From: Candidatus Saccharimonadota bacterium
GTDB taxonomy: Bacteria; Patescibacteriota; Saccharimonadia; Saccharimonadales; Saccharimonadaceae
Direction: 5' to 3'
Length of the DNA stretch: 32,000 bases
Assembly (NCBI GenBank): GCA_001897305.1
Contig: MKSO01000001.1
Coordinates: forward strand, 300,001 to 332,000
The first letter of the stretch is position 1. Each line of letters opens with the position of its first letter. Shown one piece after another: positions 1 through 32,000 of the stretch. A model generated the notes under the pieces. It was not told the DNA's origin, ran no database searches, and saw nothing but the letters and a program-made list of their open reading frames with translations. A program made the position numbers and the translations under genes.

Positions 1-8422: not shown

Positions 8423-8451
8423 ATTATACAAGATTATGTATAGAATGTCAA
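8423..8451 (-). promoter_or_regulatory. Consensus sigma-70-type promoter for the HTH-ATPase-435aa operon
   Basis: The minus strand reads TTGACA, then a 17-nt spacer (ttctatacataatcttg), then TATAAT. This is about 60 nt upstream of the ATG at 8363. Confidence 0.55.
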
Positions 8452-8553
8452 AGAATTTGTTTAGTTAATTCATTATACCATGAAGTAGACAGATAATACA
8501 TATATGTGGTATGAAACTTTAGTTATCCACAATATATGGTGTAGGAGGTTGCT

Positions 8554-9327
8554 CTAACAGGGGCCGCTGGTAATACGATGTGTTTCGTCGACGTGCCAGA
8601 TGATATCGGATATGCCCGAAATAGTGCCTTCGGCGCAGTAGTATGCCGTTGTTTGAGGCGTACCAAGCGGTTCCTGCTTTACTCCCCCGTTGGAGTCGTT
8701 CGCCCAGTAGTCCCAGAAAGTCGTGATTGGAAAACTGCCACCTTGTTTTTCTTGACGTTCAACTAGTTGTGTGTAGAAATTTTTCACGACACCCTCTTGG
8801 GCTTTGTTCCAGCTGTCGCTAGTGGTGAATGAGGTGGCGTAGTTTAAGAGTTGATCCTTTTGGACGGGAGTGGACCACTGTTTTGTATTCCAACCAGTAA
8901 TTTGAGTGCTGTTGTAGTTCCAATTTCCGCATCCAGTTATGTACGATTGCGTTGTACCGCCTTTATCTACCCCCTTGCCGACTCCCTCGTTTATGAGGTC
9001 TTGGCAGATCTGGGCGAATAGAACGCCATTTTGTACTGGAGTAAGGTTGGTGTAATAGTTAGAAGTCCCCGCTGACTTAACTGCTATGGTACTGTTACGA
9101 GAAGTTTCAAAGTCGGACGGCAGGCTTGTTGGGTACAACCCGGAGTGTTGAAATTCGTGCTGCATTTCGGAAGCGGCATGGTCCAGATCACTTTTAAGAG
9201 AAGCTGTCATAGCGCCGCGCTGAATATTGCTATAGCCAATGACCGATATGGCAGCCAAGATACCAATAGCGGTTACAACCACTATAATTTCAACGATAGT
9301 AAATGCCGGTGCCCACCGATGTGTCAT
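8554..9327 (-). CDS. Type IV pilin-like protein (prepilin-type N-terminal cleavage/methylation domain)
   Basis: The N-terminus MTHRWAPA|FTIVEIIVVVTAIGILAAISVIGY has a short basic leader, F+1, E+5 and a hydrophobic alpha-1 helix. Position -1 is Ala rather than the canonical Gly. The gene begins 29 nt downstream of topA. Confidence 0.7.
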   Translation of the reverse strand: MTHRWAPAFTIVEIIVVVTAIGILAAISVIGYSNIQRGAMTASLKSDLDHAASEMQHEFQHSGLYPTSLPSDFETSRNSTIAVKSAGTSNYYTNLTPVQNGVLFAQICQDLINEGVGKGVDKGGTTQSYITGCGNWNYNSTQITGWNTKQWSTPVQKDQLLNYATSFTTSDSWNKAQEGVVKNFYTQLVERQEKQGGSFPITTFWDYWANDSNGGVKQEPLGTPQTTAYYCAEGTISGISDIIWHVDETHRITSGPC

Positions 9328-9356
9328 ATGTTTATTGTACCATTGTCGACTGAGGG

Positions 9357-11795
9357 TTATTTTTTGGCTGTTTTACGACGGGCAAAACGACCCTTAGCTT
9401 CTGGAGCTTCGGCGATGAGTTGTTTGGCTTGTTCGTGGGTAATTGTTTTAGGATCGGTATCTTTAGGAATTTTGGCATTCTTTTTGCCATCGGTAATGTA
9501 AGGGCCGTAGCGACCATTGAGCACTTTAATACCATCACCAAAATCGGCAATATTTTTCTCGGCTTCAGACTTTAACTTTGCGGCGTAGAGCTCGAGGGCT
9601 TCTTCGTGGGTAACGGTATGTGGATCAAGGGGCTTAATGCTAATAAATAACTTGGTTTTTGTTTCTGGGTTATCTACTTGGATATAAGGGCCAAAACGGC
9701 CAATGTTGGCTTTCATTGGTAACCCTTCGGGTGTTTCACCGACAAGTCGAGGGAGTTGGAAAGCCTTAAGGGCTTGTTCTAGTGTGACGGTATCAACACG
9801 TGCGCCTTTTGGTATTGGGGCGAATTGAGGTTTTTCTTCACCTTCGGTGTCACCTAGTTGTAGCATCGGGCCAAAACGGCCAAGTCGGGCGTAGATCATT
9901 TTGCCAGATTTAGGATCGGTACCAACAGGGGTAGCTTGGGCAACTTGAGAGCGATCGATACCCCCAGAATTTTCAATGAGTTTATGGAATGGGGTGTAGA
10001 ACTTTTCTAGCATAGCATTACGTGCCAGTGCACCTGTGGCGATTTGGTCAAACTCTTGTTCGACGTCGGCGGTAAAGCCGTAGTTCACAATTTGTTCAAA
10101 ATGGTCACCAAGAAAGTCTGCGATCATCATGCCAACTGAGGTTGGGACGAGCTTGCCCTTATCGGCACCGGTCTTTTCTTGAATTACGGTGCGAACAACA
10201 CTATCTGAACCGATTTCTGCGGCTTGGCTTCGCTCCGGGTCTTTACGGGCGCCAGCGTCCCGTTCAGACTCGGGCTGCAGAGTCGCCGAAGAAATGGTGT
10301 CAGATGGTGTTGTCGAGCCAACGCTCAAGACAATAACATCGCGCTCGGTACCTTCACCTTCACCCTTTTCGGCGTAGCCGCGAACCTGGACGGTATTAAT
10401 AATAGTGGCATAGGTTGAAGGACGGCCGATGCCAAGTTCTTCAAGCTTTTTAACGAGTGAACCTTCGGTGTAGCGTGCTGGCGGTCGGGCAAAGGTTTGA
10501 CGAGCGTCGGCGTGCTCGAACCCGAGGATATCGCCCGTAGTCATGGCTGGGAGAATGTCTGGATCTTTTTTGCTTGCGCCGTAGACTTTAAGGAATCCAT
10601 CAAAGATAATAACTTCGCCTTTTGCTTCAAAATGAAGGTCGCTGGTGCTAATGGCAATAGTTACGACGGTTTTTTCTAGCTTGGCGGGTGCCATTTGGCT
10701 AGCCAGGGTGCGTCGGCGAATAAGATCGTAGAGCTTTTGGTCGTATTGGTCGCTACTGACCTTTTCGGCGGTAATGTCGGTAGGACGAATAGCCTCGTGG
10801 GCTTCTTGGGCACTAGCTGATTTAGTTTTAAATTGGCGTACTTGAGAATATTCTTTCCCAAAGCTACTCGTAATGTAATCGGCAGCCGACGCCAAAGCTT
10901 GTTTACTAAGGACTGTTGAGTCGGTACGCATGTAGGTAATTTTACCCGCCTGGTAGAGCTTTTGGGCGCTCGCCATAGTGGCGCGGGAGCCAAAGCCAAG
11001 CTTACTGTTGGCCTCTTGTTGTAATGTACTGGTAGTAAATGGCGCCCCTGGGTTGCGTGTGCCTGGGGTGGTGGTAACACCGGAGACGGTAAAGGTGGCC
11101 TGCTTTGTGAGTAGCGAGAGGAAATCATGGGCTTCTTCTTCGGTATCGAACCGTTGTGGCAATTCGGCCTTTACGGTCGCCTCTTTATGAGTGAATTCGG
11201 CTGTTACTTTAAATTGGAATGAACCTTCGAATTTCTGGATTTCTCGTTCTCGCTCTACCAAAAGGCGCACGGCCGGTGATTGTACACGTCCAGCAGATTT
11301 ACCGCCAGGGACTTTTTGCCATACGACGGGGCTAAGTTCAAAGCCTACTAGACGGTCCAGGATTTGACGCGCTTGTTGCGCTTGTACAAGCTGCATATCA
11401 ACCGTGCGAGGGCTCTTAACAGCTTCCTCAATGGCCGATTTGGTAATTTCGTGGAAGACAATACGATTCGTTTTTGCTGGGTCAAGGCCAAGCACTTCGC
11501 ATAAATGCCAAGCAATAGCCTCTCCTTCGCGGTCTTCATCGGTTGCCAGCCAGACGGTTTCGGCGGTTTTAACGGCTTTTTTGAGTTCGGTAATGGTTTT
11601 CTTTTTTTCAGTGTCGATTTCGTAGGTAGTAGCAAACCCCTTAGTAACATCGATGGGCGGCGTGCCGTCTTTAGTCTTTTTTGCAATTGACCGAATGTGA
11701 CCAACACTTGAGAGCACCGTAAAGTCTTTACCAAGGTATTTCTCGATGGTTTTAGCTTTGGCTGGGGACTCTACGATGACTAAATTCTTTGACAT
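9357..11795 (-). CDS. topA: DNA topoisomerase I
   Basis: The Toprim N-terminus is MSKNLVIVESPAKAKTIEKYLG. Further topA-like segments are ...ATDEDREGEAIAWH and ...YMRTDS (catalytic Tyr region). The C-terminus has repeated GRFGPY/GRYGPY motifs with no Cys4 zinc fingers. Confidence 0.95.
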   Translation of the reverse strand: MSKNLVIVESPAKAKTIEKYLGKDFTVLSSVGHIRSIAKKTKDGTPPIDVTKGFATTYEIDTEKKKTITELKKAVKTAETVWLATDEDREGEAIAWHLCEVLGLDPAKTNRIVFHEITKSAIEEAVKSPRTVDMQLVQAQQARQILDRLVGFELSPVVWQKVPGGKSAGRVQSPAVRLLVEREREIQKFEGSFQFKVTAEFTHKEATVKAELPQRFDTEEEAHDFLSLLTKQATFTVSGVTTTPGTRNPGAPFTTSTLQQEANSKLGFGSRATMASAQKLYQAGKITYMRTDSTVLSKQALASAADYITSSFGKEYSQVRQFKTKSASAQEAHEAIRPTDITAEKVSSDQYDQKLYDLIRRRTLASQMAPAKLEKTVVTIAISTSDLHFEAKGEVIIFDGFLKVYGASKKDPDILPAMTTGDILGFEHADARQTFARPPARYTEGSLVKKLEELGIGRPSTYATIINTVQVRGYAEKGEGEGTERDVIVLSVGSTTPSDTISSATLQPESERDAGARKDPERSQAAEIGSDSVVRTVIQEKTGADKGKLVPTSVGMMIADFLGDHFEQIVNYGFTADVEQEFDQIATGALARNAMLEKFYTPFHKLIENSGGIDRSQVAQATPVGTDPKSGKMIYARLGRFGPMLQLGDTEGEEKPQFAPIPKGARVDTVTLEQALKAFQLPRLVGETPEGLPMKANIGRFGPYIQVDNPETKTKLFISIKPLDPHTVTHEEALELYAAKLKSEAEKNIADFGDGIKVLNGRYGPYITDGKKNAKIPKDTDPKTITHEQAKQLIAEAPEAKGRFARRKTAKK

Positions 11796-11941
11796 ATATA
11801 TAAGTATACTTGGGGTTTCTAAATTACTGCTTAAGTTTGGACGACAAGTCGTCGTGCTTTACACAATGCTGGAGTGTACACCACGTATGCCTAGTTTGTA
11901 AAGCGCAGCCCTTTATATGCCAAGTATTTGAAAATGAAGCA

Positions 11942-11963
11942 CCCACCCCCCGGAAGGGGTGGG
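11942..11963 (-). terminator. GC-rich hairpin downstream of the 154-aa acidic-protein gene
   Basis: An 8-bp stem (cccacccc/ggggtggg) with a 6-nt loop lies 13 nt past the stop. On the minus strand it is followed by GTGCTTCATTTTC, a weak U-tract. Confidence 0.4.
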
Positions 11964-11975
11964 CAGTTGCTTCGA

Positions 11976-12440
11976 TCACTCGGAGGAATCGTCGCGCACG
12001 TCTCGGATTGCTTTGCCGACGTCGTACTCGTCGAGGAACGCGCGCAGCTTGCTGTTGGTACGGCGCATGGTCTCTGCGCCGTAGCGTAGTGCTATTGCCT
12101 CGATGCTCAGGGGCTCGATGGTGTCGCGAGCCGGGTTGAGCACCCCGTATGAGCGACGGTGCTTGAGCGTGTCGTGGAAGAAGACGATATCGCCCTCTTC
12201 CTCGCCCAGCTCGTGGAGAACGAGTACCCGCAGGCGTGACTCGCTCGGATCCTCGCCGAGGATGCCGGCATCGTAGGGTTCGATGCCGAGATCCTCGTGG
12301 TCGGTGTCTGCCAAGAACTCTTGCAGGCCGTTGCGGGCGGCATTGTTGGCGTGGAAGATCCCCTGGAGTTCGAGCTCCTGGGGTGTGGCGTCCTTGACGG
12401 GCACGTTCAGCGGGTCTCGCTCTTCGGGGGCATCGGACAT
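11976..12440 (-). CDS. Hypothetical acidic cytoplasmic protein in a GC-rich island
   Basis: The 154-codon ORF has AGAGGA 7 nt upstream of its ATG. Nearly every codon ends in G or C, unlike its neighbours. Hand counts of two 60-nt lines give 58% and 63% GC. The other five ORFs listed over 11810-12522 are high-GC frame artefacts. Confidence 0.6.
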   Translation of the reverse strand: MSDAPEERDPLNVPVKDATPQELELQGIFHANNAARNGLQEFLADTDHEDLGIEPYDAGILGEDPSESRLRVLVLHELGEEEGDIVFFHDTLKHRRSYGVLNPARDTIEPLSIEAIALRYGAETMRRTNSKLRAFLDEYDVGKAIRDVRDDSSE

Positions 12441-12510
12441 GGAGATTCCTCTCGTTGGTGGTCGAAGGTCGTACGGGCCTCAAGCTGTTACGCAAGGCCT
12501 GTATAATATT

Positions 12511-12539
12511 ATTATAGCATAAAAGCTATTAAATATCAA
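12511..12539 (-). promoter_or_regulatory. Sigma-70-type promoter with extended -10 for the acidic-protein cassette
   Basis: The minus strand reads TTGATA, then a 17-nt spacer (tttaatagcttttatgc), then TATAAT. It starts immediately after the dprA stop codon. Confidence 0.5.
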
Positions 12540-13406
12540 TTATGGAGTAATAAACAAACGTCCCCCACTACTTTTAATTTGACCCTTTAATTCCATGTGA
12601 GTAACGGTTTGTTGAAGCTCTGAAAGCGACGTGCTGAGCCTCTTGTGTAAGCTATCGATTGTTACGGCGCCCTCTTGTATGTATTGCACTATTTTGGCTT
12701 CGAGGGGTGTGTCACCCAGCACCAGGCGCATTTGCCTGTTGGTGTCCGAAGGCATGAGTATGCGCAAAATATCCTCCGGCTCTAAAGCAACCTGTGCGCC
12801 CTGTTGAATGAGCCGATTTGGCCCAGCAGAAAGTAGGCTGTCTATTGGCCCGGGGATGGCAAAAACGTCTTTGTTTTGAGTGAGAGCATGCGCCACGGTT
12901 GAAAATGTGCCACTGCGGTCGGTTGCTTCTGTTACCAGTACGGCATCGGCTAAGCCGCTGACTAGGCGGTTGCGAGCTAGGAAATGATATTTATGTGCAT
13001 CTACGCCAGGCGCTTGTTCGCTAATAAGAGCCCCACCTGCTACGACGATACGCTGAGCAAGTGAGGTATGTGCGGCTGGGTAAATACGATGAAGCCCGTT
13101 TGCCAGTATGGCTATGGTGGTGCCGCCGGCATCTAAAGCCGCCTGGTGGGCGATGGCGTCTATGCCGTAAGCTAGTCCGCTAATTACAACCACTCCCCTT
13201 TGCGCTAGTGCTGTCGCAAAGCGTTTGGTGACCTCTTCGCCATACGCCGTTGGCTTGCGTGACCCTATAATTGCAATGGTTGGCGGGTGATCTTTTGGTA
13301 ACGAGCCTATAGTATACAACTCGGATGGCATCCCCTCGTAGTTACTTAAAACAGAGGTGAAACTGCTTATAGCTATACTTTGTCTATTGATTTTCCCTAT
13401 TTTCAT
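12540..13406 (-). CDS. dprA: DNA processing protein A (Smf/DprA)
   Basis: The segment IGSRKPTAYGEEVTKRFATALAQRGVVVISGLAYGIDAIAHQAALDAGGTTIAILANGL shows the typical DprA Rossmann-like core. The protein is 288 aa. Confidence 0.9.
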   Translation of the reverse strand: MKIGKINRQSIAISSFTSVLSNYEGMPSELYTIGSLPKDHPPTIAIIGSRKPTAYGEEVTKRFATALAQRGVVVISGLAYGIDAIAHQAALDAGGTTIAILANGLHRIYPAAHTSLAQRIVVAGGALISEQAPGVDAHKYHFLARNRLVSGLADAVLVTEATDRSGTFSTVAHALTQNKDVFAIPGPIDSLLSAGPNRLIQQGAQVALEPEDILRILMPSDTNRQMRLVLGDTPLEAKIVQYIQEGAVTIDSLHKRLSTSLSELQQTVTHMELKGQIKSSGGRLFITP

Positions 13407-13425
13407 GTCTACCTTAGAAAAACTA

Positions 13426-13454
13426 TTGACACAACGTCAACTAGGTGCTATAAT
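13426..13454 (+). promoter_or_regulatory. Perfect consensus sigma-70 promoter, divergent from dprA
   Basis: TTGACA is at 13426-13431 and TATAAT at 13449-13454, separated by a 17-nt spacer that ends in TGc (extended -10). Confidence 0.55.
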
Positions 13455-13460
13455 GACATA

Positions 13461-13841
13461 CGATTGATACAGCAAACACCGCTGCATCAAGCACCTTATA
13501 CCCCCTATTTCTAACGGTAGTTACTATTTATAGTACTGCCAATGTTAGGTAGTGTGCAAGGCGCTTTTAAAGTACCTACCCTCCACTTTTCTAGCTTTGG
13601 GTTCATCCCACGACAGCTTTGCATGCTTACTAATCCCTTTAACACCTTGTCTTTTAGGCGAGGATCCCGTTTAAAGAATATCAATTGGGTGACTATACAG
13701 TAGTGGTTGGGACTCTGCGAGGTTCAACCAGGCGCGCACCATACAAAGTCTATCGGTTCGCGACGCTTCACTAGATATTCTTGGGTGGGTTAAAGGGTAA
13801 AATGGCACCAGGTGATGCCCACCCTTACCTGGTGCTTTTTT
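13461..13841 (+). ncRNA. Candidate ~380-nt non-coding RNA of unassigned class
   Basis: The unit is bounded by the consensus promoter (13426-13454) and an intrinsic terminator (13805-13841). I found no ORF with an RBS. The downstream gene has its own promoter at 13855-13884. I could not match RNase P, tmRNA or SRP signatures by eye. Confidence 0.3.
13805..13841 (+). terminator. Rho-independent terminator
   Basis: A 9-bp stem pairs gcaccaggt (13805-13813) with acctggtgc (13827-13835) around a 13-nt loop, followed by TTTTTT (13836-13841). Confidence 0.6.
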
Positions 13842-13854
13842 ATTTGGAAAATTT

Positions 13855-13884
13855 TTAACACCCCCTACAGAGAAATGATATAAT
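13855..13884 (+). promoter_or_regulatory. Sigma-70-type promoter for the 231-aa membrane-protein gene
   Basis: TTAACA, an 18-nt spacer and TGaTATAAT (extended -10) lie about 78 nt upstream of the ATG at 13962. Confidence 0.45.
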
Positions 13885-13961
13885 AAAAGGATTGTTGCTA
13901 CTTTGCAACACGAACCTGGTTGTGAGCGACGCTTGCGGCCCTGACCTTTGGAGGTATAGCA

Positions 13962-14657
13962 ATGGATCGGGAGGAGGAAGATAAGGCCTTCGAACTGTCC
14001 GATGCGGTCACTATCAGCCAACCGGACTATGTTCCGGTATCGCGACGCGAGGCAGAAACGCCGACTGAGCCGCTCGATATTATCGAGGAAGAGGTTGAGG
14101 TGGCAGCTAGTAACGTCGCGTCCTCTGACGAGGGCGACACGATCCTGTACTGGCATCGACGCCACATTAAGGCCCTTGCTAAGAGGCTGTGGTATCCATG
14201 GTGGTACGGCGTAGGTGCTGCCATGATCGTGGCCTGTGTAGTAACTGCCCTTCTGGGTGTTGCTACATTCGAGATACTGGCCACCTTTGTGGTCGCCGTA
14301 CTGGTGGCTCTCGTATGTTATAGCTATCCAATCGCCAGAGAGATACACCGCTGGCGGTACACGATCATTGCGGTGGTCGTGAATGGCAGTAATGCCTGGA
14401 TCAAGCTCTACGAGCCTAAGAGTCGCTTTTTTGCGTTCAAGGGTGACGACGAAGGCAGTGCCTATCCTCTAACGGCAGTTACCTCCATTAAGCTGAACAA
14501 GCAAACCTGGTGGGAGCTCTACGTTTTCCGTAGCAGTGGCTACGGATCGATCGACACCGTCCTACAAGAAGATGAGGACTTGCACAACCTGAAGGATGTG
14601 TATCGTCCAAAAGAATTGAAGGAGGCACTACAGGAAGCGATTCGACTCACAACTTAA
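13962..14657 (+). CDS. Hypothetical membrane protein (acidic N-terminus, two TM helices, soluble C-terminal domain)
   Basis: GGAGG lies 7 nt upstream of the ATG. The TM region is LWYPWWYGVGAAMIVACVVTALLGVATFEILATFVVAVLVALVCY. GC is elevated (one hand-counted line is 60%). The overlapping antisense ORF 13671..14348 is rejected. Confidence 0.6.
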   Translation: MDREEEDKAFELSDAVTISQPDYVPVSRREAETPTEPLDIIEEEVEVAASNVASSDEGDTILYWHRRHIKALAKRLWYPWWYGVGAAMIVACVVTALLGVATFEILATFVVAVLVALVCYSYPIAREIHRWRYTIIAVVVNGSNAWIKLYEPKSRFFAFKGDDEGSAYPLTAVTSIKLNKQTWWELYVFRSSGYGSIDTVLQEDEDLHNLKDVYRPKELKEALQEAIRLTT

Positions 14658-14660
14658 TAG

Positions 14661-14700
14661 CCCCGAGAGAGCTCCGAGATATCGGAAGAGCTCCTCGGGG
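14661..14700 (+). terminator. Long GC-rich hairpin after the 231-aa gene
   Basis: ccccgag (14661-14667) pairs with ctcgggg (14694-14700). An inner gagctc/gagctc helix (14669-14674 with 14688-14693) adds to the stem. The downstream T-run is weak (cactttt). Confidence 0.45.
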
Positions 14701-14719
14701 CTCTCTCACTTTTGCGTAT

Positions 14720-14748
14720 TTGCTAACAAACTAACAAGATGGTATAAT
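14720..14748 (+). promoter_or_regulatory. Sigma-70-type promoter for the 84-aa membrane-protein gene
   Basis: The sequence reads TTGCTA, a 17-nt spacer, then TGgTATAAT. Confidence 0.45.
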
Positions 14749-14791
14749 TATATTAGACGTGACGAAACGTTCCTCGAGCGAAAGGTAAAAC

Positions 14792-15046
14792 ATGAACGCC
14801 TCGGTATCCCTGGCTGATGTGGTGATCGTCCTTCTGGCGCTGCTGGTGATGATAACTCCCTGGCTTCCGTCAAAGGGAAGGTTCATCGCATCAGTGCTCA
14901 GCGTGGTGACTGTTGGAGCACTGATCCTGTGGTGTGACAACGCCACGTGGATCCATTGGGTCGAGTTCCTGCGTACCTGCTGGTACGCACTGCTGGTTCC
15001 CTTCTTCGTGTTCCTGGTCGGTATCTTCGCGTCCAAGTCCAAGTAG
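14792..15046 (+). CDS. Small hypothetical membrane protein (about 3 TM segments)
   Basis: The 84-aa ORF has GAAAGG 6 nt upstream of its ATG. Hydrophobic segments are VVIVLLALLVMITPW, VLSVVTVGALILW and YALLVPFFVFLVGIF. Confidence 0.5.
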   Translation: MNASVSLADVVIVLLALLVMITPWLPSKGRFIASVLSVVTVGALILWCDNATWIHWVEFLRTCWYALLVPFFVFLVGIFASKSK

Positions 15047-15080
15047 ATCACGCTTCGGCGTCCATGCTTGGCATCAGGGT

Positions 15081-15113
15081 GGCGGCTGAGGTCCCTTCGG
15101 GGATCTCGCCGCC
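15081..15113 (+). terminator. GC-rich TTCG-loop hairpin between the 84-aa gene and the pth stop
   Basis: ggcggc-t-gaggtccc pairs with gggatctc-gccgcc around a ttcg loop. There is no strong U-tract. Confidence 0.4.
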
Positions 15114-15129
15114 GCCCGCGCTTCAACTT

Positions 15130-15699
15130 TTAGACTTCAATTTTAAAACTGTGTGCCTCAAGGGTACCGGCTGAGAACTTTTCAAGAATCTGCAATAGCT
15201 GCGGAATAATGGCCTCGTTGAGGCTTTTTTGTTCTTCTGAGGTAAAGGCGCTGAGTACAAAGTTGGCATCGTCCATACGGTCGCGTAGTTCGTTCCAAAT
15301 GCCTACCCGTATGCGACTGTAGTCAGTACCAAGGTGGGCATTGAGGCTTTTGACGCCATTGTTACCTGCATCACTGCCCTTGTCGCGAATGCGAATGGTG
15401 CCAAATGGCAAGGCAAGTTCATCATGAATAACAAGTACATCTTCGGCTGGGGTAAGTTTGTAAAAATCTACTACCGCCCGCGCAACTTGGCCGGTTTCGT
15501 TATAAAACGACCTCGGCTTTATGAGTAGAACTTTTTCACCGTTCTTCGTAAATTCAGCAATATCAGCGTTATATTTAGTCTCCGTGCGCCAAGCACTTCC
15601 CTCTTGGGTAGCTAAGGCATCGAGTACTAGAAAGCCAACGTTATGGCGAGTGCGGGCATACTGAGCGCCTGGGTTACCTTGGGCGAAGATGAGTTTCAT
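15130..15699 (-). CDS. pth: Peptidyl-tRNA hydrolase
   Basis: The N-terminus MKLIFAQGNPGAQYARTRHNVGF is typical of Pth, as are the later segments ...IRIRDKGSDAGNNGVKS. The protein is 189 aa. Confidence 0.95.
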   Translation of the reverse strand: MKLIFAQGNPGAQYARTRHNVGFLVLDALATQEGSAWRTETKYNADIAEFTKNGEKVLLIKPRSFYNETGQVARAVVDFYKLTPAEDVLVIHDELALPFGTIRIRDKGSDAGNNGVKSLNAHLGTDYSRIRVGIWNELRDRMDDANFVLSAFTSEEQKSLNEAIIPQLLQILEKFSAGTLEAHSFKIEV

Positions 15700-15758
15700 A
15701 CTGTTATTGTACCGTATCTAGGATCACAAAGAGAAATGAGAGAGCGACATCTGTAGAA

Positions 15759-15787
15759 TTGATTTTTAAAGCTTTTTATGCTATAAT
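15759..15787 (+). promoter_or_regulatory. Sigma-70-type promoter with extended -10 for the 154-aa membrane-protein cassette
   Basis: The sequence reads TTGATT, a 17-nt spacer (tttaaagctttttatgc), then TATAAT. It is nearly identical to the promoter at 12511-12539. Confidence 0.5.
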
Positions 15788-15838
15788 ATTAACATAGACT
15801 TACACTAGTCTGTCTTGCACATCCAACGAGAGGCAAAT

Positions 15839-16303
15839 ATGGGAATTGAGACAATGATTCCGGCGTGGATCTGTTTCGTGCTGGGCGTGAGCTTCCTGTG
15901 GGTAGTTCATGTCGTAAGTATGCGACGGCTCAAGCGCTGGGCGACGGTCAACGAAGTCTTCCACTCCGCTACGTATTACGGAGATACCCCTGGAACGGCG
16001 ACGGTGATCGTTCGGAATGCCCGCAACTACATCATGGTTCGCACGCTGAGCCTGGTGGTGTTGCTGGCTGCTACGTGTGGCATCACCTGGCTTTTTTGGT
16101 GGTTCGCCGTGACCGATCAGTACACCAGCCAGCCGTTTATCTTCTGCACGATCATGTCGATGGCCGTTTTGGTTGTCATAACGATCGTGGGTGCACGCAT
16201 CATCTACCGAGGTATCGAACCGACGATGCGTGAGAGGGGGTATCGGCCTCATCGCCAGGAACGGCAGTCCGACCCAACCCGAGAACATCTAATGGAGCCA
16301 TGA
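15839..16303 (+). CDS. Hypothetical polytopic membrane protein (about 4 TM segments)
   Basis: I prefer the ATG at 15839 (GAGAGG 5 nt upstream) over the track start at 15815. TM segments include IPAWICFVLGVSFLWVVHVV and LSLVVLLAATCGITWLFWWF. One hand-counted line is 60% GC. The antisense ORFs 15800..16288 and 15865..16233 are rejected. Confidence 0.55.
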   Translation: MGIETMIPAWICFVLGVSFLWVVHVVSMRRLKRWATVNEVFHSATYYGDTPGTATVIVRNARNYIMVRTLSLVVLLAATCGITWLFWWFAVTDQYTSQPFIFCTIMSMAVLVVITIVGARIIYRGIEPTMRERGYRPHRQERQSDPTREHLMEP

Positions 16304-16359
16304 GGAGTACCTCTCCGGGGCTGCCTGCAGGTAGTTCTCGGAGGCCCCTCTGTGCAAGT

Positions 16360-16379
16360 GCTCGCCCTTCGGGGCGAGC
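16360..16379. terminator. 8-bp GC stem with a TTCG tetraloop between convergent genes
   Basis: gctcgccc-ttcg-gggcgagc lies between the plus-strand gene ending at 16303 and der ending at 16410. Confidence 0.45.
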
Positions 16380-16409
16380 CTTCCATTTGTGGGGATATTT
16401 TTGTATCTT

Positions 16410-17789
16410 TTAGTTTTTCTCGGTGTTGTTGGCTTTTTCAGCGGCTTGTGAGGCTTTTTCGCGATTAGCTTTAATTTGCTTCTCGTCGCGGAAGCTAAAT
16501 TTAATTGAAGTGCCAATAAAGTCGAATTTCTCACGCATGACACGTTCGAGGTGGCGTTTGTAGCTCCAGTGAATAAACTTCAGGTTTGAGCCGTAAATAA
16601 CAAACCATGGCGGTGAGACATCGGTTTGTACCATATATCGTAGCTTTGGATGAGTGTTTTTAAGGCCGGCTGGCGGGTGGGCGGCGATGGTTTTTTGCAG
16701 AAGGTCATTAAGCTGACGGGTTTTAATTTCTTGGGTGCGACGGCCTTGAATATCCAAAATGAGGTCGAATAGCTTTGAAACGTTTTGGCCAGTAACAGAA
16801 CTGGTGAAAATAAGTGGTGCCCACGGAACAAAGTCGAAGGTACGTGAGATACTTGGCGCCAAAGCGTCGCGCGTAAAGGCGTCTTTATCTATGACACTAT
16901 CCCACTTACTTACGACAACTACGAGGCCTTTACCAGCTTCGTCAATAATACCCGCTAGGCGTTGGTCCAGCTGGGTGTTGAGTTCGTTTACATCCATCAG
17001 TAAGAAACAAATGTCACTCTCTTCAATTGCCTGCAGGGTGCGTAGAACACTAAACTTCTCAATGCCAACTTCTTGCTTGCCCTGGCGGCGTACACCAGCG
17101 GTATCAAGCAGTTCAATATAGGTGCCCTTGTATTTAACTTGGACGCGGTTAATGTCGCGAGTGGTGCCGGCAATATTTGCAACGAGGGCCTGCTGTTTAC
17201 CAGCGAGGGTGTTGAAGAGGTTGCTTTTACCAACATTTGGACGGCCAATTAATGAAACACGCACCACCTCGTCAACTTCTTGTTCGGTTTTAGCGGGTAG
17301 GAGTTCGGTGAGTTTACGGAGGGTTTCGTCGATACCTTCGTTGTGCTCGGCACTGGTGCGGATAATATCTTTAATACCAAGGCGGCGGAATTCATCTATC
17401 GGTAAGTTACCGGCTAGGTCAACTTTATTCGTTAAGAGAATAACAGGCTTCTTGCTTTTAAGTGCCTTTTTAGCTACAATGCGGTCTTCGTCACCGACGT
17501 ATTCGGTACTATCGACAACAACAAGAATTGCATCAGCAGCTTCGGCCGCTTCGGTAATTTGCTCTTGAATAGAGGCTTCAAATTCGTCGTTGGGGTCCTT
17601 AAGGCCAGCAGTGTCGACTAACCAGAATTGGTGGTCATTGTACGTAACGCGACCAAGAACGTTATCACGGGTGGTCCCCGCCTCTTTCGCAACAATTGCT
17701 TGACGGCTTTTTACGAAACGATTAAAAAGCGAACTTTTACCTGCGTTCGCTCGACCGATAATTGCAACTGTGGGTAGCTTTGAAGCCAT
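16410..17789 (-). CDS. der: Ribosome-associated GTPase Der/EngA (double GTPase domain plus KH-like C-terminus)
   Basis: There are two G domains, with G1 motifs GRANAGKSSLFN and GRPNVGKSNLFN and DTAG in each. I prefer the start at MASKLPTVAIIG (ATG 17789). The 49-codon upstream extension in the track runs through a palindromic intergenic element. Confidence 0.92.
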   Translation of the reverse strand: MASKLPTVAIIGRANAGKSSLFNRFVKSRQAIVAKEAGTTRDNVLGRVTYNDHQFWLVDTAGLKDPNDEFEASIQEQITEAAEAADAILVVVDSTEYVGDEDRIVAKKALKSKKPVILLTNKVDLAGNLPIDEFRRLGIKDIIRTSAEHNEGIDETLRKLTELLPAKTEQEVDEVVRVSLIGRPNVGKSNLFNTLAGKQQALVANIAGTTRDINRVQVKYKGTYIELLDTAGVRRQGKQEVGIEKFSVLRTLQAIEESDICFLLMDVNELNTQLDQRLAGIIDEAGKGLVVVVSKWDSVIDKDAFTRDALAPSISRTFDFVPWAPLIFTSSVTGQNVSKLFDLILDIQGRRTQEIKTRQLNDLLQKTIAAHPPAGLKNTHPKLRYMVQTDVSPPWFVIYGSNLKFIHWSYKRHLERVMREKFDFIGTSIKFSFRDEKQIKANREKASQAAEKANNTEKN

Positions 17790-17844
17790 AACAGAGGTAA
17801 TTGTAGCATAGTTTTCGCTGTTTGGCGAGCATAAGAGGTACGAG

Positions 17845-17966
17845 AAACCAAGCTGAGCCCATCGCTCAAAGGACACTTTCGCGTAACCCAGTATTTTTAA
17901 GGCGTAGAGACCCTTAAAAATCCTGGCGTGAAGCAAGTTCCGTGAGCGATGGGCTCAGCTTGGTTT
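17845..17966. repeat. 122-bp palindromic element with perfect 24-bp terminal arms and an internal 10-bp hairpin
   Basis: aaaccaagctgagcccatcgctca (17845-17868) is the exact reverse complement of 17943-17966. Inside it, atttttaagg (17893-17902) pairs with ccttaaaaat (17912-17921). The segments between show partial complementarity. Confidence 0.85.
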
Positions 17967-17996
17967 TCCATACCTAATGTTTGCTATAGTAAAAGT

Positions 17997-18446
17997 ATGC
18001 ATATTCCAATTAAACGTTTTGATACTGACTTCCCCCTCCCTACCGCTACGCCTGGAGCGGCTTGTTTTGATTATATCTGTCGTGAAACGGTGACAATTCC
18101 ACCTAAAGAAATAAAGGCTATTCGTCAGAATGTGGCTATCCAGATACCGGATGGCTATGCGTTACTGGTGTTTAGCCGCAGCAGTACGCCGCACAAAAAA
18201 GGCTTGATGATGGCGAATGGCGTTGGGGTTATCGACCCTTTTTACAGGGGCGACAACGACGAGCAGATGATCTTTCTGTATAACTTTACGGATCATCTAG
18301 TGACGGTTGAGGCTGGTGAAAAATTAGCGCAAGGCATGTTTGTGAAATCCGAAGTGATTGAATGGGATGAAAAAGACCATTTTGGCGAGGACGGCCACGG
18401 CGGCTATCAACACACCGATAATAAAAAAGTATTTAATAAAGACTAA
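17997..18446 (+). CDS. dut: dUTP diphosphatase (dUTPase)
   Basis: The segments GAACFDY, SRSS, GVGVIDPFYRGD and GERIAQ-like GEKLAQG are dUTPase-type motifs. I prefer the start at MHIPIKRF (17997); the track start at 17949 lies inside the palindromic element. Confidence 0.85.
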   Translation: MHIPIKRFDTDFPLPTATPGAACFDYICRETVTIPPKEIKAIRQNVAIQIPDGYALLVFSRSSTPHKKGLMMANGVGVIDPFYRGDNDEQMIFLYNFTDHLVTVEAGEKLAQGMFVKSEVIEWDEKDHFGEDGHGGYQHTDNKKVFNKD

Positions 18447-19123
18447 CGTACCACTTGGACGGTTTCGAATTCACCAGGTTTGAGTGAGTGCAAAGAATAC
18501 GGACCGAAACTGGTGCGATGCAGTTTTGTGACAACGTAGCCAAGGGCAGCAAAGGTGCGCCTAATTTGGCGGTTGCGGCCTTCGTGCATAGTAACAACCC
18601 AATTAAGGCGGCTGTCATCTTGGCGCTCAAGGCTAAGCTTGCTGGGCCCATCTTCGAGCTGGACGCCGTAGTCGCTTATCATTTGCTGGTGCAAGGGCTG
18701 TAAGGCCGTGTCTAATGTTATGTTGTAGGTTTTTACCTTGTAGAACTTTGGGTGGGTCATTTGGTAGGCAAAGTCGCCGTCGTCGGTTAGTAAAAGCAGG
18801 CCACTACTGTCTTTATCGAGGCGTCCGACTGGCTTTAGGGTGTGATACTTTTGTGGCAAAAGTGAATATAAAGTTGGGTTGTCACCTTGCTGTTTTCGCG
18901 ACGATACGTAGCCGATGGGTTTATTGAGAGCGATGTACGTATAGGCTTGCTTTTCTGTAATGGTCTTTCCATTAACAGTTACCGCTTGGCCTTCTTCGAT
19001 GCGCCCCCCAAGAATAGCGGATTCGCCATTAACCATAACACTCCCCTTTTCTATAAGGGTGTCGGCCTCACGTCGAGAAATTCCTAAATGAAACGCCAGG
19101 TACTTGTTTAATCGTTCGCTCAC
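18443..19123 (-). CDS. Pseudouridine synthase, RsuA/RluB family, with an N-terminal S4 domain
   Basis: The S4-like N-terminus is RLNKYLAFHLGISRREADTLIEKGSVMVNG. The catalytic motif is GRLDKDSSGLLLLTDDG and a later conserved segment is EGRNRQIRR. Confidence 0.85.
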   Translation of the reverse strand: MSERLNKYLAFHLGISRREADTLIEKGSVMVNGESAILGGRIEEGQAVTVNGKTITEKQAYTYIALNKPIGYVSSRKQQGDNPTLYSLLPQKYHTLKPVGRLDKDSSGLLLLTDDGDFAYQMTHPKFYKVKTYNITLDTALQPLHQQMISDYGVQLEDGPSKLSLERQDDSRLNWVVTMHEGRNRQIRRTFAALGYVVTKLHRTSFGPYSLHSLKPGEFETVQVVR

Positions 19124-19141
19124 GGTTGTAGTATAGCAAGC

Positions 19142-20209
19142 TTAAAGACTTGGCGGAATGTTGGCGTTGTTAGGTGTGTTGAGCTCTTGTTGCATTTGGC
19201 TGGCGAAGTCTGCGTTGCTAGGGTCGTTAGGGTTAGTTAAGGGCTCGATAACGCGATCACCGAGTGAAGCTGGTGCTGGGGTTGAAAATGGCGCAGTTGG
19301 TTGCGGCAGAGTTGTCGCTGCTGGCGCTGGGGCTAGTGGAAGCTCGCTAATAACCGTACTTTGCGGAACAGCCGGAGCGGGTGTGGGTGTTGGTACGGCA
19401 GGAGCTGCTACTGGAGCCGGAGCTGGTGCAGTCACGGGTGCTGGCTGTGGTGTGAGTGGTGCGGCACTATCGGGGATAGTGAGAGGATCTGGGACGGCTG
19501 CTGGGGTTGGAGTTACAGGAGCTGCAACTTCTGGTTGTACTGGAGCTACTGCAACCGGCGCTGGTGCTGGAGCTGGTTGAGGTGCAACTGGCGCTGGGGC
19601 CGCTGGCATGTTAACAATTGGCGCAACGGGCTGAGGTGCTGGCTGTGCACTGTAGGCCGGGTTCTCTGCTGGCTGTGGTGTAACTGGAGCAACTGGAGCG
19701 GGCACTGGAGTTACAGGAGCTGCAACTTCTGGTTGTACTGGAGCTGCTGCAACCGGCGCTGGTGCTGGAGCTGGTTGAGGTGCAACTGGCGCTGGGGTCG
19801 GAGCTGGTGTTGGCGCAGGAGCTGGAGCAGACCCTGGAACACCATCACCAAGAACATCGTGTACAGTACGTACGACATCTTCGATGCCGACCTGCGATTT
19901 TACAAGATAACGATCAGCGCCGAGGGCTTCGCCGCGAGCACGTTGGTCATCACTTGATAGCGCGGTCATCATGATGACTTTTACGTCGCGAGTTTCCGAG
20001 GTGCTACGAAGAATGTCGAGCATATCGAAGCCACTAATTTTAGGCATCATAACATCACTGACGATAAGGTCGGGACGTTCTTTGATTGCCATTGCTAGGG
20101 CTTCTTCACCGTCACCAGCCGAAACGATCTCGTACCCTTCGGCCATGAGTCGTACGCCGTATATCTCGCGTAGGCTCTTGTCATCTTCTACCAATAAAAT
20201 CTTCGCCAT
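19142..20209 (-). CDS. Response regulator with a receiver domain and a ~235-aa Pro/Ala-rich C-terminal extension (no recognisable output domain)
   Basis: The receiver segment is MAKILLVEDDKSLREIYG...DLIVSDVMMPKISGFD...K. I prefer the start at 20209, which has AGAGGT upstream. The C-terminus is low complexity (APAPAPV..., PQPAP...). Confidence 0.85.
   Translation of the reverse strand: MAKILLVEDDKSLREIYGVRLMAEGYEIVSAGDGEEALAMAIKERPDLIVSDVMMPKISGFDMLDILRSTSETRDVKVIMMTALSSDDQRARGEALGADRYLVKSQVGIEDVVRTVHDVLGDGVPGSAPAPAPTPAPTPAPVAPQPAPAPAPVAAAPVQPEVAAPVTPVPAPVAPVTPQPAENPAYSAQPAPQPVAPIVNMPAAPAPVAPQPAPAPAPVAVAPVQPEVAAPVTPTPAAVPDPLTIPDSAAPLTPQPAPVTAPAPAPVAAPAVPTPTPAPAVPQSTVISELPLAPAPAATTLPQPTAPFSTPAPASLGDRVIEPLTNPNDPSNADFASQMQQELNTPNNANIPPSL
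19508..19797. repeat. Two 92-bp direct repeats, 198 bp apart, inside the Pro/Ala-rich coding region
   Basis: 19508-19599 and 19706-19797 are identical except for one position (19548 a versus 19746 g). Both encode APVAPQPAPAPAPVA(A/V)APVQPEVAAPVTP. Confidence 0.9.
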
Positions 20210-20260
20210 AATTACCTCTATTCTACCTAAGTGTGTCAAAAAATACCATACTGCTTATGT

Positions 20261-22186
20261 TTATTGCCGCGTATTTTGTTGCTCGCGTTGTTGTTTTGCT
20301 AATTCTTCAAGTTGTCGGACACGGGCGGCTATTTGGTCACGGGTCAGACTTTCGCCGCGTGGTACGGTCGTGGCCGCTTTGACTTCAGTGTTTTGGGGGG
20401 CTGGTGGTGCTTGAGGGGATGGTTGTGGGGTGGCCTGTGGCATTGATGGTGCACTCTGCACGGCTTGCGGTGATGGCGCTGGGGCTGGGGCTGGAACTTG
20501 AGCGGCCTGAGCTGCTTGTTGTTGTTTTAGGATTTCGGCTTGTTGGCTTTCGATGCGGGGCAGCTCGACAAAGAAAGTACTCCCCTGTCCGTAGGTACTT
20601 TCTACCCAAATACGCCCCTGCATAGCTTCTACTAATCGGCGCGATAGGTATAACCCTAGACCAGTACCACCAATCTCTTGCCGGTCCATGTTGTCGACAC
20701 GGTAAAACTTTTGGAATAGGTGTGGAATATCTTCAGGGGGTATACCAAGCCCGCTATCTTTAATGCTCACCACAACGCTATCGCTACTGCCTGTCACGTC
20801 AACAGACACCGAGCCCTTAGGAGTATACTTAATAGCATTCTCAATTAAATTATCGAGCACTTCACGGATGTGATCGTTATCTTGATTAACAAAATAAACG
20901 GGCAGGATTTTTTTGGCAGCTTCTTCGCTGGCGGGTACGAAGTTAAGCGTGAGCCCTTTATCAGCGGCCTTTTGCTGTAGCCCCTGTACGATAGTTGCGG
21001 TGAAGGCGGTTATGTCGACAACCTTAGGGATGTTGGTCATGCGGCCATCTTCAGATTTTGATACATCCAGCAGATCCTGAAAGAGGCGTCCAAGGTGCTG
21101 AGCGGCCTCGTGTGCCTTCATAATGTAGCCTTGGGCGCGTGCATCAACGGTAGCCGTGTTCGGGTTCATAGCAAGCCCTAAGTACCCTTCAATTGAAGCC
21201 ACGGGGGTGCGCATTTCGTGGCTGGCGGTACTAATAAATTCGGCTTGCTCACGTTCTTCGGCTCGCTCTTTTGTCACATCATGGAATACCGCAATGGCCC
21301 CCGAGCCAGTGGTACCAATGGGTGATGCAACTAACGAAAGCAAAACTTTCTTGCCTGACTGAGTAAGGCCAGTAAGGGTATTGGCACGAGTTTGTTGGTT
21401 GGTGTTAAGTACCTGTTGTATTGGATTATGTGCATCATCGAGTTCGTTATTATTTTCATCAACCAGCTTTATGATTGATTTATGATTGAGCATGAGAGCA
21501 TCTTGCTTCCCCCACCCTAGAATTTCTTGGGCGGCCGGGTTAATGAGTTGTATCACGCCCCTTCCATCCACCGTCACAACGCCATCACCAATAGCGTTAA
21601 TGATAATTTCTGATTTTTGCGCTACCTCTGATAGCTGATTTGCGAGATTTTTGACACTTTTATCGGCCGGGACTTCACTAACGTCTGGGTGTCCGCGCCA
21701 TAGTACCAAACCACTCATTAGCGGAAGAATAGTACTAGCCGTGGCAAGTAGACTGATAGAAAGGCTTAATTCACGACTAATATAGGCGCCTGCAATATAG
21801 GCGCCTAACAGCGCTATTACGGGTATCCATCCGTATGCGCCAAACAGGGGTGCACAAAATGCAATAACCGCCCAAAAAGCGAGGTATGGTGATGTTATAT
21901 TACCTGTTTGATGGACAATAAAAGCAGTGATGAGCAAAAGAAGTATATATAGTATGGTGGCAACGATATAAGAAGGAACTTTCTTGGCCATAATGGCGCA
22001 TACAACTGCCGCAATAAAGAGTGCTCCAGCAACAATAACGGCTACCAAGGGTACTTGGAATGTTTCGGGAAGCGCAAGTACGCCGGCGAGGTGAAGTGCT
22101 GTCGGTACAGTATAAAAGAGCGTTGCTGCCGCAACGACACTATAGAGTCGTCGATACCACGCTACCGAAAGTCGTACTGGAGTCAT
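20261..22186 (-). CDS. Sensor histidine kinase (multi-TM N-terminus, PAS-like domain, HisKA, HATPase_c, Gln/Pro/Ala-rich tail)
   Basis: The H-box is STASHEMRTPVASIEGYL and the N-box is DNLIENAIKYT. The G-boxes are DSGLGI and GGTGLGLYLS. The C-terminal tail is QQQAAQAAQVPAPAPAPSPQ... Confidence 0.9.
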   Translation of the reverse strand: MTPVRLSVAWYRRLYSVVAAATLFYTVPTALHLAGVLALPETFQVPLVAVIVAGALFIAAVVCAIMAKKVPSYIVATILYILLLLITAFIVHQTGNITSPYLAFWAVIAFCAPLFGAYGWIPVIALLGAYIAGAYISRELSLSISLLATASTILPLMSGLVLWRGHPDVSEVPADKSVKNLANQLSEVAQKSEIIINAIGDGVVTVDGRGVIQLINPAAQEILGWGKQDALMLNHKSIIKLVDENNNELDDAHNPIQQVLNTNQQTRANTLTGLTQSGKKVLLSLVASPIGTTGSGAIAVFHDVTKERAEEREQAEFISTASHEMRTPVASIEGYLGLAMNPNTATVDARAQGYIMKAHEAAQHLGRLFQDLLDVSKSEDGRMTNIPKVVDITAFTATIVQGLQQKAADKGLTLNFVPASEEAAKKILPVYFVNQDNDHIREVLDNLIENAIKYTPKGSVSVDVTGSSDSVVVSIKDSGLGIPPEDIPHLFQKFYRVDNMDRQEIGGTGLGLYLSRRLVEAMQGRIWVESTYGQGSTFFVELPRIESQQAEILKQQQAAQAAQVPAPAPAPSPQAVQSAPSMPQATPQPSPQAPPAPQNTEVKAATTVPRGESLTRDQIAARVRQLEELAKQQREQQNTRQ

Positions 22187-22247
22187 ATGAGAGAAATGCT
22201 CACCCTTTTCTGCTTATGCTACAGACTACTATAGCATAGTTGAGGTG

Positions 22248-24404
22248 CTAATCTTTGTGTTTTTTAGAGGGCCACCATACACGATGACCGATATCGTGAA
22301 CCAGGGCTGGCACAAGCAGTGAACGAACAACAATAGTATCGAGTAATACACCGAATGCGACGACAAAAGCGAGTTGGGCTAAGAACAAAATAGGGATAAC
22401 AGCTAGTGCCGCAAATGTTGCGGCTAACACGATGCCCGCTGATGTAATAACACTTCCGGTTACAACTAGCGCAACAAGCATTCCCTTACGGGTACCTTGT
22501 TTGAGCGATTCTTCGCGAGCGCGGGTCATAAGGAAGATATTGTAGTCAATACCAAGTGCAACCAAGAAAATGAACCCGTACAGAACAACCGATGGATCAG
22601 CGCCTGGAAACCCAAAGATATGATTAAAGACAATTGCCGACAAACCTAGAGTGGCTGCAAATGACAGCAGCGTTGTAATCAGTAGCAGGACTGGCGCGAG
22701 AATTGAGCGCAGCAGTACCATGAGGATAATAGTAATAACAACAAGGACTGCAGGAATAACCACGGCCCGGTCGTGTTCGGCGCTTGTTCGGGTGTCTAGC
22801 TGAACAGCCGAGACCCCACCGATACGAGCAGTTGCGTCTATGCTACCAACTGCGTCACGAAGACGGGTAATCGTCGCCTGGGCGTTATCGGAGTCGGGAG
22901 CGTCATTAAGAGTTGCTTCGATGAGCACCTCACTATTGACGATTTTTGGTGTTGCGGCTGCAAAGGCCGGGCTCGCGGCGGCCGGACCTGTCAGCGGTAG
23001 ACTACCAGATGGAGAATTATTTGCTTTTACCGATACAGAGGCTACCCCACTGTCTTTAGAAACAGCACTACTTACCTCTTTGAGTTTCTCGGCTGAAGCA
23101 ATAATTTGAGCTGGGGTGCCCGAGCCGCTCGGGAAGTGCTCGTCAATGAGCTTTTGTCCATCGCGAGCGTTTGAGGTACCTAAAACGAAGTCGCTTTGCG
23201 GTACGCCATTAGCCTTAAGTTGTAGCAAACCTACCGCCATGACGAGCAATACGACGGTTGAACCTACCCAAATAAAGCGCGCTCGTCGGGATACAAAGTG
23301 TGCAACCTTGGGCCACAGGCCAACTTTCGGGATGTCGCTATGTACCTGCTTTGTAAAGCGTGGCATGCGTGGCCAAAACACTTTCCTCCCCCACATAAGC
23401 AGCAGGCTTGGTAGTAGTGTCAGCGAAGCGATAATGGCAAGTGCGATGCCGATTGCGCCAACTGGACCCAGCGCTTTGTTTGAAGTCAGGTCGGAAAGAA
23501 GTAAACAAAGCAACCCGGCAATGACCGTGCCACCAGCTGCTAAAATAGGTTCCAGTGAACGCTTCCAACTGGCAATAAGGGCTTGGTATGGTTTGTCGTG
23601 GCGGGTGAGCTCTTCGCGGTAGCGAGCAATAAAAAGCAGCGCATAATCGGTCGCCGCTCCGATAACGAGAATAAACAGAATGCCCTGTACTTGTCCATTA
23701 AGGGTTATGATGCCGGCTTTTGCCAAGTAGAACACCAGAAGAATGGCGGCACAGAGGGCAAATAACGAGTTGAAGAGCACTAAGAATGGCAAGACTGGTG
23801 ATCGGTAGACGATAATGAGGATAATAAACACTACTGCCAAGGCAACGCCAAGTAAAATGCCATCGATGCCGCTAAAGGCTGCTCCTAGGTCGCGTAAGAA
23901 GCCAACTGGCCCGGCTACTTTGTAGTCGATTGGCAGCTTGGCAGCGTTTAACTTTTCTTCGATGGCCGGAACAAATTCTTTGTAATCGGCGGTACTGGCC
24001 ATATTTACCACAACCAATGCAGCTTTGCCATCCTCTGATACTACGGGTGGCGAAATAGGCGCGACTGCCCCTTCGATTTTTTCTAGTGGTGCAGTTGCGC
24101 TGCGGATGGTTGCCAGCGTGTCGTTACTAAGTTGGGTGTCTGAGGCAAATACAATAATTGCTGGTATCGTTTTGTTGTCTTGAAACTTCTCGACTTCATT
24201 GGAAACTTGGGTTGATTCGGCGCTGGCTGGCAAGAATGTTGACTGATCGTTGCTAGCCACTTCGCTGATTTTGCCAAAATACGGGCCACCAATACCAGCA
24301 ATAGCAAACCACACCACTATTAAGAAGCTGGGAATAAGGACGCGGATATATTTTGGAAGAGACTTTTTGCTGGATGATTGTTTCATGGTGTCAGTATAAC
24401 GCAA
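22248..24404 (-). CDS. MMPL-family (RND superfamily) membrane transporter
   Basis: The 718-aa protein has two blocks of about 6 TM helices, each preceded by a soluble loop. The segment ATDYALLFIARYREE is typical of MMPL proteins. The listed start is TTG; an in-frame ATG lies at 24386. Confidence 0.8.
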   Translation of the reverse strand: MRYTDTMKQSSSKKSLPKYIRVLIPSFLIVVWFAIAGIGGPYFGKISEVASNDQSTFLPASAESTQVSNEVEKFQDNKTIPAIIVFASDTQLSNDTLATIRSATAPLEKIEGAVAPISPPVVSEDGKAALVVVNMASTADYKEFVPAIEEKLNAAKLPIDYKVAGPVGFLRDLGAAFSGIDGILLGVALAVVFIILIIVYRSPVLPFLVLFNSLFALCAAILLVFYLAKAGIITLNGQVQGILFILVIGAATDYALLFIARYREELTRHDKPYQALIASWKRSLEPILAAGGTVIAGLLCLLLSDLTSNKALGPVGAIGIALAIIASLTLLPSLLLMWGRKVFWPRMPRFTKQVHSDIPKVGLWPKVAHFVSRRARFIWVGSTVVLLVMAVGLLQLKANGVPQSDFVLGTSNARDGQKLIDEHFPSGSGTPAQIIASAEKLKEVSSAVSKDSGVASVSVKANNSPSGSLPLTGPAAASPAFAAATPKIVNSEVLIEATLNDAPDSDNAQATITRLRDAVGSIDATARIGGVSAVQLDTRTSAEHDRAVVIPAVLVVITIILMVLLRSILAPVLLLITTLLSFAATLGLSAIVFNHIFGFPGADPSVVLYGFIFLVALGIDYNIFLMTRAREESLKQGTRKGMLVALVVTGSVITSAGIVLAATFAALAVIPILFLAQLAFVVAFGVLLDTIVVRSLLVPALVHDIGHRVWWPSKKHKD

Positions 24405-24416
24405 TTCATCATCACC

Positions 24417-24772
24417 TTAAATGTGAAGGTATTTACTCACCTGCTTAACAAGCTCTATGAGCTTTTCTTTTTGTACAGACTCGCCTTCACGCAGGTCGAT
24501 CGCTCGAGATTTCTTCGACTCAAGCCCATTGTTGAATAACTTATTTGTATCGCTGAGTACTGCGCCATTATATATAAAGTTAAACTTTGTATGCTTTTGA
24601 AAGGCCGACATAGCGAAGAGAATTTTCTTGTTCTCAATAAAGGTCGGCACGCCCCATTTTATTTCTTCGGTTATATTTGGAAAGACTTCGTGAATGACGC
24701 CGCGGAATAACTGGAGGTTATCTTGTTGCCAGCTTGGAAGCGTTTCTAGGTATTCATCAGTGGTAGTTGCAT
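24417..24772 (-). pseudogene. DUF1801 (YdhG-like) protein gene with an apparent frameshift just after its start codon
   Basis: The domain frame is open from 24784 to 24417 (..TTTDEYLETLPSWQQDNLQLFRGVIHEVFPNITEEIKWGVPTFIENKK..). It has no ATG, GTG or TTG before the GTG at 24650. The ATGs at 24781 and 24772 are in a different frame that stops at TAG after 11 and 8 codons. Confidence 0.45.
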
Positions 24773-24857
24773 AACGGTCATTGTATTACCTGTATGCTCC
24801 TATTTATATACCCTGAGTGTATGCCATTAGGTGCGAAAAAGAAACGAGCAAGATATG

Positions 24858-25352
24858 CTATTTGTGTGAGTATTCGTGCGTTAAGGCATGCCCCTTGCCC
24901 CTTTTCAGGAGGTAGATATTAACCGGGAATGCAACAATAAATGCAGCTACTAATGACACAATGCGACTTAGCCAATAAACTGGATGCGTTAAATCTTTAT
25001 CCATTGCCCCTGGAATAATAACCATCATCAGGTTGTCCATAATAGTCATTGTGAGGATCGACAAAGTATCAGCGGCAAAGACTAGCCGAAACGCTTTTTT
25101 GAATGGAAGCTTTGCCCTAAGAAGGGGCCAGGTGGAAACGGTATAGCCCGATATAAAGGAAAGAATGGCTGCGAGTAGTATAGTGTAATGAACTTCAAAG
25201 CCGAAGTGCGTTCCAATGGTTACTCCAATCATTTCTCCGATGGCGCAGCCTATTAGACAGTGCAGGGTGGCACTGGCGGCCATTCTTTTTGAGGCCGTAT
25301 GATTAGTGTGGTGTTCCTGGTGATTGCGTTTGTGATGATGCATCGATTCCAT
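24858..25352 (-). CDS. DUF4396-family membrane protein with a His-rich N-terminus
   Basis: The motif LHCLIGCAIGEMIGV (HCxxGCxxGE) is followed by about 4 TM helices. The N-terminus is MESMHHHKRNHQEHHTNH. Confidence 0.65.
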   Translation of the reverse strand: MESMHHHKRNHQEHHTNHTASKRMAASATLHCLIGCAIGEMIGVTIGTHFGFEVHYTILLAAILSFISGYTVSTWPLLRAKLPFKKAFRLVFAADTLSILTMTIMDNLMMVIIPGAMDKDLTHPVYWLSRIVSLVAAFIVAFPVNIYLLKRGKGHALTHEYSHK

Positions 25353-25357
25353 ATTTA

Positions 25358-26278
25358 CTATGCGGCACCTTCGCCGTTAAGGTTGTGCCCGCCAAACTTA
25401 TTGCGTTGTGCGGCTACTACCTTGGTTGCAAAATTTGTTTCACCTTTTTGTGAAGCAAGGCGGACATCAAAAGCTGCTTGGATTGACGGCAGGGCAATGC
25501 CGAGGTCTTTAGCGGCTTCGAGTGTCCAGCGCGCTTCCCCACTTTCAGCTACGTACCCAGAAATTCCCTCCAGTTCTGGGCTCTTCTGAAATGCGTCACG
25601 ACTTAGTTCGGTGAGCCAGCTGGTTATGACACTGTGGTGTTGCCAAAGGTCGGCTGCTTTGGCGAGGTCAATGTTCTGGTAGGGTCCGTCGTGTAGCATG
25701 CGGAAGCCCTCGCCTAGCGATTCCATCATGCCGTATTCGATGGCGTTGTGTACCATCTTAACGTAGTGCCCGGCACCGCTTGGTCCGAAGTGGGCGTACA
25801 TACCACCAGGTTGTACAAGTGTTTTTAGAACGGGTTCGATTGTCGAAAATGCCGTTGCGTCGTCGCTACCGACCATTAGCGGAAAACCGTTGCTGTATCC
25901 CCAAATACCACCCGAAACGGCGATATCGAGGAATGAAATACCCTTGGCAGTAACTTTTTCGTTGAGCAGCTTAGTGGCGCGAAAGTCCGAATTACCGCCG
26001 TCGATAATAATGTCACCCGGCTTAAGATATTCAAGCCATTCCTCTATTTGCGTTGGCGTGATCTCGTGAGGCAACATGACCCATACTACAACCTGCTCAC
26101 CTCCAAAGGCTGCGATAACTTCTTCTTTAGAGTAAGCAGCCAGGGCTCCATAGCTGGCAGCTTCGTCGATCGGTTCTGCGCTGCGGTTATGTGCAATAAC
26201 AGTATGCTCGCCGCTTTCTGCGAGCTTGCGGGCGATTTGCATGCCCATGCGGCCAAGGCCGTGAATAGCAATTTTCAT
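25358..26278 (-). CDS. gnd: 6-phosphogluconate dehydrogenase, short (about 300 aa) decarboxylating type
   Basis: The NAD(P)-binding N-terminus is MKIAIHGLGRMGMQIARKL. The segments GGNS, SGGIWG and GAGHYVKMVHNAIEYG are typical of the family. AAGGAGGA lies upstream of the ATG. Confidence 0.85.
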   Translation of the reverse strand: MKIAIHGLGRMGMQIARKLAESGEHTVIAHNRSAEPIDEAASYGALAAYSKEEVIAAFGGEQVVVWVMLPHEITPTQIEEWLEYLKPGDIIIDGGNSDFRATKLLNEKVTAKGISFLDIAVSGGIWGYSNGFPLMVGSDDATAFSTIEPVLKTLVQPGGMYAHFGPSGAGHYVKMVHNAIEYGMMESLGEGFRMLHDGPYQNIDLAKAADLWQHHSVITSWLTELSRDAFQKSPELEGISGYVAESGEARWTLEAAKDLGIALPSIQAAFDVRLASQKGETNFATKVVAAQRNKFGGHNLNGEGAA

Positions 26279-26390
26279 GAGTTCCTCCTTTAGTGTCTTA
26301 AGTATAATTTACTATATGAAATATAGCAATTATAAAAATACAGCTTTGAACTCATATGCGAGTTTCGCTTTTCTGACGAAAACCGACCAC

Positions 26391-26417
26391 GAAAAAAGCC
26401 CACCTTGGGGGTGAGCT
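26391..26417 (-). terminator. Rho-independent terminator after tRNA-Glu
   Basis: The minus strand reads AGCTCACCC-CCAA-GGTGGGCT followed by TTTTTT. An outer helix (26386-26395 with 26419-28) can also include the tRNA 3' end. Confidence 0.5.
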
Positions 26418-26424
26418 GTTTTCG

Positions 26425-26499
26425 TGGTGATCCCACCGGGAATCGAACCCGGATTGCCAGGATGAGAACCTGGTGTCCTAACCGTTAGACGATGAGACC
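26425..26499 (-). tRNA. tRNA-Glu (anticodon CUC), CCA encoded
   Basis: The minus strand reads GGTCTCATCGTCTAACGGTTAGGACACCAGGTTCTCATCCTGGCAATCCGGGTTCGATTCCCGGTGGGATCACCA. It folds by hand into a cloverleaf with a 7-bp acceptor stem (2 G-U pairs), a D arm and the anticodon loop TTCTCAT. It also has a 4-nt variable loop and the T arm CCGGG-TTCGATT-CCCGG. Confidence 0.9.
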
Positions 26500-26611
26500 G
26501 TTAAGGTGAGTGAAAAGTAAAGCTTGCTTTAGCTTTTCCGAGCCGCGCGGTCTGCATCTCAAAAGAGATGAGACCAACTCGGTAAATTTTAGCAAAAACA
26601 CCTTGAAATGT

Positions 26612-27283
26612 CTAGCGTGGCAGGCTGATGAGAACTGCTCCAGCTGCTAGTACAAGGGTTAGAGCAATTATGAGTGCTATTTTTATGCTAGCCCCAAGAC
26701 GGTAGGAAGTCCAAATAAATACCAAAGCACCACTTAACAGTGTACTAATGGCGAACAGGCCTATCGAGATACCAAGCAAGTTACCAAATACCCAATTCGA
26801 AAAGAATGGCGCGGTAAAACTGTATAGTATCCAGCCAACTAGTGCTAGTTGAATGAGTAATATAAAAACAAGTGGCAACCCACGAACGGCATGTTTGTAG
26901 AAAATCTTAAATAATGTGCGCCAGCCACGGATACTAATCCAGGCCCAGACAACAGCGGTCAATATTGCCGGGACAATACGTAAGGCTTCAAACGAAATGT
27001 ATTCCGATGCTGTATAAAAAGCCGACAACAAAATAAGCGCGGCAATGAATGGCAATGGGGTCAGTAACCCAATAGCGACAAAGCGAACACGTAAACCTGT
27101 AGTAATAGCGCGTTGCTCGGCGTCACGCTTGGCATACCGTTCTTGTTGAGATAAGAGCGGCATCCCCTTCCATTCAACTTGTTGGTTTGGATAGAGGGTG
27201 GAAAGGTCACTACGGTCCTCTAGCTGTCGGATGGTTCGAAGCGATTCATTGTCGGGGGTGTCGAGGCGATGGTCTCTATCCAT
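26612..27283 (-). CDS. Hypothetical polytopic membrane protein
   Basis: The 223-aa protein has a charged N-terminal ~60 aa followed by about 5 hydrophobic segments. It lies 6 nt downstream of the response-regulator gene and is probably in the same operon. Confidence 0.6.
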   Translation of the reverse strand: MDRDHRLDTPDNESLRTIRQLEDRSDLSTLYPNQQVEWKGMPLLSQQERYAKRDAEQRAITTGLRVRFVAIGLLTPLPFIAALILLSAFYTASEYISFEALRIVPAILTAVVWAWISIRGWRTLFKIFYKHAVRGLPLVFILLIQLALVGWILYSFTAPFFSNWVFGNLLGISIGLFAISTLLSGALVFIWTSYRLGASIKIALIIALTLVLAAGAVLISLPR

Positions 27284-27289
27284 AGCGGT

Positions 27290-27667
27290 TTATTGGCTTA
27301 GCTGTTCAATGACAGCTAGTAGCTTACTGGGGGTAATTTCTGCCTTAATAAGGTAGGCATCGGCGCGGGCTTCCATGGCGCTGCGTGATTCGTCGTCTTG
27401 CTCAAAGTTAGTTAAAATAACGACTTTAGAATGAGGAATGAGGTCTTCGTTGCTACCGCGCAGGGCATCGAGGATTTCACTACCCCGTCGCTCTGGGAGC
27501 ATAACATCAAGCAGGATAAGGTCGTATTGTTTATTGCGGGCAGCGATTAAGCCGTCATTGCCATCGACCATCCAGTCTACGTCGTAGCCGGCTTTTTTAA
27601 GGCTTCGCACATACATTTCACCGATGAAACGATCGTCTTCAACAATTAAGATTGTTTTGAGTGCCAT
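27290..27667 (-). CDS. Stand-alone receiver-domain response regulator (CheY-like)
   Basis: The 125-aa protein has the segments ILIVEDDRFIGEMY, DLILLDVMLPERRGSE and ADAYLIKAE. It has no output domain. Confidence 0.88.
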   Translation of the reverse strand: MALKTILIVEDDRFIGEMYVRSLKKAGYDVDWMVDGNDGLIAARNKQYDLILLDVMLPERRGSEILDALRGSNEDLIPHSKVVILTNFEQDDESRSAMEARADAYLIKAEITPSKLLAVIEQLSQ

Positions 27668-27673
27668 TTTCGA

Positions 27674-29272
27674 CTATCCCCTATACATATTGTGGTTTTT
27701 TATCCAGCCACGGCCGCTGCTAATAATTTGTTCATTTTTATTATCACTCGCTTTGAGTTTGTCTGCAACCATCTTGTATGTAGGAAGGCTGACAATAAAA
27801 GTAGAGCCGTGCCCGTCTTCACTGCGTACGCTAATAGTACCTCCGTGTGATTCTACAATAGCCTTGCTAATGTATAAGCCAATTCCGGTGCCGGCAACGG
27901 TTTCACGGGAACGGTGAGAGCGGTAAAATTTTTGGAATAAATTGCTGACAACATTGGCCGGCATACCAATGCCGTGGTCTTCGACGGCAATTTCTATGGT
28001 GTCGCCTTTTTGCGCGGCGGTAACGTTTATGAGGCCACCTTCGTTGCTGTACTTAATGGCGTTATCAATTAAATTACCTAATACCTCGCCCAGGCTAGCG
28101 GTGTCGGCTGCAATGGTTGGCATATCTTCTGGTATGGAAACGGTTAAAAGACGTTGCTGCGAACTGGCGCGCTGAGACATGTCATCGCTAATAGTGTCGT
28201 ATACTGCTTTAAGTGTTGTTTCTGAAAGGTGCATATTCAGGTGCCGGCGGTCGTAGCGGGAAGTGTTAAGAATATTATTGATATAGCCCGACAAGCGACT
28301 TGCGGATACGGAGAGACGGCGGAATAGTTCGGTTTGGTCATCTTTAAGGGTGTCGGACAGTTCATCCTGTAGTACTTCAATATACCCACGGATGACCGTA
28401 ATAGGCCCTCGCAATTCGTGGGCGGCAAAGGCAATGAAGTCGAGTTCTTCCTCTTCGACACTGTATAGATAGGTACGATCGATGAGTGTTACTACCACTT
28501 CGCTTGAGGCGCCTTTGTCGTATGAGGCGATAATGTCGAAGAAGCGACGATCTTCTTCGTTTGGCAATTTATTGGGAATGCGTGGCCAAATTTTTTCGGC
28601 GTGAACGGCAGATTTCTCGCACTCATCCCACCAGGTAAATAGGTTGTCGTGCTCGTTAAATAGCAGTTCGAGTGTTTTTGTGCCGGCGGTATCAACCCGA
28701 AGAGGTGCGGCTTTATTGGCATATGTTATCACGCGCTCGTTATTAAAAGCAACGAAGCCGGCTGGTGTTTCGTCAAGCGCGGTTTCCAGGGGTGTTCGGT
28801 CGGTTTTGGGGAGTGTGTCACTTGGTTTTGTTTCGCCAACTGGGGTTGGAAGGCGCGTCTCTCTCCCCTCTTCGATGGGGTCTTTAATGTCTGAAGCAAG
28901 TTGGTACACCGTCTGAAGTACTGGCTTTAGGCCACTACGTTCGAAATGGGCTTCGTTAGGATTTGGCGGTGTACTGTTAGTAGGCTCACCAGCGACATGA
29001 ACCAACGCGGCAAGGAGGTATTTAATAGGTTTAGCGACAAAACGATAAATAACGAGTGAGGCGACGATACCCAAAATACTCTGGGCAACAAGAGTGGCTG
29101 TAAAGCCGAGGGGGTTGTCTTTGAAGAAACCGGAACTGCTCAGCAATGCGGCGATGGCGATAAGTATCAAGACCTGCAGTCCAATAATAAGAAAAACCGC
29201 GCCACGTTTAAATCGTGGCCAAAAATCTTTGACCAGCTGCGGCTTATGTGACGATTGCGGTTCTACTGCCAC
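27674..29272 (-). CDS. Sensor histidine kinase
   Basis: There are two N-terminal TM segments. The H-box is FAAHELRGPITVIRGY and the N-box is GNLIDNAIKYS. The G-boxes are DHGIGM and GTGIGLYIS. Confidence 0.9.
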   Translation of the reverse strand: MAVEPQSSHKPQLVKDFWPRFKRGAVFLIIGLQVLILIAIAALLSSSGFFKDNPLGFTATLVAQSILGIVASLVIYRFVAKPIKYLLAALVHVAGEPTNSTPPNPNEAHFERSGLKPVLQTVYQLASDIKDPIEEGRETRLPTPVGETKPSDTLPKTDRTPLETALDETPAGFVAFNNERVITYANKAAPLRVDTAGTKTLELLFNEHDNLFTWWDECEKSAVHAEKIWPRIPNKLPNEEDRRFFDIIASYDKGASSEVVVTLIDRTYLYSVEEEELDFIAFAAHELRGPITVIRGYIEVLQDELSDTLKDDQTELFRRLSVSASRLSGYINNILNTSRYDRRHLNMHLSETTLKAVYDTISDDMSQRASSQQRLLTVSIPEDMPTIAADTASLGEVLGNLIDNAIKYSNEGGLINVTAAQKGDTIEIAVEDHGIGMPANVVSNLFQKFYRSHRSRETVAGTGIGLYISKAIVESHGGTISVRSEDGHGSTFIVSLPTYKMVADKLKASDNKNEQIISSGRGWIKNHNMYRG

Positions 29273-30444
29273 GAAACAGTGCCTCCGTCATTTTCGGGCA
29301 CGGCAGTAATCCAGGTTTGTCCGCGTGCCAACGGTACATCTTTACCCTCTGCGTCGGTAAAGGTGATTTGGTCATTTTTACTCGCTTTATGCCAGGTGAC
29401 TTCTTGGGCGGTGCCGTCTTGGAAGATAACTGCTCCTCCGCTGCCAATGGCGTTAATCGATTCGCGGTAGCCATCTTCAAGAACGGTGGTCTCGGTGACC
29501 TTAAGAACAACAACAACGCGCGGGCTAATTTGGCCATCCTCGCGGTCGAGGTGCGGGGCGCCAGCTTGCGAACGGTTATAGGTGTTCGTGGTGGCATTGT
29601 AGGCGTAATGGCTGTTGTAAAGCGGGCCGCTAATAGTGACGTCTATAGAAGTTGCTGTTGGTGTTTTCGAGGCTGTACTATCCTTACGAGTAAAACCTGT
29701 AAAACGAGAGCTTGTGTACCCCTTGCTACTATTGAGGGCATCGATTTTTTCGAAACTGGTGTATACGTTATGTGGCGCATAGCGATCCGTTGCGCGCCAG
29801 TACGTAGCGGCATTAAAGAATTGGTCGATGTCACGGTAATTGCCATTTCGTACTTCGGCAAGCGCCGCGGCGCTACCGCCAACATGGGCGACACTAGCGT
29901 TAAAAGCAGCTACCCAATCCACGTAATACATACGGACGCTTCGAACCGGGCCAATTAGCTGTGGTTTTTGCTCTTGGTAAAGTACGAGGAAACGAGTAAT
30001 ACCCCCTTCGGCAATAGCTTCGAACACAACGCCGCTGTTTTTAATACCAGATTGCGGACGAGCATCAGGACTGTTCTCGATCATAATACCGGTGACGGCT
30101 TGCTTGGTGGCTGCCTCGTTGTCGACCTGGCTACCGGTTAGCGGTGAATAATATTTAGGAGGTTCGGGGGCAGGTTCTTTTTTTGTTACCACCACCTTCG
30201 CGGTTTCGGCTTTTGGTTTTAAGAAGTAAAATGCCGCTGCGGTGCCAGCTCCAATAAGCAGCACAAGTGTAATCGCCAGTATAATGCTGAGTTTTTTATG
30301 GCGCTTAAACCAGTTGCCTTTAATACGCATGCCTGCTGGTGTATTGACGTTACTGTGTTGAAAGGGTGTGAACGATGATATATCCTCATTTGGAACGCTA
30401 TCATCAATAATGACGCCTTGCTTTTTGCGTTTAAACATAAGCAT
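29263..30444 (-). CDS. DUF3048-family secreted/membrane-anchored protein (YerB-like)
   Basis: An N-terminal TM anchor (LSIILAITLVLLIGAGTAAAFYF) is followed by the segment ARPQSGIKNSGVVFEAIAEGGITRFLVLY, characteristic of DUF3048. Its 3' end overlaps the start of the downstream kinase gene by 10 nt (29263-29272). Confidence 0.7.
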   Translation of the reverse strand: MLMFKRKKQGVIIDDSVPNEDISSFTPFQHSNVNTPAGMRIKGNWFKRHKKLSIILAITLVLLIGAGTAAAFYFLKPKAETAKVVVTKKEPAPEPPKYYSPLTGSQVDNEAATKQAVTGIMIENSPDARPQSGIKNSGVVFEAIAEGGITRFLVLYQEQKPQLIGPVRSVRMYYVDWVAAFNASVAHVGGSAAALAEVRNGNYRDIDQFFNAATYWRATDRYAPHNVYTSFEKIDALNSSKGYTSSRFTGFTRKDSTASKTPTATSIDVTISGPLYNSHYAYNATTNTYNRSQAGAPHLDREDGQISPRVVVVLKVTETTVLEDGYRESINAIGSGGAVIFQDGTAQEVTWHKASKNDQITFTDAEGKDVPLARGQTWITAVPENDGGTVSWQ

Positions 30445-30470
30445 AGTATAGCAGAATGCTTGAGAGGTGC

Positions 30471-31019
30471 CTACGAGAGGTCTGGAGTATGTGCGCTTAT
30501 TTTAGGCTGGTACTTAAGTGTAAGGTAGCGATCAATAATAAAACTTTTATTAAAAAACGACGCTCGTGTCTTTAAGCGCTCTTTTTCTCTGTACAGTTCA
30601 TACGTATCTTCGATGACTCTTTTGGGGTTAAGGCTAATAAATGATGAAAAAAGCGAGTTTTGACGGCCACTGGCCGCCTGTCGAGAAGTAAGTAAACCTA
30701 CCTGTCCAATAATATTCCAAACGAAGAAGTTTACATAGCCATACCAACGAGGCCGATAGTAAGCGGCGATAATTTCAATAATAAGCTCGGTGGCGGTAAT
30801 AATGCCTATAGCGTAGAGTATCCATACAAAGGCGTAAGGTATGGAGTTTGATGTAATAGTGGGCGCGAGCGCTAGATACACACTTATTCCAAACATGATA
30901 GTGGTCGTAAAAATAGTACTCACAATACGAGACGCAAAGATACGTCGGACAGCTTTTTCTAATTGCACGAGATCTTGGGAAAGTTCTGGTAGGTCTGTAG
31001 TCGGACTGTCTTGATACAT
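30471..31019 (-). CDS. Hypothetical membrane protein
   Basis: The 182-aa protein has 3-4 hydrophobic segments. I recognised no family. Confidence 0.5.
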   Translation of the reverse strand: MYQDSPTTDLPELSQDLVQLEKAVRRIFASRIVSTIFTTTIMFGISVYLALAPTITSNSIPYAFVWILYAIGIITATELIIEIIAAYYRPRWYGYVNFFVWNIIGQVGLLTSRQAASGRQNSLFSSFISLNPKRVIEDTYELYREKERLKTRASFFNKSFIIDRYLTLKYQPKISAHTPDLS

Positions 31020-31056
31020 GACCCTACTTTAAATCATGGTCGGTATCATTGACAAG

Positions 31057-32000
31057 CTAGCGTGATGCAATCGCTGCGCTAAGGCGCCGTACGACGGTGT
31101 CTTTACCTAACACGGCAAGTGTATCGTTGAGCGCTGGGCTGAACGGTGCCCATGAAACAGCTAAACGAATGAGACTGAATAAGATGCCAGGCTTTTGCCC
31201 GGTAGTTTCGAGCAAGCCGTTAAGTGTTTCTTGTAGGCTTTCTGGGTCGAATGCCGAAGCCTCAAGGGCTGCCTTGGCGGCTTCAAGAAGTTGGGCGACC
31301 TCTTGATTTTCAAGTTTTGCTAGTTGCTTGTTACTGGTGATCATTTGCCAATCTGGAGCCGGCTCTTCAAAAAAATAACTGGTAAGCACAGGCAGGTCGG
31401 CAAGCGTTTTCAAGCGATCTTGCACAAGCGCAAGGACTTGCTTCTTTGCTGCTTCGTCGGCATTGCGTGCGGACTCCGGCCAAAATGGCGTTACCCGCTG
31501 GTAAAGATCATCCAAGCTAAGCAGACGAATGTGCTGGCCATTAAGCCAAAGCAGACGCTGTTCATCAAAGCGCGCACCACTTCGTTGGACGCGGTCCAAG
31601 CTAAACTTTTCTACTAGTTCTTGAAGCGTGAATACTTCTTGCTCGGTGCCGTCATTCCAGCCCATGCTGGCTAAGAAGTTCAGCATTGCCTCTGGAAGAA
31701 TCCCTTCGTCACGGTATTCAGTGACACTTTTCGCACCATCACGCTTGCCCAGTTTTTTCTTGCCATCGGCCGCTAAAATATGAGGCAAATGCGCAAAAAT
31801 CGGCCATGGCAACTCGAGCGCATCGTAAAGAGATAAATATTTTGGCATTGAAGGTATGTATTCAAGGCCACGAATAACATGGGTAACCTGCATATCGGCG
31901 TCGTCCACAATGTGGGCAAAGTTATAGGTCGGAAGGCCGTCGCTTTTAATAAGAATAAAATCGTCTAATGCTTCGGGCCCGGCCGAAAGATCACCCATGA
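31057..32000 (-). CDS. gltX: Glutamyl-tRNA synthetase, C-terminal ~314 codons (5' end outside the window)
   Basis: The segments DDFILIKSDGLPTYNFAHIVDDADMQVTHVIRGLEY and KLGKRDGA (a KMSKS-type loop) are followed by an anticodon-binding C-terminal domain. The frame is open to the window edge. Confidence 0.9.
   Translation of the reverse strand, partial: MGDLSAGPEALDDFILIKSDGLPTYNFAHIVDDADMQVTHVIRGLEYIPSMPKYLSLYDALELPWPIFAHLPHILAADGKKKLGKRDGAKSVTEYRDEGILPEAMLNFLASMGWNDGTEQEVFTLQELVEKFSLDRVQRSGARFDEQRLLWLNGQHIRLLSLDDLYQRVTPFWPESARNADEAAKKQVLALVQDRLKTLADLPVLTSYFFEEPAPDWQMITSNKQLAKLENQEVAQLLEAAKAALEASAFDPESLQETLNGLLETTGQKPGILFSLIRLAVSWAPFSPALNDTLAVLGKDTVVRRLSAAIASR

Follow-up and report, generated by a model that had tools for sequence, protein, structure and literature searches.

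The gene lying between dprA and topA in the window (the whole stretch of DNA analysed, 32,000 nt of contig MKSO01000001.1 of assembly GCA_001897305.1, 300,001-332,000, whose own positions are used here) is a fast-evolving native orphan gene, named family A, rather than one recently imported from an actinobacterial host, because all of its relatives occupy the same Saccharibacteria site with the same GC-rich codon style. The unit as a whole can be read, with fair confidence, as a monocistronic and probably strongly expressed cassette that is native to one Saccharibacteria subclade and occupies a variable slot between the dprA stop and the topA promoter.

Composition and Coding Status of the Gene

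The coding sequence runs for 154 codons from ATG to TGA at 11976..12440 (minus strand) and encodes an orphan protein of 154 amino acids. As a previous reading based on the letters alone (the sequence-only reading) had pointed out, the gene between topA and dprA is GC-rich and skewed at third positions: its GC content is 0.630, with 0.71, 0.38 and 0.80 at the first, second and third codon positions (GC1, GC2 and GC3), compared to a mean GC of 0.477 in the window and a GC3 of 0.47 in dprA, 0.45 in topA and 0.25-0.69 in the 28 other large ORFs. In scans of 50 nt, GC is at least 0.56 across approximately 11925-12499 and 0.18-0.38 over the cassette promoter. Relative to the core genes of about 57 related loci, the GC3 of the gene is 0.33 above the baseline (standard deviation of 0.03 around the locus mean), an excess far past chance. 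Regarding its codons, C is used almost exclusively over T in most two-fold pyrimidine-ending pairs (TTC 5:0, CAC 5:0, TAC 4:0 and AAC 5:1), ATC occurs seven times with zero ATT, and AGA and AGG are absent. GC1 and the large excess of arginine over lysine are also GC-shifted, as long residence in a high-GC genome would give.

The gene encodes a real protein under purifying selection, with a dN/dS of 0.23 between the window and its orthologue at locus L001 (890,918-bp contig Ga0565006_000002; 77% protein identity). A 223-aa ORF in another frame (11824..12495) was rejected, as its GC1, GC2 and GC3 of 0.70, 0.64 and 0.44 mark it as a by-product of the GC-rich sequence and the frame conserved across species is that of the 154-aa protein. 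Long ORFs in several frames are indeed found in the GC-rich DNA here, but the reading in which the ORF is open by chance in a non-coding or structural element, with no gene at all, is effectively refuted by the strong three-base periodicity, the selectively conserved frame, a profile-detectable family with invariant residues and a confident AF2 model of the protein.

Promoter, Leader and Terminator of the Cassette

The sequence-only reading described a complete cassette, and the promoter and terminator scans agree with it, as promoter, ribosome-binding site (RBS), coding sequence and terminator are all present. The promoter scan places a sigma-70-type promoter, TTGATA-17-TATAAT with an extended -10 (TGCTATAAT), at 12511..12539 on the minus strand, matching 11 of 12 consensus positions with the upstream TG present; promoter-like sites in the cassette region number three, against 0.5 expected. 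This promoter begins one base past the end of the dprA ORF (12540), thus abutting dprA as had been stated. A promoter of this type also lies ahead of the slot gene in L001, L014, L038, L051, L065, L067 and L070. As boxes like TGCTATAAT are common across the window, the promoter is of native style, and TGCTATAAT was rejected as a cassette-specific element, being the general strong-promoter form in the window.

The 5' UTR contains a hairpin, P1 (12473..12502, minus strand), recognised by covariation in an alignment of 11 leaders (A2), in which six of its eight pairs show compensatory changes. Paired cells in P1 amount to 95.3%, compared to 79.5% in shuffled alignments (0 of 500 as high) and 20-48% in slid registers, and the hairpin is also present in the minimum free energy (MFE) fold of the window leader. 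It is followed by a CTTCGA motif (12462..12467, minus strand), which is invariant in A2 and lies 15-25 nt ahead of the RBS. The window MFE fold pairs this motif with the CGAGAGG region of the RBS, while in other leaders the motif pairs instead with an upstream GTTCGAGG, so that CTTCGA is a possible anti-Shine-Dalgarno (anti-SD) or alternative-helix element, through which the leader might tune the translation of family A. The RBS itself, GAGAGGA, is read at 12447..12453 on the minus strand, 6 nt ahead of the ATG, and a purine-rich RBS is found at the equivalent place in all aligned leaders. No Rfam family matched at E<=1 over 11700-12700 on both strands, giving no sign of a known structured RNA leader. 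As candidates for a genome-wide uptake-type motif, TTCGAA was rejected since it is not enriched (11 found, 9.7 expected), and CTTCGA was rejected as its enrichment is mild and mostly within coding sequence.

At the other end, the terminator scan identifies a conserved 3' element at 11929..11975 (minus strand), an intrinsic terminator composed of TCGAAG, a GC hairpin and GCTTCATTTTCA. The hairpin proposed earlier past the stop is confirmed: it has 11 bp, seven of them GC pairs, spans 11965..11940, starts about 11 nt past the stop and is followed by CTTCATTTTC, with a folding energy of -26.6 kcal/mol (z = -3.4). Across 12 loci the flanking motifs of this element are near-invariant, while the arms switch between GCCCACCCC/GGGGTGGGT and CCGGCCC/GGGCCGG. 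In the subset of related loci searched, the pattern of the element is matched only directly after the slot gene and on its strand, and GCTTCATTTTCA has a single occurrence in the window. Downstream, the slot is bounded by the topA promoter TTTACA-18-TACACT (11873..11902, minus strand, from the promoter scan), which is outside the cassette; related genomes preserve the topA-side block GCTTTACAAA...GTGTACACT... whether their junction is filled or empty.

Distribution and Divergence of Family A

Family A is a very small family found in Saccharibacteria only. An exhaustive phmmer search of 1.84 billion representative proteins gave eight matches at E<=1e-3, and a word-indexed profile search added P0010 only. 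The protein has no match in the Pfam, NCBIfam, PADLOC and PHROGs HMM libraries, none at E<=10 in a sequence profile search of the PDB and none at E<=1 by tblastn against phage and plasmid collections; a viral-contig scan found no relative, and a metagenome-contig scan with a four-sequence alignment recovered the known members and no new one. Every member with usable flanking sequence belongs to Saccharibacteria and lies just upstream of topA. The order dprA ... X-topA is preserved in L001 (whose dprA and topA orthologues carry the Pfam domains DNA_processg_A and Toprim/Topoisom_bac), L062/L074, L065, L067 and L070/L075, and the contig of L069 presents a dprA-like ORF, another ORF and the family A gene, then ends before topA. 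A divergent member in the same slot, L014a (hmmsearch E of 1.4e-9), has only the C-terminal half in common with the family, and among 52 GTDB species representatives family A is absent except for it.

The family A protein changes far more quickly than DprA and TopA, while the structured leader and the terminator element stay conserved. Between the window and L001 the identity is 0.77 for family A, 0.91 for TopA and 0.80 for DprA; in all other pairs it is 0.27-0.37, 0.85-0.89 and 0.58-0.70, respectively. At least five further species have the site occupied at 27-37% identity, with flank dS saturated. For the window and L001, dS is 0.62 in family A compared to 1.70 and 1.73 in the flanking genes, a lower value that could reflect more recent exchange between these two lineages. 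Throughout this divergence the composition is stable, as the nine members measured have a GC of 0.61-0.66 and a GC3 of 0.74-0.85, with flank GC3 of 0.45-0.57, and in all nine arginine greatly exceeds lysine.

High GC3 as a Trait of Rare Genes

The comparison of GC3 supported the sequence-only reading in part: the family A gene is an outlier relative to core genes, but the rare or orphan genes of the clade are, as a rule, high in GC3. In the close clade, the deviation of core genes from baseline has a standard deviation of 0.025 and no core gene exceeds +0.2, whereas 29 rare or singleton ORFs do; nine of the ten GC3-rich rare ORFs examined have no Pfam match. Since it is stable across the family and typical of the rare and orphan genes of the clade, the GC3 of family A is not the scar of a recent import. 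It rather appears to be actively maintained, because synonymous sites of the flanks are saturated between lineages and neutral decay should have erased a donor signature. Candidate causes would be synonymous-site selection in a highly expressed gene, or GC-biased repair in a slot prone to recombination, the organism being naturally competent. According to Pfam scans, the window holds no highly expressed housekeeping genes. A foreign pool of GC-rich genes stays plausible, because accessory genes richer in GC than the core are unusual for bacteria.

Content of the Slot in Related Genomes

Comparison of the junction across relatives, as had been proposed, established that the cassette is accessory, since the dprA-topA interval is empty in several species (L010, L016, L018, L020 and L021) and occupied by other genes in many. 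The relatives together have at least three orphan families in the slot, which besides family A contains the orphan families B or C or by further orphans, mostly with a GC3 of 0.65-0.89. In the window, L001, L062 and L067 the family A gene is the sole gene between dprA and topA; elsewhere its company varies, being of family C in L065 and L069 and consisting of PnuC plus an AAA_28 protein in L070. The slot of L061 contains an IS1595 transposase with a GC3 of 0.91, which has below 40% identity to all plasmid copies and was therefore discarded as uninformative on donors.

Three slot genes, L038a, L051a and L013b, have a family-A leader or 3' element, and homology of their proteins to family A was not detected by hhalign (E of 0.085, 0.51 and 0.87, respectively). 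L038a keeps a 'VxF...YG' strand motif, and a low-confidence single-sequence AF2 model of P0011, of the L051a type (pLDDT 36.6, too low for use), has the same order of secondary structure as family A. Families B and C have their own UTRs, which differ from those of family A; thus, each slot unit looks like a gene evolving with its UTRs. Around the cassette no flanking direct repeats were found, the only tRNA of the window is distant (26425-26499), and none of the window ORFs scanned with Pfam has an integrase domain.

Origin of the Cassette

Among the alternatives to a native orphan, the one that survives best, although unlikely, is an ancient capture by the ancestor of the subclade from a high-GC donor (an actinobacterial host, a phage or a plasmid), unsampled or since lost, followed by vertical descent of a gene retaining much of the donor composition. 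The GC3 of 0.80, the GC1 of 0.71, the preference for arginine and the lack of AGA and AGG would fit such an origin, as would the absence of the family where the topA of relatives is less than about 80% identical, the life of cultured relatives on high-GC Actinobacteria and the IS1595 element of L061, which indicates that GC-rich mobile DNA does land in this slot. However, neither the 1.84 billion representatives nor the phage, plasmid and viral sets contain a homologue outside Saccharibacteria, and the promoter and leader are native in style. Moreover, flank dS is saturated between carriers, yet the nine members keep a GC3 of 0.74-0.85; neutral amelioration has not happened, so that a maintaining force is needed under an ancient capture too. 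The other GC3-rich accessory ORFs, nine of ten without a Pfam domain, are also unlike typical actinobacterial imports.

A recombination hotspot is a rather improbable explanation, in which natural transformation and homologous recombination would exchange cassettes or their coding parts between Saccharibacteria, via the conserved flanks or via the conserved leader and terminator, with high GC3 as a by-product of GC-biased gene conversion. Consistent with it are the patchy content of the slot (families A, B and C, tandem combinations or nothing), the family-A leader or 3' element joined to proteins not detectably homologous in L038a, L051a and L013b, the restriction of the L014a match to the C-terminal half, the lower dS of family A relative to the flanks, and the adjoining dprA in a phylum that PMC10187176 describes as naturally competent. 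Against it, the only resolvable node, that of the window and L001, agrees for family A, dprA and topA, the apparent non-homology could be extreme divergence, given the element order of P0011 and the strand motif of L038a, and families B and C have UTRs of their own.

A more elaborate form, which we regard as a long shot, is that the slot is a cassette-exchange expression site, where unrelated GC3-rich coding sequences are swapped within a fixed frame through natural transformation. The frame would consist of the strong promoter, the covarying leader hairpin with the invariant CUUCGA and the TCGAAG-hairpin-GCTTCATTTTC terminator. The GC-rich codon style of slot and orphan genes might then come from GC-biased conversion at such hotspots or, alternatively, from the products, or even the genes themselves, having adapted to act in a high-GC actinobacterial host.

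The sequence-only reading proposed a transfer of an actinobacterial gene from host to symbiont, with a DNA mimic, an antitoxin or an immunity factor as a possible product, on the condition that the organism is an episymbiont. That condition is sound, as the source lineage of the window is Saccharibacteria, an episymbiont lineage, and Leucobacter, an actinobacterium, is the host on which TM7i (CP075337), a relative in culture, grows (PMC9894109). Known hosts of the group also include Actinomyces and Schaalia. The transfer itself, taken as recent and direct, is very improbable, being favoured by the compositional anomaly and the acidity of the window protein only. The claim of a high-GC, actinobacterial donor fails because homologues are confined to Saccharibacteria with a similar composition (GC3 0.74-0.85), and the homologue search suggested as its check, which returned eight clusters among 1.84 billion and no actinobacterial homologue, went against it. 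In addition, L001 has a 77%-identical orthologue in this position with flank dS saturated, and members of about 30% identity sit there in at least five further species. The acidity is not conserved, there is no partner gene in the window, L001, L062 and L067, and the product has no PADLOC match and no fold match to Ocr, ArdA or another structure. Compared with what a recent island would display, an anomalous composition was found, and homologues in a donor lineage, absence from the site in close relatives and mobility signatures were not.

Structure and Candidate Function of the Protein

The AF2 model of the window protein (pLDDT 87.5, pTM 0.77) points to a soluble alpha/beta protein, predicted to comprise an N-terminal helix, a sheet of four to five strands and two C-terminal helices. 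Foldseek searches of this model against the PDB and BFVD gave best E values of 0.38 and 0.17, with TM below 0.3 and nothing below E 0.1. The window protein is acidic (pI of 4.56; 34 Asp and Glu to 17 Lys and Arg), and across the family these counts go from 34/17 to 18/17 in P0003, so that acidity is not conserved. For this reason, and as the model has no structural relative, the earlier idea of a DNA mimic is weak; that of an immunity protein or antitoxin finds neither a conserved adjoining partner gene nor a PADLOC match. Owing to the rapid divergence, the orphan status and the patchy presence of the family, a factor of the binding or inhibitor type, active in conflict of the symbiont with its host or with phages, may be proposed as a tentative guess. 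TopA and DprA would be obvious candidate partners for binding.

Significance

Recognising a native orphan removes a tempting but unsupported case of gene transfer from host to episymbiont, and compositional outliers of Saccharibacteria are not readable as imports without homology evidence. Most genes of Saccharibacteria have no known function. Natural transformation has served for genetic manipulation in this group (PMC10633639). The clade has lineage-restricted orphan genes richer in GC than a very uniform core, the opposite of the usual AT-rich accessory pattern, and beside the competence gene dprA it has a variable slot where the regulatory RNA elements are better preserved than the encoded proteins. 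Provided that the high GC3 is under active maintenance, such orphan genes would make a natural model of synonymous-site selection or biased gene conversion in ultra-small, naturally competent symbionts, and the fast-evolving slot proteins are candidate host-interaction or anti-phage factors.

Comparison with Known Systems

Similar to Ocr and ArdA, the window protein combines small size with strong acidity (pI 4.56), and its gene adjoins one for processing incoming DNA. Unlike them, family A does not conserve acidity, its predicted alpha/beta fold has no Foldseek match, and its sequence has no match among PDB chains, PADLOC or PHROGs.

Regarding the leader, translational control by sequestration of the SD sequence is known from RNA thermometers and riboswitch expression platforms. 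The family A leader resembles these in that its conserved hairpin covaries and precedes an invariant, pyrimidine-rich CUUCGA, which can pair with the RBS or with an upstream GAGG-containing arm. It differs in that covariation supports P1 only, the predicted sequestration of the RBS is inconsistent across leaders and no Rfam family matches.

The slot units are also comparable to integron cassettes, since they are small, single-ORF, in the same orientation, sometimes in tandem (L065, L069, L012, L013 and L061), and end in an imperfect inverted repeat. In contrast to integron cassettes, each comes with a promoter and leader of its own (11 of 12 consensus positions in the window promoter), the 3' element behaves like an ordinary terminator hairpin, and Pfam scans show no integrase in the window around the slot.

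Finally, integration hotspots for accessory genes between conserved core genes are a known concept in bacterial chromosomes, and the dprA-topA interval is alike in being fixed, empty in some species and filled by different unrelated small genes elsewhere. Unlike such hotspots, it has no integrase, tRNA or direct repeats, and every insert consists of one gene that has a native-style promoter and terminator of its own. Accessory genes are usually AT-richer than the core, whereas the inserts of this slot are GC-richer.

Composition and layout of the cassette

The gene between dprA and topA is a 154-codon ORF running from ATG to TGA on the minus strand (11976..12440), having a GC content of 0.630 (GC1/GC2/GC3 = 0.71/0.38/0.80) within a window of 0.477, compared to a GC3 of 0.47 in dprA (12540..13406), 0.45 in topA (9357..11795) and 0.25-0.69 in the remaining large ORFs. 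In 50-nt steps, GC is ≥0.56 from about 11925 to 12499 and falls to 0.18-0.38 over the promoter (TTGATA-17-TATAAT with a TG upstream, 12539..12511), which matches the consensus at 11 of 12 positions and begins one base past the end of the dprA ORF. Behind the gene, the consensus scan placed a terminator-like hairpin followed by CTTCATTTTC (11965..11940; fold -26.6 kcal/mol, z = -3.4). Every element named in the sequence-only reading was recovered in place by the ORF call, GC measurement and consensus scan; the compositional island is real, and the cassette (promoter, leader, coding sequence and terminator) is accessory and self-contained. A 223-aa ORF in another frame (GC1/2/3 = 0.70/0.64/0.44) was rejected as a frame artefact.

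Regarding other anomalies in the window, a second GC peak (19142-20239, minus strand; highest at 19200-19800, GC 0.60-0.62, GC skew +0.33 to +0.37) corresponds to the low-complexity tail, rich in Pro and Ala (PAPAPxPAP...), of a response-regulator protein, and its GC1/2/3 of 0.73/0.55/0.37 indicates enrichment from amino-acid content and not from codon choice. A low-GC block (70-3100, GC 0.30-0.42), on the strand opposite to the backbone genes, contains an ORF with a GHQGAGKT P-loop (896..1543, plus) and another (1970..2704, plus; GC 0.32, GC3 0.25) matching the replication-protein family REP_ORF2-G2P (E 3.6e-15). This block resembles an integrated element of filamentous or ssDNA-phage type, and makes a stronger case for foreign DNA than the window gene does.

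Homologues and their location

The topA genes of 50 Saccharibacteria species representatives are 65-84% identical to that of the window, and the closest genome fragment, the 890,918-bp contig L001, reaches 91% for topA and 80% for dprA. The 154-aa protein has no match in Pfam, NCBIfam, PADLOC or PHROGs. A word-indexed search of 5.8 billion clusters returned only a 99% variant (P0001) and the 77% identical L001 orthologue (P0002), while exhaustive phmmer over 1.84 billion representatives (E ≤ 1e-3) gave eight clusters, namely P0001 and seven distant members of 146-175 aa with 30-40% identity; a profile search added one further member, P0010. No relatives were found in the viral contigs, phage genomes, plasmids and PDB sequences scanned, the metagenome contigs gave no member beyond those already known, and a direct tblastn search gave no match in any of the 52 genome loci. 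A divergent member of family A, formed by the window protein and its relatives, is nevertheless L014a (E 1.4e-9), which occupies the slot in a GTDB representative.

The genes of P0002, P0005, P0003, P0007 and P0008 lie between dprA and topA on Saccharibacteria contigs, immediately upstream of the latter, and that of P0009 is preceded by a dprA-like ORF and a further small one, its contig stopping short of topA. Some loci have interposed extras, namely an additional small gene in L065 and L069, and PnuC with an AAA_28 protein in L070. The nine family-A members measured are alike in composition (GC 0.61-0.66, GC3 0.74-0.85, flanking genes 0.45-0.57), with arginine far exceeding lysine in all of them. 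It was first proposed that the island had been transferred from an actinobacterial host, and one relative, TM7i, has indeed been cultured on Leucobacter (PMC9894109); this origin is not borne out, as homologues of similar composition were found only in Saccharibacteria, the outcome set beforehand as speaking against it.

The dprA-topA slot and its surroundings

Among the loci, of 52, that keep both flanking genes, the dprA-topA interval (the slot) is highly variable. It is empty, at about 100-190 bp, in L010, L016, L018, L020, L021, L034, L041, L044 and L047-L049, where the dprA stop leads directly to a conserved topA promoter/leader block (GCTTTACAAA...GTGTACACT...), which likewise follows every filled slot. 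Filled slots hold one or more small ORFs on the same strand, which all-against-all phmmer resolved into at least three orphan families and unplaced singletons: A, B (L012a/b, L013a, L015a, L017a, L061c/d) and C (L011a, L065a, L069a), to which L054a probably belongs by its C-terminal LLPxGHxL motif. No Pfam domain was detected in these orphan ORFs, and neither tRNA nor direct repeats were found flanking the window cassette. The slot genes of the closest relatives are GC3-rich (L011 0.81, L014 0.85, L038 0.89, L051 0.86), but the low value of L054a (0.33) indicates that this is not universal.

Family-C genes (slot sites L065 3323-3808, L069 933-1340, L011 5273-5773 and L073 1-130) share a C-terminal LLPDGHxLK motif and have a conserved 3' element particular to them, in which GTCACC..GTGGCGGAAAtTCCGTCC precedes a hairpin. 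The slot of L061 also contains an IS1595-family transposase (2307-3185; DDE_Tnp_IS1595, E 1.3e-31; GC 0.65, GC3 0.91), adjoining two family-B genes and less than 40% identical to every plasmid-borne copy.

The topA promoter (TTTACA-18-TACACT, 11902..11873) and 5' UTR occupy 11796-11902 as GCTTTACAAA-N17/18-GTGTACACTCCAGCGTTGTGCAAAGCACG ... AGTATACTTATATATATG, the same block being present in L001-L073 and conserved in many Saccharibacteria species, slot filled or empty. It has a short hairpin, which in the window reads GCACGACGAC...GTCGTC, and might serve topA as a regulatory leader. Downstream of topA, two minus-strand genes (4565-7258 and 8554-9327) encode a pilin-like protein, with the N-terminus FTIVEIIVVVTAIGILAAI, and an 897-aa VirD4/TrwB-like coupling ATPase (TrwB_AAD_bind, T4SS-DNA_transf); since both are conserved in relatives, DNA-uptake/transfer functions cluster around the slot. 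Relatives of this organism are naturally competent (PMC10187176). On the other side, the pth-dprA interval (13407-16400; also L001, L004, L062 and others) carries variable opposite-strand orphan ORFs with raised GC3, such as 13962..14657 (0.60) and 15815..16303 (0.68), and with their own TGnTATAAT promoters (13876, 14740, 15779); L001 and L004 differ in what the interval contains, although their slot gene is identical.

Predicted structure and function

The AF2 model of the window protein (9-sequence alignment, pLDDT 87.5, pTM 0.77) has an extended N-terminal segment with a conserved RDPLxVPVxEAT motif, a helix (20-44), a 4-5-strand sheet (54-111) and two further helices (113-120, 122-152). 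Neither PDB nor BFVD yielded a relative by Foldseek, the best E-values being 0.38 and 0.17, respectively, and TM <0.3. The protein is acidic (pI 4.56; 34 D+E versus 17 K+R), which had suggested an immunity or DNA-mimic factor; however, acidity is not a trait of the whole family, no fold relative was found and no constant partner gene accompanies family A in the window, L001 or the other member loci, leaving both readings without support. From its rapid divergence, orphan status, patchy presence and strong expression signals, a tentative guess is that the protein might be abundantly expressed and act as a binding or inhibitor-type factor in conflict of the symbiont with its host or with phage.

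Conserved leader and 3' element

A common leader is shared by 11 cassettes, those of family A together with L038 and L051, despite the slot proteins of the last two having no detectable homology to family A. Its 8-bp hairpin shows compensatory changes in six pairs, and its cells are paired in 95.3% compared to 79.5% in shuffles (0/500 reach this value) and 20-48% in slid registers. Downstream, an invariant CTTCGA pairs with the RBS region in the window fold and with an upstream GTTCGAGG in several other leaders, a hint that translation may be controlled by alternative structures. Twelve loci, L013b among them, conserve the 3' element, made up of TCGAAG, a GC hairpin whose arms occur in two sequence versions, and GCTTCATTTTC; in the loci searched, its pattern matched solely right behind the slot gene, on the same strand. 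Rfam gave no match to the cassette.

Profile comparison with family A was not significant for L038a (E 0.085), L051a (E 0.51) or L013b (E 0.87), and the single-sequence model of the L051a-type protein (P0011) is too poor to use (pLDDT 36.6), although its order of secondary structure resembles family A. These three could be either family-A proteins at extreme divergence or coding sequences that were substituted while the frame around them was conserved.

Evolution and codon usage

Comparing the window with L001 gives a dN of 0.142, a dS of 0.62 and a dN/dS of 0.23 for the gene, indicating purifying selection weaker than that on dprA and topA (0.08 and 0.03; dS 1.70 and 1.73, both saturated). 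Family-A identity falls from 0.77 in this sister pair to 0.27-0.37 in every other pair, whereas the two figures are 0.80 and 0.58-0.70 for dprA, and 0.91 and 0.85-0.89 for topA; the window + L001 node, the only one resolvable, is congruent for all three. Between carriers, the flanking genes are saturated at synonymous sites, so little should be left of a donor signature under neutral decay; every lineage nonetheless has a GC3 of 0.74-0.85, and we infer that it is kept up in situ. The counts of C-ending codons (TTC 5:0, CAC 5:0, TAC 4:0, AAC 5:1, ATC 7 with zero ATT) would fit selection for such codons, the window holding no highly expressed genes for comparison.

The ORFs called in 56 related loci and the window were classed by the number of other genomes with a homologue, core being 25 or more. 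Core genes have an sd of 0.03 around the locus GC3 mean (about 57 loci, L010-L061 and the window), while rare and singleton ORFs form a heavy tail toward high GC3. Of the close clade's ORFs, 29 lie above +0.2, none of them core; they are located downstream of topA, in the pth-dprA interval and in the dprA-topA slot. Set against the core, the window gene is thus a strong outlier, but it is typical of a clade-wide class of GC3-rich orphans. Nine of ten high-GC3 ORFs tested lack a Pfam match, the other being the L061 transposase. Actinobacterial imports would often be expected to match known domain families, so the absence of such domains argues against a wholesale host-derived origin, without pinpointing the cause of the high GC3.

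Taken together, the best explanation, and a fairly probable one, is that this orphan gene is native to Saccharibacteria and evolves fast within a variable slot, its richness in GC3 being kept up in situ. The main rivals, both much less likely, are ancient import from a donor not sampled so far and cassette exchange with biased conversion. The former would account for the contrast with the core, although a donor signature would be expected to have been lost; the latter could be related to the leader shared by dissimilar proteins, although the one resolvable node is congruent with the flanks. Accessory genes are usually AT-rich, and the high-GC3 tail of these genomes runs opposite to that pattern.
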